A DNA stretch of 64,000 nt from the sequence record DRR723986_5317; one strand, 5' to 3'. The notes under the pieces were generated by a model that saw only the letters and a list, made by a program, of their open reading frames with translations, had not been told where the DNA came from and searched no databases. Positions 1 through 64,000 of the stretch are shown one piece after another; the stretch's first letter is position 1, and every line of letters starts with the position of its first letter. The translations under genes were made by a program, and so were the position numbers.

Positions 1-95
1 GCAAATTAACGACACGATCTTGGGAGGACAAAGATGGTATGAAACGATATATTACTGAAGTAGTTTGTAGTGAACTTTTAATGCTTGGAAAATAG
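1..95 (+). CDS. ssb: Single-stranded DNA-binding protein, 3' end (partial; short form without acidic tail)
   Basis: Manual translation from nt 3: KLTTRSWEDKDGMKRYITEVVCSELLMLGK*, typical end of the SSB OB-fold; TAG at 93-95. Confidence 0.85.
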   Translation, partial: KLTTRSWEDKDGMKRYITEVVCSELLMLGK

Positions 96-111
96 AAGTA
101 AGTAATTAGAT

Positions 112-146
112 AAAAAAAGAGCCACCCAATAGGTGGCTCTTTTTTT
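112..146. terminator. Bidirectional intrinsic terminator
   Basis: AAAAAAAGAGCCACC-caata-GGTGGCTCTTTTTTT between convergent genes. Confidence 0.9.
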
Positions 147-162
147 ATCTCTCTCGTTAAGA

Positions 163-1482
163 TTAATTTTTAATAACACGTTTTGTAATTGATGCACCAG
201 TAATATCATTTGTAATTTTAACAAAGTAAAGGGCATCATCTAATTCATCTAAATTAGACAGTGTAATCGTATCGCTATTTGCTGCTTTATTTTCAGTTAG
301 TATAACTCTACCGTTAATATCGATTAAATCTACTGTATAATCGTCGTTAAAACCATTAATCAGCTTTATATTAACAGAAGATGTAAATGGGTTAGGACTT
401 ATATCTATATTAGCCACTTCAAATTCGTCTACAGATAAAGAACCACCGCAAATAGACCAGCCCATATCTTCAAAAAATCCTAATGTAATATTTCCAATAT
501 TATGATTTCCTTCACCTGGTGCAGCAGATGGTGTCATAAGTGCATTTGGGTTACCTGCAGGATAAATAAATTCGTCCCAATGTGCATAACTAGATCCTCC
601 TGCATACGCAGCAGGCGCATAAAATTCTGGTGTTACTCCAGCGTTTTGACCAACCGCAATAGGGCCATTACAGAATAAATCTCCGCTAGTAAATTCATCA
701 TGTAAATCTGTTGATGGATCTGGAAAAGATAATATAGATGCTCCTGAACCATTTTCTACATACTCATCATAGATCGTATTTCTAGTTGTACCATTTACTA
801 TAGTTCCAGTAGTGCCATCCGATGATCTTCTTGAAGTGAAGCCTAAACCATGACCTATTTCGTGTAATACCACAGTTACAAAATCTATTTGGTTTGCTGG
901 TGGATTGGCATCTAAACCAAAATAAAAATTAAAAGTGCTACTAAAACTAGCTGATATATCAGGCGTTTGTAAACCAAAATTGTCTGTATCCGAACCTTCT
1001 AACTTTTCAACTAAAGCTTTAGGATACCACGTATTTGGCATAGCCTCTGGTGCAATGTTAGTATCGACAGTAAAGTAACCTAACGGCCCAGCTTGTCCTA
1101 ATGTGTTACCACCTAGATCTTCAAAATTGGCATTAATAATAATATCTACAGAGGATTCTATAGAAAAAGACCAAATATCTACAGCAAATTGAAATGCAGT
1201 CTGTGCTTCTGGTGTAAAGCCGGTATAATTAACTACAAAGTTAGAACATGGTGCTCCGCCACGTTCCATTTTTTCTAAAACGGCTTCATTTCTTAAAGAA
1301 GAAGTTAGGCCAGTGTATTCGCCAGGTGGTAGTCTACAAACAGGACCATCTGGGATAAATTCTTGTCTCACAAACCCGTTGTCTTGAGCCGAAATTTGTG
1401 ATGAGAAAAATAAAACTTCTAAAAAAAAGAAGAGTTTGGTAAAATTATTCATCGTAAAAGTAGTTTTGTTCATAATTTGCAA
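163..1482 (-). CDS. T9SS-secreted zinc metalloprotease-like protein (start may be a few codons downstream)
   Basis: Signal peptide, HEIGHGLG zincin motif, C-terminal T9SS type A sorting domain (ISPNPF...LYFVKI...KRVIKN); TATATTTG -7 box at 1509-1502. Confidence 0.8.
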   Translation of the reverse strand: MQIMNKTTFTMNNFTKLFFFLEVLFFSSQISAQDNGFVRQEFIPDGPVCRLPPGEYTGLTSSLRNEAVLEKMERGGAPCSNFVVNYTGFTPEAQTAFQFAVDIWSFSIESSVDIIINANFEDLGGNTLGQAGPLGYFTVDTNIAPEAMPNTWYPKALVEKLEGSDTDNFGLQTPDISASFSSTFNFYFGLDANPPANQIDFVTVVLHEIGHGLGFTSRRSSDGTTGTIVNGTTRNTIYDEYVENGSGASILSFPDPSTDLHDEFTSGDLFCNGPIAVGQNAGVTPEFYAPAAYAGGSSYAHWDEFIYPAGNPNALMTPSAAPGEGNHNIGNITLGFFEDMGWSICGGSLSVDEFEVANIDISPNPFTSSVNIKLINGFNDDYTVDLIDINGRVILTENKAANSDTITLSNLDELDDALYFVKITNDITGASITKRVIKN

Positions 1483-1568
1483 TTTTTGTCCTAAAATAAA
1501 ACAAATATAGTTAAAAGAACCATTTTAGTTAATGAGCTGTTAACAGGGGAAAAGCCAATTAGTAAGTT

Positions 1569-1745
1569 TTAGGCGACTTTTTTTAGTAAATCAAAACAAG
1601 GGCATTTTTTGCAACGCTTATGTTCTGCTTTTTTATACTTTTTGCAGCACTTAGATTTTACTTTTCCAAGACCCTCAATTCCTTCAGTCTGCAGAACTTT
1701 TATACGTTCTTCTTTAAGCTTTTTTTTCTTCTTTTTTTTGCCCAT
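1569..1745 (-). CDS. Small (58 aa) Lys/Cys-rich protein with FhuF-type CC-x10-C-x2-C motif; putative [2Fe-2S] protein (absent from ORF track)
   Basis: Manual translation MGKKKKKKKLKEERIKVLQTEGIEGLGKVKSKCCKKYKKAEHKRCKKCPCFDLLKKVA*; own -7 box TATTTTTG at 1776-1769; same strand as ferritin. Confidence 0.75.
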   Translation of the reverse strand: MGKKKKKKKLKEERIKVLQTEGIEGLGKVKSKCCKKYKKAEHKRCKKCPCFDLLKKVA

Positions 1746-1768
1746 CGTCTTCGTAAGAAATAATGGTG

Positions 1769-1800
1769 CAAAAATAATTATTTTTATTTATTCTAAATAA
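1769..1800 (-). promoter_or_regulatory. -7 promoter element plus adjacent candidate iron/Fur operator for the small Cys-rich gene
   Basis: Minus strand TTATTTAGAATAAATAAAAATAA (1800-1778), then TATTTTTG (1776-1769). Confidence 0.55.
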
Positions 1801-1810
1801 ATTTTAACAC

Positions 1811-2335
1811 TTACAGGTCCGTATTTAAGTCTTGTGCTGCAGAGTTAACTGTAAGTTGCTGAATGTCTCTATCAAATAAATATAATCCTCCTTTATCATC
1901 TCCGATCATGTTAATTTTATCTAAGATAGTTCTTGCCACAGCTTCTTCTTCAATTTGCTCCGCAACGTACCATTGTAAAAAGTTATGTGTAGCATAATCT
2001 TTTTCTTGTAAGGATATGTGTACTAATTCATTAATACTTTCAGAAACAAAGATTTCATGTTCAAGAAGTTTTTCAAACATTTTTTTAAATGTATTGAATT
2101 CTACATTTGGTGCGTTAAGTTCAGAGATATGTGCATGTCCACCACGTTCATTAACAAACTTCACCAATTTTAGCATATGTTCGCGCTCTTCATCAGACTG
2201 GTCGTACATAAAATTAGAAATTCCTTCTAAACCTTTTACTTCTGCCCATACAGCCATTGCTAAATAGACTTGAGATGATTCTGCTTCTATTCTAATTTGT
2301 TTGTTTAATGCAGCTTCTATTGATTTTGATAACAT
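1811..2335 (-). CDS. ftnA: Non-heme ferritin
   Basis: Ferroxidase-centre motifs (IEAESSQVY, EEREH, EHE, WYVAEQIEEE); -7 box TATCTTTG at 2360-2353. Confidence 0.95.
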   Translation of the reverse strand: MLSKSIEAALNKQIRIEAESSQVYLAMAVWAEVKGLEGISNFMYDQSDEEREHMLKLVKFVNERGGHAHISELNAPNVEFNTFKKMFEKLLEHEIFVSESINELVHISLQEKDYATHNFLQWYVAEQIEEEAVARTILDKINMIGDDKGGLYLFDRDIQQLTVNSAAQDLNTDL

Positions 2336-2415
2336 AATACTATTGTTTTTTACAAAGATAAGTAGTTATAGATAGTATTAAAAGGAATAAATAATGAGAT
2401 TAATTATTACATATT

Positions 2416-2444
2416 AAAAAACCGCAAGTGAATCGCTTGCGGTT
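2416..2444 (-). terminator. Intrinsic terminator after T9SS gene
   Basis: AACCGCAAGTGA-a-TCGCTTGCGGTT hairpin with A-run on + (U-tract on -). Confidence 0.75.
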
Positions 2445-2466
2445 ATATTTTTACGTATTAAAACAG

Positions 2467-3219
2467 CTATTGCTTTATAAAACGCTTAATTTCATTGCCA
2501 TTTTCAGAAGTAATTTTTACTAAATACAATCCTGATTCCCATTTAGAAACATCAATTTGAGAAGCATCATTTGATGCTATGGATTTAACATAAACTTGCT
2601 TACCAAGCAAATCAAATACTTCAATTTGCCCGTTAGTTATCGACGAATTAATTTCAATATTCAAAATATCACTAGTTGGGTTTGGATACATTTTTAGACC
2701 ATTGTTTTCTCTAAAACTATCTACACTTAATGTACTCCAATTGCTTACACCATTTTGGGTACCATCTCCGTTATATTGAAATGGTGGTGCATCAGTTATA
2801 AAAGTATCTGCTACCCATAAACCAGCTGCAACAGCCACAGACTCCCTACTAATTGCGGCACCTGTTCCCCATTGTAAAAAATCTAACATGGCAGCACTAG
2901 ATCCAAAGCTAGAACTATTATACAAAGCAAATTCACCACTCGCTACCACCAGATTTAACGAACTAGCAACGTCTAGCTCTGCACCTGGTGCCAGAGTTGT
3001 TTGGGCAGTCATACTACTCAAATGTGCATAAGCGGGTCTAACACAAAACCAATAGCCAGAGATTGTTGCTGTTGCATCTCCAAAGTTTTTAAGTGTTATA
3101 GAATTTGTACTTGGGTCTGCTCTAAGAATTCTAACATTTTCTTGAGCAGTTAAATGTAAACTGAAAATCGAAACCAAAATGGCTACGAATACTAATTTTA
3201 AAGTGTAATTCTTTTTCAT
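2467..3219 (-). CDS. Small T9SS type A cargo protein (beta-sandwich domain); start corrected to MKKNYTLK
   Basis: Signal peptide follows ATG at 3219; YPNP...GLYLVKI...KRFIKQ CTD; the track's longer start overlaps the upstream gene. Confidence 0.8.
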   Translation of the reverse strand: MKKNYTLKLVFVAILVSIFSLHLTAQENVRILRADPSTNSITLKNFGDATATISGYWFCVRPAYAHLSSMTAQTTLAPGAELDVASSLNLVVASGEFALYNSSSFGSSAAMLDFLQWGTGAAISRESVAVAAGLWVADTFITDAPPFQYNGDGTQNGVSNWSTLSVDSFRENNGLKMYPNPTSDILNIEINSSITNGQIEVFDLLGKQVYVKSIASNDASQIDVSKWESGLYLVKITSENGNEIKRFIKQ

Positions 3220-3364
3220 AATAATGTGTTTAAAATTAAAGCTGTTCTCCTCTTTGAAATGGATCACTCTAAAAATAAAGAGCAAACTCATTTTTAACTT
3301 TTTAAATCGAACAAATAGCAGTAAAAGATAAGGAATTTTAAGTATAAAGTTAGATTCGGCTTTT

Positions 3365-4267
3365 TTAAAAGAAAATTTCTTGAGCCAATCTAAAGGTATT
3401 GGCGTGAGCATCAACTATGGTTTTAATGTCAGGAGAATAACCTCCTCCCATGCTACACATAACAGGAATATGGTAATCTTTACAGATTTGAAGAACATAG
3501 CGGTCACGTTCTTTGCAACCATTAGTAGACATGCCTAATTTCCCTAATTTATCTGTAGAAATTACATCTACACCGCATAAATAAAAGATAAAATCTGGTT
3601 GTTGCTCATTAATTAGATTTGGTAAAACACGCTTTAAAATTGAAAGATAGGTGGAGTCATCAGTATCATTCTCTAAAGCGATATCCAAGTCACTAATTTC
3701 TTTTTTAAACGGATAATTACTTTTGCCATGCATAGAAAAAGTATAGACAGAATCATCATTCTGAAAAATTTCTGCAGTACCATTGCCTTGATGGACATCT
3801 AAATCTACGATAAGTATTTTTTTTGCTAATCCTTTATTTTGAAGATAGCGTGCTCCTATAGCTTGATCGTTTAATAAACAAAAGGCTTCACCACGATTGG
3901 TATAAGCATGATGCGTGCCACCTGCGATATTCATGGCAATGCCATTTTTTAAAGCGTACTCTGAAGCTTTAATAGTGCCATCTGCAATAATAACTTCGCG
4001 CTCAACTAAAACTTCACATAGTGGAAAACCAATTTTACGCGCAGCGCGCTGATCTAGTGTTATGTTTACTAAATCATAATAATATTCTGGCTCATGTACG
4101 GCAAGTATATGCTTGTCATTCGGTCTAATGGGTTCAAAAAAATTATTGCCACTGCAAGTACCTTCATAAAGTAATTGCTGTGGCAATAAATCATATTTTT
4201 CCATTGGGAACCGATGTCCTTCTGGTAATGGGTGTTTGTAAATTGGGTGATATGCTATTTTAAGCAT
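3365..4267 (-). CDS. Histone deacetylase family (AcuC/AphA-like) amidohydrolase
   Basis: GGTHHA, GEAFC, DLDVHQGNGT, GGGY motifs. Confidence 0.95.
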   Translation of the reverse strand: MLKIAYHPIYKHPLPEGHRFPMEKYDLLPQQLLYEGTCSGNNFFEPIRPNDKHILAVHEPEYYYDLVNITLDQRAARKIGFPLCEVLVEREVIIADGTIKASEYALKNGIAMNIAGGTHHAYTNRGEAFCLLNDQAIGARYLQNKGLAKKILIVDLDVHQGNGTAEIFQNDDSVYTFSMHGKSNYPFKKEISDLDIALENDTDDSTYLSILKRVLPNLINEQQPDFIFYLCGVDVISTDKLGKLGMSTNGCKERDRYVLQICKDYHIPVMCSMGGGYSPDIKTIVDAHANTFRLAQEIFF

Positions 4268-4289
4268 ACATATTAGAGATTTTAATCGT

Positions 4290-4625
4290 CTAATTTAGTG
4301 ATATCGTTTTTTCTTCGAAAATAAAACTACCATCATTTGCAATACCTTCAATAAATAAGGTTACAGGCACTTCTGGTTGTAATACTTTTAAAGTTACGTT
4401 TCCATTACTGTCCGAAGTTAGTTCTGGTTTCCAATCTATAATTCCATAGCCCCTATAAAAGTCATCACCATAATATCTATACTTTGGTGTATAATACTTT
4501 TTATCTGCACTAAATAAAAAAGTAAATAAGAATAATGTCGAGACACGACGAAAAGTAGAGGTTTTTATATGCGGTGGTTTTAAAATTAATAATCGATAGC
4601 TTGTAGGTAATTTCACAAAATCCAT
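4290..4625 (-). pseudogene. Internally deleted tandem paralogue of 4658..7090 (N-terminal leader fused in frame to last 74 aa)
   Basis: 4290-4514 aligns without gaps to 4658-4882 (45/74 aa identical by hand count); preceding 37 aa resemble a truncated signal peptide. Confidence 0.7.
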
Positions 4626-4657
4626 GCCAAACTCCTCTATTAATATTTCGATTAAAC

Positions 4658-7090
4658 CTAGTTTAGTGTAATAGACTTCTCTTCAAAAACAAACGAGCCG
4701 TCATTTGCAATTCCTTCTACAAAGAGTGTGATTGGGATTCTTGGACGTTCAATTTTTATGTTTATAAAGCCATTTTCATCTACTTGTAAATGTGGTTTCC
4801 AATCTACACTTCCGTAAGCCTTATAGAAGGCATCACCTGTGTTTCGGTATTTTGGCGCATAGTATATTTTCTCTGGACTAAAGACTAATGGCAAATCATA
4901 TTCTTGTACAGTGTCCCAATTATTGTAGCTTTTTGAAATCTTGCTGTTAGAATATATTCTTATAGTACCATTACCTCCTCGAAGGCCTTCTCCAAATCCA
5001 CGTCTGTTAATCTCTATGTAATCTACATTTGTAAGTGAATACTGAAATAATATTGTAGTATCTAATATTTGTACGTCATCTAAAAAAATCACTGGGCTTA
5101 AATTTCTCGACTCACTTTCACCAAATCCAGGTCTAGCACCACCTGAACTATATCTATCCGTAATTGATAAATTACCACCAGACTCATCTACATTAAATCC
5201 TTTTGCTATTAAGTAGTTTGTAAGCGTATTATATAATAGTCTATCCTCTTCTTCTACAATATCTACCTTACCGTAACGTCCTTGACTCAATTTTTCTATA
5301 CGTTGTCTCTTGCGATCTAACCTGGACATTACAACCACTTCTTCTAGATTTTGTACTTCGTCTAGTTTGTTAAAGACAATTGAATTTCGCTTCATTAATG
5401 ATTCTGAAACTTTATAATCTGGTTTTGGTTCTAAGACATTTAAGGGAGCATTTAAAGATGGTATAGAATTAGGAAAAGATTGTATATATAATGATGCTGG
5501 TATTAATCCATTAAGCTTAGTCATTTTAGAAAAGTTAATTTTATTGGTGCCAACAGGAAACAAATTATCTATATAGAAGCTCTTCTCGTTTTCTTCAACT
5601 TCAAAAATTCTTGGTTCCTCCTCGCTTATAGCATACATAAGATAAGCGTTTTCACCTTTTCCTTTTAAATCTCTGTTACTAAGATTTGCTTTAAGTCTAA
5701 TGCCTTGTTCAAAATTATAGGTTTGATTGTACTCGTCGTTAAAAATATTATTCCAATTATAACTACTCCATCCTTGAGTGATCAAAAGATTGTCTAATTC
5801 GTATTGTTTTTTCTCAGTAATATCCGTAAAATAATATTTGCCTTTTTCTACAGTACCCTTAATGTAAGGTTGTATAAAAGTATATGAAACAATATTATTG
5901 TGTCTGTCATACGACTCTGTCTCTTGTGGTAATACTGAGACACTTAAACTATTAATTATGTTTTTATCAATAGTATTGTAAGCCAATTTAATGGTTAGAG
6001 AATCTCGTTTTCTGGTTGCACTAACAACATCATTAGACTTAATAAAATTTATGCCTTCATAATTAAAGAATAATCGTTCGGCTATAGGTATCTCATCTTC
6101 ATTAAATAAGGTTAATATGTTAATACCAGAAGGTGTATTACTGTATTCGATTGCTTTATTTACTGTCGTATTATCTGTAAAATACACATCCATTATCTCA
6201 TAGGCATCACCATTATGAATCATCAATGTATAGCGTTGATTTCTTATGGTCTCTAACGTTTCTGCATTGGTAATTAATGAAGCAAATAATTTAGTTTTAA
6301 GACGTTTCACTGAAAGTACAACTCCGTTTTTCTTAACACTATGTCCTAAATCAAAACTAAAGTCCTTGTTTGCGTGATTTATATTTACTTTGTAATTACC
6401 ACTATATTCAGCTAAAAGCGGAAACTTGCCAATACCAAGTTGGTTAGTTTGAAACGTTGAAATAACTTCACCATTCTTATCTAAAACATCACCTGATACA
6501 TTTGGTATACCGAAGCCTAAATTATCTTTAATAACAACTCCAATATTATTTACAATGCCATGAAGCAAATGTCCACTTTCAGGTAAAAATTGCGCATCAA
6601 TGTTATTTTCTACAATAGTTTCCTCAACATATTCTTCAACCTCTGGGTCTATAATTTTTACGGTTTCAGTATAATAATTTTGCTCATTAAAGTTGAGCAT
6701 CCAGTTAGTGTATGCTTTAATATTGTAATTTCCTGAAGTGAATAGGGAATCTATTGCAAGCACATTTGAAGCAATACCATCAAAAACTCGCACAAGTTTT
6801 TTCTTAATGACTTTTTTATTCTCGTCCTCAATACTCACGTACAAATTGGTTGTAAGCAAAGAAGGCTTTTTGTCTTTTTTATCCATCACATAGGCCTTAA
6901 ACCCTAAGGTTTCTCCTTTTATAAGTGTAGATTTATTTAAGTGTAAATAAACAACTTCTCTTGCTGCTTCTGTATAATCTTCATAGGCTTCTAAAATCTC
7001 AGAGTCTTCCTGAGCAGAAACTATAGTTACATTGAATAAAAGAAGGATGAAAAATATGCCAAGAGGTAGGTGTTTTGAAGTGATTTTCAT
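4658..7090 (-). CDS. Secreted MG2/macroglobulin-like protein with TonB-plug-like C-terminal region
   Basis: EVVYLHLNK...GE, YNIKAYTNWMLNF, AQFLPESGHL, LDNLLITQGW, W.P, VEGI pattern of this Bacteroidota family. Confidence 0.7.
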   Translation of the reverse strand: MKITSKHLPLGIFFILLLFNVTIVSAQEDSEILEAYEDYTEAAREVVYLHLNKSTLIKGETLGFKAYVMDKKDKKPSLLTTNLYVSIEDENKKVIKKKLVRVFDGIASNVLAIDSLFTSGNYNIKAYTNWMLNFNEQNYYTETVKIIDPEVEEYVEETIVENNIDAQFLPESGHLLHGIVNNIGVVIKDNLGFGIPNVSGDVLDKNGEVISTFQTNQLGIGKFPLLAEYSGNYKVNINHANKDFSFDLGHSVKKNGVVLSVKRLKTKLFASLITNAETLETIRNQRYTLMIHNGDAYEIMDVYFTDNTTVNKAIEYSNTPSGINILTLFNEDEIPIAERLFFNYEGINFIKSNDVVSATRKRDSLTIKLAYNTIDKNIINSLSVSVLPQETESYDRHNNIVSYTFIQPYIKGTVEKGKYYFTDITEKKQYELDNLLITQGWSSYNWNNIFNDEYNQTYNFEQGIRLKANLSNRDLKGKGENAYLMYAISEEEPRIFEVEENEKSFYIDNLFPVGTNKINFSKMTKLNGLIPASLYIQSFPNSIPSLNAPLNVLEPKPDYKVSESLMKRNSIVFNKLDEVQNLEEVVVMSRLDRKRQRIEKLSQGRYGKVDIVEEEDRLLYNTLTNYLIAKGFNVDESGGNLSITDRYSSGGARPGFGESESRNLSPVIFLDDVQILDTTILFQYSLTNVDYIEINRRGFGEGLRGGNGTIRIYSNSKISKSYNNWDTVQEYDLPLVFSPEKIYYAPKYRNTGDAFYKAYGSVDWKPHLQVDENGFINIKIERPRIPITLFVEGIANDGSFVFEEKSITLN

Positions 7091-7166
7091 GCTAGCTGAT
7101 TTTTAACAAAATTATCAAAAATCGAGCCATTTATTAGCTACTTTAACTATAGTTTAATACAGCTCT

Positions 7167-8594
7167 TTAAAACCTAACTAACTTGTATTCGCTGAGTTTA
7201 AGATTAAAATATCCAAAGAAAAGAGCGTCATTAAAATAGAATACATCCTCCGCAGTAATATATTTTATATCTTTTTTATAGGCTGAAACACGATCAAACA
7301 TATTAGGTTCTTGTTTTCCCTTAATATGTTCAAATTCAAAATTAAGAATGGTGTTAAAATAAGTAGATTTAGTAGTTGTGTAGGTATTATAGCTTAAATA
7401 AGTAGGGTTGTAGGTAATAAAACCATTTGAGGACATGGTTGGTTCGCTTACTGTAGGCATTGCATTAGTTACGTATTTATAACTACCTAATGTTATATAA
7501 TAAAGCCCATTAACTTTTTGAACATTTATACCAGGCTTGCCCGAAGCTACTTTTCTTAGATATTTAGTAGTCTGTTCTAATTTTCTTGTAGTTACAAAAG
7601 GTAACGCGGTAGTACCTTCTTGTATTATTGGTGAATTTTTAAACCGAATTGGCATGTCTCTATTTACATAATAATTTTTAAGTAGGGTGCCATCTAAATC
7701 TTTCACCTGAAAAGCCATTTCATCCCTAGAACAGACTATTTGAAATATTTTATTTTGATATATATATGAATTATATTTTTTATAATCTTCATTTATTTTG
7801 GCTTTAGGATATGGAATGGAATTAATAGATAGACTTAGTTCCTTAATATTAATAGTGTACAAAATTGTAGCTTCTTTATTAGCATCAAAACTTAAGATTA
7901 AAGTTTCTTTATTCTGGTACAATTTATTTGCATTTGAAGCGCGTTCAATTGAATTTGGAACACGAGGATCTATTTTAGTGATATTTGATGATTCTGTGCC
8001 AGAAAGCGCAAATAAACCTAATCTAATTTTGCTATTGACTAATGAGGTATCTTCGCTAATTTTATCTAATGAGAACGTTTTTAATACTTCAAATTCGTTG
8101 TTTGAATTTAAGAATCTAATGGTCAAATCAGAACTGTTGTTGGCAGTTAAAACATAAAGTGAATTGTTGTAATTAATTGCCTCTAAAAATAATTGGTCTT
8201 TAGATAAATTCATTTCAACTTCAATGATTTCACTGGTTTGTGAATCGAAATTAAATTGATGTAGTGCAAACTTTGTATGAATATCATTAGTGTATAAAAC
8301 ACCATAAGTATTATCTGAAATTGTATAACCCAGTGCCTTATTAAATTTAGACTTTATGTTATTAGTTTGAAACTCAGAGATTTTATTAAAACTATCGTCA
8401 AATAGATATGCTACTGCCTCTTTACGCTCAATAATAATTAAGGCAATGTTACTGTTAACCTCATTAACAATAGTATATGAGTCTTTTTTAATGCGCCTAG
8501 ATAAATCTTCATTCTTAAAATTCAGCACAACCTCTTGGCTAAATAGACAAACACTGAATAAGCTAAAATAAAAGGTAAATAGTGTTTTAAACAT
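7167..8594 (-). CDS. Hypothetical secreted protein
   Basis: 475-aa ORF with signal peptide; ATG directly abuts metG stop. Confidence 0.7.
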   Translation of the reverse strand: MFKTLFTFYFSLFSVCLFSQEVVLNFKNEDLSRRIKKDSYTIVNEVNSNIALIIIERKEAVAYLFDDSFNKISEFQTNNIKSKFNKALGYTISDNTYGVLYTNDIHTKFALHQFNFDSQTSEIIEVEMNLSKDQLFLEAINYNNSLYVLTANNSSDLTIRFLNSNNEFEVLKTFSLDKISEDTSLVNSKIRLGLFALSGTESSNITKIDPRVPNSIERASNANKLYQNKETLILSFDANKEATILYTINIKELSLSINSIPYPKAKINEDYKKYNSYIYQNKIFQIVCSRDEMAFQVKDLDGTLLKNYYVNRDMPIRFKNSPIIQEGTTALPFVTTRKLEQTTKYLRKVASGKPGINVQKVNGLYYITLGSYKYVTNAMPTVSEPTMSSNGFITYNPTYLSYNTYTTTKSTYFNTILNFEFEHIKGKQEPNMFDRVSAYKKDIKYITAEDVFYFNDALFFGYFNLKLSEYKLVRF

Positions 8595-10640
8595 TTAGCT
8601 AATTTTCAAACCATTACTAACGTCAATATCTGGATTTACAAATACTAAATTACCTGTGGCATCTTCAGTCATTAAAATCATACCCTGACTTTCTACTCCA
8701 CGCAATGCTCTTGGTGCCAAATTAACTAAAACGGAAACACGTTTACCTATAACTTCTTCTGGTTTAAAACTTTCAGCTATGCCCGAAACTATAGTTCTTG
8801 TGTCAATGCCAGTATCAACTTTTAAAACTAAAAGTTTTTTAGTTTTAGGCATCTTTTCTGCTTCTAATATGGTGCCAACTCTAATGTCTAGTTTTGTGAA
8901 ATCATCAAAGGTAATTTCTTCTTTTTGCGGCTCAACCTCTTTATTTGCGGCTTCATTAGCCTTTTTACTAGCTTCTAATTTGTCTAATTGACTTTGAATT
9001 ACCTTGTCTTCAATTTTTGAAAACAATAATTCACCTTTTCCAATATGATGTAAAGCTGGTAATAAAATCTTATCGCTACCTACATCGTTCCAACTATTAT
9101 CCTGTTTGTTTAAAATGCCTTTAAGTTTGCTTGAAGTAAAAGGTAAGAATGGTTCAGATAATACAGATAAGCCTGCGGCTATTTGTAAAGCTATGTACAT
9201 TACTGTTTTTGTTCTTACTTCATCTGTTTTTATTGTTTTCCAAGGTTCTTCATCCGCCAAGTATTTGTTACCTAACCTAGCTAAATTCATAAGTTCCTGG
9301 CTAGCTTCTCTAAAACGGTAGCGTTCAATTGAGCTTGAAATGACTGCAGGATAAGCTTTTAATGTATTTAAAGTATCCTTGTCAATATCTGAGTATTCTG
9401 ATGGTTTTGGAACAATGCCATCATAGTACTTATTGGTTAGTACAACAACACGATTTATAAAATTTCCAAAAATAGCTACTAATTCGTTGTTGTTTCTGGC
9501 CTGAAAATCTTTCCATGTAAAGTCATTGTCCTTAGTTTCGGGTGCATTGGCTGTTAAAGCATAACGCAAAACATCTTGTTGGTTAGGAAAATCTTCTAAG
9601 TACTCTGGTAACCAAACAGCCCAATTTTTTGAAGTGGATAATTTATTACCTTCTAAATTTAAAAACTCATTAGCAGGCACATTTTCGGGTAAAATATAAG
9701 AGCCTTCTGCTTTTAACATAGAAGGAAAAATGATACAGTGAAATACGATATTGTCTTTTCCAATAAAGTGAACAAGTTTAGTGTCTTTATCCTTCCAGTA
9801 GTCTTCCCAGTTCTTGCCTTCACGTTCTGCCCATTCTTTAGTTGCAGAGATATAACCTATTGGCGCATCAAACCAAACATATAGTACTTTACCTTCACCA
9901 CCTTCAACAGGTACAGGAATTCCCCAATCTAAATCTCGAGTGACTGCACGTGGTCTTAAGCCATCATCTATCCACGATTTAACTTGACCATACACATTTG
10001 GTTTCCAATCTTTTTTATGACCTTTAAGAATCCATTCTTTAAGAAAATCTTCGTGCTTGTTTAATGGCAAGAACCAATGTTTTGTTTCTTTTAGCGTTGG
10101 TTTATTCCCTGTAATTGCAGATTTAGGGTTTATTAAATCTGTTGCATTGTGGCTTGTACCGCAGTTTTCGCACTGATCTCCATAAGCTTCTTCGTAGCCA
10201 CATTTAGGGCAAGTACCAGTTACAAATCTATCCGCTAAGAATTGATTAGCTTCAGCATCATATAATTGTTCAGAAACTTCTTCCACAAATTCGTTTTTAT
10301 CATACAGTGTTTTAAAGAATTCAGAAGCTGTATCGTGATGAATTTTTGCTGAGGTTCTGGAGTAGTTGTCGAAAGAAATACCAAAATCTTGAAAAGATTT
10401 TTTGATTATTGCATGATATTTATCTACAATATCCTGTGGTGTTACACCTTCTTTTTTTGCCTTTATAGTAATTGGCACTCCATGCTCATCACTACCGCAA
10501 ATAAATGCAACGTCATTACCTGTTAATCTTAAGTATCTTGAATATATATCAGCAGGTACATAAACACCAGCTAAGTGGCCAATATGAATTGGTCCATTTG
10601 TATATGGTAATGCTGCTGTTATGGTATATCGTTTAGACAT
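8595..10640 (-). CDS. metG: Methionyl-tRNA synthetase (start corrected to MSKRY)
   Basis: HIGH, KLSTS, Zn-knuckle CPKC/CENC, C-terminal tRNA-binding domain; -7 box TACTTTTG at 10667-10660 lies inside the track's extension. Confidence 0.97.
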
Positions 10641-10721
10641 TTTTTGTGTTTTAAAGCCACAAAAGTACGCAATATATAAGGGATTTAGAAAAAAAATGTA
10701 CATTTACAAAAAGCAGTTTTC

Positions 10722-11747
10722 ATGACCTTAAAACCGTACTATATATTCGTATTTTTTAATGTAATCTTTGTGATTAATGTGACGCTTTTTGCACAGAAAA
10801 ATTCAAATAATTCTACTGAAATGACAACTGAATTAATTAGACCTCCATACCTAAAAGCAGGTGATACTGTTGCGATAGTTGCACCATCGGGAATATTAAA
10901 AAACCGAGAACGAGAAATTAAGCAAGCAGACAGTCTTTTGAAAAGCTGGAATTTAAATGTGCTTATTGGTGAGCATGTATTTAGTAAAGCAAATCATTTT
11001 GCAGGAACTGATGATGAACGCTGTGAAGATTTGCAGAATGCAATGGATAACCCTAAAATTAGTGCTATATGGTGTGCCAGAGGTGGCTACGGAACCGTAA
11101 GAATTTTAAATAAATTAGATTACACAAAATTTAAAGAAAATCCTAAATGGATTATTGGATATAGCGATATTACCGCTTTGCATAACCAAGTGCATAATCA
11201 GGGATTTGAATCCATACATGCATTAATGTGTGTGAGTCTTACAAAAGATTTAAGTGAGATTAAACCTAGTATAGATACGTTTAAGTCTGCCATATTTGGG
11301 AATCCAAAAAACTATGAATTAGAGGGTTCAAAATATAATAAAGTAAGTGAGGCGACAGGACAATTGGTAGGAGGGAATTTAACGATGCTACACACTATGC
11401 TTGGTTCTGATGAAAGTATTGACACTTCTGGTAAAATATTATTTATTGAAGAAATAGGGGAATATAAATATCATATAGACCGAATGCTACAAAGTATGAA
11501 ACGTGCTGGTTATTTTGATAATTGCGCTGGCTTGATAGTAGGTGATATGTCTAAACTAAGAAAAAACACTACACTTTGGGGAACTTCCATAGAGCAATTA
11601 ATTCTCGATGCCTTATCAGAATACAATTTCCCGATTGCTTTTAATTTGCCTGCAGGCCATGAGAAAGATAATAGAGCGCTCCTTTTAGGTAGAGAAATTA
11701 ATTTAAAGATTTCTAAAACTAAAACTTCACTTATTTTCACTGAATAA
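10722..11747 (+). CDS. ldcA: LD-carboxypeptidase, peptidase S66
   Basis: ARGGYG, GYSDIT, GGNL, AGH motifs. Confidence 0.9.
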   Translation: MTLKPYYIFVFFNVIFVINVTLFAQKNSNNSTEMTTELIRPPYLKAGDTVAIVAPSGILKNREREIKQADSLLKSWNLNVLIGEHVFSKANHFAGTDDERCEDLQNAMDNPKISAIWCARGGYGTVRILNKLDYTKFKENPKWIIGYSDITALHNQVHNQGFESIHALMCVSLTKDLSEIKPSIDTFKSAIFGNPKNYELEGSKYNKVSEATGQLVGGNLTMLHTMLGSDESIDTSGKILFIEEIGEYKYHIDRMLQSMKRAGYFDNCAGLIVGDMSKLRKNTTLWGTSIEQLILDALSEYNFPIAFNLPAGHEKDNRALLLGREINLKISKTKTSLIFTE

Positions 11748-11759
11748 CAACAATTTTTA

Positions 11760-12119
11760 ATGGCGCAGCATAACGAACTCGGAAAGAAAGGAGAGCAACT
11801 GGCAGTAGACTTTTTATTAAAAGAGAATTATAAAATCATAGAACGCAACTATAGATTTGATAAAGCAGAAGTAGATATTATTGCCAGAAAAGATGATATT
11901 TTGGCTATCATAGAAGTGAAAACACGATCAACCAAGGATTTTGGAGATCCACAAGATTTTGTAAAACCAAAGCAGATAAAAAATTTAGTAAAAGCTGTAA
12001 ATGAGTACGTGATTGAAAACAATCTTGAATCAGAAGTTAGATTTGATATAATTGCAGTAGTTAAAGAAAAGAAAGGCTTTAGTATAGAGCATTTAGAAAA
12101 TGCTTTTTACCATTTCTAA
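11760..12119 (+). CDS. yraN: YraN family endonuclease-like protein
   Basis: G..GE..A, EVDIIA, IEVKTR, RFDII. Confidence 0.92.
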   Translation: MAQHNELGKKGEQLAVDFLLKENYKIIERNYRFDKAEVDIIARKDDILAIIEVKTRSTKDFGDPQDFVKPKQIKNLVKAVNEYVIENNLESEVRFDIIAVVKEKKGFSIEHLENAFYHF

Positions 12120-12454
12120 ATATATAGATTAGTTACAATAATTAGTAAACTATAGAATAACACATTTACTATACGGTCTTGAGTTTTTAGTGCCATGAAT
12201 CTTTTAAATTCTCTCTTAATAACACCATAAGATAAAATTGAACTTGTAGAAACCACGCCTAAGGCAATAAACCAATAAAGAGATTGTGGATAAGGTAAAG
12301 TGGCGTTTGTAATTAAAAATAACACGATTAACGAACAAGTAATTAATACACGTTTTTCACTTTTTGAGTCCAAATTATTTCTCAAGACGATCGTTCTTGT
12401 TTTCGAAACGATTAGAGCAATAATTGCGGTCAAAAAAACTATAGTGAATGTCAT
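12116..12454 (-). CDS. Hypothetical membrane protein
   Basis: 112 aa with about 4 hydrophobic segments. Confidence 0.7.
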   Translation of the reverse strand: MTFTIVFLTAIIALIVSKTRTIVLRNNLDSKSEKRVLITCSLIVLFLITNATLPYPQSLYWFIALGVVSTSSILSYGVIKREFKRFMALKTQDRIVNVLFYSLLIIVTNLYI

Positions 12455-12517
12455 TTTTTAAAATTTCATTAAAATTAATAATTCTAATTTTAATAAGATA
12501 GAATTTTTACCTTAAAA

Positions 12518-13096
12518 TTATTTATAAAAATTCATCTCATCTAAATACTCCCAAACATTTTCTGGTAACATGGGTCTTATATTCTTACCAGCTTTTATTT
12601 CTTGTCTTATAAACGTTGAAGACAATTCCATTATTGGGGCAGAAATGTTAAAAACTTTAGGGTGATCCTTAAACTGACTATCAGTTTTATCCTTTGTCAA
12701 TCTTGGATACACATAAATATAGTGATTTTCTAGGATTAATTCATAATTTTTCCACTTATGGAAACTTTTTAAATTATCCTCTCCCATGATTAAAGCAAAC
12801 TCATGCTCTGGGAATTTCTCGTGTAAGTATGTTAACGTGTCTATTGTGTAATTAGGTTGATTTAAACCAAACTCTATGTCGCTTGGTCTTAATTTAGAAT
12901 AATCTTTAGTTGCTCTATAGACCATTTCTAATCTTTGATGGTTATCTAGCAAACTACTTTTCTTTTTAAAAGGACTTTGAGGAGTCACCACAAACCAAAC
13001 CTGGTCTAAATCACTATGTTCTGCTAAGTGATTTGCAATGGTTAGATGACCTACATGAATAGGATTAAAAGTGCCAAAATACAATCCAATCTTCAT
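12518..13096 (-). CDS. nadD: Nicotinate-nucleotide adenylyltransferase
   Basis: GTFNPIHVGH, MGEDN, SSTFIR. Confidence 0.95.
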   Translation of the reverse strand: MKIGLYFGTFNPIHVGHLTIANHLAEHSDLDQVWFVVTPQSPFKKKSSLLDNHQRLEMVYRATKDYSKLRPSDIEFGLNQPNYTIDTLTYLHEKFPEHEFALIMGEDNLKSFHKWKNYELILENHYIYVYPRLTKDKTDSQFKDHPKVFNISAPIMELSSTFIRQEIKAGKNIRPMLPENVWEYLDEMNFYK

Positions 13097-13098
13097 AA

Positions 13099-13683
13099 CT
13101 ATTTATTTAAAAAATCAGATACCAACTTATAAGCATTTTGCAATGCTTCGTCTAAATTAGAATTAACAACAATGGTGTCAAACAAAGGTGCAGTAGCTAG
13201 TTCTGCAGGTGCTTTTGCAACGCGCATACTTATTTTTTCTTCGCTTTCTTCTCCACGGTCTTTTAAACGTCTTACTAATTCGTTCAAATCTGGCGGTTTT
13301 ACAAAAACGGCTAATGTTTGCTCTGGAAACTTTCGCTTTATACGAAGACCTCCTGACACATCAATATCAAAAATGACATGCTTTCCTTTTGCCCAAATAC
13401 GCTCAACTTCTTCTTTTAATGTTCCATAGAAATTATCTCTATAAACTTCTTCCCATTCTAAGAATTCATCGTTTTTGATTTTATTTTTAAATTCTTTTAG
13501 AGATAGGTAGTAATAATCTTTACCATGTTCTTCCACTCCACGTTTTTCTCTTGAAGTCGCAGAAATTGAAAACTCTAAATTCAATTCTGGTTGCTTTAAT
13601 AGATGACGCACTATAGTTGTCTTTCCAGAACCAGAAGGTGCTGAAAACACAATAAGTTTACCTTGATTTTTCTTTTCTTTCAC
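13099..13683 (-). CDS. gmk: Guanylate kinase
   Basis: SAPSGSGKTT, SATSR, YGT. Confidence 0.96.
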   Translation of the reverse strand: MKEKKNQGKLIVFSAPSGSGKTTIVRHLLKQPELNLEFSISATSREKRGVEEHGKDYYYLSLKEFKNKIKNDEFLEWEEVYRDNFYGTLKEEVERIWAKGKHVIFDIDVSGGLRIKRKFPEQTLAVFVKPPDLNELVRRLKDRGEESEEKISMRVAKAPAELATAPLFDTIVVNSNLDEALQNAYKLVSDFLNK

Positions 13684-13695
13684 TGTAATCTTGAA

Positions 13696-14553
13696 TTAGA
13701 GCACGTTCAATAACTGTTCTTTAATTTTCTCAAGTTCATCTTTCATTTGCACCACAAGTTTTTGCATTGGTGCATAATTAGACTTTGATCCTATGGTATT
13801 AATTTCTCTTCCAATTTCCTGAGTAATAAAACCTAATTTTTTTCCATTTGAATCGTCAGAGTTTAGTGCCTTCATAAAATAATCTAAGTGATTATCTAAC
13901 CTAACTTTTTCTTCTGTGATATCAAATTTTTCAATGTAATAAACAAGTTCTTGTTCAAAACGGTTTTCATCAACCTTTTCTTTAATGTCAGCAATCCCTC
14001 TTTCTAACCTAGCTCTAACACCATCTATACGATCAGGATCCATAGTAATTACTTCTTGCAATAGCCGCTTTAATGTAGCCACTCTATCTTTAAAATCTTG
14101 TTTAAGAATAGCGCCTTCATCTTTTCTGTAGGCAACTATTTTGCTTATCGCTTCGTTTATACCATTTGCAATTATAGACCATTCTTCTTCATCTATATCA
14201 TTGCGCTCTGTAGTAACAGCATCTGGCAATCTAACAGCCATTTTTAGAAGCTCTGTAGTATCACCATCTACAACCTCTTTAAGTTGTTTGATATACTCAT
14301 TAACAACCGTTTTATTTATTTTAGAGCTCGTGTCTTCTCCAGTAATTTCTACATAAAGAGAAAAATCTACTTTTCCTCTCACTAAATTTTTAGCAATTAG
14401 TTTTCTTATTTCTAGTTCTTTTGCACGATACATTGACGGCATACGCGCGTTGAGATCTAGACTTTTACTGTTAAGTGATTTTAATTCTATGGATATTTTC
14501 TTTGTTGGGAGCTGTAAAACAGATTTCCCATAACCTGTCATGGATTGTATCAT
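13696..14553 (-). CDS. yicC: YicC/YloC family endoribonuclease (start corrected to MIQSMTGYG)
   Basis: SMTGYG, GKKLGF..QE..REINTIGSK; -7 box TACCTTTG at 14585-14578. Confidence 0.93.
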   Translation of the reverse strand: MIQSMTGYGKSVLQLPTKKISIELKSLNSKSLDLNARMPSMYRAKELEIRKLIAKNLVRGKVDFSLYVEITGEDTSSKINKTVVNEYIKQLKEVVDGDTTELLKMAVRLPDAVTTERNDIDEEEWSIIANGINEAISKIVAYRKDEGAILKQDFKDRVATLKRLLQEVITMDPDRIDGVRARLERGIADIKEKVDENRFEQELVYYIEKFDITEEKVRLDNHLDYFMKALNSDDSNGKKLGFITQEIGREINTIGSKSNYAPMQKLVVQMKDELEKIKEQLLNVL

Positions 14554-14624
14554 TAAAACGCTTTGATTAAAGTTGGGCAAAGGTACGAAAATGAATGGTT
14601 ATTTAGGGTCTTTAAAATGTTTAC

Positions 14625-14662
14625 AAAGTATGTGCGCTAGACAACATACTTTTTTAACTTTG
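14625..14662 (+). promoter_or_regulatory. Inverted repeat (candidate operator) followed by -7 box of thioesterase gene
   Basis: AAAGTATGT-N10-ACATACTTT at 14625-14652; TAACTTTG at 14655-14662. Confidence 0.45.
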
Positions 14663-14686
14663 CTTCTCTTTTTTTAAAATGAAATT

Positions 14687-15166
14687 ATGTATAAAAAACA
14701 GTTTGAAATTCGTTGGAGTGATGTAGATGGAAATGGGCATTTAGCCAATTCTGCGTACACTAATTTTATGAGTCATGCGCGTATGTCTTTCTTCAATGAA
14801 CAAGGTTTTTCTATGGCAGAAATACAAAAATATAATGTCGGACCTGTTGTGTTTTATGAGCATATGTATTATTTTAAAGAATCATTTATTGGTGCACCAA
14901 TTACTGTAACTATAGAGGTTTCTGGGCTTAGTGATGATGGCATGTTATTTATGTTTGAGCATAATTTCTACAATCATAAAGGTGATAATTTAGCCTATTG
15001 CGAAATGCAAGGTGCCTGGATAGATTTACAAGCACGTAAGCTTACTCAACTACCTAATGAATTGCTGGAATTGGTAGTAAAATTCCCAAAATCTGAGAGC
15101 TTTAAAGTTTTGACTAAAGAAGATACTCGTAAGCATGGTATTAGACCAAAACCAATGAAGATATAG
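14687..15166 (+). CDS. Acyl-CoA thioesterase (4HBT/YbgC hotdog fold)
   Basis: RWSDVDGNGHLANSAY motif. Confidence 0.9.
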   Translation: MYKKQFEIRWSDVDGNGHLANSAYTNFMSHARMSFFNEQGFSMAEIQKYNVGPVVFYEHMYYFKESFIGAPITVTIEVSGLSDDGMLFMFEHNFYNHKGDNLAYCEMQGAWIDLQARKLTQLPNELLELVVKFPKSESFKVLTKEDTRKHGIRPKPMKI

Positions 15167-15168
15167 GT

Positions 15169-16302
15169 TTATTTGAAGGGTTTGTGCTGACGGTAAGACT
15201 TAATTTTTACGTTTTTTATAAACGGCTTTAAAATCTGATTTGGTATATATCGCTTGTGCTTACAATAGCAAGTCAATGCTTTTGGCTGAGCTCCTAAAGT
15301 ACTCTTAATTTCAGACGCGGTTCTACCTAAGTTTATCTGGTCTGATTTTGTTTCTATACCAAGACGAACATAGTCATTTAGAATTCTTGGATAAATAGCA
15401 TATTCTTTATTGTTAGAATAATCTATACCAATAAAATGAGCGTCAAGATGAGTCTCATTTTGCATTGCCGAAAGGAAACCTACGAGTTGATCATTTAAAA
15501 AGTAGCCCTTCACAATAAATTTTTCAGGAAATAAATTTTTCAGATGTATATATGTATCTAAATTTAAAATCTGTGCGTTAAAATCAGCATTATCAATTGT
15601 GTTTTGATATAACTCTTGTAATGCTAATTTATGATCCTTGATATCGTCTTCTGAGAAAAGTTTTGCTACTAAAGATTCGCTCTTAGAGTCTGCTTTATTT
15701 GCTTTTACTCTATATCTAGATCTTAAAGCATTTTTAAAGTCGTTAAAGGAGTGCCATTCTGGTTTAAGACTAATAATCATATTTGGTTCTACGTGCATTG
15801 AGGCATAATCAAATGATTTTAAGTGTTCGGTAATATGTACAGACTCGTTTTCAAAATCTTTAATAAAAATGGTGTTCAGTTTTCTTGTAGCTTTAGATAA
15901 CTTCTTAACTCCGCTTGCAATGGCCTTAAAGGTGACTGTTTTCTCTTCTCCATTTTTTAAGAAAGTGCCATATTCACCACTTAAAAAAACATTACCGCAA
16001 AACAAAACACGTATTTGATTGTTGCAGAACAAATTATTTACATAACGTCTAATATTATCAGACATTTTTATATTCTTAGTAATGGTTTCAATGCCAATGG
16101 TAACAATTTGTGTATTTGCAAAGGCAACTGCTTCCTTATTTTTTAATATAAAGATGTAATTGAATTCTATATCTGTATTTGAAATTTCAAAAGCTTTTAA
16201 AAACTCTGGAGAATAATAAATGTTGGTACAACAATTTACACTGTCCCAATAGGATTGTGGAATATCATCAATACGTTTAAATATTTTAGACTTTAGTTTC
16301 AA
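15169..16302 (-). CDS. GNAT/FemAB-like acyltransferase
   Basis: F.D...AL.SRYR, HFIGIDY, LGRTA.E.K..LGA pattern of double-GNAT proteins; TTG start. Confidence 0.7.
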   Translation of the reverse strand: MKLKSKIFKRIDDIPQSYWDSVNCCTNIYYSPEFLKAFEISNTDIEFNYIFILKNKEAVAFANTQIVTIGIETITKNIKMSDNIRRYVNNLFCNNQIRVLFCGNVFLSGEYGTFLKNGEEKTVTFKAIASGVKKLSKATRKLNTIFIKDFENESVHITEHLKSFDYASMHVEPNMIISLKPEWHSFNDFKNALRSRYRVKANKADSKSESLVAKLFSEDDIKDHKLALQELYQNTIDNADFNAQILNLDTYIHLKNLFPEKFIVKGYFLNDQLVGFLSAMQNETHLDAHFIGIDYSNNKEYAIYPRILNDYVRLGIETKSDQINLGRTASEIKSTLGAQPKALTCYCKHKRYIPNQILKPFIKNVKIKSYRQHKPFK

Positions 16303-16303
16303 A

Positions 16304-17197
16304 CTAATGGCTCACTTTAGGTTTTTTAATTACCAGATAGACACCTACAAAAATCAGTAACATAGCTGAAATTTTTAAAGGATCAATAAAATCTGCACCT
16401 ATATAAAGGGCAAACAGTCCTGCAATTACTGGTTGAAGGTAAATAAATATCCCAACAGTAGAAGCTTTTAGTTTATTTAGAGCTAGTGGGTTTAATAAAT
16501 AAGTACCAAAAGTTGCACCTATAATCACAAACAAAACAGAAAAGGTAATGTAAGGTGTAAAAGATTGCCATTGAACTACATTAAGTTCATTATAACCAAA
16601 AGGAATTAAAATTATCAACCCAAATAAAAACAACCATTTTATAAATGAAAATGGATGATATTTGGAGGTTAATTTTTTAATTAGGATGACATAAATACTA
16701 TACGAAATTGCATTTAGAAAAATTAATAAATTGCCTAAAGGCACATTGTCACCTGCTCGAGCGGATTTACCATAAATAGTAAGAATTAAAGCACCTGCAA
16801 GTCCTAAGGTTACTCCAATTATTTTTAATGTCGTAACTTTTTCTTTAAGGATATAGGCAGAGAGAATTAGTATTATTATTGGTGTAATCGTCATAATAGC
16901 AGATGCATGTATAGGCGAGGTAAATTCTAATCCTTTAAAAAAGAAGAGCATATTAATAACTACACCAAATAATGCCGCTACAAAAAGCTTGATAAAATCT
17001 CTCTTTTCAATCTTCTGTTGAGGAACAATTAAACTTACAATCCAAAACAAGAGTGTGGCACCTGCAACTCTTAACAATACAAACCCAAAAGGCTTTATAT
17101 AGTTTTCATTCATTACCACCTTTGCAATGGTATAGTTAAGACCATATAGTAATTGCACCATAAATAATGCAAATATTGCAAAGCGTCTACTCTCCAT
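16304..17197 (-). CDS. EamA/DMT family transporter
   Basis: About 10 TM segments, two EamA repeats, YLQPV. Confidence 0.92.
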   Translation of the reverse strand: MESRRFAIFALFMVQLLYGLNYTIAKVVMNENYIKPFGFVLLRVAGATLLFWIVSLIVPQQKIEKRDFIKLFVAALFGVVINMLFFFKGLEFTSPIHASAIMTITPIIILILSAYILKEKVTTLKIIGVTLGLAGALILTIYGKSARAGDNVPLGNLLIFLNAISYSIYVILIKKLTSKYHPFSFIKWLFLFGLIILIPFGYNELNVVQWQSFTPYITFSVLFVIIGATFGTYLLNPLALNKLKASTVGIFIYLQPVIAGLFALYIGADFIDPLKISAMLLIFVGVYLVIKKPKVSH

Positions 17198-17543
17198 GTA
17201 TAGCTTGTTTTGCAGCGGCTACAGTTTTTTTAGAATTACCAATGAAGATTTGATCATTGTAAATAATAACTGGACGTTTTAAAAACGTATAATGTTCTAT
17301 AATGTAATTCTTAAAATCATCTTCAGTAAGAGATTTTTCTTTTAAACCTAATTCTTTATATAATCTGGCTCGTTTACTAAAAAGACTTTCATAACTACCA
17401 GATAATGATTTCATAGCTTCAATCTGTGTTTTAGTAATAGCGTTTGTTTTAATATCTTGAAGTTCAAAACTGTCAGGTAAATTCAATTCAGCCATAATAC
17501 GTGTACAAGTATTACAAGTGCTTAAAAAGTACATTTTATTCAT
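17187..17543 (-). CDS. ArsC/Spx-family thioredoxin-fold protein
   Basis: CNTC motif, FLKRPV. Confidence 0.9.
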   Translation of the reverse strand: MNKMYFLSTCNTCTRIMAELNLPDSFELQDIKTNAITKTQIEAMKSLSGSYESLFSKRARLYKELGLKEKSLTEDDFKNYIIEHYTFLKRPVIIYNDQIFIGNSKKTVAAAKQAIHGE

Positions 17544-17626
17544 ATCTGAAGTCTATATATTTTTGAGATTGCAAATTAACCTTATTTAAGGGTAATTTTA
17601 GTTACATTTAAGAAAATTATAATTAA

Positions 17627-17738
17627 ATGGATTGTACCTGATAAAGGGTTTAAATAAAGGCAAATTGCCTTAGAGTTTAATAATTATCAAGTTGATATAA
17701 ATTAGATGTATATTTTTTCATCAAGAAACATGTTTTAA
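17627..17738 (+). pseudogene. Probable degraded remnant of a DinB/YfiT-superfamily (DinB_2) gene
   Basis: 17667-17738 reads ALEFNNYQVDIN*MYIFSSRNMF*, colinear with my recalled family C-terminus (A.EFNN.HEG.H.GYI..LRK); orphan ATG GAT TGT ACC at 17627. Confidence 0.45.
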
Positions 17739-17742
17739 AGAA

Positions 17743-18990
17743 ATGGAATACTATTCAATTGCAACAATTTTAATTGTGCTATCTGCCATATTTGGGTATA
17801 TAAATGTAAAATTTTTAAAATTACCAATTACCATTGGTTTAATGTTAATTACTATTGTTTTTACTGCAATTGTAGTAGTGCTTGCTCAGTTTGATGATAC
17901 ACTTTTAGTAAGAGAAAAAGAATTTATATCTAGCATAGATTTTGAAACTGTTCTACTAGACATAATGCTTAGTTTTTTACTCTTTGCTGGTGCATTGCAT
18001 ACAAATTTTAATCAATTGAAAGTACAACGTTGGCCTATATTAGCCTTTGCAACGTTCGGTGTTATGGTGTCCACTTTTTTGGTTGGTACAATAATGTTTT
18101 ATGTATTACAAGTATTTGGGTTAAATATTAGTTTTATTAATTGCTTGTTGTTTGGAGCTTTAATTTCACCAACCGATCCAATCGCTGTTTTAGGAATATT
18201 GAAAGATGCAGGAGCACCTAAAAAACTTGAAACAAAAATCGTAGGTGAATCATTATTCAATGATGGAGTTGGTGTTGTAGTGTTCTTAACAATTTTTGCC
18301 ATTGCGACTAAACCAAATGCCGTTATTGAATTCTCTGATATTGCAACTCTATTTGGGCAAGAGGTTATAGGAGGAATTGGATTAGGATTAGTTTTAGGAT
18401 GGGTTACATACCGATTAATGAAATCTATAGATAATTATGATGTTGAAGTTATCCTAACAATCGCAACAGTTATGGGTGGTACTATGCTAGCTCATAAGTT
18501 TCATCTTTCAGCTCCCTTAGCCATGGTAACCGCTGGTTTAATTGTTGGCAATGACACTGTAAGAGACTCTGCAATGTCTGAAACGACCGAAGCTTACGTG
18601 GATAAATTTTGGGAGTTAATTGATGTGCTTCTTAATACTGTGCTCTTCGTAATGATTGGCATGGAAATGCTTGTTTTAACCTTAGAAGGAGATTATATAT
18701 ATGCAGGGTTACTTGCAATCCCAATTGTGTTATTATGTAGGTATGTATCTTTATGGTTGCCAATTAAGATTTTTGCAAAACGCCTAGATTTTGTTCCAAA
18801 AACTACTTTAATAATGACTTGGGGAGGATTACGCGGAGGAATTTCTATTGCCTTAGCTTTAAGTTTAACCCAAGACATGCATAGAGAGTTGTTTTTGGTT
18901 ATTACATATGTTGTGGTCGTAGTGTCAATTGTAGGTCAAGGACTAACGGTTGAGCCTATAATTAAAAAGTTAACTAAAGAAGTTAGTTAG
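17743..18990 (+). CDS. CPA1 family Na+/H+ antiporter (NhaP-like)
   Basis: SPTDPIAV, GESLFNDG, WGGLRG. Confidence 0.93.
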   Translation: MEYYSIATILIVLSAIFGYINVKFLKLPITIGLMLITIVFTAIVVVLAQFDDTLLVREKEFISSIDFETVLLDIMLSFLLFAGALHTNFNQLKVQRWPILAFATFGVMVSTFLVGTIMFYVLQVFGLNISFINCLLFGALISPTDPIAVLGILKDAGAPKKLETKIVGESLFNDGVGVVVFLTIFAIATKPNAVIEFSDIATLFGQEVIGGIGLGLVLGWVTYRLMKSIDNYDVEVILTIATVMGGTMLAHKFHLSAPLAMVTAGLIVGNDTVRDSAMSETTEAYVDKFWELIDVLLNTVLFVMIGMEMLVLTLEGDYIYAGLLAIPIVLLCRYVSLWLPIKIFAKRLDFVPKTTLIMTWGGLRGGISIALALSLTQDMHRELFLVITYVVVVVSIVGQGLTVEPIIKKLTKEVS

Positions 18991-19706
18991 TGGTGCTTTA
19001 AAAAAGGTTTAACCTCATTAAAAGGAATAACAAATTCAGTATAACCCTGAGCATAAGATGTGACTTCGTAAACGTTGTATAGTAGGATAAGACCTTCGTC
19101 GCATAACCCTATATTTTCTGGTAGATGAAATGGTTTTCCAAAGAAAAAATCTTCCATTTTTAAATTAGCGTCTTCATCATTCAAATTTTTGATAAAATAA
19201 GACTTTGCTAGATCAACAAACGATTCGTTATTTTCTAAAAAATCATTTGTTTCTAGAACGTGGCCTGTTTTTGCGTTTAGATTTAAGAATTTTATCTGGT
19301 CATTTCCATGTGCACCACCTTTATATTCATAAGTACCAATAGCGATTGAAATGATATCGTCAGATTGATAACTCACTTCGGTTTCAATACTTAATTCCCA
19401 AACAGGTTCAGCCGCATCCGGGAATTCTTCTTTAAATCTAAGATACTCAGAATTAAAACTGTTTAAAGCATCTCGCAAATCCATTACATTGTCAGAAGAA
19501 TTAATAGAGGCTATAATACTCTTTTCAATTTGTGAATTAACTATTTCACTTAAGGCTTTATCACCTTTTGCTTCATCATAATTTACTTCAATGTCTGTTT
19601 TAAAGGATTCATTTATAGATACAGACTTAAAAGTCACAGGTTCAAAATCGTTGTTACAAGAGGCAAAAAGAAGAATACTTAATATAAGTAAAAAATTTCG
19701 TTTCAA
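18987..19706 (-). CDS. DUF3298/DUF4163 (RsiV/PdaC-like) lipoprotein
   Basis: Lipobox FASC, Y.GGAHG, YNVYEV..YA.G. Confidence 0.8.
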   Translation of the reverse strand: MKRNFLLILSILLFASCNNDFEPVTFKSVSINESFKTDIEVNYDEAKGDKALSEIVNSQIEKSIIASINSSDNVMDLRDALNSFNSEYLRFKEEFPDAAEPVWELSIETEVSYQSDDIISIAIGTYEYKGGAHGNDQIKFLNLNAKTGHVLETNDFLENNESFVDLAKSYFIKNLNDEDANLKMEDFFFGKPFHLPENIGLCDEGLILLYNVYEVTSYAQGYTEFVIPFNEVKPFLKHH

Positions 19707-19853
19707 TTAAAAAAGAGTTATGTTAAACATTCAATAAAGGTATTGTATACATTTTAATAGAACGAATTATACTTTAAATTTGTTGTACACTGATGGTATT
19801 GAAACATCGTCTTTCTATTGCATTTAACTAAGTTGTTTTAACTATAACAAAAC

Positions 19854-20993
19854 ATGAAATTTAATACTAAAACAATACATGGAGGTCAGGAAAATGATCC
19901 TGCTTATGCTTCCGTAATGCCTCCTATTTATCAAACATCTACCTATGCGCAATCTACACCTGGTGGTCATAAGGGTTATGAGTATTCTAGGACGCATAAC
20001 CCAACCAGACATGCCTTAGAAAGTGCTTTTGCTAGCATTGAAAATGGTAAATATGGGCTTGCTTTTGGCTCTGGATTGGCAGCTATCGATGCGGTTTTAA
20101 AACTCTTGCAACCAGGTGATGAGGTTGTTTCTACTAATGATTTGTATGGTGGAACTTATAGACTGTTTACAAAAATCTATGAAAGTTTTGGAATTAAGTT
20201 TCATTTCATTGGTATGGAAAATGCGGATTGTATTGACTCCTATATTAATAATAATACAAAGTTAATTTGGGTTGAGACTCCAACCAATCCAATGATGAAT
20301 ATTATTGATATTGAAAGCATTGCTGCGATTGCTAAAAAACATAACGTACTATTGGCTGTAGACAACACCTTTGCTACACCTTATTTACAAAGACCTTTAG
20401 AATTAGGAGCAGATATAGTAATGCATTCAGTGACTAAATATTTAGGTGGACATAGTGATTTGGTCATGGGAGCCTTGATTGTAAAGGACAAAGATTTAGC
20501 AGATAGATTGTATTTTATACAGAATGCGAGTGGTGCTGTTTGTGGTCCACAAGATTCGTTTTTGGCTCTTCGCGGTATTAAGACATTACACGTTCGTATG
20601 CAAAGGCATTGCGAAAATGGTAGAGCAGTAGCAGAGTACCTAGAAAACCATCCAAAAATTGAAAAGGTCTATTGGCCTGGATTTGAAGATCATCCTAATC
20701 ACCAGATTGCAAAATCTCAAATGGATGATTTTGGTGGTATGGTCTCTTTTACCACCAAAGGAAACAGTTATGAGCACTCAATTAAAATAGTAGAGAATTT
20801 GAAAATTTTCACATTGGCAGAATCACTTGGTGGAGTCGAGTCTTTGGCTGGTCATCCTGCAAGTATGACACATGCCAGTATTCCAAAGCAAGATCGCGAA
20901 AAAATAGGAGTAGTTGACTCTTTAATAAGGTTGAGTGTTGGTATTGAAGATAAAGAAGATTTAGTTGCTGATTTAAAGCAAGCAATAGGATAA
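19854..20993 (+). CDS. metB: Cystathionine gamma-synthase/lyase (trans-sulfuration PLP enzyme)
   Basis: YSR..NPT, ETPTNP, DNTF, HSVTKYLGGHSD, AESLGG; -7 box TAAATTTG at 19775-19782. Confidence 0.88.
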   Translation: MKFNTKTIHGGQENDPAYASVMPPIYQTSTYAQSTPGGHKGYEYSRTHNPTRHALESAFASIENGKYGLAFGSGLAAIDAVLKLLQPGDEVVSTNDLYGGTYRLFTKIYESFGIKFHFIGMENADCIDSYINNNTKLIWVETPTNPMMNIIDIESIAAIAKKHNVLLAVDNTFATPYLQRPLELGADIVMHSVTKYLGGHSDLVMGALIVKDKDLADRLYFIQNASGAVCGPQDSFLALRGIKTLHVRMQRHCENGRAVAEYLENHPKIEKVYWPGFEDHPNHQIAKSQMDDFGGMVSFTTKGNSYEHSIKIVENLKIFTLAESLGGVESLAGHPASMTHASIPKQDREKIGVVDSLIRLSVGIEDKEDLVADLKQAIG

Positions 20994-21003
20994 TCAAACT
21001 CAT

Positions 21004-21049
21004 TATAAATAAAAAAGACCAAACATTCGTTTGGTCTTTTTTATTTATA
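21004..21049. terminator. Bidirectional terminator (21-bp perfect stem)
   Basis: TATAAATAAAAAAGACCAAAC-attc-GTTTGGTCTTTTTTATTTATA between convergent genes. Confidence 0.92.
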
Positions 21050-21059
21050 TCATATGTTT

Positions 21060-21848
21060 CTAATCTAAATAATAGATGTAACCAAAATTTAACCAAACTA
21101 ACCAATCATTGGCTTTATTTGAGTTTAGTTGGTGATTGAGACCGTCTGTCCAATTACTAAAAAAGTATTGAAATCGTAAATCTAACATTAAATCAGACAG
21201 AATAGTTAATTTATATCTAGTTCCAACACTAGTTACTACAGACCAAGTAGAACCGCTTTCATTACTTACAGATCCTGGTTCCCATCTTGAGTAAAAGTTA
21301 CTTGCATTGGCAATATTCATATCACCATAGGTTGTTTCAACACTTGGGTTAAAAGATACATAATGCGCACCAAGACTTACAAAAGGCGCAAATGAATATA
21401 CACCAGCAGAAAACGCTCTAATACTTCTAGGGAAATATTCTAACTGCATTCCAACATCCCAATTTTGAGCTTCACCAGAATGTGCCCTAAGTCTATCTGC
21501 GTCTGCACTTGTTCTGTCTTTATCTACCCATTTACCAAAATGGTTAAGTGTAGTTTTATTCCAAGCAATTTCACTTCTCAGCTTAAAATGATCATTAAAA
21601 TAAGTGTCTGTAGAATAACAATTACAGTCGGCACGGTAGGCAAAATTTATGTAATGAACTATTCCAATTCCAAATCCGGTATTACCAGAGTTTGTTTCGA
21701 AATCATAACGTATTCCAAAATCAGATTGATATGCAATAGGGCCAGTAATAACGCCTATTTCGTGTGAAAAGCCTAATTGAGAAAAACTAAGCTGCATTGC
21801 TAAAAACAAAATAAGGGTAACGAAAACTTTCTTAATGTTTATTGCCAT
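21060..21848 (-). CDS. Outer-membrane beta-barrel protein (THC0290_0291-like family)
   Basis: Signal peptide, amphipathic strands, C-terminal GYIYYLD; divergent from gdhA. Confidence 0.7.
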   Translation of the reverse strand: MAINIKKVFVTLILFLAMQLSFSQLGFSHEIGVITGPIAYQSDFGIRYDFETNSGNTGFGIGIVHYINFAYRADCNCYSTDTYFNDHFKLRSEIAWNKTTLNHFGKWVDKDRTSADADRLRAHSGEAQNWDVGMQLEYFPRSIRAFSAGVYSFAPFVSLGAHYVSFNPSVETTYGDMNIANASNFYSRWEPGSVSNESGSTWSVVTSVGTRYKLTILSDLMLDLRFQYFFSNWTDGLNHQLNSNKANDWLVWLNFGYIYYLD

Positions 21849-22067
21849 ATAATTCTAAAATTGAGGCTCTTGCCGAACAAATATATAAAAACTCGACGAA
21901 CTACCAAATAAAACGGATAAAATGCAGTTTTCTTGTTAGGGATAAGAATTTTATTGCAAATTGAAAGATTGAAAAATTTATTGAGAATATAAAAAAAATA
22001 TGTAGTTATTTTTAAAGATAACGTATCTTTGCGCCCATTAAATCACAATTTCTTAACAAATATATAA

Positions 22068-23411
22068 ATGAAAGACAAAATTGATGCATTTTTAGAACTT
22101 GTAAAGGAACGAAATGGTCACGAACCAGAGTTTTTACAAGCGGTACAAGAGGTTGCAGAAACGGTAATACCTTATATCGTAGAGCATGACATTTATCATG
22201 GAAAAAATATTCTTTTAAGAATGGTAGAACCAGAAAGGTTAATTTCTTTTAGAGTATGTTGGGTAGATGATTCAGGCGAAATACAGGTGAATAGAGGTTA
22301 TAGAATTCAGATGAATTCTGCTATTGGCCCTTATAAAGGCGGATTAAGATTCCATCCTACAGTAAATGCTAGTATTTTAAAATTCTTAGCTTTTGAGCAA
22401 GTGTTTAAAAACGCTTTAACAACACTTCCAATGGGTGGTGGTAAAGGAGGTTCTGATTTCGACCCTAAAGGAAAATCAGATAACGAAATTATGCGTTTTT
22501 GTCATGCATTTATGAGTGAATTATCTAGACATATTGGACATAATACTGATGTACCTGCCGGAGATATTGGTGTCGGTGCAAGAGAAATAGGTTTTATGTT
22601 TGGAATGTATAAGAAGTTAAAAAACAGTTTTACAGGTGTTTTAACAGGTAAAGGTCAATCTTGGGGTGGTTCATTAATAAGACCTGAGGCAACAGGGTAT
22701 GGAAACGTATATTTTGCTCAAAATATGTTAAGTACAAAAAATGATTCTTTCGAAGGAAAAGAAGTTGTCATTTCTGGTTCTGGAAATGTAGCTCAGTACG
22801 CTGCTGAAAAAGCGATAGAACTGGGCGCTAAAGTTCTTACTCTATCTGATTCTGGCGGATATATTCTAGATGAAGATGGTATAGATACTGAAAAACTTGA
22901 GTTTGTAATGGATTTGAAAAACGTAAAACGCGGAAGAATTAGCGAATATGTAGAAAAGTATCCAAATGCAAAATTCTTTAAAGGCGAACGTCCTTGGTCA
23001 GTTAAATGTGATATTGCACTTCCTTGTGCAACTCAAAATGAATTGAATGGTGAGGAAGCAAAACAATTAATAGATAACGGTTGTATCTGCGTATCTGAAG
23101 GTGCTAATATGCCGTCAACTCCAGAAGCTATACATGAATTTCAAATTGCTAAGATTTTATTTGCACCTGGAAAGGCTTCTAATGCTGGTGGTGTAGCTAC
23201 ATCTGGTTTGGAAATGAGTCAGAATTCATTAAGACTAAGTTGGTCTAGAGAAGAGGTAGATGCAAGACTTAAAGATATTATGGAAGATATTCATGATTCT
23301 TGTGTTGAGTATGGAAAGAATGATGATGGATCAATAGATTACATAAGAGGAGCTAATATTGCAGGTTTTGTTAAAGTTGCAGACGCTATGTTGGCACAAG
23401 GTGTAGTTTAA
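22068..23411 (+). CDS. gdhA: NADP-specific glutamate dehydrogenase
   Basis: GPYKGGLRF, GGGKGG, PAGDIG, RPEATGYG, GSGNVA; -7 box TATCTTTG at 22024-22031. Confidence 0.97.
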   Translation: MKDKIDAFLELVKERNGHEPEFLQAVQEVAETVIPYIVEHDIYHGKNILLRMVEPERLISFRVCWVDDSGEIQVNRGYRIQMNSAIGPYKGGLRFHPTVNASILKFLAFEQVFKNALTTLPMGGGKGGSDFDPKGKSDNEIMRFCHAFMSELSRHIGHNTDVPAGDIGVGAREIGFMFGMYKKLKNSFTGVLTGKGQSWGGSLIRPEATGYGNVYFAQNMLSTKNDSFEGKEVVISGSGNVAQYAAEKAIELGAKVLTLSDSGGYILDEDGIDTEKLEFVMDLKNVKRGRISEYVEKYPNAKFFKGERPWSVKCDIALPCATQNELNGEEAKQLIDNGCICVSEGANMPSTPEAIHEFQIAKILFAPGKASNAGGVATSGLEMSQNSLRLSWSREEVDARLKDIMEDIHDSCVEYGKNDDGSIDYIRGANIAGFVKVADAMLAQGVV

Positions 23412-23433
23412 TAAAATACATTTTATAAAATAT

Positions 23434-23467
23434 AAAAGCTTCCATGGGTTTCCAGGAAGCTTTTTTT
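23434..23467 (+). terminator. gdhA terminator
   Basis: AAAAGCTTCC(A)TGG-gttt-CCAGGAAGC followed by T7. Confidence 0.85.
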
Positions 23468-23535
23468 ATGACATATTATATGATTAACCATTTATTATCG
23501 TTAGTATTAAATATATTTGAAGAAACATTTTTTTA

Positions 23536-25920
23536 ATGATTAGAACAATTGTTAGAACACTATTAATTAGTCTTTGTTTTTCGGCTCTTGGTTATAGTCA
23601 AGACTTCTCTGTTTTATGGCAATCTCATTATTCATACAATGAAATTATAGATGTAGTAAATGCAGATAATAGAATATATGCAGCTGCGCAAAATGCTGTA
23701 TTTGAGTATGACACCTTAGATGGTGAATTAAGAACTATTACAACTGTCGAAGGTCTTTCAGGTCAAGAGATAACAACCATTTATTACAGTGAGATTTATC
23801 AATATTTACTTATTGGTTATGAAACAGGTTTGATTGAAGTCTATTCCGAAACCGATAGTTCAGTACTTACCATTGTAGATATTTTAGACAAACAGAATAT
23901 TACACCAGAAAACAAGCGTATCAATCATTTCTATGAAAATAATGGATTTGTATATATATCAACAGATTATGGTGTGTCAGTTTATGATTTAGAACGATTA
24001 GAGTTTGGTGACACCTATTTTATAGGTAATGGTGGTTCTCAAATAAAAGTAGAACAGGTTTCTATAAATAATAATGAAATATTTGTGGCCTGTCAAGACA
24101 ACAATGGGATTAAAAAAGCAGATTTAAGTAATCCAAATCTAATTGATTATCAGCAATGGTCGACTTTAATTGATGGTAATCATGTTACTATGAGTACCTT
24201 AAACAATAAGGTTTATTCTGTTAGATCTAATAGAGTCTTATATGAGATAGATGGTTCAAATCTTACGGCAATTCTAACGTTACCATCACTTCCTTTGGAT
24301 GCAGATGTAGCTAATTCAAATTTGATTTTTACTGCGACAAATGCAGCCTATGTTTACGATGAAAATATTCAGTTACTAAGTAGTTATTCACCAAATGAAG
24401 ACTTTGATACTAACTTTTCTGCTGCAACTCAAGTAAATGACAATGTATATATAGGCACTACTGATTTTGGTGTTCTAAGCATATTACTTTCTGAAGTAAA
24501 TAACTACACTCAAACAAAACCAAATGGGCCGTCTCGTAATGGTATTTTTAGACTGAATGCTACTACGGGTAATGTATACACTACCTATGGTGAGTTTACT
24601 CAGGCGTTAAACCCGTTTCCACTTACATCAAGAGGCATGAGTATTTATAGAGATGAGGTATGGGAAAATATTCCATTTGATAGTTTATTGGGAGCAAGGG
24701 AACTAAATGAAATTACACCAAATATTTTTAATCCTAATCAAGTATTTGTAAGCTCTTATAAAGATGGAATTTTAGAATTCAATGATTTTGAACCCACTAT
24801 TTTATATAACCAGACCAATAGCGGATTAGAATCTTTAATATTACCGAATAACCCAAATTTTGTTGGTATTAGAGTCTCTGGTGCAGAATTTGATTCGAGT
24901 GGTTTGCTTTGGTCATTGACTAGTAGAGTAGATAAGGCATTAAAGTCTTATAACCCAATGACTGGTGCATGGCAAGGCTACAGTTTTTCGAGTTTAATTG
25001 ACAATGCACTGTCAGACGAAGTTGGTTTTTTTGATATGGAAATTGATAATAATGGTACTAAATGGATTGGTTCCTATACTAATGGATTAATAGCCTATAA
25101 TGAGAATAAATCAAATCCTATTAAGAATTTAAGTACAGAAGAGCAGAATCTACCTGCATTGGGTAGAGTACAATCTTTAGCATTGGACGATAGAAATCAA
25201 TTATGGGTAGGTACTACTTTAGGCCTAAGAGTTTTATTTAATACAAGTGGTTTTTTTGAAGCTGCTAACCCAACTCTAAGCCAAATAATAATTCTAGAAG
25301 ATGGTATTCCAAAAGAGTTATTAGAAGATCAATCTATTACAGATATTAAAGTAGATGGCTCAAATAATAAATGGGTTGGTACAGCAGATTCGGGTGTATT
25401 TTATTTTTCACCAGATGGGCAAACAACGATTTATCATTTTACAGTAGATAACTCTCCTTTACCATCAAATACAGTAAATGATATCTCCATAGATTCAGAT
25501 AATGGTATTGTTTATATTGCAACCATTAAAGGGTTATTAGCTTTTAATTCTGGTGGCTCTAAGCCAGAAGAAACCTTAGACAATGCCTATGTTTATCCAA
25601 ATCCTGTAAGACCAGAATATGACGTATTAGGTTATAGCGACTTAAATGATATTAATAAAGGCATTAAAATTAGTGGATTAACGGAAAGCGTTAATATTAA
25701 GATTACCGATATTGAAGGTAATTTAGTGGCAGAGGCACAATCTAACGTTAATTTAAGATCCTCTAGTGCAAATTATAATTTTGCAATTGATGGAGGAACA
25801 GCTGTCTGGAACGGAAAGAATCTGGGAAATTCAGTCGTGAGATCTGGAGTCTATCTTATTCTTATATCAGATTTAGACTCGTTTGAAACTAAGGTACTCA
25901 AGGTTCTTATAGTAAGATGA
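23536..25920 (+). CDS. porZ: PorZ-like T9SS beta-propeller protein
   Basis: W..HYSY N-terminus, propeller repeats, VDGSNNKWVGT, YPNPVRP, CTD; upstream of recO. Confidence 0.85.
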   Translation: MIRTIVRTLLISLCFSALGYSQDFSVLWQSHYSYNEIIDVVNADNRIYAAAQNAVFEYDTLDGELRTITTVEGLSGQEITTIYYSEIYQYLLIGYETGLIEVYSETDSSVLTIVDILDKQNITPENKRINHFYENNGFVYISTDYGVSVYDLERLEFGDTYFIGNGGSQIKVEQVSINNNEIFVACQDNNGIKKADLSNPNLIDYQQWSTLIDGNHVTMSTLNNKVYSVRSNRVLYEIDGSNLTAILTLPSLPLDADVANSNLIFTATNAAYVYDENIQLLSSYSPNEDFDTNFSAATQVNDNVYIGTTDFGVLSILLSEVNNYTQTKPNGPSRNGIFRLNATTGNVYTTYGEFTQALNPFPLTSRGMSIYRDEVWENIPFDSLLGARELNEITPNIFNPNQVFVSSYKDGILEFNDFEPTILYNQTNSGLESLILPNNPNFVGIRVSGAEFDSSGLLWSLTSRVDKALKSYNPMTGAWQGYSFSSLIDNALSDEVGFFDMEIDNNGTKWIGSYTNGLIAYNENKSNPIKNLSTEEQNLPALGRVQSLALDDRNQLWVGTTLGLRVLFNTSGFFEAANPTLSQIIILEDGIPKELLEDQSITDIKVDGSNNKWVGTADSGVFYFSPDGQTTIYHFTVDNSPLPSNTVNDISIDSDNGIVYIATIKGLLAFNSGGSKPEETLDNAYVYPNPVRPEYDVLGYSDLNDINKGIKISGLTESVNIKITDIEGNLVAEAQSNVNLRSSSANYNFAIDGGTAVWNGKNLGNSVVRSGVYLILISDLDSFETKVLKVLIVR

Positions 25921-25926
25921 TAACCC

Positions 25927-26646
25927 ATGCTTACAAAAAACAATAGTATTGTTCTTTCAAAACTTAAGTATAAAGATTACGATCTTATCGTAAAGTGTTA
26001 TACTCAAGAACGAGGTGTTGTTAGTTACATCTTGAGAGGTATTTTAAAATCTAAAAAAAGTCAAACAAAAACGGTTTATTTTCAAGCGCTCTCTCAACTT
26101 CAAATTGAAGAGGTATTTAAACCAAACCAATCACTTCATTCTATAAAAGAAGTGAAGCTAAATTACATTTACAAAACACTTCATACCAATATTTATAAGA
26201 GTGCTGTGGTGCTGTTTTTATCAGAAGTATTGTCTGGTGCTTTAAAGGAGGAAGAAAAGAATGAAGACCTCTTTGATTATCTTCAAATATCACTTCAATA
26301 TCTAGATAATGAAGATCAGTTTTCAAATTTTCATTTATTATTTCTTTTAAAACTAACTCGCTATTTAGGATTTCAACCAGAGAATCTTAAAATGGAGTAT
26401 CCTTTCTTTAATTTAGAAACAGGAGTTTTTGAAGCACATAATCATGGGATATATTCGGTCTCAGGTGAAAATTTAACACTACTGAAATCCTTATTAGGCA
26501 TAAATTTTGATGCCTTAAATACAATTAAAATAAGTGCAAAACAAAGACGCGAGTTTTTAAATATGTTATTGTATTATTTTGAATTACATTTGGGTGGTTT
26601 TAAAAAACCTAAATCATTAAAAGTGCTTAATGACGTATTTAATTAA
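25927..26646 (+). CDS. recO: DNA repair protein RecO
   Basis: OB-fold N-terminus, LTRYLGF, KSLKVL C-terminus. Confidence 0.93.
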   Translation: MLTKNNSIVLSKLKYKDYDLIVKCYTQERGVVSYILRGILKSKKSQTKTVYFQALSQLQIEEVFKPNQSLHSIKEVKLNYIYKTLHTNIYKSAVVLFLSEVLSGALKEEEKNEDLFDYLQISLQYLDNEDQFSNFHLLFLLKLTRYLGFQPENLKMEYPFFNLETGVFEAHNHGIYSVSGENLTLLKSLLGINFDALNTIKISAKQRREFLNMLLYYFELHLGGFKKPKSLKVLNDVFN

Positions 26647-26684
26647 GCCAGTTATACAATCAGATTTAATGTAGAATAGTTGCA

Positions 26685-29102
26685 ATGAGGGACAGTATCT
26701 TATTCATTTTATGTGTTGTTTTTTTTCAAACATCGTTTGGACAGACAATTACAGTGTTAGAAGAAGGTACAGATGAACCTATTCCTGGTGTAACCATATA
26801 TAATCCAAGTAAATCAAAATCAGGTATTACAGATTTAAATGGTAAAGTGCCAATAGATCATTTTTACAAAGACGAAATCCTTTTTTTCCAGAACTTTCTT
26901 TACGAAAGAGTACAAACCACAAAAGAGCAGCTAAAAATTTCAAACTATATTCTTTACTTAAAACCTAAAGTAGAGGATTTAAAGCAAATAGTGCTTTCGG
27001 CATCGAAATTTGAACAAAGAAAGCGCGAAATACCTAGGCGAATAATTAGTCTGAATTCAGAAGACATAGTCATGGCAAATCCTCAAACTAGTGCGGATTT
27101 GCTGGAGAATTCGGGTAATATATTTATTCAAAAAAGCCAGCTAGGTGGTGGTAGTCCGATGATTCGTGGGTTTTCTACAAACCGTTTACTAATTACAGTA
27201 GATGGTGTAAGAATGAACAACGCTATTTTTAGAGGAGGAAATCTTCAAAATGTTATTTCTATTGATCCATTATCTATAAGAAATATTGAAATAATTCTAG
27301 GTTCGGGTTCTGTGGCTTATGGTAGTGATGCAATTGGAGGAGTTATGAGTTTTTATACTAAAAAGCCACAATTATCCTACAAATACAGCACCTATATAAG
27401 TGGTAGTTCTTTAGTGAGGTATGGAAGTGCCAATGGTGAAAAAACAGGTCATTTTGATTTTAATATCGGATTAAAGAACTGGGCGTTTTTAACTAATGTG
27501 AGTTACACTGATTTTGATGATTTAAGAATGGGTAGCCATGGGCCAGACGAGTATTTGAGAAATGAATATGTCATTAGAGAGAATGGAGAAGATGTTATTA
27601 AACAGAATTCTAATCCACAAGTTCAGAAACCTACGGCGTACAGTCAGTTAAATTTAATGCAAAAGGTACGTTATGAACCATCAGATAATCTCAATTTTGA
27701 TTTTGGTCTTTACTTTACCAGAACATCCGATTATCCAAGATATGATAGATTGATTAGACCTGGCGATGATACTACCTTACGTTCGGCAGAATGGCAATAC
27801 GGACCACAGCAGTGGTTTATGGCAAACTTTCAAGTAACTAAAACGAGTAGTAGTTCTAATTTATATGATAAAATACAATCTACCTTAGCCTATCAGAATT
27901 TTAGAGAAAGCCGAAGTGATAGAGATTTTCAATCTCCTTTAAGGGAAGTAAGAGAAGAAAATGTAGATGTTATTTCTTTTAATTTAGATCTAGAGAAAAG
28001 ACTCAGTACTAAAACAACAATATCTTACGGGTTAGAATATCTATTCAATAAAGTAGGGTCTACAGGGAAAGAAGAAAATATAGACTCCAACACGTCAGTA
28101 CCTAACGTAACTCGTTATCCTAATGGTGCAACCTGGCAATCAGTTGCTGGTTATGCGAGCTTAAAATATAAGCCAGTTAGTAAGTTTATTTTTCAAACAG
28201 GATTGCGATATAATCAAGTGCTAATAAACGCAGATTTCACTGAAAATAATGAATTTTTAAATTTACCGTTTAGCGATACAGAAGTAAATAGTGGTGCACT
28301 AACAGGTACTGCTGGGTTTACATGGTTACCAAGTCAGAGAATACAATGGAACTTAAATTTCTCAACTGCTTTTAGAGCACCAAATATTGATGATATTGGT
28401 AAAGTGTTTGATTCTGAACCTGGTTCTGTTGTTGTACCAAATAATGATCTTAAGGCTGAATATGCTTACGGTGGTGAATTAGGTTTTAAATACAATTTAG
28501 AAAATAAGTTCGTCATAGATTTATCAACGTATTATACGTTTTTAGACAACGCGCTGATTAGGCGAGATTATCAATTAAATGGCCAATCTGAAATTATTTA
28601 CGATGGTGAAGAAAGTAATATTCAGGCAATACAAAATGCATCTAAGGCATGGATTTATGGCTTTGAAATTGGATTAGAATATTACTTCAATGAGTCTTTA
28701 AAACTTAGATCACAATATAATATTATTGGTGGCACTGAAGATAATGAAGGTGTTGAAGTGCCAATAAGACATGTAGCGCCAAATTTTGGAAGAACTCATT
28801 TAATATGGGAAAATGAAAAGCTACTTCTCGATGCCTTTCTTGTTTATAATAATGAATTGTCTTTTAATCAATTAGCACCATCAGAATTATCTAAAGATTA
28901 TTTATCTGCAAAGGATAATAACGGAAATCCTTATGCTCCTTCATGGCACACTATCAATCTAAGAACACAATACAAGTGGAATAATAAGGTGACATTAACT
29001 GCGAGTTTAGAAAACATTACAGACCAAAGATACCGACCTTATTCTTCTGGAATTGCCGCTGCTGGTAGAAATCTAATTCTGGCATTGAGATATACACTAT
29101 AA
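26685..29102 (+). CDS. TonB-dependent receptor
   Basis: QKSQLGGGSPMIRGF plug, YGSDAIGG, FRAPN, ENITD..Y. Confidence 0.92.
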   Translation: MRDSILFILCVVFFQTSFGQTITVLEEGTDEPIPGVTIYNPSKSKSGITDLNGKVPIDHFYKDEILFFQNFLYERVQTTKEQLKISNYILYLKPKVEDLKQIVLSASKFEQRKREIPRRIISLNSEDIVMANPQTSADLLENSGNIFIQKSQLGGGSPMIRGFSTNRLLITVDGVRMNNAIFRGGNLQNVISIDPLSIRNIEIILGSGSVAYGSDAIGGVMSFYTKKPQLSYKYSTYISGSSLVRYGSANGEKTGHFDFNIGLKNWAFLTNVSYTDFDDLRMGSHGPDEYLRNEYVIRENGEDVIKQNSNPQVQKPTAYSQLNLMQKVRYEPSDNLNFDFGLYFTRTSDYPRYDRLIRPGDDTTLRSAEWQYGPQQWFMANFQVTKTSSSSNLYDKIQSTLAYQNFRESRSDRDFQSPLREVREENVDVISFNLDLEKRLSTKTTISYGLEYLFNKVGSTGKEENIDSNTSVPNVTRYPNGATWQSVAGYASLKYKPVSKFIFQTGLRYNQVLINADFTENNEFLNLPFSDTEVNSGALTGTAGFTWLPSQRIQWNLNFSTAFRAPNIDDIGKVFDSEPGSVVVPNNDLKAEYAYGGELGFKYNLENKFVIDLSTYYTFLDNALIRRDYQLNGQSEIIYDGEESNIQAIQNASKAWIYGFEIGLEYYFNESLKLRSQYNIIGGTEDNEGVEVPIRHVAPNFGRTHLIWENEKLLLDAFLVYNNELSFNQLAPSELSKDYLSAKDNNGNPYAPSWHTINLRTQYKWNNKVTLTASLENITDQRYRPYSSGIAAAGRNLILALRYTL

Positions 29103-29129
29103 AAAAACTCGCTTTGAAAAAGCGAGTTT
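29103..29129. terminator. Terminator between convergent genes
   Basis: AAACTCGCTTT-gaa-AAAGCGAGTTT. Confidence 0.8.
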
Positions 29130-29150
29130 AGAATATAATTTATTTTTTAT

Positions 29151-32100
29151 TTAGTATTGTTTAATGGCTTTTTTAACAACAAATTGTCCATTTGATAGTT
29201 TAACTTTTGCTATATAAGTAGCTTTGCTTAACTTATCTAAATTGTATATTTTAGTAGAATTATTTCCTTCTAAGTTATAGATTACTCTACCTAAGACATC
29301 CAGAATCGAAACTTGAGATATCGTTAGGTTATTACCAACTTTTATCTGTACATCTCCACTAGCTAGTTCAATTATTGACACTTCATTTTCTACTATTTCA
29401 TTTTCATTTAAAGATAGAGCATCAGAATTATAAACGACTTCAAATCGATTGTTAAATTCGCCAGCTTCTGAAGTAAAAGCGTAATCTGAATCTTTTAAAT
29501 CATGTAATATACTAAGCAAATTATCCTTTAAATAAATAGCATTAGTATTTAAAAATTCACCTTGGTATTTTAATGCTTTTATAGTGTAAATTGTATTTGA
29601 AGAAATATTGGTAGTAAAGCCTAAATAAATTACTTCGTTAATAGATAACGCTTCAGTAGATTTACCTTGTATAGCTAGCTTAATGTCATCTGCAGCTGGT
29701 ATTATAGAATATATATTAGCAGCATTAGTATAAGAGATATTTCGTCGTGTATCGTAACCTAAGTCGTCAAAACCATCGGTAGCGCCATTTACATATCCAA
29801 TACCTGTTTGGCCATAGGCTCCATTGTCAGAGTTTAAATTAATCCAAAGCTTGTTTGGAATTTCTGTGTTGTAGTTAGAAGTACTTCTGTAAAAATCGTC
29901 ATTAGCATTTGCGCCACTGATACGCATACTATTATTAAACTGAATTGCTGTACCAGCTGTACTACTCACAAAAAATGCTTGACCAGATGCGATGGCTCGT
30001 TGAGGAATATCTGATCCATTAATAACACTATCACCATTTAAATCACTTCCGTTACCTACTTCCATGGTTGCATTAATGAGTAAATAATCATTTTGGTTAA
30101 AATTTAATACTTCATTACCAGGATTTATTGCAAGTGGATCTCTAAAATGAGACCATAAATAGATAGCATCTTTTATATCTGCATTAGCCGCAAAAAGTAA
30201 ATCTGCATTTATGGCTGACGGATAAGGGTTACCGGCTAAATTCCAATGATCCACATTAGCGGCATTAAATGCTAATGTATAAGATTGATCACTCGTATTA
30301 AGTGCTCCTTCAAAGTTGTATTGATAAGATGTTCCAGGTGTGAATCCAATATTACTGTGCGTAGCGGCATAACCTCTACCAACAACCATTGTTCCAGATC
30401 CTGTTGCTAAGGTCCAATCGTCATCTGTATCGTCAATATCGTCATTGTCTAAATCCTCATACATTGTAGCGTCAAAATAGAAGCGCCTATTAGGATTTGC
30501 AAAACCTAAAGCCACATCTACATCCGCAGTTGCCACAGGAGAACTCCAATAGGTGTAATCATACCAATTCTGCAGTGGTGCTGTATTCTTGTTAACTTGA
30601 GAACTTGCTGTGCCAAGTAGTGTAAATGTCCCAGCATTAGCACCAACACCACGTTGTACAAAACTTCCTTGAGTTTGTATTACAACACTACCACCTGTAT
30701 TCACAACAACATCATTTGTTACTTCTACAAAATCGCTATTCTCTACTACCAAGTTAAAATTTGGATTTACAACAAGATTACATGCTGATAAGTTACCTAA
30801 GGTTGTGTTATAGTTAGCGTTTAATATAACATTATCGTCTATCGTAGGCAGAGTATTTAAAACAGTACCATTATTCCAAATCCAATTTGCACCATCCCAT
30901 CTTGCGGTACCAATTTGAAGTTGTGCCGCATTAGATCTCGTACTACAAGATCCATTTTCAGTTACCAAACAATAAAACTGATAATTATCGTAATTAAATA
31001 AACCATCAGTTAATGTTAATATTGCTGTAGTTTCACCAGTTACAGTTGTTAAAGGTAAATTTGTGCCATTAACCAGGGACCAAGTTGCATTAACACCATC
31101 ATTATAATACCATTGGTATGTTAAAGTACCACCAATAGAAGCAGTTCCATTAGAAGTAAAAGTGACTGTATCTACACAACTTCCAATATTATTAGCAGGA
31201 TTTGTTGCGCTTGGGAAGCTAATGGTACTTCCAGTATAGTTAAATGTACCAAGGTCGGCAATGCTTTCTGTTCCACTATAAGTCCAGTCTCCAGGGTTAC
31301 TGGTTGCATTTGGACCAGAAGTGTTAGTGTCTCTTAATACTGTATAGCCTGAACCTGTATTAGGGTTTTCATAAACATCTATTAGTGTTGTTCCATTATA
31401 CAAATGAAAAACATCACTACCATTGAAGCCACCACAACCAGGGTTTAGTGGATTCGTATTAGAACAATCTATATCAAACGTAAAATCTGGGGTAGCATCG
31501 TCAGCTGGTTCAGAAGGGGAAAATACTTTACCATATAATACTTGATTGTTATTTATTGTTGGTGTTGTTACTGGAAAAGTGTATAACGTATAATTGTCTG
31601 GTACAGCAATAACATCTGCAGGTGAACCAAATCTCCTTATAGAATAACCACTTAAATTTACGGCCGCACCTGTACCATTATAGATTTCAATATAACTTAG
31701 ACTTCCAGATGATTTGTCGTAAAATTCAGTAATTATTAAATCAGATAAATTACTTGTTACACATCCACCATTGGTATTTATAACAGTAAAACTTCCTGCT
31801 GAGGTAATTGGGCAACCTGCTTCAGTAATAGTTATATTTCCTGTTGTTGTGCCTGCATCCACTTCTGCCAATAAAGTATCTATTGTACCATCACCATCTG
31901 AATCTAAATAGGTAATATTTGATGCAGGTGTACCATTAAAATCTACACTTGTTGTGTTAGAAAAATCATCTCCTGTAATGGTCACTACTGTGCCTATAGG
32001 ACCTTCTGTTGGTGCAAAACTACTTAAAGTATGCGTGGGTGAACAGGGTGGAGCAGCATCGACAATTAGTACCTGTGAGTTGTTATTCCAAAAACCACCA

Positions 32101-33026
32101 GACATTACATCACCTCCATAAGTAAATCCACAACCATTTAGTCTATGTCGTGAGGCATAATAATAGGTGCCAGGAGCTAAACCAGTGCCAATGTCGGCTG
32201 TATGTTCGTCAGTATTGCCTGCACCTCCACTGTATGTTGCTAGAATCCAGGTCCAACCAGCACTAGTACTTGGGTCGTTATTGGTACTACTATAGCCAAT
32301 CCAAGCTTCTAAACCAGGAGCTCCTCCAGGTACACCGGTTACACCAGGTTCTGTTGCTAAAGTGGTTACCGGAAAAGGATCTCCTTGAGTTATAGTTACT
32401 GGAGAGGTTGTAGGTGATACTAACCTTTCAAAATCTACAGCGTCTGTGCAAGTTGAGTTGACTGAACCATTCACGGTAATATCGTTTCCTGTCCCTTCAA
32501 ATCCACCAGTCCCTCCTTCTGCTTCTGCCCAACCATAAACTCTGTAAGTTACTGCAGTAGCATTATTGGTTTGGTTAACTGTAAAAGTAAATGCCTGTAC
32601 AGAAGTGTTGTCTAATATAACTTTCTCTGTATCTATATTTGTTGCATAACCGTCTAAGGAGCTTCTTAGTGCAATTCCTCTTGGACCAGTACCAGATCGT
32701 TGAAAGTTAACGTCTATACTTGTTACATCAAACTCATAAGTTGCATTAGGGGTAATGGTAAATTCCATGTAATCATTACCAGTTACAGCATTTGCAATAT
32801 TAGTTGCTGCCCAACCAGTTGCATTAAATCTATTACCATTTAATCCAGGATTTAATCCAGCACCTCTACTTATGGTTGAAGCATTTAAGTTAGCATCATT
32901 AAAATTAGAATTTGCCGTTGCTTCATTACCAGCTAAACCATTAAAATCAAATGTGAGGATTTGAGCATTACTCATGCTAAAAAAGCATAACAATACTATA
33001 AGAGGGATATAGTAATTCTTTTTCAT
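29151..33026 (-). CDS. Large multidomain T9SS cargo protein (IPT/TIG, lamin-tail-like, Ig-like domains)
   Basis: Signal peptide; SFAPTEGPIGTVVTITG (IPT); LIITE...YIEIYNGTG (LTD); WSSPV, GNPYPS; C-terminal sorting domain. Confidence 0.85.
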   Translation of the reverse strand: MKKNYYIPLIVLLCFFSMSNAQILTFDFNGLAGNEATANSNFNDANLNASTISRGAGLNPGLNGNRFNATGWAATNIANAVTGNDYMEFTITPNATYEFDVTSIDVNFQRSGTGPRGIALRSSLDGYATNIDTEKVILDNTSVQAFTFTVNQTNNATAVTYRVYGWAEAEGGTGGFEGTGNDITVNGSVNSTCTDAVDFERLVSPTTSPVTITQGDPFPVTTLATEPGVTGVPGGAPGLEAWIGYSSTNNDPSTSAGWTWILATYSGGAGNTDEHTADIGTGLAPGTYYYASRHRLNGCGFTYGGDVMSGGFWNNNSQVLIVDAAPPCSPTHTLSSFAPTEGPIGTVVTITGDDFSNTTSVDFNGTPASNITYLDSDGDGTIDTLLAEVDAGTTTGNITITEAGCPITSAGSFTVINTNGGCVTSNLSDLIITEFYDKSSGSLSYIEIYNGTGAAVNLSGYSIRRFGSPADVIAVPDNYTLYTFPVTTPTINNNQVLYGKVFSPSEPADDATPDFTFDIDCSNTNPLNPGCGGFNGSDVFHLYNGTTLIDVYENPNTGSGYTVLRDTNTSGPNATSNPGDWTYSGTESIADLGTFNYTGSTISFPSATNPANNIGSCVDTVTFTSNGTASIGGTLTYQWYYNDGVNATWSLVNGTNLPLTTVTGETTAILTLTDGLFNYDNYQFYCLVTENGSCSTRSNAAQLQIGTARWDGANWIWNNGTVLNTLPTIDDNVILNANYNTTLGNLSACNLVVNPNFNLVVENSDFVEVTNDVVVNTGGSVVIQTQGSFVQRGVGANAGTFTLLGTASSQVNKNTAPLQNWYDYTYWSSPVATADVDVALGFANPNRRFYFDATMYEDLDNDDIDDTDDDWTLATGSGTMVVGRGYAATHSNIGFTPGTSYQYNFEGALNTSDQSYTLAFNAANVDHWNLAGNPYPSAINADLLFAANADIKDAIYLWSHFRDPLAINPGNEVLNFNQNDYLLINATMEVGNGSDLNGDSVINGSDIPQRAIASGQAFFVSSTAGTAIQFNNSMRISGANANDDFYRSTSNYNTEIPNKLWINLNSDNGAYGQTGIGYVNGATDGFDDLGYDTRRNISYTNAANIYSIIPAADDIKLAIQGKSTEALSINEVIYLGFTTNISSNTIYTIKALKYQGEFLNTNAIYLKDNLLSILHDLKDSDYAFTSEAGEFNNRFEVVYNSDALSLNENEIVENEVSIIELASGDVQIKVGNNLTISQVSILDVLGRVIYNLEGNNSTKIYNLDKLSKATYIAKVKLSNGQFVVKKAIKQY

Positions 33027-33134
33027 AGCTGTTTTTGCTTAACCATTAACCAGTGACAAAGATACATTAAAAACGTTCTAAATCAGCGCTTTAAAAGATA
33101 CGTATTTATTAACAAAATGTTATATTTTCGCCAA

Positions 33135-33611
33135 ATGAACCCACAAAAAACCTATAGTGTCGATGAAGCGCAAAAAAAGTTAGAAGCGTACTGTGCTTAT
33201 CAAGAACGTTGCCATAAGGAAGTACGAAATAAGCTTAAAGAAATGAAAATGATTCCTCAGGCAATTGATAAAATTATGGTTCACCTTATTGAGCAGAATT
33301 ATTTAAATGAAGAACGGTTTGCTAAAGCTTTTGTAAGAGGAAAATTTAGAATAAAAAAATGGGGTAAAAACAGGCTAGTGAGGGAATTAAAATTTAGAGA
33401 TATTTCAAAGTATAGTATAGAAATGGCATTAAAAGAAATCTCAGAAGATGACTATTTTACTACACTTAATGAATTAGTCTTAAAAAGAATTCAGCAGGTT
33501 AAAGAAAAGAACTACTATAAAAAGAAGAAGAAAGTTGCCGATTATCTCTTGTATCGTGGATGGGAGTCTAATCTAATTCATGAAAAACTAAACGAACATT
33601 TAAAAAAGTAA
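33135..33611 (+). CDS. recX: Regulatory protein RecX (start likely MNPQK)
   Basis: YCAYQERC..EV, YLNEERFA, WG..R, YLLYRGW. Confidence 0.92.
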   Translation: MNPQKTYSVDEAQKKLEAYCAYQERCHKEVRNKLKEMKMIPQAIDKIMVHLIEQNYLNEERFAKAFVRGKFRIKKWGKNRLVRELKFRDISKYSIEMALKEISEDDYFTTLNELVLKRIQQVKEKNYYKKKKKVADYLLYRGWESNLIHEKLNEHLKK

Positions 33612-33614
33612 AAT

Positions 33615-33647
33615 AAAAAAGCCCTTCATTTTATTGAAGAGCTTTTT
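33615..33647. terminator. Bidirectional terminator
   Basis: AAAAAGCCCTTCA...TGAAGAGCTTTTT. Confidence 0.75.
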
Positions 33648-33664
33648 AAATATGTGTTTCTAAA

Positions 33665-34156
33665 CTACAGGTTAAATGTTGCGCCTATGTTTAATGCAAA
33701 TTGATTGTTGAGGTAATACCCAATCTCAGTTTTGTCGTCACTGTATTTTGCTAAAGGAAATGTTGCTTCCAAAAATATTCCAAAACCATCAGAAAAGAAA
33801 TAACGTGCTCCTGTATGACCACCAAAATTCTTTAAACTTAAACTTAAACCTGGATAGAAATCAAAATTTTCATCAATATTTAAGACATTACCTAGGTTAG
33901 CATTAAATCTTGCTTTTAAATCAAAACGATCTCCAAAATCAGCGTCTATTCTATCATCAATTCCTAAAGCATAACCAGAGGATATACCCACGGAAATATT
34001 ATCTCCTAAACCATAATCAAAACTTACATTAATACCTGTTGCTTCATCTTGAATGTTAGCACCAACCTGAAATTTTTGATTTCCTTTACCCTCAAATGCC
34101 TGAGCATTAACAAAGGATACTGAGACTAATGCGATAATAAAAAGTAATTTTTTCAT
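33665..34156 (-). CDS. Small outer-membrane beta-barrel protein (DUF6646-like)
   Basis: Signal peptide, amphipathic strands, terminal ATFNL. Confidence 0.75.
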   Translation of the reverse strand: MKKLLFIIALVSVSFVNAQAFEGKGNQKFQVGANIQDEATGINVSFDYGLGDNISVGISSGYALGIDDRIDADFGDRFDLKARFNANLGNVLNIDENFDFYPGLSLSLKNFGGHTGARYFFSDGFGIFLEATFPLAKYSDDKTEIGYYLNNQFALNIGATFNL

Positions 34157-34220
34157 AATTTTTCTTTTCTAAAAATTGAAGTGGCAAATATATACTGAGT
34201 TTTTAAAACAGTTATAATTT

Positions 34221-35081
34221 TTAGAGACTCTTATTGGTGTTGATTATCGCTTTTTCATTTTTCCAATCAATCCATTTTTGCCCTTTAACACGTCTCATAA
34301 GATTGTCGTAATTACGCATTAGAAAAACATTATATAAAGCTTTGCTGAGATTTTTTGGATTTCTCGCAATGGCTCTTAAGCTCATTGAAAACCCAGGAGT
34401 TAAATATCGCATATAATGCCAATAACCTTCGGGCATATAAAGTATTTCACCATGATTTAAGTCGCAAATCCATCCCTTAGCATGTTTTAAAGCAGGCCAC
34501 TTTTCAAAATCTGGATTAGCAAAGTCAATATCCTCTCGTGTTATTAATGAATGAGGTACTTTGTACAAATATTTGTTTTGGTTTTGATCAAAAAGGATGC
34601 ATTGTTTTTTACCTTCAAAATGAAAGTGAAAAATATTTGCTAAATCTATATCGTAGTGCATAAAGGTATACGAATCTCTTCCTCCAAAAAAGAGCATTGG
34701 TAACCCTTTCATAAGCCTTAATCCAAAATCTGGAAAGGTAAAATCCTTTTGTAATTGAGGTACTTCTTTTAAGATATTCCAAAGAAAGATTCTATATTTT
34801 GTAGGTTCACGTTTTAGTAAATCTATATAGTCACTCATCTTCATCGTGGCGTGAGCCTCATTAAAACCTTCTTTATAATCTACAGGTCTATCATCGTAAA
34901 GCGGTACTGTTTTATCACCTGCCACAGATTTAATATATTCTAAATTCCATTTTGAATAGGCGGGCCAATCCTCTATAAAACGTTCTATTACTACAGGTTT
35001 CTGTGGCTTAAAGTAATGTTTTATAAAATCATTTTTCGTGATGGCCTCAACACGAGGAATCTTTTGTAGGTTCAAATCCAA
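34221..35081 (-). CDS. JmjC/cupin-8 2-oxoglutarate Fe(II) oxygenase
   Basis: H-Y-D...WH facial triad, GEILYMPEGYWH. Confidence 0.9.
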   Translation of the reverse strand: MDLNLQKIPRVEAITKNDFIKHYFKPQKPVVIERFIEDWPAYSKWNLEYIKSVAGDKTVPLYDDRPVDYKEGFNEAHATMKMSDYIDLLKREPTKYRIFLWNILKEVPQLQKDFTFPDFGLRLMKGLPMLFFGGRDSYTFMHYDIDLANIFHFHFEGKKQCILFDQNQNKYLYKVPHSLITREDIDFANPDFEKWPALKHAKGWICDLNHGEILYMPEGYWHYMRYLTPGFSMSLRAIARNPKNLSKALYNVFLMRNYDNLMRRVKGQKWIDWKNEKAIINTNKSL

Positions 35082-35165
35082 TATCCAAATGTTTAGTATT
35101 CCAAAGTTAATAAAACGATACTAAAATTTAATTATTGCAGTAGTGAAGTTGCCTCAGTTTTAATA

Positions 35166-35639
35166 TTAAAGCCATTTTGATTCGCGCTCAGTAGCATCTA
35201 AAATATCAATTTTTAAAATTGACGCTATTTCCTTGGCTTTTTTAAAAGCATCGTTAATATCATAGGTATTATAAGCTTCTATTTTTTTATTTCTCTCGTA
35301 GAATAAGTTGAGTTTAATTATTTCGTTTGTAACGTTTGCTTCAGCAGTTCTTTGCCTAAGTGTAGTTGTTTCGTTAGTTCTAAAAACTGATAAGTATTCA
35401 ATGTCTGGGATGGGTTTCCATTTGCCAAAAGAAATACCTAGTACTGATTTAATCTCACGATACTTTTGATTTTTAAAATCAAACTCAGAACCCTCAACAA
35501 GCAATAGAAAAACGCCAACACCAATAGAAATAAACCCTTGATAGCTTGAAAGCAAGGAAATTATTCCAACGACTAAGGCAATGCAGCCTAAAATTAATTT
35601 CCAAACAGGAAGTTTTCTCTTGAAAATAAATTTATTCAT
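35166..35639 (-). CDS. Hypothetical membrane protein
   Basis: Two N-terminal TM helices plus soluble domain. Confidence 0.7.
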   Translation of the reverse strand: MNKFIFKRKLPVWKLILGCIALVVGIISLLSSYQGFISIGVGVFLLLVEGSEFDFKNQKYREIKSVLGISFGKWKPIPDIEYLSVFRTNETTTLRQRTAEANVTNEIIKLNLFYERNKKIEAYNTYDINDAFKKAKEIASILKIDILDATERESKWL

Positions 35640-35655
35640 AAAAATTCAAGGATAT

Positions 35656-35686
35656 AAAAAGCCCACTTTCTTAAAAAGTGGACTTT
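35656..35686 (-). terminator. Terminator after flotillin gene
   Basis: AAAGCCCACTTT...AAAGTGGACTTT hairpin with A-run. Confidence 0.7.
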
Positions 35687-35695
35687 AATTAATTA

Positions 35696-37119
35696 TCAGT
35701 CTTCAGACTTATCAATTTCAGCGTCTTCTGCGTCAATTTCTTTTTTGTCTTTACCTTTTAAATACTCTGGTAAATCCATACCAGCCATATTAAACATTTC
35801 TTGTAAAGGTGGCACTGACTTATACATACCAGAGATAAAGTTAGAGGTTGATGATTTACCATCTTTTCCACCACCATTTTCCCAAACAGTAACTTTATCA
35901 ATCTTAATATTCTTAATAGCCTCAGCTTGTGTTTTAACTAATTCAGGTAATTTATCTGCAATTAATAATAGCACGGCATCTTTAGAATTGTTACCAGCAG
36001 CTTTTACAATTTCATCTAAACCTGCTGCCTGCTTAGTTAATACTTCATATAATCCTTTTGCTTCAGCCTGTGCTTTAAATAATATGGCATCCGCTTCACC
36101 TTTTGCGCGTCTTCTAATACGCTCAGCTTCTGCTTCAGCATCAATTTCTACCTTACGCTTATCTATTTCAGCAGGTACAATAACATCAGCCATTTGAGAT
36201 GAACGTTCGCGTTCTGCTCTTGCAGCTTCAGCCTGTTGTTCTGCGGCATAAGACTCTTCTAATGCTTTAGCCGCTTGTACTTTTTCTGCGGCAATTGCTA
36301 CACGCTCGGCTTCAGCTTCACGCTGACGACGTAAAGAATCTGAATTTGCAACTGATATTTTTGCAGAGTTTTCACCTTCTACTGCTTGTGCATTAGCAGC
36401 AGCAACTTGTGTTCTTTCATCTTGTACGGCATTTGCTTCACCTATTGATCCATCTCTGGTTTTTTCGGCAACTGATTTACGAGCTGCATTTATAGCATGT
36501 GCAGCAGCCTCTTTACCAAGTGCTTCTATATATCCAGACTCATCAACAATATCTGTAATGTTTACATTGATTAGTTTCAGACCACTTTTTTTAATTCGGT
36601 TTCAACTGACTGTGAAATATTGGTTAAGAATTTATCTCTATCATTATTAATTTCTTCAATATCCATAGACGCTACGACTAAACGTAATTGCCCAAAAATG
36701 ATTTCCTTGGCAAGTTCTTGTATGTCTTGTAATCCTAACCCAAGTAATCGTTCAGCAGCATTTTGCATAACACCTGGTTCAGTAGAAACTCCAATGGTAA
36801 AACGCGATGGTACATTAACCCTTATGTTTTGTTTAGATAAAGCATTAACTAAGTTAACTTCGATAGAAATTGGTGTTAGATCTAAGAATTCATAATCTTG
36901 AATTACTGGCATTATAAATGCAGCTCCACCATGTATACATTTGGCAGATTGTCCTCCGCCAACTTTACCATATACAACTAATATTCGGTCAGAAGGACAG
37001 CGTTTGTATCGTTTTATTAATATTATTATGGTGAGTATAATAAACAGTGCTACAAAAATTAGTAGCATAGGTCCGCCAAAGCCTTCCATGTTTATACTTT
37101 CTTGAATAAGTAGTTTCAT
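35696..37119 (-). pseudogene. Flotillin/SPFH family gene split by a -1 frameshift near 36584-36592 (about 474 aa if restored)
   Basis: Frame 0 ends ...TELKKVV* (TGA 36579-36577); the -1 frame continues GLKLINVNITDIVDESGYIEALGK...AEAE repeats, open into 36193..35696. Confidence 0.88.
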
Positions 37120-37151
37120 AGGACAATTATTTTTTAAGGTTAATATTACTT

Positions 37152-37796
37152 TTATTCGTTACTTAATAGGTGATTACCACCAGCTTCTAGTTCTTTGTTA
37201 TTTGACTTTAATGGTTCAATAGGTTTGCGTGTATGATCAACTATTAAAATTCCATTAGAAGTTACATCTACAACTTTAATTATTGTGCCAGATTTAAGAT
37301 CCGTTAATGAATCGGTTAAAGCGTCTAATTCTCTCACAGTTCCTTGTACGTTTACAGATACTTTACCCATACTAGAGCGGTCTGCACCTATAGTAAGGTA
37401 TACTTCACCAACAGCATCCAATGCATTTTTATATTTTAATGTGCCACTATCCGATAGTTTGCTAATAAAATAAAAAAGTGTTGCCATTATCAGCATCATT
37501 AGTAATCCACTAACAACTGAAATTATAATTGTAAGTGGTTTTGATAAGCCAGCATCTATGCATGCGATTCCGCTCCACCCAAAGATGGTAAAAAAGCCTA
37601 CTAAATTTTTAAAGCTTATAAATTGAAAACCAGCACCAACATCACCATCAAAATCTGAATCTACATCACCTAAATCATCCGCATCTCCACCTGCAAAGGC
37701 CATTATCATAACTACTGCAAATATTAATGAACCTATGATGGCTACTGCCCAATATATCTTAGCCAAAAAATCTAAGTTTGAAAACCAATCTGCCAT
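37152..37796 (-). CDS. NfeD-like membrane protein (flotillin partner)
   Basis: TM helices, Asp/Gly-rich loop, GEVYLTI...GKV.V.VQG OB-fold; upstream of flotillin. Confidence 0.85.
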   Translation of the reverse strand: MADWFSNLDFLAKIYWAVAIIGSLIFAVVMIMAFAGGDADDLGDVDSDFDGDVGAGFQFISFKNLVGFFTIFGWSGIACIDAGLSKPLTIIISVVSGLLMMLIMATLFYFISKLSDSGTLKYKNALDAVGEVYLTIGADRSSMGKVSVNVQGTVRELDALTDSLTDLKSGTIIKVVDVTSNGILIVDHTRKPIEPLKSNNKELEAGGNHLLSNE

Positions 37797-38094
37797 AACT
37801 TTTAATTTTTAAAATGCGTTAATAAAGACACAATCATTGTAAGAATATTCCATCTTAATTTTGAAAGTAAATTAGACATAAAGTCACCACCAAATAAGAC
37901 GTTATAAGTCTTGGTCTTTTGAAATCTTTTTTTGGACAAGAAAATATCCAAATTAGGAATGTCAATTGTTATATGATGGTTAGTGTAGGTAAGGCCATTA
38001 CTGTAATGCTCAAAAAGTATTGAGTACTGACCTACTTTCTATATATCAGTAGTAACTGAAAGAATTTTGTTACAAATTATTTAAAAAACATTTT

Positions 38095-39921
38095 CTATCT
38101 AAAGTTATGTCGTAGACCAAATAATACATTGCTAGGAGGCATTGGAGTAAAACCAGTCTCTATATAATCTGCATTAAAGATATTACTCGCGGTAATAGTT
38201 AACTCCATTTGTTTTAATCTCCAAACCAATGAAGCATCCCAAACATTATAAGTTTGCCCTGTTGTGCGCTCTGCATATTTGTATACTATGTTTTGGCTTA
38301 TGTTTTTAAATAATCGTGTACTTAAACGTGTAGTGTATTGATGCTTTAACGTATTTAATGAGTAGCGCGATAATTCTTCATTTTGTTCTAAAATATTATC
38401 ATCTAAATATGCATAGCCAAAAGCTAATGTTTGTGTAAAATTGCTTAAAGTGAAATTGTATGAGGCATCAAACTCTAATCCTTTTGTATTAACCTCAGTT
38501 ATGTTAGTAGCTGTAAATATTTCCTCAGTTGTATTTGGTCTAATATAATCAATTAGGTTTTCGGCATCTCTATTAAAAACAGCTAGAGATGCTCTAAATT
38601 TTTGAGAAATATACTTAATACCTAATTCTTGTGCGAATGCTTCTTCTGGCTCTAAGTCTGCATTACCATTTGTTCTAGGATCGCTATAGTACAAATCAGT
38701 ATAGGTAGGAATTCTATATGTATAACCTATATTACCATAAGCTCTAAGATTATCTGTAATGGCATAACCAATATCTAATCCTGGAAAGGCATGAAATTTA
38801 AAATCTGAAAAATAAGTTAAGGCCACGCCTGGTGTTATATCTAATCGGTCTTGTGCTAGTTTAAAACGGTGTTCCAAAAACACATTAGTCATAAATCTAT
38901 TTTTATTTCCTAAATTATTACTTCTTAAATAGATTTTAGACATGTCTATACCAAAACCTGTTATACCAAGTTTAGAAACATAAGATGCATTTGCTTCTGC
39001 ACCAATTTTATCTGATATGTGAAAATTTCTAAAGAAATCTGGCTCGTTACGTCTCAGTAAAAACATATCCTGATTTCTTTTCCAATAGATACGTGGTTGT
39101 ATCTTAAGTTTGTTTTTTCTTAATGTTGTTGTGAATGCAATTAAGCTATTTTGTGTCTCTTCATACTCATTAAAAGAAGGGTTAGTGGTATAGAAATTCT
39201 CAGCACCAAATTTGCGATCAAAAAAGGTAGCAATCATTTCTATGGGTTGCTTTTGCTTATTAAATACACTTTTTAGAAAATAATTAGAGTTGTCGTAATC
39301 TGAATTGACTCTGTAACCTTCCGAAGTAACTTTACCAGCATGTACAATATGAGACGAGTTATCTAGTTCGGCACCAATTGTTACAGATCCATTTAACTGA
39401 CCAAACGAACCAGTTTCTAGATTGGTAGAAATGGTATTATCTAAAGATTTTTTAGTCACAATATTAATTGCACCTGTAAAAGCATTCTGACCAAATATTC
39501 TTGCTGCAGGACCTTTAATAATTTCAATGCGTTCTATAACCTCAATAGGGAGAGCAGCATTCATTGTATGATGACCCGTTTGCGCATCATCCATTTTTAT
39601 TCCATCAATAAGTAATAGGGTTTGATCAAATCCTCCTCCTCGTATATATAAATCTGCCTGACTACCTCCTGTACCACGTCTTCTAATATCTACTCCAGCA
39701 ACTTGTTGTAATAGGTCTGCAACATTTACTGCGGCACTATTTTTAATGTCAGAAGCTGTAATAATATTTAAAGTTCTAGAATTTTTTTTGAAAGGAATAT
39801 CAATTCTTGCTGATGTAAGCGTAATTGAATCTAAGTTTTGCTGTGGAATATTTTGAGCAATACCAGTATAAATTCCTAATAGTGAGAACACTATTAAAAA
39901 CAGCCTTTTTGTTGGGTTCAT
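38095..39921 (-). CDS. TonB-dependent receptor (BtuB/CirA-like)
   Basis: Plug LL.QVAGV..RRRG, IERIEIIKGP, GAINIVTK. Confidence 0.92.
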   Translation of the reverse strand: MNPTKRLFLIVFSLLGIYTGIAQNIPQQNLDSITLTSARIDIPFKKNSRTLNIITASDIKNSAAVNVADLLQQVAGVDIRRRGTGGSQADLYIRGGGFDQTLLLIDGIKMDDAQTGHHTMNAALPIEVIERIEIIKGPAARIFGQNAFTGAINIVTKKSLDNTISTNLETGSFGQLNGSVTIGAELDNSSHIVHAGKVTSEGYRVNSDYDNSNYFLKSVFNKQKQPIEMIATFFDRKFGAENFYTTNPSFNEYEETQNSLIAFTTTLRKNKLKIQPRIYWKRNQDMFLLRRNEPDFFRNFHISDKIGAEANASYVSKLGITGFGIDMSKIYLRSNNLGNKNRFMTNVFLEHRFKLAQDRLDITPGVALTYFSDFKFHAFPGLDIGYAITDNLRAYGNIGYTYRIPTYTDLYYSDPRTNGNADLEPEEAFAQELGIKYISQKFRASLAVFNRDAENLIDYIRPNTTEEIFTATNITEVNTKGLEFDASYNFTLSNFTQTLAFGYAYLDDNILEQNEELSRYSLNTLKHQYTTRLSTRLFKNISQNIVYKYAERTTGQTYNVWDASLVWRLKQMELTITASNIFNADYIETGFTPMPPSNVLFGLRHNFR

Positions 39922-39950
39922 TAGTTAGTTAATTTTGGCGCAAGATAGAA

Positions 39951-40364
39951 TTATTTTACCGGGAAATCAACCTTACAATCTTCACATTTATATTGATATC
40001 TAGTGCTAAAAGGTAAGGTGCCAAATAGAAATCCTATGAAGAATGACATAAAAGATTTGAAATCTGTGATGGTAGAATACAAACTAACATGTTGATTATT
40101 GCAATTGGGGCAAGTAAATGGTTTACCATCATCATCAATAGAGTACGGTTTTATAGAATCAAGAATTTCTCTTGCCTTGTTTTCGTCTTTTGCAAGGACT
40201 TTTAGCTTTACACCACCTATAGCTTGACTCACTAAAGGATCTGTGTCTATTGTAATATTGTCCCTCAGAAAAACTTCAATACCATCTGCTTCTAAACGGC
40301 CTTTTACTATTTGTGCTTCGGTTGAGTATGGATATCGTGCTATGGTTACAAAAGTGTCTTTCAT
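39951..40364 (-). CDS. DUF2007-like protein with Zn ribbon
   Basis: A..VKGRLEADGI, GGVKLKV; CPNC...CEDC. Confidence 0.8.
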   Translation of the reverse strand: MKDTFVTIARYPYSTEAQIVKGRLEADGIEVFLRDNITIDTDPLVSQAIGGVKLKVLAKDENKAREILDSIKPYSIDDDGKPFTCPNCNNQHVSLYSTITDFKSFMSFFIGFLFGTLPFSTRYQYKCEDCKVDFPVK

Positions 40365-40373
40365 TCTTTAACT

Positions 40374-41105
40374 TTAAAAAAGTGTATCCTTTTGTACTGG
40401 TTGGATAATATAAGGTTGGTTCGTATCTATATTTCGTTTGTATAAATCATTACTTACAGGATGTGCAGAAAATGGTTTACTTGTCATACCAACTGCCATG
40501 AGTTCGTTGACTTCAGGTATAGTTAAACCATCATCTAACCAGTCTTCAAAATAATGCGGATCTAAAACCAAAGGCATGCGTTTGCCCTTGTTGTGTACTT
40601 CCATAAAAAAATCATTAGCATCTGTTGTAAGTATAGTTGTGCTTAACGTATTGTCATCAATTTCGTTATAAAGTCCTGCAAAAAGAAACAAATCTCCGTC
40701 GGGATTTTCAGTTGAGGGTTGGTAGCAGAAGTAGGGAATGGCCTTACCATTTTCATGATGAGGTTCGTAAAAACCATCTGCTAATATTAAACAACGTTTA
40801 TCTTCTGCACTATTTCTAAAGGAAGCCTTATCAAAAACAGATTCTGAGCGTGCATTTAAGGAGTTGCTTTTTTTTCTGAATGCTTCTGGATCATGTATTG
40901 CCCAATCTGGTATTATTCCCCAGCTAGCATCATAGATGGTATTGGGTTCGTCCATTTTAATGATTTGAATATTCCCATGTGTAAATCCGTTGAGGTGGAA
41001 ATATGGTTTGTAGGTTGAGTTGGCATCAAACTTTACCTTTATTTGATTGCGAAGCTCTTTTTCAATTTTTTCTCGTTCTTTCCGTAATGCTGTAGAGTAA
41101 CACAT
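40374..41105 (-). CDS. SOS response-associated peptidase (SRAP/HMCES/YedK family)
   Basis: Cys2 (MC), NARSE, RCLILADGFYE, H...RMP. Confidence 0.93.
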   Translation of the reverse strand: MCYSTALRKEREKIEKELRNQIKVKFDANSTYKPYFHLNGFTHGNIQIIKMDEPNTIYDASWGIIPDWAIHDPEAFRKKSNSLNARSESVFDKASFRNSAEDKRCLILADGFYEPHHENGKAIPYFCYQPSTENPDGDLFLFAGLYNEIDDNTLSTTILTTDANDFFMEVHNKGKRMPLVLDPHYFEDWLDDGLTIPEVNELMAVGMTSKPFSAHPVSNDLYKRNIDTNQPYIIQPVQKDTLF

Positions 41106-41130
41106 GATTCTAAGATAGTGATTTTCCTAA

Positions 41131-42348
41131 TTATTGATGCCTATTTGCCAATAGAGGTGGTGGTTCACCAGTAAAGGGATTCCAACGACTAATGGTTTTT
41201 GCTTCCATTCCTGCTGCGCTGATAACAGCTCTATCACCATAACGTTCCCGCATTTTGTCTATGGCTTGTGCTAGATTGAGTTGTATCTCGTTGTCTTCAA
41301 ATAAGTTGATTTGATGGCCACCTTCTACCAAATGACTAAAACGCACACCTATTAAACGGACCAATAACCTGCGATTGTATAGTTTATTAAACAGATCTAA
41401 AACAACAGGTATAATATTATGGTCCATAGCACTATATGGTATACGCTTTTGCTGTGTGTAGGTCTGAAAATCGGAATATCGAATCTTAAATGTCACACAA
41501 GCGGTTAACTTATTACCACGTCTTAGTTGATATGCTAAATTTTCTGCCATAGCAATAACCAATCCTTTTAGTTTGTTAACATTGGTGGTGTCTTGCCCAA
41601 AAGTGCGCTCAGTAGAAATAGATTTGCGCTCATGATATTGTATTACAGGACTATTGTCTATACCATTGGCTTTTTTCCAAATGGATAGACCATTTTTGCC
41701 TAGCACTTTATGCATGAGTTCCATCGGCATATCTTGTACGGTCTTAATGCGTTTAACGCCCAAATCACAAAGTACTTTATAGGTAACATTACCAACCATC
41801 GGGATTTTTTTTACTGACAGTGGCGCCAAGAAGGGTTTTTCGGTACCTGAAAGAATTCTAATCTCGTTATTAGGTTTGGCTTCGCCTGTAGCAATTTTTG
41901 AAACGGTTTTATTCATTGATAAGCCAAAAGAAATAGGTAATCCTGTTTCTTTAATAATGCGCTGGCGCAACTCTGAAGCTAGTTTGTGGCAACCAAAGAA
42001 TTTATCCATTCCGGTAAGGTCTATATAAAATTCATCTACAGATGTTTTTTCGTAAAGTGGCACACTTTCTTTTATAACATCAGTAACATTCTGTGAAAAC
42101 TTAGTGTAAATACCAGAGTTGCCTCTAAGTATAATAGCTTCTGGGCATAATTGTTTTGCCATACGCATTGGCATAGCAGAGTGTACGCCAAATTTGCGTG
42201 CTTCGTAACTGCAAGATGCCACAACACCCCTATCGCTGGTGCCACCAATGAGTACGGGTTTTCCGTTTAGGCTACTATCTAATAAGCGCTCGCAAGACAC
42301 AAAAAAGGTATCTAAATCCATATGTACTATAGAGCGATTAGCGTTCAT
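41131..42348 (-). CDS. dinB: DNA polymerase IV (Y family)
   Basis: HMDLDTFF, SYEARKFGV, SVDE catalytic motifs; QINLF clamp-binding motif. Confidence 0.95.
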   Translation of the reverse strand: MNANRSIVHMDLDTFFVSCERLLDSSLNGKPVLIGGTSDRGVVASCSYEARKFGVHSAMPMRMAKQLCPEAIILRGNSGIYTKFSQNVTDVIKESVPLYEKTSVDEFYIDLTGMDKFFGCHKLASELRQRIIKETGLPISFGLSMNKTVSKIATGEAKPNNEIRILSGTEKPFLAPLSVKKIPMVGNVTYKVLCDLGVKRIKTVQDMPMELMHKVLGKNGLSIWKKANGIDNSPVIQYHERKSISTERTFGQDTTNVNKLKGLVIAMAENLAYQLRRGNKLTACVTFKIRYSDFQTYTQQKRIPYSAMDHNIIPVVLDLFNKLYNRRLLVRLIGVRFSHLVEGGHQINLFEDNEIQLNLAQAIDKMRERYGDRAVISAAGMEAKTISRWNPFTGEPPPLLANRHQ

Positions 42349-45300
42349 ATTGTGCTTTTAAATCTTTGAAACTCTTCTTCCTTTGAAATGTTGGATTAGA
42401 TGATTTTATAGAATAACGAGGGTCTTCAATAACAGCTAAACGTTCAAGCTTTGAAACTTCAATAGATACACAGTCAAATTCTATCATTACCTTGCCTGTA
42501 ATTTCGTAAACACCTTTCCCTCTAAAAGGATATTTACTGGCAATAGGTGGAAAGTGAACGGTATCTATAAAATCACCATCTCTATCTAAAAATGTACCGA
42601 AATACATGCGCTTACCCTTAGAAGTGCTTGTGTTTTTGGTGGTAACCAGATAGCCTTCAATTCTTATGTATTTACCTTCAAGTTGTTCTAGATGTTGGGC
42701 GCGTAGCTTACTTGTTGATGGTACTTCTAACAAGTGAAATGGATTACATAATGGAAAGCCCAGCAGTTCAATTTCATCAAACGCATTTTCTAATGCTGTA
42801 CTTGGTAGCTCTGGTGTGTTGTAGTTGATTCGTCTTATCTTAAACAAGGTAATCACATGTTCTTGTATTACTGTTTTGCTAATCTTTAAATGTGCTTCCC
42901 AGAGCAGTTCGCGCTTGTTGATGTTTGTAAATCGAAACGCGTTGATCTTTATCAAAATGCTAATTTGCTCTATTGAAATAGGAACCCGTTCTATAAAATC
43001 GTCTAACGATTTAAAGGTACCGTTTTGTTTACGCTCTCTAAGGGTACGTACTGTAGTTCTAGACTCAAAAGATTGTAAAAACATAAACCCTAGATAAATA
43101 GTATTACCTCTGATAATAGCTTGATTGTAAGAGTTGTTAATACATGGCGATTCAATACTGCCATTATGCATTCTGGCTTCATGAACATAGAGTTCTGTAC
43201 TGTAAAAACCACCAAAATTATTAATGGTAGCTGTCATGTATTCTAGCGGATAATAGGCTTTTAAGAATAGGCTTTGATAACTTTCTACAGCGTAAGATGC
43301 TGAGTGTCCTTTGGCAAAAGCATAACCAGCGAAACTTTCAATCTGTCGCCATATTTCTGCAGTAAGTTCTAGAGATTTACCATCGTTTTTACAGTTATCA
43401 AAAAACTGTTGTTTTACTTTTAAAAACTCTGCTCTAGACCTAAACTTACCAGACATACCACGACGTAACATATCAGCTTCACCAAGTGTGAGTCCGCCAA
43501 AATAGTGCGCTACCTTAATCACGTCTTCTTGATACACCATAACACCATAGGTTTCTGGCATTATATCTAAGAGTACAGCAGGTGCATCCTTTCTTTTTTC
43601 TGGATGACGACAACGTAAAATGTACTGGCGCATCATACCGGATTTTGAAACACCAGGCCTAATAACAGAACTTGCGGCCACTAAACCAAGGTAGTCGTCT
43701 ACTCTAAGTTTTTTTAAAAGCATACGCATCGCAGGTGATTCTACATAAAAGCAACCAATAGCCTTGGCATTTTTGAGTAAGTATTTTATGCGTTCGTCTT
43801 CTTTGAAGCCCTTAATATTATGGATGTCTACAGGTGGTTGGTCACTGTAGTTTTTGTCAATAATTTCTACGGTGTCTTTTATTTTGCCTAGACCGCGTTG
43901 ACTTAAAATATCGAACTTATACAAGCCAATATCTTCTGCCACAACCATATCAAATTGTGTGGTAGAAAACCCTTTTGGTGGCATAAACGTAGCACCATAG
44001 TAATGGATTGGTTTTTCTGAAATTAAAATACCACCTGCGTGTATACCAAGATAGTTAGGAAACCCTTCAATATATTGACTGTATTTAAGTACAAGTAATG
44101 ATAGTCTATCCAGTTTTTTAATATTAAACCTTCCTCTTGTTAGCATATCCATTTCAGACTTTGGCAATCCAAATACTTTCCCCAGTTCTCTGACAGACGC
44201 TCTAAATTTAAAGGTGTTATATACCGTAATAAGTGCCGTATGCTTAAAACTGTTGAAGATAAATTTGGTAATATCATCTCTGTCTTTCCACGAGAAATCA
44301 ATATCAAAATCGGGTGGATTTTGTCTAAAGAGATTAATGAAGCGTTCAAAGTACAAGTCGAGCTCAATAGGATCTACATCTGTAATACGAAGCAGATAAG
44401 CAATAATACTATTAGCGCCACTACCACGACCAACGTAGTAGTAATCCTTGCTACGTGCGTACTGTAAAATCTTCCAATTGATTAAAAAGTAAGACACAAA
44501 GCCTTTTTGCTTTATAATGTCCAGCTCTTTTTTTATACGGTTGTATATTTTAGAATCTACATTATTCCCATATCGGTAGGGAATACCTTCATAGGTTAGT
44601 TTTTCTAAAAGTTCGCAATCAGAATCGGCATTTTCTGTGAGGAATCGTTGGTTTTTTGGTATTGGATTTTCAAAATCGAATGTAATGGAACAATCATCCA
44701 ATAAGTTCTCTGTATTGCTAATAAGACTTGGGAATTCCGAATACATTTCACATAATTCGTCATATGGTAGCATTTTATCATCCTCATAGCCTTCTTCAGA
44801 TTTAGGAAGCTTACTTAATAGGGTGTTATTGTCAATAGCGCGCAATAAACGATGGATGTTAAACCCTTTTTTATTTTGAAAAGAAACGGTTTTTAGAACT
44901 ACTAATTTCTCTCTGTGTTTATTCCATTTAGAGAATTTCAATTGGTTGAGGTCTTTAGGCGCAATGCCTAAAAATTCATTTGGTTTCAAGTTGAAATCTT
45001 TCCCTTTTTGGTATGGGTAAATCACAAAACAATCGTCTAAGACATGTTCTGGTCGTTCAGGAATTTTTAAATCGTGATTATGAAGAAATTTAGACAGATA
45101 ATCATTTATATTTTGAAAACCCTCATTGTTTTTTGCGATTAAAATAAACTCTTGATGGGCTTTGTTTCTAAAATCTACACCAAGAACAGGTTTCACCTTG
45201 TATTTTTTGGATAGACGAACGATATCTAAACAAGCTGAGGTCGTATTAATATCTGTAAGCGCTAAAGTCTGCACACCATTTTCTGAAGCAAAGGCAAGCA

Positions 45301-45361
45301 GTTGCTCAGGTTTTATGGTGCCGTAACGAAGGCTATAATATGTATGACAGTTTAAATACAT
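42338..45361 (-). CDS. dnaE2: Error-prone DNA polymerase III alpha homologue
   Basis: PHP domain, GRGSGANS, PDFDID, HAGG, FAKGHS; 1007 aa; overlaps dinB start. Confidence 0.9.
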   Translation of the reverse strand: MYLNCHTYYSLRYGTIKPEQLLAFASENGVQTLALTDINTTSACLDIVRLSKKYKVKPVLGVDFRNKAHQEFILIAKNNEGFQNINDYLSKFLHNHDLKIPERPEHVLDDCFVIYPYQKGKDFNLKPNEFLGIAPKDLNQLKFSKWNKHREKLVVLKTVSFQNKKGFNIHRLLRAIDNNTLLSKLPKSEEGYEDDKMLPYDELCEMYSEFPSLISNTENLLDDCSITFDFENPIPKNQRFLTENADSDCELLEKLTYEGIPYRYGNNVDSKIYNRIKKELDIIKQKGFVSYFLINWKILQYARSKDYYYVGRGSGANSIIAYLLRITDVDPIELDLYFERFINLFRQNPPDFDIDFSWKDRDDITKFIFNSFKHTALITVYNTFKFRASVRELGKVFGLPKSEMDMLTRGRFNIKKLDRLSLLVLKYSQYIEGFPNYLGIHAGGILISEKPIHYYGATFMPPKGFSTTQFDMVVAEDIGLYKFDILSQRGLGKIKDTVEIIDKNYSDQPPVDIHNIKGFKEDERIKYLLKNAKAIGCFYVESPAMRMLLKKLRVDDYLGLVAASSVIRPGVSKSGMMRQYILRCRHPEKRKDAPAVLLDIMPETYGVMVYQEDVIKVAHYFGGLTLGEADMLRRGMSGKFRSRAEFLKVKQQFFDNCKNDGKSLELTAEIWRQIESFAGYAFAKGHSASYAVESYQSLFLKAYYPLEYMTATINNFGGFYSTELYVHEARMHNGSIESPCINNSYNQAIIRGNTIYLGFMFLQSFESRTTVRTLRERKQNGTFKSLDDFIERVPISIEQISILIKINAFRFTNINKRELLWEAHLKISKTVIQEHVITLFKIRRINYNTPELPSTALENAFDEIELLGFPLCNPFHLLEVPSTSKLRAQHLEQLEGKYIRIEGYLVTTKNTSTSKGKRMYFGTFLDRDGDFIDTVHFPPIASKYPFRGKGVYEITGKVMIEFDCVSIEVSKLERLAVIEDPRYSIKSSNPTFQRKKSFKDLKAQYER

Positions 45362-45365
45362 GGGA

Positions 45366-45391
45366 CTAACAAAATTAGCTACTATATGTAG
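45366..45391. promoter_or_regulatory. Tandem palindromic operators overlapping the dnaE2 -7 box
   Basis: CTAA-caaaa-TTAG (45366-45378) and CTAC-tatat-GTAG (45379-45391); minus-strand TAATTTTG at 45377-45370. Confidence 0.75.
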
Positions 45392-45402
45392 TTTTTATTG
45401 CT

Positions 45403-45410
45403 TATATTTG
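45403..45410 (+). promoter_or_regulatory. -7 promoter element of the repressor gene
   Basis: TATATTTG matches TAnnTTTG, 27 nt before TTG start. Confidence 0.7.
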
Positions 45411-45437
45411 TAGTAAATACTGTTAAAATTAATTTAG

Positions 45438-46208
45438 TTGAAACCTATACAAGCTAACATAAAGCACCTCAGGTCTTTAAAGAAGTTATCTCAAGAGCGC
45501 TTTGCAGATGATTTGGGATGGACACGTTCTGTAGTTGGGTCTTATGAAGAGGGAAGAAGCGAACCACCTATAGAACGTTTGATAGACCTGTCTAATTATT
45601 TCAATATTCCTATAGATATTTTGGTGCGTAAAGATTTACGTAAAGCAAAGGATACTTCGTTTATAGAAGTAGGGAATAAGCGTGTGTTATTTCCTGTAAC
45701 GGTTAACGAAGACAATGAGGATTTGATTGAGATTATACCTGCAAAAGCTTCGGCAGGCTATTTGTCTGGTTATGATGATCCCGAATATATAGAGCAACTT
45801 CAAAAGATAAAGTTACCCTTTCTACCTACAGGAACACATAGAGCATTTCCCATTAAGGGTGATTCTATGTTGCCAGTTAAGGATGGTGCATTTGTAGTCG
45901 CGAAGTTTGTTGAAGATATTGAGGATATTAGAAACGGAAAAACGTATATCGTTTTAACTAAGAACGATGGTCTAGTTTATAAGCGTATATATCTTACAGA
46001 TGATGATAGTAATGACTTATTATTGAGTTCTGATAATAAGGCCTACAAACCTTACCTAGTTTCTAAAGAAAGTATATTAGAGCTTTGGGAATTTACCTGT
46101 TGTATCAATACGCAAGAGTACGATGAAAAGGAATTAAAGCTTAGTAGTATCATGACGATGTTTCAAGAACTTAAAGTAGAGTTAGAGGCAGTAAGACAAA
46201 TGCCTTAA
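45438..46208 (+). CDS. LexA-like XRE-HTH / S24 autopeptidase repressor
   Basis: XRE HTH (SQERFA...SYEEGRSEP), Ala-Gly site ASAGY, GDSM serine and VYKR lysine. Confidence 0.92.
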   Translation: MKPIQANIKHLRSLKKLSQERFADDLGWTRSVVGSYEEGRSEPPIERLIDLSNYFNIPIDILVRKDLRKAKDTSFIEVGNKRVLFPVTVNEDNEDLIEIIPAKASAGYLSGYDDPEYIEQLQKIKLPFLPTGTHRAFPIKGDSMLPVKDGAFVVAKFVEDIEDIRNGKTYIVLTKNDGLVYKRIYLTDDDSNDLLLSSDNKAYKPYLVSKESILELWEFTCCINTQEYDEKELKLSSIMTMFQELKVELEAVRQMP

Positions 46209-46275
46209 ATATCTGACTACTCAAAAGCGAAAGGTTAGGTTATTAAATTCTTATATTTACTTAAGAATTGATAAA

Positions 46276-49200
46276 ATGCAACCCAGACTTTTACTACTAA
46301 TATATTTGCTAATCTGCTTTGCGTGTAAGGATAATTCAGTTCCTTATAAAGATGGAACCACCACATTATTTACAAATATCCCATCGAGTCATTCCAATAT
46401 AGATTTCATAAATAAGATTGAAGAAACAGTAGATTTCAATTTCTTAAATTACAGTTATATCTATAATGGAGGAGGTGTTGCAGTTGGAGATATAAATAAT
46501 GATGGATTAGAAGATATTTACTTCACGTCAAATCAGCAGTCCAATAGATTATACCTTAATAAAGGCAACTTCGTTTTTGAGGATATCACTGAAGACGCTA
46601 ATGTAATGGATGATCAAGGTTGGTCTACAGGTGTGACTATGATAGATATTAATAATGATGGTTGGTTAGACATTTATGTTTGTAAATCAGCCTCTATAAA
46701 AAACAGAAAGGCAAGGCAAAATAAGCTCTACATAAACCAAAAGGATAATACTTTTAAAGAGGAAGCTTTAAAATATGGCCTTAAGGATTATAGCTTTTCA
46801 ACCCAAGCTTACTTTTTAGATTATGATAAGGATGGCGATTTAGATATGTATCTTGTTAATCATAGTCTCGATACTAACAAAGATTTATATCTGCAACCTC
46901 AAGATCTACCGAGTATCACAAAAGACGACATAGATCGCTTATATCAAAATAACAACGGCAAATTTAAGGACGTGACAAAATCAGCAGGAATTTCGTTTGA
47001 CAAGGCTTGGGGTTTAAGCGCATCAATTGGGGATTTTAATAATGATACATGGCCGGATATTTATGTGGCTAACGATTTTTTTGAACCAGACTTTTTATAC
47101 ATCAATAACCAAGATGGGACATTTACAAATTCTGTTCTAGACGCTTTTAAGCATATTTCTAACAATAGTATGGGCTCTGATTTTGCGGATATTAATAATG
47201 ACTTAATGGCTGATCTAATAGTCTTAGACATGCTAGCCTCAGACAGAAAACGAGGTAAGGAAAATATGGCATCCATGGATATTGCGAAGTTTAATCGTAT
47301 GGTTAAACAAGGGTATCATCATCAATACATGTCTAATATGTTACAATTGAATAATGGAAATGGCACCTATAGTGAAATAGGTCAATTCTCAGGTATTGCA
47401 AAAACCGATTGGAGCTGGGCGCCTTTAATTGCTGATTTTGATAATGATGGTTTTAATGATGTATTTATTACAAACGGGATTGAAAAGGATATCGCCAATC
47501 AAGATTTTAGAAGAACCATGCTTAAAAAAGATTTAAGCACTAATAAAGAAGAAAGATTTAAAGAAGCTCAAGAGATAATCCCATCGGCTAAGTTGGCCAA
47601 TTTCATGTTTATAAATAATCAAGATTACACATTTAAGGATTCATCTTCAAAATATGGTTTTGGTAAAAATATAAATTCTAATGGTGCCGCTTACGGTGAC
47701 TTAGATAATGATGGTGATTTAGATTTGGTATTGAATAACCAATCTGACATGGCTTCAATATATCGTAATAATTCTGAAACTAACTTTCTTAGTATTGAAT
47801 TAAAAGGACCTAAACATAACATCAATGGAATTGGTACAAGAATTGAACTTTATGCAAAAGATACCAAGCAACTCAGAGAATTCTATGCAAGTAGAGGGTA
47901 CCAATCATCGGTGAGCAATCAAGTTAATTTCGGACTAGGTTCATTTCAAAAGATTGATAGTATTAAAGTCACTTGGTCAGAAAACAAATCTCAAACTCTA
48001 ACCAATATTGATGCTAACCAAAAGTTGACTATTGATTACTCTGATGCTGAGGAAAACATCAACTTAAAGAAGGAGAGTGTCAAATTATTTGAATCTGTTT
48101 CAGCTGATGAATTAGGGATTGATTATAAGCACAAGTCAGTTGACTTCAATGATTATGACCTGCAATTGTTATTACCACAAAAGCAATCTACAATAGATAA
48201 TACGCTTGTAGTCGCAGATGTTAATAATGATGGATTGGATGATTTTTTTGTTGGAAATACAAAGGGCTATTCAGCTGAAATGTATGTTCAAAATAAAGAG
48301 GGAAAGTTCTATAAAAGCAATCAATCTTTGTTTGAAAACGAAAAGGCCTATAATGATAATAATGCATTATTCTTCGATGCTGATAATGACAATGACTTAG
48401 ATTTATATGTTGCTTCAGGCAATTATAGTGAAGATGAAGATAGTCTTTTACTTCAGGATAGATTGTATATAAACGACGGTAAAGGAAATTTTTCAAAAGG
48501 AAAACTACCTGTAATGCTAACGGTTACCAAGGCTATTGCATCGGGTGATTTTGATAATGATGGTGATTTAGATTTATTTGTTGGTGGACGTGTGGTTCAT
48601 GGTAAATACCCTGAAACACCAGAATCCTATTTATTAGAAAATATAAACAGCAATTTTGTTAATGTAACATCCAATAATGGAGATGAGTTGAAAAATCTTG
48701 GTTTGGTAAATGATGCCGTTTTTTCGGATTACGATAAGGATGGTGATAAAGACTTAATCGTGGTGGGTGAGTGGATACCAGTTAGTTTTTTTAAGAATAA
48801 CGAAGGCATTTTTACTAAGGTCAACCAGGAATCAGATATTAAAACAGGGTGGTATCAAACTATAAGTGCTGTAGATTATGATAATGATGGTGATGAAGAT
48901 TATTTTGTAGGGAATTATGGCGAGAATAATAAATTCCATCCAACTCAGGACAAACCATTACACATATATGCTAATTATTTTGATGACAATGAAAGCTATG
49001 ATATTGCATTGAGTAAGGAAGAAAAAGGAGAATTATTTCCGGTAAGAGGTAAGGAATGTTCATCGCAACAAACCCCTTTTTTAAACGAAAAAATTGGTAC
49101 TTATAGCGAATTTTCAAATTCAACTATTATTGATGTATATGGTAAGGATAATATAGAAACTGCTCTTCATTTGAAAGCTACTACGTTCAGTTCCTACTAC

Positions 49201-49542
49201 ATTGAAAATAAAGGTAATGGCAACTTCGTGTTTTCGGTTTTACCTAATGAAGCACAATTTGGCCCTACATTAGATTTCGAATTTTTGGAACTGAATAATG
49301 ATGATACACTTGAAGTCATAGGGATTGGAGGAATTTATGATGCGGAAGTTGAAACTATACGTTATGATGCTTCTAATGGCTATCTAATTAAAAATGGAGA
49401 ATTAGATTTAACCTATAATGTAGGTTTATTAAATATTACCGAGGAAGAATCAAAAAATTCAGAATGTATAACAATCGATGACAGTGAATATTTAATTATA
49501 AAAATGGTGAATAGTGAACTGAAGATAATTAAGCTTAATTAG
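46276..49542 (+). CDS. VCBS/FG-GAP repeat lipoprotein with ASPIC/UnbV domain
   Basis: Lipobox FAC; many D.N.DG..D repeats; RGYQSS....NFGLG. Confidence 0.9.
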   Translation: MQPRLLLLIYLLICFACKDNSVPYKDGTTTLFTNIPSSHSNIDFINKIEETVDFNFLNYSYIYNGGGVAVGDINNDGLEDIYFTSNQQSNRLYLNKGNFVFEDITEDANVMDDQGWSTGVTMIDINNDGWLDIYVCKSASIKNRKARQNKLYINQKDNTFKEEALKYGLKDYSFSTQAYFLDYDKDGDLDMYLVNHSLDTNKDLYLQPQDLPSITKDDIDRLYQNNNGKFKDVTKSAGISFDKAWGLSASIGDFNNDTWPDIYVANDFFEPDFLYINNQDGTFTNSVLDAFKHISNNSMGSDFADINNDLMADLIVLDMLASDRKRGKENMASMDIAKFNRMVKQGYHHQYMSNMLQLNNGNGTYSEIGQFSGIAKTDWSWAPLIADFDNDGFNDVFITNGIEKDIANQDFRRTMLKKDLSTNKEERFKEAQEIIPSAKLANFMFINNQDYTFKDSSSKYGFGKNINSNGAAYGDLDNDGDLDLVLNNQSDMASIYRNNSETNFLSIELKGPKHNINGIGTRIELYAKDTKQLREFYASRGYQSSVSNQVNFGLGSFQKIDSIKVTWSENKSQTLTNIDANQKLTIDYSDAEENINLKKESVKLFESVSADELGIDYKHKSVDFNDYDLQLLLPQKQSTIDNTLVVADVNNDGLDDFFVGNTKGYSAEMYVQNKEGKFYKSNQSLFENEKAYNDNNALFFDADNDNDLDLYVASGNYSEDEDSLLLQDRLYINDGKGNFSKGKLPVMLTVTKAIASGDFDNDGDLDLFVGGRVVHGKYPETPESYLLENINSNFVNVTSNNGDELKNLGLVNDAVFSDYDKDGDKDLIVVGEWIPVSFFKNNEGIFTKVNQESDIKTGWYQTISAVDYDNDGDEDYFVGNYGENNKFHPTQDKPLHIYANYFDDNESYDIALSKEEKGELFPVRGKECSSQQTPFLNEKIGTYSEFSNSTIIDVYGKDNIETALHLKATTFSSYYIENKGNGNFVFSVLPNEAQFGPTLDFEFLELNNDDTLEVIGIGGIYDAEVETIRYDASNGYLIKNGELDLTYNVGLLNITEEESKNSECITIDDSEYLIIKMVNSELKIIKLN

Positions 49543-49706
49543 GAACTAAAAGTCAAAAAATTGTGCACGCTTTTTTAGAACGAAGAAAGTGATAAGATTG
49601 CAATAAAATGTAATAAATTGAAAATCAATTAATTAATTTACATATGTTAATGAAAAGTTAATAAAAATTGCTTACATTGAAGACAACTAATCAATCATTT
49701 ATTTTC

Positions 49707-49880
49707 ATGGGAGCATTAAATCAGGATTTCCGGTACCCAAAATCATTTCAATTGTTTTTAGTATTAATATTTATTTTATTCTTGGCTATGTTTATTTATA
49801 CCTTTGTTGCAGTAATAGGTATATTCGATTCTGAGATTTATTCCAATACGATAGTTAGTATTGGTTCAATGCCACAATAA
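49707..49880 (+). CDS. Small single-TM protein (57 aa; start likely MGALN)
   Basis: One long hydrophobic helix; stop directly followed by a terminator. Confidence 0.55.
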   Translation: MGALNQDFRYPKSFQLFLVLIFILFLAMFIYTFVAVIGIFDSEIYSNTIVSIGSMPQ

Positions 49881-49883
49881 TCA

Positions 49884-49922
49884 AACAAAAAATGCGAAGT
49901 GATTCACTTCGCATTTTTTGTT
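49884..49922. terminator. Bidirectional terminator (19-bp perfect inverted repeat)
   Basis: AACAAAAAATGCGAAGTGA-t-TCACTTCGCATTTTTTGTT. Confidence 0.92.
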
Positions 49923-49948
49923 ATATAAATATAAACTACTTATTATTC

Positions 49949-50224
49949 TTAATCTGCAAGAACAATTAGCTTATTATCTTTCATTTCTATTGTTCCAGAA
50001 TTGATTGCTAACCAAACGCCTTTATCAGACTTTGTAAACTTATCTTCCACTTCTTCTTCAAGTGTTACAGAACCAGCAACCTTTACATGACCTTCCTTAA
50101 GAATAGACACAATTGGTGCGTGATCTTTCAACATTTCAAATTCACCATTAACACCAGGAACAGTAACAGAATCTACTTCTCCACTAAAAAGTGTTGCTTC
50201 TGGTGATACAATTTCTAAATACAT
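49949..50224 (-). CDS. atpC: F1 ATP synthase epsilon subunit (short form)
   Basis: LEIVSPE, PG..GE..ML..HAP. Confidence 0.95.
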   Translation of the reverse strand: MYLEIVSPEATLFSGEVDSVTVPGVNGEFEMLKDHAPIVSILKEGHVKVAGSVTLEEEVEDKFTKSDKGVWLAINSGTIEMKDNKLIVLAD

Positions 50225-50318
50225 AGTTAAACTTGTTTAACTACCCTGAATTTATTTCAGAGTCTTTTTTATAGTTTGCTTTATTTTCAATAAGATACTG
50301 AAACAAGTTCAGTATTAG
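50225..50318. repeat. REP/REPIN-like inverted pair of palindromic units
   Basis: CTACCCTGAATTTATTTCAGAGTCT (50241-50265) vs reverse complement of 50293-50318 CTAATACTGAACTTGTTTCAGTATCT; extra hairpin GTTAAACTTGTTTAAC at 50226-50241. Confidence 0.7.
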
Positions 50319-50324
50319 CTTCGG

Positions 50325-51836
<1,512 letters not shown>

Positions 51837-51948
51837 TTATATGTTTTTGTTTTGCAATAATTTAAATATGAAAAACGTGCTGTTTTTCGCGCTGCAAAGA
51901 TATAGTTTTATTTAAAAATAATAATCTTTTTTATTGCCTTTTTTATAT

Positions 51949-51978
51949 AAAAAAAGTGCACTCAAATTGAATGCACTT
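51949..51978 (-). terminator. Terminator after GDSL gene
   Basis: AAGTGCACTCA-aat-TGAATGCACTT with A-run. Confidence 0.75.
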
Positions 51979-52002
51979 AATATCGTTTATTGTATTATCT
52001 TA

Positions 52003-53574
52003 TTATTGAATTACTACAGGGTAAGAGACAATAAAATCATCTGCTTTTGCTAGGTTACCAGATTCAACAAAGTTAGAACCATATGTAGCGTCTATTGCTT
52101 CTAAGAAAGCGTTAGCCATTAACGCGTAACCTCTAGCAGTTAAATGTACACCATCTAAACTTACCAAGCCACCAAATACTAAATCTGTATTTAGATTATA
52201 ATCATCAAACATAATACCTGTTGATGAAGCTTCATCTAAAATTGCATTTAAATCAACTAAGGCTAAACCATTAGAACTGGCTGCTGAAGATAAACTGGCA
52301 TTGTATGCTTGAGTTGCTACGGCAATATCATTTTGCTCTTCAGGAGTTAATACAAAGTTGTCCGCTAATGGATAGCTCACACCATTAACATTCACTGGTG
52401 CTGGTGGTCCAGGAACAGTTGTCGCTATAGCAGTTGCTGCAGTTAAAAGAATTAAATCATCATTAGTTGCTTGACGTGCTTTACCAAAAATAGCTCCAAA
52501 CGCAGCTGCAGTTGGCGCACCTAGTACAGGTGTTAAAGCTGCTGTTATTTCTGCAGAACGGTCTACAGTATTTTCATCATTAATTAATACTGGGTTAGCA
52601 TCTGTATCAGACAATAAATTTATTCTATCTGGTTCACCAAAAGCAGTAAAAATATTATCTAATGGACCGTATAATTGCGCATTTAACACTGGTATTTGCG
52701 GTGCTAATGCAGGATTGGTAGGGTCTAAGGCATCAAAAGTAACTGTTGTAAAAAATGATAAACTAGTAATGTTTGGGAGATTACCTATAACTCCTTTTGC
52801 CCCATTTGCTGTTAAAGCACCTACAGTAGCTCCAAGTGCCGCATCAAAAGTAGACGTTGGTGTAATAGGATTACTGCCGTCTCCACCGGTTGTAGCGTAT
52901 CCTAAAACATCGTTTCCTCCAAATTCTGATAATGTAAAAAATGTTGGACTTTGAGCTACAGCCAATTCTACAATAGTTGCATTTGGTGCATTACCTGTTA
53001 AACGCACTGCATAAGGGTTAGCTGCTGCTGGAAAATTAGAAATATTTCCGTAGCCTGGCGCCACTAAATGAAAACTCTTTGCCCCTGGAACACCTAAATT
53101 ATTAAAAGGCCCCACAGGATTATTAAGAGCAAAGTCTGTTGTAGACATAGCGGCTGGATTTAAACTTGTTAACGGCACCGGTCCTGCACCGCCAAAGACT
53201 AATCTTTCAGCAAAAAGGCGTTCACCTGTAACAGGATTTAATACTGGACTACCACCTAATAGAAGCCCACCATTATTATCATTCATCCAAGGTTGTGTAA
53301 AGGTTCCTCCACCAGCATTAGCAAATTTATTTGCAATAATATTTGGAAATGAATTTTCTTGAGACGCAATAAATAATCCATTATCAGCAAAACCAGCTGT
53401 AAAAGATGCACCTAATGCAACATAGTTTGAAAAGTCAGCAGTACCAGAAGTTAATTCTGGTAAAACTTCTACATCAGGGTTAGTTCTATCTCTTAAGTCG
53501 TCTACGAGTTCGTTCTCGCATGCTACCATCCCAAAGGCTAGTAACGATAAAGCTATATATTTTAATTGTTTCAT
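52003..53574 (-). CDS. SGNH/GDSL-like lipolytic lipoprotein
   Basis: Lipobox VAC; YVALGASFTAG, NLGVPG, GGNDVL, DGVH blocks. Confidence 0.88.
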   Translation of the reverse strand: MKQLKYIALSLLAFGMVACENELVDDLRDRTNPDVEVLPELTSGTADFSNYVALGASFTAGFADNGLFIASQENSFPNIIANKFANAGGGTFTQPWMNDNNGGLLLGGSPVLNPVTGERLFAERLVFGGAGPVPLTSLNPAAMSTTDFALNNPVGPFNNLGVPGAKSFHLVAPGYGNISNFPAAANPYAVRLTGNAPNATIVELAVAQSPTFFTLSEFGGNDVLGYATTGGDGSNPITPTSTFDAALGATVGALTANGAKGVIGNLPNITSLSFFTTVTFDALDPTNPALAPQIPVLNAQLYGPLDNIFTAFGEPDRINLLSDTDANPVLINDENTVDRSAEITAALTPVLGAPTAAAFGAIFGKARQATNDDLILLTAATAIATTVPGPPAPVNVNGVSYPLADNFVLTPEEQNDIAVATQAYNASLSSAASSNGLALVDLNAILDEASSTGIMFDDYNLNTDLVFGGLVSLDGVHLTARGYALMANAFLEAIDATYGSNFVESGNLAKADDFIVSYPVVIQ

Positions 53575-53595
53575 TTTATATTTTCTTTTTCGTTC

Positions 53596-56397
53596 TTATA
53601 AGTTGTTAATTGTCCAAGACACATAATATTGTGATCCAATTAGACCAGTCCCAAAGGCTGTAAAGTATTCGTCTTGTAACAGGTTAGTTGCGCCAGCTTT
53701 AAATGTTGATTTTAAGCTAGGAACTCTAAAATTAATTTGAGCATCTAACACATGGTATGCAGGTATATCACCATCACCAAAAGAAGCTTCCCAGAAATAG
53801 TTGTCACTCCATCTCCAAGATACATTGAATCCAAAGTTTTTAAATAATTCGGTTTTACCAAAAGAAGCTTTTACTTTATGCTCTGGTGTATTAAAATTTG
53901 TTCTAAAATCTGGATTATCCTTTACATCAAAATCTAATTTAGCATATGTATAGTTAGCACTTAAATCAAAACCATCAAATACTTTAGTGGATACCTGTAT
54001 CGCTGCCCCATAAGAATTTACTTCTTCGTCTGAATTAGTATAGGTTTGATATACTTGAAAATCACCACTTCCAATTGCTGCAACGGCTAATGGAGTGTTA
54101 TCTGGTAAAGTTTGCGTTAATTCAACATCACCATAGAAAGGTGAGATTACAGTTTCGTTCGCTAAGAAATCTTGATATTTGTTATAATAAGCAGAGGCAT
54201 CAATAATGAAATCATTGACTTTTCCACGGTATCCTATTTCAATAGAAGTAACTTGTTCAGGCTTTGCATAACTTGAATTTGCAATTTCAAGTGCAGCAGG
54301 ATTTCCTGTTGCAGCAAAAGCGCCAACCGAAGTTGCTAAATAAGAATTTTCATAAGCACCTGTACCATCAACCGCAAGATTCGTCTGGCCAGTAATAGCA
54401 GTACCTGTTGCACTTAAATCATAGTTTCTAATGTCTCTCTCTGGGTTATCAGCAGCACCACCAACAAGAATTGCTCTACCAACATTTAATCCTATGTATA
54501 AATCTTGTGTCGTCGGATTTCTAAATCCTGTTTGGAAAGATGCTCTTAAGTTATGATTTTCATTGATTGTAAAACCAGCCGATAATCTTGGTGAAAAGAA
54601 GCCATCAAATAATTCTGATTTGTCATATCGAACAGAACCAGTTAATTTCAACTCAACACTTTCGGATAAATCTAAAGATCTCTGTAATTGCGTATAAACA
54701 CCAACTTCAGAATAATTAATTGGTCCATCTGTATCTGTATAGATTGTGCCGAAAGAGTTTAATCGATACCTTCTGTAAGAACCTCCAACCTGGATTTCCG
54801 CAAAATCCACCAAATCTCCAAAGTTATAATTGGCATCTGCATGATAAATTTTTGAGTTATCTTGAAATTTCGATCCTGTATTTAAATCTGGGTCATTAAC
54901 ACTTCTATTAAATGCTGCCTGAAACTCAGGTGAGCCAGGTAAATAACGACCTGTATCAGCTGCTGCTCTTGCTGCATTATGTGCTTGTTCGTTATTTAAA
55001 CCACCTAGGGTTGCACCAATATACCCTGCTACATATTCTCCAAACCAAGTATTGTCATCTTTCCATGCTCTATTGATATTAATACCAGTAAAGACCATAT
55101 CATAAGAATCACCTGCCTTATCTTCGGTTACATAACCTCTAACAAAGAAGTTGTCATTTCTTATTTCTAATTTATGCTGTTGTAAAAAGAAGTTCTTTAT
55201 GTTGTATCTGTTAGCTCCTTGATAAATAGTATTACCAGAACCAATTTTACCTACATACTGTATTTCAAAATCATTTTCCCAAGGTCTATAGTATAAACCC
55301 CAATCTGCTTTGATACTTTCTGCGTTGTAATTGGTTAAATCTCTTTCGTTGTAACCTGTTCTACTCACGTTTACCGAGGGCACTAAAGCAGAAGAACCAG
55401 GGGGAGCAAGATTCATATCTTCTAAGATTTGAGCTACTTCATTAATGTCAGTACTAACTTCATCTCCGTAAACATTGATACCATCGTAATCGATATCTGC
55501 TCTAGTTAAGCCTCTGTTTAATTTGTCATCTTCATTAACAGCAGCCCAGTCAGTACCTTTTAAATAGCCAAAATTTACTTTAGCGGCAAATTTATCACTA
55601 AACTTATAAGCCATTCGTATACCTAAATCAGTATAATCATTATCACCAGCAGCCTCTTGAGATGTTATACCTCTTTTTATGTAAGCACTAATACCTGAGT
55701 GATCAAAGGGACTTTTACTTCTCATAAATAAAATTCCATTAAAAGCATTTGCACCGTACAGGGCCGACGACGCACCTGGTAAAAGCTCTACGCTAAGTAC
55801 ATCTGTTTCGGTCATACCTAATAAGTTACCTAACGGGAAGTTAAGTGCAGGTGCTGAGTTGTCCATTCCATCTACTAACTGCATAAAGCGTGTATTCGCA
55901 AATGTTGCAAAACCTCTAGTGTTGATAGACTTAAATGTTAAACTGTTTGTATTGATATCAACACCCTTTAGATTTTCTAAACCATCGTAGAAATCTACCG
56001 ACGCCGTATTTTTTATTTCTTTTAAACCAAATCGTTCTACGGTTACTGGCGATTCGAAAATACGCTCAGGTGTACGAGAAGCAGAAATTACAACTTCATC
56101 AAGTTCGTTACCTTCTTCTAAAGTAACATTAACGGTTTGGTTGTTTGATGTTACTTCTACAATTTGTTCTTTGAAACCTGTGTAAGTTACTCGAATTGAA
56201 AATGGTGGAGTCTGATCTACTGTTAGGGAGTAGTTTCCATCAAAATCTGAAACGGTACCGGTTGTTGTGCCGACTACAACAATGTTTGCACCAGGTAAGG
56301 GTAACCCAGTATTGTCTGTAATTTTACCTTTTATTGTGGTTTGGGCAAAAGATACCACGCAAAAAAGCATTGTGAAAAGCTTTAAGATTGTCTTCAT
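53596..56397 (-). CDS. TonB-dependent receptor with N-terminal CarboxypepD-like domain
   Basis: PLPGAN..V.GT..G..D.DG.Y, plug NTRGF, GASSALYGANA, FRNP. Confidence 0.92.
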   Translation of the reverse strand: MKTILKLFTMLFCVVSFAQTTIKGKITDNTGLPLPGANIVVVGTTTGTVSDFDGNYSLTVDQTPPFSIRVTYTGFKEQIVEVTSNNQTVNVTLEEGNELDEVVISASRTPERIFESPVTVERFGLKEIKNTASVDFYDGLENLKGVDINTNSLTFKSINTRGFATFANTRFMQLVDGMDNSAPALNFPLGNLLGMTETDVLSVELLPGASSALYGANAFNGILFMRSKSPFDHSGISAYIKRGITSQEAAGDNDYTDLGIRMAYKFSDKFAAKVNFGYLKGTDWAAVNEDDKLNRGLTRADIDYDGINVYGDEVSTDINEVAQILEDMNLAPPGSSALVPSVNVSRTGYNERDLTNYNAESIKADWGLYYRPWENDFEIQYVGKIGSGNTIYQGANRYNIKNFFLQQHKLEIRNDNFFVRGYVTEDKAGDSYDMVFTGININRAWKDDNTWFGEYVAGYIGATLGGLNNEQAHNAARAAADTGRYLPGSPEFQAAFNRSVNDPDLNTGSKFQDNSKIYHADANYNFGDLVDFAEIQVGGSYRRYRLNSFGTIYTDTDGPINYSEVGVYTQLQRSLDLSESVELKLTGSVRYDKSELFDGFFSPRLSAGFTINENHNLRASFQTGFRNPTTQDLYIGLNVGRAILVGGAADNPERDIRNYDLSATGTAITGQTNLAVDGTGAYENSYLATSVGAFAATGNPAALEIANSSYAKPEQVTSIEIGYRGKVNDFIIDASAYYNKYQDFLANETVISPFYGDVELTQTLPDNTPLAVAAIGSGDFQVYQTYTNSDEEVNSYGAAIQVSTKVFDGFDLSANYTYAKLDFDVKDNPDFRTNFNTPEHKVKASFGKTELFKNFGFNVSWRWSDNYFWEASFGDGDIPAYHVLDAQINFRVPSLKSTFKAGATNLLQDEYFTAFGTGLIGSQYYVSWTINNL

Positions 56398-56474
56398 TTT
56401 AGAGAATTAGTTAATTTATTAGATGAGCAATTTAAATAAATATATGAAAAGTAGATAAGAAATCCGCAAAAAAG

Positions 56475-56486
56475 TATGCGTGCATA
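56475..56486. promoter_or_regulatory. Palindromic candidate operator upstream of TonB receptor-GDSL operon
   Basis: TATGC-gt-GCATA. Confidence 0.45.
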
Positions 56487-56502
56487 GTAAGATTAGTAAA
56501 AA

Positions 56503-56545
56503 ATAAAGCCTGAAAATTGCATAATTATCAATTTTCAGGCTTTAT
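56503..56545 (-). terminator. glmS terminator
   Basis: ATAAAGCCTGAAAATTG...CAATTTTCAGGCTTTAT 17-bp stem. Confidence 0.85.
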
Positions 56546-56566
56546 AAAGTATTATAATTTAGTCAC

Positions 56567-58414
56567 TTATTCTACTGTAACTGACTTTGCTAAATTTCTC
56601 GGTTGATCTACATTTTTATCTAACATAACTGCTATATGATAAGATAATAGTTGAAGTGGAATTGTAGTTAAAAGTGGAGTTAAAGACTCTAAAGTCTCAG
56701 GTACTTCAATAACATGATCTGCTAATGCTTTTACACTTTTATCTCCTTTAGTAACAATACCAATTATTTTGCCTTTTCTAGATTTTATTTCTTGTATGTT
56801 ACTTACAACTTTGTCATAATGCCCTTTCTTAGTAGCAATTACCACAACAGGCATTTGTTCATCGATTAAGGCTATAGGTCCATGCTTCATCTCTGCAGCT
56901 GGATAACCTTCGGCATGAATATAAGAGATTTCTTTCAACTTTAATGCTCCTTCTAGTGCTACAGGAAAATTAAATCCTCGTCCTAAATACAAGAAGTTTT
57001 TAGCGTCTTTATAAATGTCCGCTACCGTTTGTACATATGCGTCAGATTTTAGTGCTTCTTCGACCTTGCCAGGTATTAATTCTAATTCAATTAAATGATG
57101 TCTAAACTCCGAACTTGATATTGTTCCTTTAGCTCTTGCTAGACGTAATGCCATTAATGTTAATACAGTAATCTGTGTTGTGAATGCTTTTGTTGATGCA
57201 ACACCAATTTCTGGTCCGGCATGTGTATAAGCGCCAGCATCAGTTTCTCTTGCTATAGAGGATCCTACAACATTACAAACACCAAAAACAAATGCCCCTT
57301 TTGATTTTGCTAACTTTATCGCAGCAAGAGTATCTGCAGTTTCACCAGATTGTGAAATAGCAATTACAATGTCTTTTTCTGTAATTACAGGATTTCTATA
57401 TCTAAACTCTGAAGCATATTCTACCTCTACAGGTATTCTCGCTAAGTCTTCAAAAATATACTCGGAAACTAAACCTGCATGCCAAGATGTACCACAAGCG
57501 ACTACAATTATTCTATCAGCAGCTAGAAATTTTTTCATGTTATCCTCAACACCTGCTAATTTCACTAACGCTTCATTACTAAGTAAACGACCTCTAAAGG
57601 TGTCTAAAATAGCACTTGGTTGTTCGTAAATTTCTTTAAGCATAAAATGGTCGTAACCACCTTTTTCTATCTGCTCTAAATTTAGTTGTAGTTCTTGTAC
57701 ATAAGGGTCTACTAAGGTATCGTCTTTAATTTTACGAACCTTTACTCCTTTATTTCGTCGTATAATAGCCATTTCTTCATCTTCAAGATAAATGGCGTTT
57801 TTTGTAAATTCTATGAATGGTGAAGCGTCACTAGCAATAAAAAACTCATCATCACCAATGCCAATTGCCAATGGACTACCTAGTCTAGCGACCACGATTT
57901 CATTTGGCTTGTTTTTGTCAAAAACAGCAATTGCATAAGCACCTACAACCTGATTAAGAGCAATCTGAACTGCTTTACCAAGTTTGGTGTTTTCATTCTT
58001 TTTTACATCTTCAATAAGATTTATTAATACTTCTGTATCCGTATCTGATTTAAATGTATAGCCACGTTTTATTAACTCTTGTTTCAGTGAGTCGTAGTTC
58101 TCTATAATTCCGTTATGAATAATAACTAGATCACCAGAGTTTGAATAGTGTGGGTGTGAATTAACATCATTTGGTACACCATGAGTTGCCCAACGCGTAT
58201 GTCCAATTCCTAAGGAACCGTCTATTGAAATTTCGTTTTCTAACTTTTCCTTTAGGTCAGAAACCTTTCCTTTTGTTTTAGAAAGTTTAATATTTTTTCC
58301 GTCGTATAGTGCAATACCAGCACTATCGTAACCACGATATTCTAATCTTTGAAGTCCTTTAATTACTATAGGATAAGCCTCGCGATGGCCAATATATCCA
58401 ACAATTCCACACAT
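56567..58414 (-). CDS. glmS: Glutamine-fructose-6-phosphate aminotransferase
   Basis: MCGI, GHTRWATHG, SQSGET, PRNLAKSVTVE. Confidence 0.98.
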   Translation of the reverse strand: MCGIVGYIGHREAYPIVIKGLQRLEYRGYDSAGIALYDGKNIKLSKTKGKVSDLKEKLENEISIDGSLGIGHTRWATHGVPNDVNSHPHYSNSGDLVIIHNGIIENYDSLKQELIKRGYTFKSDTDTEVLINLIEDVKKNENTKLGKAVQIALNQVVGAYAIAVFDKNKPNEIVVARLGSPLAIGIGDDEFFIASDASPFIEFTKNAIYLEDEEMAIIRRNKGVKVRKIKDDTLVDPYVQELQLNLEQIEKGGYDHFMLKEIYEQPSAILDTFRGRLLSNEALVKLAGVEDNMKKFLAADRIIVVACGTSWHAGLVSEYIFEDLARIPVEVEYASEFRYRNPVITEKDIVIAISQSGETADTLAAIKLAKSKGAFVFGVCNVVGSSIARETDAGAYTHAGPEIGVASTKAFTTQITVLTLMALRLARAKGTISSSEFRHHLIELELIPGKVEEALKSDAYVQTVADIYKDAKNFLYLGRGFNFPVALEGALKLKEISYIHAEGYPAAEMKHGPIALIDEQMPVVVIATKKGHYDKVVSNIQEIKSRKGKIIGIVTKGDKSVKALADHVIEVPETLESLTPLLTTIPLQLLSYHIAVMLDKNVDQPRNLAKSVTVE

Positions 58415-58424
58415 AGGTTAAAAT

Positions 58425-60107
58425 TTAGTTGTTTGGTTCTGTGTAATATATTTCTAAATACACTCTTTTGGTTTCATCTTCAGTATTGTTTCCATGTAAT
58501 ACTGTACCTCTTGGTGTGATTATAGAACTTATTGGAGTAGTATCATCTGTATCTTCAGTTGTTAAAACATCTCTTTGAGGCAACAATTCTTCTAAATTAA
58601 CATTTAAAGAAACTGATAAACCTAAATCTACATTAGTAGAGTCTCTTAACAAAAGATTATTTATGTGTTCGGTAATTAATAATTTATATTTAATACCCTC
58701 TCCATTTGGTTCATCATCAACCCTTTGTAAAGGACCAAGATGGTTTGAAACCGAAATCGAAGGTACAGTATTATTTTGTCCGTCTAAAAAATAATCTACC
58801 AACGGTGTTTTATTCTCTATATCATACAAATAAATACGATTTGGTTCTTTTCCGTCTAAACTATTCTGATCTACATAAAACACCAAATTTGCTTCGTTTA
58901 CAATGCGCTTAGACTTAACAAAATTACCTTCTTCGTCTGTCTCTACGAAGGTGCTTTTCCATAATTCAAAAGCATTCAGTGCCTCATCTTCTAAATCGAT
59001 ATCTTCTCCATTAAATAGAGAAATTTTAGCTATAGAGCCTTCACCACCTTTAAGGTATAACCTATCGTCTCCATTTTCTTGGTCACCATCAGTTAAAGTT
59101 ACATTAAAGTCATTATCAATGAAGTTGACCCTATTTGGACCAAAATTAAACGTGTATGTGGCTTGTTCTACACCATCTTCATCATCTTCATTGTTCGAAT
59201 CTCTGGTGTAATACATGATAATATTTGAGTTTGGTGAACCAACATTTAAAATCATAAAACTGCCATCATCATTTACAGCTTCAGCTTTAAAGTATAAGCC
59301 TCTAAAATATTCAGAAAAATTATTTTGATTAGTTAAAACTGCATTCTCTTCTTGGTCTATTATTTTTTCTTGCCAAAATTGAGGGTCTAATTTTAACCTT
59401 AATCCAGGTGGCTGTCTTTGTGTAACTTGTGTCTCACCTTCATCATCTATAGTTGTTAAAATAAAACCGCTATCGCTTATTACAGCATTTCCATTGTTAT
59501 CTAATGAAATATGGCCTTCTTCGTCAGGGTTTTGTATAAGAACTAATTCTTCACCTTCAAGAACTGCCGTAGAAATTATTTCTGAATTGGATGTCGATTT
59601 ATTTGAATAATACGGTTGTATTTCGTTAAAATCTGCATTGGGATTAAAATCTCTAAGGAAATAGTTGCTCTCGTAAATACTCAGTTTAATAGGACTAGAT
59701 CCTATAACACTGTCTAATTGATATGAAATATTTTCATCTTCATCAATCTCTGTTACGGAACCAAAAAATGGTAAAGAAAGAACCACAGAATCTAACACTA
59801 CGTTTTCTCCAAAAGATGGAGCAAAACTAGTAGGTGATAGCTGAGTAACAAACTCTGCTGTTGTACTCCCATATGCATCATCAAAATAGCCGAGTGTGTT
59901 TAAACCTAAATTATTAGTTTGTACAGGTCCAAGTACTTTATTATAGGTAATAATATCGTATTGATTAGTTACAATATTAAAATTAATTGCGTTTTGATTA
60001 TTTATGATATCAGATTCTAATGTGGTAAAATCTTTATCACACGCTATAAAACTAATTACGACTAGGCCAAAACATATGACCTGAAGTGTAAACTTGTTAT
60101 TTTTCAT
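58425..60107 (-). CDS. DUF4270 family lipoprotein
   Basis: Lipobox IAC, F..YFRGLYF, NEANL.FYV; position between GT5-like gene and glmS. Confidence 0.8.
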   Translation of the reverse strand: MKNNKFTLQVICFGLVVISFIACDKDFTTLESDIINNQNAINFNIVTNQYDIITYNKVLGPVQTNNLGLNTLGYFDDAYGSTTAEFVTQLSPTSFAPSFGENVVLDSVVLSLPFFGSVTEIDEDENISYQLDSVIGSSPIKLSIYESNYFLRDFNPNADFNEIQPYYSNKSTSNSEIISTAVLEGEELVLIQNPDEEGHISLDNNGNAVISDSGFILTTIDDEGETQVTQRQPPGLRLKLDPQFWQEKIIDQEENAVLTNQNNFSEYFRGLYFKAEAVNDDGSFMILNVGSPNSNIIMYYTRDSNNEDDEDGVEQATYTFNFGPNRVNFIDNDFNVTLTDGDQENGDDRLYLKGGEGSIAKISLFNGEDIDLEDEALNAFELWKSTFVETDEEGNFVKSKRIVNEANLVFYVDQNSLDGKEPNRIYLYDIENKTPLVDYFLDGQNNTVPSISVSNHLGPLQRVDDEPNGEGIKYKLLITEHINNLLLRDSTNVDLGLSVSLNVNLEELLPQRDVLTTEDTDDTTPISSIITPRGTVLHGNNTEDETKRVYLEIYYTEPNN

Positions 60108-60115
60108 AGGTAGTA

Positions 60116-60928
60116 TTAACCGTTTAAAACAGTGTTTGTGTAAAATTCAGTGTAAGGGTCTGCAAACTCATCTATTGAGAAATAGTCTAATACTGGTTTA
60201 GATAAATCACTTAAATAGATGTCTAATTCATTTGGTAATTCTGCCGAACCTCTAATGATAGCATCAGAATTGTCAATTGCAATTTTCATTAAATTGATAT
60301 AATCTGGCTTTTCTAATGGTTTTGCAGCTTCTTTTTCAATACCGTCAAAGCTTACTTTATCCATCATCTTTTTATCTAACGTTCCTTCAAAGCTTTGATT
60401 GTATACAGAGGTTACTATTTTACTTTCTGTAAATAAAGGTTCGGTTTTATAAAATTCTTTTAGATATAACGGTAATAATGATGCTAACCATCCATTAACA
60501 TGAATAATGTCTGGTGCCCAGTTTAATTTCTTTACGGTTTCTATGACTCCTTTTGCAAAAAATATAGCACGCTCATCACTATCTTTAAAGAGATTTCCAT
60601 CTTCATCAGTTAAAGTTGCCTTTCTCTTAAAATAATCTTCGTTATCGATAAAATAAACCTGAATTCGCTCTTTAGGAATTGAAGCTACTTTAATAATTAA
60701 CGGCATGTCAAAATCATTAATTACCAAATTAATCCCAGAAAGTCTAATTACTTCATGTAATTGATGTCTTCTCTCGTTAATATTTCCAAAGCGTGGCATA
60801 AATATGCGTATTTGACCTCCTTGTTTGTTTACCATTCTAGGTGCTTCAAATGACATTGAAGAAATCTCAGTTTCTGGTAAATAAGGAACTACTTCAGAGG
60901 ACACATACAATATTCGTTTATCTTTCAT
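60116..60928 (-). CDS. Glycogen/starch synthase N-terminal-domain-only protein (GT5-like)
   Basis: ILYVSSEVVPY, FMPRFG, PDIIH..GW; only 270 aa; no KxGG motif. Confidence 0.85.
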   Translation of the reverse strand: MKDKRILYVSSEVVPYLPETEISSMSFEAPRMVNKQGGQIRIFMPRFGNINERRHQLHEVIRLSGINLVINDFDMPLIIKVASIPKERIQVYFIDNEDYFKRKATLTDEDGNLFKDSDERAIFFAKGVIETVKKLNWAPDIIHVNGWLASLLPLYLKEFYKTEPLFTESKIVTSVYNQSFEGTLDKKMMDKVSFDGIEKEAAKPLEKPDYINLMKIAIDNSDAIIRGSAELPNELDIYLSDLSKPVLDYFSIDEFADPYTEFYTNTVLNG

Positions 60929-61038
60929 AAATCTGCTGCTTTTGAAAATTAAAATTAAAAAACATGCAAAATTACAAAATTTTGTGCAGATTGCCAGTAA
61001 AATATTATGTTTGCACGCGTTAATTTTTTGTTACAGCA

Positions 61039-61890
61039 GTGATAGTTTTTAATAACAAATCGAATTTATCTCATCATATTAATGAATTAAAAGCCAAAGG
61101 ATACTCTATAGGTTTTGTACCTACAATGGGTGCACTACATAATGGGCATTTATCATTGGTAAATAAAGGTTTGGATGAAAATGATTTTGTGGTAGTAAGT
61201 ATTTTTGTAAATCCTACCCAATTTGATAATAAAGAAGACTTATTAAAGTATCCTAGGACACTAGATGTAGATACTAAGCTTTTAAAAACTGTAAGTAATG
61301 ATAAAATCATTGTCTACGCTCCTACAGTAGAAGATATTTATTCAGAATCAGTGGTTTCTCAAAAATTCACTTTTGATGGTCTCGAATACGAAATGGAAGG
61401 TGCTTTTAGAGATGGGCATTTTGACGGTGTTGGTACTATTGTAAAACGTTTATTTAAAATTGTGCAACCTAATTCTGCTTATTTTGGTGAAAAAGATTTT
61501 CAGCAATTACAAATCATAAAAAAGTTAGTAGAACTTCATCAGATACCTGTTGTAATAGTTGGTTGTCCAATACACAGAGCTAAAGATGGGCTTGCCATGA
61601 GTTCTAGAAACACAAGGCTAACTAAAGAGCACAGAGATGTTGCACCATTTATATATAAGACACTAAAATCTGCCAAAGATAAGTTTGGCACAAAAAGTGC
61701 TAAATATGTTACGGAATGGGTTGAGAAGCAATTTAATAAACAACCACTTTTAGAGCTTGAATATTTTATTATCGCTGATACATCAACCTTAAAACCAGTA
61801 AAAAGAAAATCAACAAAAAAAACATATAGAGCATTTATCGCTGTATATGCTGGTGATATAAGATTAATAGACAATATCGCCTTAAATTAA
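61039..61890 (+). CDS. panC: Pantoate-beta-alanine ligase
   Basis: [37 protein letters not shown]; -7 box TATGTTTG at 61006-61013. Confidence 0.97.
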
Positions 61891-61903
61891 TTATCTTTGC
61901 CTC

Positions 61904-62254
61904 ATGCAAATACAAGTTGTAAAATCGAAAATTCACCGTGTTAAATGTACTGGTGCTGATTTAAATTACATTGGTAGTATAACTATTGATGAAGATTTAA
62001 TGGATGCAGCTAATATCATTCAAGGTGAAAAAGTTCAGATTGTAAACAATAATAATGGTGAACGATTAGAAACCTATTGTATACCAGGACCAAGAAATAG
62101 TGGTGAAATTACCTTAAATGGTGCGGCCGCTCGTAAGGTTGCTGTTGGTGATATCTTAATTTTAATCACCTATGCTTTTATGGATATTGAAAAAGCTAAA
62201 GTATTTAAACCTTCTTTAGTGTTTCCGGATGAAGCAACGAATCTTCTAAAATAA
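61904..62254 (+). CDS. panD: Aspartate 1-decarboxylase
   Basis: [20 protein letters not shown]. Confidence 0.97.
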
Positions 62255-62258
62255 ATAA

Positions 62259-63212
62259 TTGAACAATCCTAAAACCATCCTAAAAGTTGTATTACCCTTA
62301 CTCTTAGGAGTTGCTTTAGTATGGTATTCATTATCACAGATTTCTGTTCCCACACTCGTTGAGTATTTTAAAAACGCTGATTATACATGGATAATTCTGG
62401 GCTTAGGTATGGGAGTATTAAGTCATGCATCTAGAGCATACAGATGGTTATATATGGCAGAACCGTTAGGTTTTAAGCCAAAACTTGCCAACAGTTTCAT
62501 GGCGGTTTATTCTGCGTACTTAATTAATTTCACCATTCCAAGAGCAGGGGAAATAGCAAGAGCTTCTATCTTAACAAATTATGAATCAATTCCTTTTGAA
62601 AAAGGATTTGGTACTATAGTAGCAGAACGCGTAGCAGATACAATTATGCTACTTCTAATTATTCTAACAGCGCTTTTTTTAGAGTTCGATGTAATATATG
62701 ACTTCTTCATGGATAAATTTAATCCGGTCACAGTTATACTTGGTTCTTCAGCTTTATTAGTAATGGGAGTGATATTGATTCTTTTTATTAAAAGAAGTCA
62801 ATCAAAGTTTGCCTTAAAGGTTAAAATCTTTTTCAATGGATTAATTGAAGGTGCATTAAGCATCTTTAAAATGAAAAAGAAATGGGCATTTATCTTTCAC
62901 ACTATATTTATTTGGGTAATGTATGTATTGATGTTTTTCGTTACCACATTTGCATTGCCAGAATTACAAGGTGTATCTGTTGCTGCTGTTCTTATAGCAT
63001 TTATTTTTGCTAGTTTTAGTATTGCTGCTACAAATGGTGGGATTGGTTCATTTCCAGAAGCAATAGTGCTGGCATTTTTATGGTTTAATGTTGCAGAAGA
63101 TCCAAGTAGAGCGTTTGGTTGGATTATGTGGTCAACACAGACTTTAGCAATCGTTGTTCTAGGAGGATTGTCATTAATTTACTTACCTATCTATAATAGG
63201 AGGAAAATTTGA
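62259..63212 (+). CDS. Lysylphosphatidylglycerol synthase TM-domain (YbhN/flippase-like) protein
   Basis: RAYRW, PRAGE..R, GTIVAER..D, GGIG; TTG start. Confidence 0.85.
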   Translation: MNNPKTILKVVLPLLLGVALVWYSLSQISVPTLVEYFKNADYTWIILGLGMGVLSHASRAYRWLYMAEPLGFKPKLANSFMAVYSAYLINFTIPRAGEIARASILTNYESIPFEKGFGTIVAERVADTIMLLLIILTALFLEFDVIYDFFMDKFNPVTVILGSSALLVMGVILILFIKRSQSKFALKVKIFFNGLIEGALSIFKMKKKWAFIFHTIFIWVMYVLMFFVTTFALPELQGVSVAAVLIAFIFASFSIAATNGGIGSFPEAIVLAFLWFNVAEDPSRAFGWIMWSTQTLAIVVLGGLSLIYLPIYNRRKI

Positions 63213-63261
63213 TTTTAGAAATATTTTTTACCTTGCTGAAACTTATTAAGTCAATTTACTA

Positions 63262-64000
63262 ATGAAGAAATCTTTAACTATTCTATTACTTTGTTTTGTA
63301 GCTTTAGGTTTGAATGCTCAAGCCATTTATGAAACAATTGATTCTTACAAGCTTGACGGTGAGAGAGAATTAAAAATTCAGTTGCCTAGAAACTATGATC
63401 CAGAATCTAAACGTTCTTACCCATTGGTTATAGTTTTAGATGGTGATTATCTCTTTGAACCTGTTGCTGGTAATATTGACTATCAAGCCTATTGGGAGGA
63501 CATTCCAGATTGTATTGTTGTAGGTGTAAAGCAGGGTAAAACAAGAGAAGATGACTTTTATTACGATAATGATGTGTTTTTTCCGGCGCATGAAGGAGCA
63601 AATTTTTATGAGTTTATTGCTGCTGAACTAATACCATATATAGAAGATAATTATAGCGCTTCAAATTTTCGTATTATAGTAGGTCACGATTTAGGTGCCA
63701 ATTTTATAAACTATTATTTATTTAAGGATGTGCCTTTATTTAGAGCATATGTGTCACTGAGTCCAGACTTTGCACCAGAAATGGTTAATAGATTATCAGA
63801 AAGATTGTCTAGTTTACAGCAAGAAACTTTTTATTATATGGCAACGGCAGATGCAGATGTGAAAGTACTTAGAAATTCTATTGTAGAATGTGATGCTGTT
63901 TTAAAACCAATTGAAAATAAGAAAGTGCATTATAAGTTTGATAATTTTGAAGACGCCAATCATTATTCGTTGGTTGGTCGCGGAATACCAAAAGCATTAA
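63262..64000 (+). CDS. Alpha/beta hydrolase (IroE/esterase-like), 3'-partial
   Basis: Manual translation MKKSLTILLL...LPRNY...YPLVIVLDGDYLF...ELIPYIE..Y....RIIVGHDLGA...LFRAYVSLSP; runs off window. Confidence 0.85.
   Translation, partial: MKKSLTILLLCFVALGLNAQAIYETIDSYKLDGERELKIQLPRNYDPESKRSYPLVIVLDGDYLFEPVAGNIDYQAYWEDIPDCIVVGVKQGKTREDDFYYDNDVFFPAHEGANFYEFIAAELIPYIEDNYSASNFRIIVGHDLGANFINYYLFKDVPLFRAYVSLSPDFAPEMVNRLSERLSSLQQETFYYMATADADVKVLRNSIVECDAVLKPIENKKVHYKFDNFEDANHYSLVGRGIPKAL

Follow-up and report, generated by a model that had tools for sequence, protein, structure and literature searches.

A ferritin-linked 58-residue protein of Flavobacteriaceae with a FhuF-type cysteine motif and a predicted Fur-type operator

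Background

The small protein Bfd, the gene of which is repressed by Fur, is the closest described counterpart of the protein reported here. Bfd is the sole well-described partner in iron release from a ferritin. In the account given in PMC11303784, it acts through the haem of bacterioferritin (Bfr), via which it supplies electrons to the ferric core for the release of Fe2+. A second system of relevance is FhuF of E. coli, which reduces the Fe(III) of hydroxamate siderophores. A C-C-x10-C-x2-C motif ligates its 2Fe-2S cluster, the four ligands reside in one loop, and the members of the adjacent Cys pair sit on different Fe atoms, as described in 10.1101/2023.07.04.547673. FbpA, FbpB and FbpC of Bacillus subtilis are basic, Fur-regulated proteins of 29-54 aa according to PMC10730256.

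The window analyzed here is a stretch of DNA of 64,000 nucleotides (record DRR723986_5317), in which a short gene, hereafter the mini-gene, follows a ferritin gene. To our knowledge, the retrieval of iron from non-haem ferritin in bacteria is an open question; Flavobacteriaceae are major marine degraders in iron-poor water. The mini-gene and its product, the mini-protein, provide a concrete gene and a small protein for this question. Full-text literature on FhuF-like proteins, on FhuF with ferritin and on the Christiangramia forsetii relative contained nothing relevant; supplementary tables of transcriptome or proteome papers may list the mini-protein as hypothetical.

Like Bfd (PF04324), the mini-protein is small and encoded beside an iron-storage gene; Fur control and synthesis at iron shortage, known for Bfd, are for the mini-protein predicted only. 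In contrast to Bfd, it has no PF04324 match and a different Cys spacing, and it is probably far more basic than a ferredoxin. The partner of Bfd is, in PMC11303784, a haem-binding bacterioferritin, whereas the neighbour of the mini-gene is a haem-free Ftn. FbpA, FbpB and FbpC, likened to the mini-protein by description only, are similarly small, basic and Fur-regulated in the account of PMC10730256, the Fur box of the mini-gene being predicted; they belong to a different phylum, and neither a Cys4 site nor adjacency to ferritin is reported for them.

Results

The mini-gene and its ferritin neighbour

The mini-gene (1569..1745, minus strand) is an ATG-started ORF of 58 codons, recognized as a gene by homologous clusters and dN/dS. 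It had been skipped because the default ORF listing has a threshold of 60 aa. The earlier note had singled out this ORF 65 nt 3' of ferritin, its CC-x10-C-x2-C spacing, the Tyr three residues past CC and the run of seven lysines; the sequence found is identical to the one quoted there, and all these features are present. The computed mass of the product is 6.75 kDa, its pI 10.0 and its net charge about +16.5; 23 of the 58 residues are Lys or Arg. Seven Lys in a row make up residues 3-9; the corresponding codons (1719..1739, minus strand) carry two A8 tracts in the mRNA, and a Lys-rich N-terminus is kept at the protein level among aligned relatives. The putative metal-ligand loop, CC-x10-C-x2-C-P-C, outlined by the alignments, spans codons C33-C50 (1596..1649, minus strand). 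The protein has five Cys in total, all within 18 residues. Four make up the FhuF-type set seen earlier; the fifth, in C-P-C, had been overlooked, and is invariant in close relatives only.

The ferritin gene (1811..2335, minus strand) is separated from the mini-gene by a spacer of 65 nt (1746-1810). It encodes a non-haem ferritin of the Ftn type, 174 aa long, matching PF00210 over residues 8-144 (E 1.7e-39); the best NCBIfam match is NF007638, non-heme ferritin (E 1.4e-36), under the cut-off of that model. The Met found in Bfr at haem-ligand position 52, as numbered in PMC11303784, is absent. With a pI of 4.7 and a net charge of about -15 per subunit, the ferritin is opposite in sign to the mini-protein. 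A two-way terminator-like hairpin detected 5' of ferritin by the terminator scan (2420..2444) starts the unit made up by ferritin and mini-gene, and closes the preceding gene. No intrinsic-terminator-like site was found between ferritin and mini-gene, or 3' of the latter. The pair is flanked by genes at 163-1482 and 2467-3414 (both minus strand), the products of which have a type IX secretion C-terminal sorting domain; the first of them, downstream of the pair, shows weak metalloprotease-like matches.

The sole RNA-library contig spanning the gene, of 462 nt and from a metatranscriptome run, extends over 1463-1925, thus including the mini-gene, the spacer and the 3' end of ferritin; the contig could be DNA carry-over, and proves neither transcription nor a single transcript. 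It shows no base differences from the window, but lacks 2 nt in the A8 tracts of the Lys run and has 1 nt inserted past the ORF. The gap may reflect misassembly, a difference between strains or slippage of the polymerase. Sequences from three other RNA runs cover parts of ferritin, the next gene, or the Lys-run stretch of a relative only.

The AlphaFold2 model of the mini-protein obtained from a 65-sequence alignment is unreliable (pLDDT 63.6), and has helices at residues 3-21, 31-39 and 50-57. A sequence-profile search of solved structures gave nothing meaningful (best E 1.9). Prediction of a complex of two ferritin chains and the mini-protein, run without family alignments, gave a score of 0.01 and a mark of 0.34, and is neutral on binding.

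Conservation of the mini-protein

A word-indexed search identified 196 homologous protein clusters at E<=0.01, one of which is identical to the mini-protein of the window. Sources are Winogradskyella, Psychroserpens, Mangrovimonas and numerous metagenomes. Every named cluster is a 'hypothetical protein', already called by gene finders in public collections, and no Pfam family matches the mini-protein or its relatives. Hence the mini-protein, introduced as unannotated, is so in function and family, while its gene had been called and an identical protein is public. When 1.84 billion representatives were searched exhaustively with a profile, 39 matched at E<=0.001; four of these, P0140, P0141, P0145 and P0158, are translated tandem-repeat DNA, hence no relatives. 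Matches in the ESM Atlas are unnamed Bacteroidota clusters only. The search for longer or fused relatives came up empty, a result that is weak evidence by the warning of the tool itself. Searches of the ORF and the spacer against Rfam, and of the mini-protein against RNA-binding families with family and structure profiles, gave no match.

Six residues (C33, C34, C45, C48, P49, C50) are invariant in 42 aligned close relatives. In a 32-sequence alignment reaching down to 35% identity only C33, C34, C45, C48 and P49 are, and these five are invariant in all of the alignments A1, A2 and A3. C50 is swapped for M, S, K or L in distant relatives, such as Flavobacterium species. The conserved core thus consists of the four-Cys FhuF pattern and a Pro, and conservation of the four Cys, proposed as a check on the original observation, is borne out. 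For 18 different genes of 58 codons, compared in 41 pairs, the median dN/dS was 0.072, with dS near saturation (median 1.8). A family profile detected the mini-gene in 137 of 301 sampled Flavobacteriaceae genomes, as a single copy each time; a weak match in genome G034, lacking the Cys motif, was rejected as a family member. The mini-gene is a real gene under purifying selection.

Relation to FhuF

Ferric-siderophore reductases of the FhuF type (TIGR03950, TIGR03951; structure 7QP5) share with the mini-protein the C-C-x10-C-x2-C motif, the Tyr at CC+3 and the location of both near the C-terminus. They differ in size, FhuF having 262 residues and the mini-protein about 58; the N-terminal FhuF domain of about 200 residues is absent from the latter as a whole. 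The profile scores of the mini-protein are also far under the family cut-offs. All 42 aligned members match TIGR03950, the model of siderophore ferric iron reductase, weakly and at its final 40 positions (best E 2.5e-4), the mini-protein of the window with E 0.0022 and 17.9 bits against a family cut-off of 137.9 bits; TIGR03951 is matched by 4/42 members. By hhalign, the C-terminal tail of E. coli FhuF aligns to residues 29-49 over 21 columns (E 0.0057, probability 6.4%), and the columns in common hold the four Cys, the Tyr at CC+3 and basic residues. Pfam FhuF_C was matched by none of the 42 members at E<=10, and the comparison with the FhuF C-terminal domain proposed in the earlier note gave no significant homology. 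Of the FhuF motif invoked there, the ligand set and the weak tail matches stand; homology to FhuF_C is unsupported. No full-length FhuF-type reductase was found in the five genomes examined. Judging from these profiles, the likeness to FhuF is that of a common ligand motif without demonstrated homology, and the mini-protein is no member of the FhuF family. The most likely role of its four invariant Cys is to bind a [2Fe-2S] cluster as in FhuF.

Linkage to ferritin

To define a set of loci, one genome per species was scanned, and the best 80 of 123 confirmed relatives were kept. Ferritin lies directly upstream of the mini-gene, on the same strand and at less than 250 nt, in 62 of these 80 loci; in 3 it occupies another position in the locus, and 15 lack it, one of these having just 240 nt of upstream sequence. 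A deacetylase-family gene is present within 4 kb in 39/80 loci, and each other neighbour seen in the window in at most 10/80. Named hosts are all Flavobacteriaceae genera, bar one metagenome bin labelled Lentisphaeria. The pair resides there in a 7-kb contig (L003), with a ferritin 91% identical to that of the window; this is probably a misbinned Flavobacteriaceae contig.

In the even selection of 301 Flavobacteriaceae genomes, the ferritin of the window was matched at E<=1e-25 in 174. Comparison of the tables by hand gave both genes in 125 genomes, ferritin alone in 49, the mini-gene alone in 12 and neither in 115. Of the 137 genomes with the mini-gene, 93 have ferritin immediately upstream and 43 lack this adjacency; for 16 of the 137 adjacency was unreadable from the tables, 15 being non-adjacent on inspection and one undecided. 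The loci counted have a common ancestry, hence the linkage counts are no independent events. Five genomes in which a mini-gene of the type found in the window is unlinked to ferritin have a strong ferritin elsewhere. In Flagellimonas-type loci lacking ferritin, a ferritin-like gene with a Dps-range PF00210 score lies downstream of the mini-gene, at 1.7-2.0 kb by ORF coordinates in L072 and L076, and at about 3.4 kb by genome coordinates in L008 and L021.

Ten weak matches (E 1e-7 to 9e-4; loci L111-L120) all lie just 3' of a ferritin 51-57% identical to that of the window. Their products, of about 47 aa, keep the CC-x10-C-x2-CP core, lack the Lys-rich N-terminus, and have three additional Cys before the core motif, seven in total, which hints at a second metal site. 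No match to the deacetylase gene was found in any of these ten loci, of 2.7-2.8 kb each. In one of them, read by eye in full, the ORF 5' of ferritin is a hydroxymethylglutaryl-CoA-lyase-like gene, not a deacetylase. The pairing of a divergent ferritin with a divergent mini-gene is the strongest single point for linkage, and the synteny with ferritin anticipated in the earlier note holds both among close relatives and in this subfamily.

Other subfamilies and their neighbours

Cys spacing varies in the rest of the family from x8 to x11. The second recurrent neighbour of the family is a histone-deacetylase-family gene, found in the window two genes upstream of the mini-gene (3365..4267, minus strand; PF00850, E 1.8e-57). 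Members of the CC-x11-C-x2-CPC subfamily lie directly 3' of such a gene, with overlapping stop and start in L121 and L127. The deacetylase gene is directly upstream of the mini-gene also in L179, L181, L190 and L192, and L126 is a further locus with a deacetylase-family neighbour. In type-A loci lacking ferritin, a deacetylase gene is still nearby in 12/15. As many loci are ordered deacetylase-ferritin-mini-gene, ferritin may have entered an older deacetylase-mini-gene pair.

The CC-x8-C-x2-CPC subfamily, hosted by Christiangramia and Antarcticibacterium, features a conserved hydrophobic N-terminal stretch. A Fer2 ferredoxin gene resides within about 1.5 kb in all seven loci (L123, L124, L128-L130, L177, L178), and the mini-gene is directly 3' of it in two. 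Genes for a pyridine-nucleotide reductase (a thioredoxin-reductase-like flavoprotein), ApbC and DUF3050 are found alongside in the loci reaching far enough. Five genomes with these other subfamilies have no detected Ftn-type ferritin, the only PF00210 match being in the Dps range (75-84 bits). Given such contexts, and genomes in which no Ftn-type ferritin was detected, the core function of the family cannot be strictly ferritin-dependent.

Promoter and predicted Fur-type operator

Alignment of 46 spacers between ferritin and mini-gene revealed a conserved AT-rich inverted repeat. In spacers of the type found in the window it precedes a TAnnTTTG box, some 23 nt away from the ATG. We take TAnnTTTG to be the -7 promoter consensus of Bacteroidota; in the window the box is at 1769..1776 (minus strand), 23 nt before the ATG, a position kept in the aligned spacers. 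Next to it is a predicted Fur-box-like operator of 19 nt (1780..1798, minus strand), matching the Fur box of Riemerella anatipestifer at 15/19 positions, the left half being perfect. The latter was predicted as a 19-mer by Guo et al. 2017 (PMC5609570), where whole promoter fragments containing it are described as shifted in gels; the consensus used for comparison is thus itself a prediction. At least 15/19 was reached in 2 of 2000 random 160-nt pieces of the window.

The motif-bearing ORFs of L001-L130 and of the window were monitored for a Fur-like box of at least 14/19 in the 220 nt upstream: 120 of 132 have one, vs. 1/132 downstream control stretches. Of the 12 ORFs lacking the box, 10 belong to the other two subfamilies, CC-x11 and CC-x8, in which no Fur box was found, one is a divergent ferritin-linked member, and one is a spurious ORF. 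Nine loci with no ferritin nearby retain the box about 30 nt before the ATG, and therefore the box belongs to the mini-gene. No Fur-like box was found upstream of the ferritin of the window (best 12/19), and the upstream regions of the deacetylase genes reached 14/19 in 0/44 loci, so that deacetylase gene and mini-gene would be differently regulated in the clade of the window. Loci of the divergent subfamily are arranged as ferritin, T-run hairpin, -7 box, Fur-like box, ATG.

In one complete genome carrying the pair (G305), the palindrome, allowing at most one mismatch, was found four times, before aconitase, feoAB, hemA and apbC-nifU; a TonB-dependent receptor gene is preceded by an exact 15-mer. 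These sites (L136, L161-L164) sketch a candidate Fur regulon of marine Flavobacteriaceae. With two mismatches, the 17-nt palindrome is weakly enriched in the same genome (61 vs. 45). In the window it has 8 matches vs. 10 expected, and enrichment is lacking for the 15-nt spacer motif as well (2 matches vs. 4.4 expected); in three genomes the 15-nt motif is barely enriched (13, 10 and 19 vs. 8, 12 and 14 in the control). The predicted Fur-type operator overlaps the promoter of the mini-gene and is conserved, and would place the mini-gene under Fur control.

Discussion

We tentatively propose, rating the chance as somewhat short of even, that in this clade the mini-protein is a small Fur-repressed Fe-S protein, probably of the 2Fe-2S type, helping to mobilize the iron stored in ferritin. 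Since the predicted Fur operator overlaps its own promoter, the mini-gene would be off at plentiful iron and on at shortage, unlike the ferritin gene upstream, which has no Fur-type site. Opposite charges would bring the cationic mini-protein to the acidic shell of ferritin, a ferredoxin/ferredoxin-reductase pair would supply it with electrons, and by handing these to the ferric core it would let Fe2+ leave ferritin. A new electron path would be needed because the ferritin next to the mini-gene is haem-free, and the Bfd route described in PMC11303784 runs through Bfr haem. The result would be a functional Bfd analogue for a ferritin lacking haem; a stand-alone Bfd was found in none of the five genomes examined. 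Cluster binding, Fur control, contact with ferritin and electron transfer are what we infer for the mini-protein. The observation in the earlier note is confirmed, and its interpretation as a Bfd-like module in part: the predicted Fur-type operator, missed there and new to this analysis, fits a Bfd-like regulatory logic, whereas the occurrence of other contexts speaks against a strict dependence on ferritin.

It is somewhat doubtful that the mini-protein would rank as the first partner dedicated to iron release from a haem-free bacterial ferritin, made up of little besides a FhuF-type [2Fe-2S] loop on a polycationic handle, placed under Fur control and providing a haem-free electron route. If true, few natural 2Fe-2S proteins would be smaller, and the FhuF ligand loop would be workable on its own.

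Other readings of the data differ in what they make of the ferritin neighbour. The mini-protein may serve the iron and Fe-S economy at large as a small carrier of Fe-S, iron or electrons, or be the partner of the deacetylase-family enzyme, adjacency to ferritin being an inherited gene order in one clade. Subfamilies that abut the deacetylase-family gene, the stop of which overlaps the start of the mini-gene in L121 and L127, are what one would expect if so, as are the deacetylase gene persisting in 12/15 ferritin-less type-A loci, the members beside Fer2, reductase and ApbC genes, and the five genomes of this kind with no detected Ftn-type ferritin. Yet the mini-gene is paired with ferritin in 62/80 loci, and accompanied by a deacetylase gene in 39/80; pairing with ferritin recurs in the divergent subfamily, where none of the ten loci has a deacetylase match, and no deacetylase gene (0/44) has a Fur box. 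We regard this reading as rather unlikely. Persistent linkage to ferritin would be unexplained if the mini-protein were a Fur-regulated basic nucleic-acid protein acting in iron sparing like FbpA, FbpB and FbpC of B. subtilis, with the Cys residues forming a zinc knuckle or an iron sensor. Its 58 aa, pI of 10.0, 23 Lys and Arg, predicted N-terminal helix and predicted Fur-type operator all agree with a role of this sort, the Fbp proteins being given in PMC10730256 as small, basic, Fur-regulated presumed RNA chaperones. Adjacent Cys, a hallmark of the FhuF cluster site as described in 10.1101/2023.07.04.547673, would however be atypical of a zinc knuckle, and no known RNA-binding family was matched; on balance a role of the Fbp kind seems clearly unlikely.

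The Cys residues admit another use, namely that of a Zn, Cu or Fe2+ buffer or chaperone with no redox role. Five Cys crowded in 18 residues, and three more in the divergent subfamily, would suit it; strictly fixed spacing and an invariant Pro argue instead for one defined site, not for loose buffering, and the predicted Fur-type control points to iron, which makes a plain buffer very improbable. Practically no chance is left to the notion that the ORF is fortuitous, or part of a non-coding RNA element in the 3' region of ferritin. Shortness, below the 60-aa listing threshold, and a low-complexity N-terminus may have spoken for it; it is refuted by the pattern of conservation, as shown by the dN/dS of 0.072, the 196 clusters with invariant Cys and the single copy in 137/301 genomes, along with the lack of Rfam matches in ORF and spacer.

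The recurrence of a Lys-rich protein beside an enzyme of the lysine/hydroxamate amidohydrolase type may be related to control by acetylation, or to the processing of hydroxamate siderophores, both suggestions being pure speculation.
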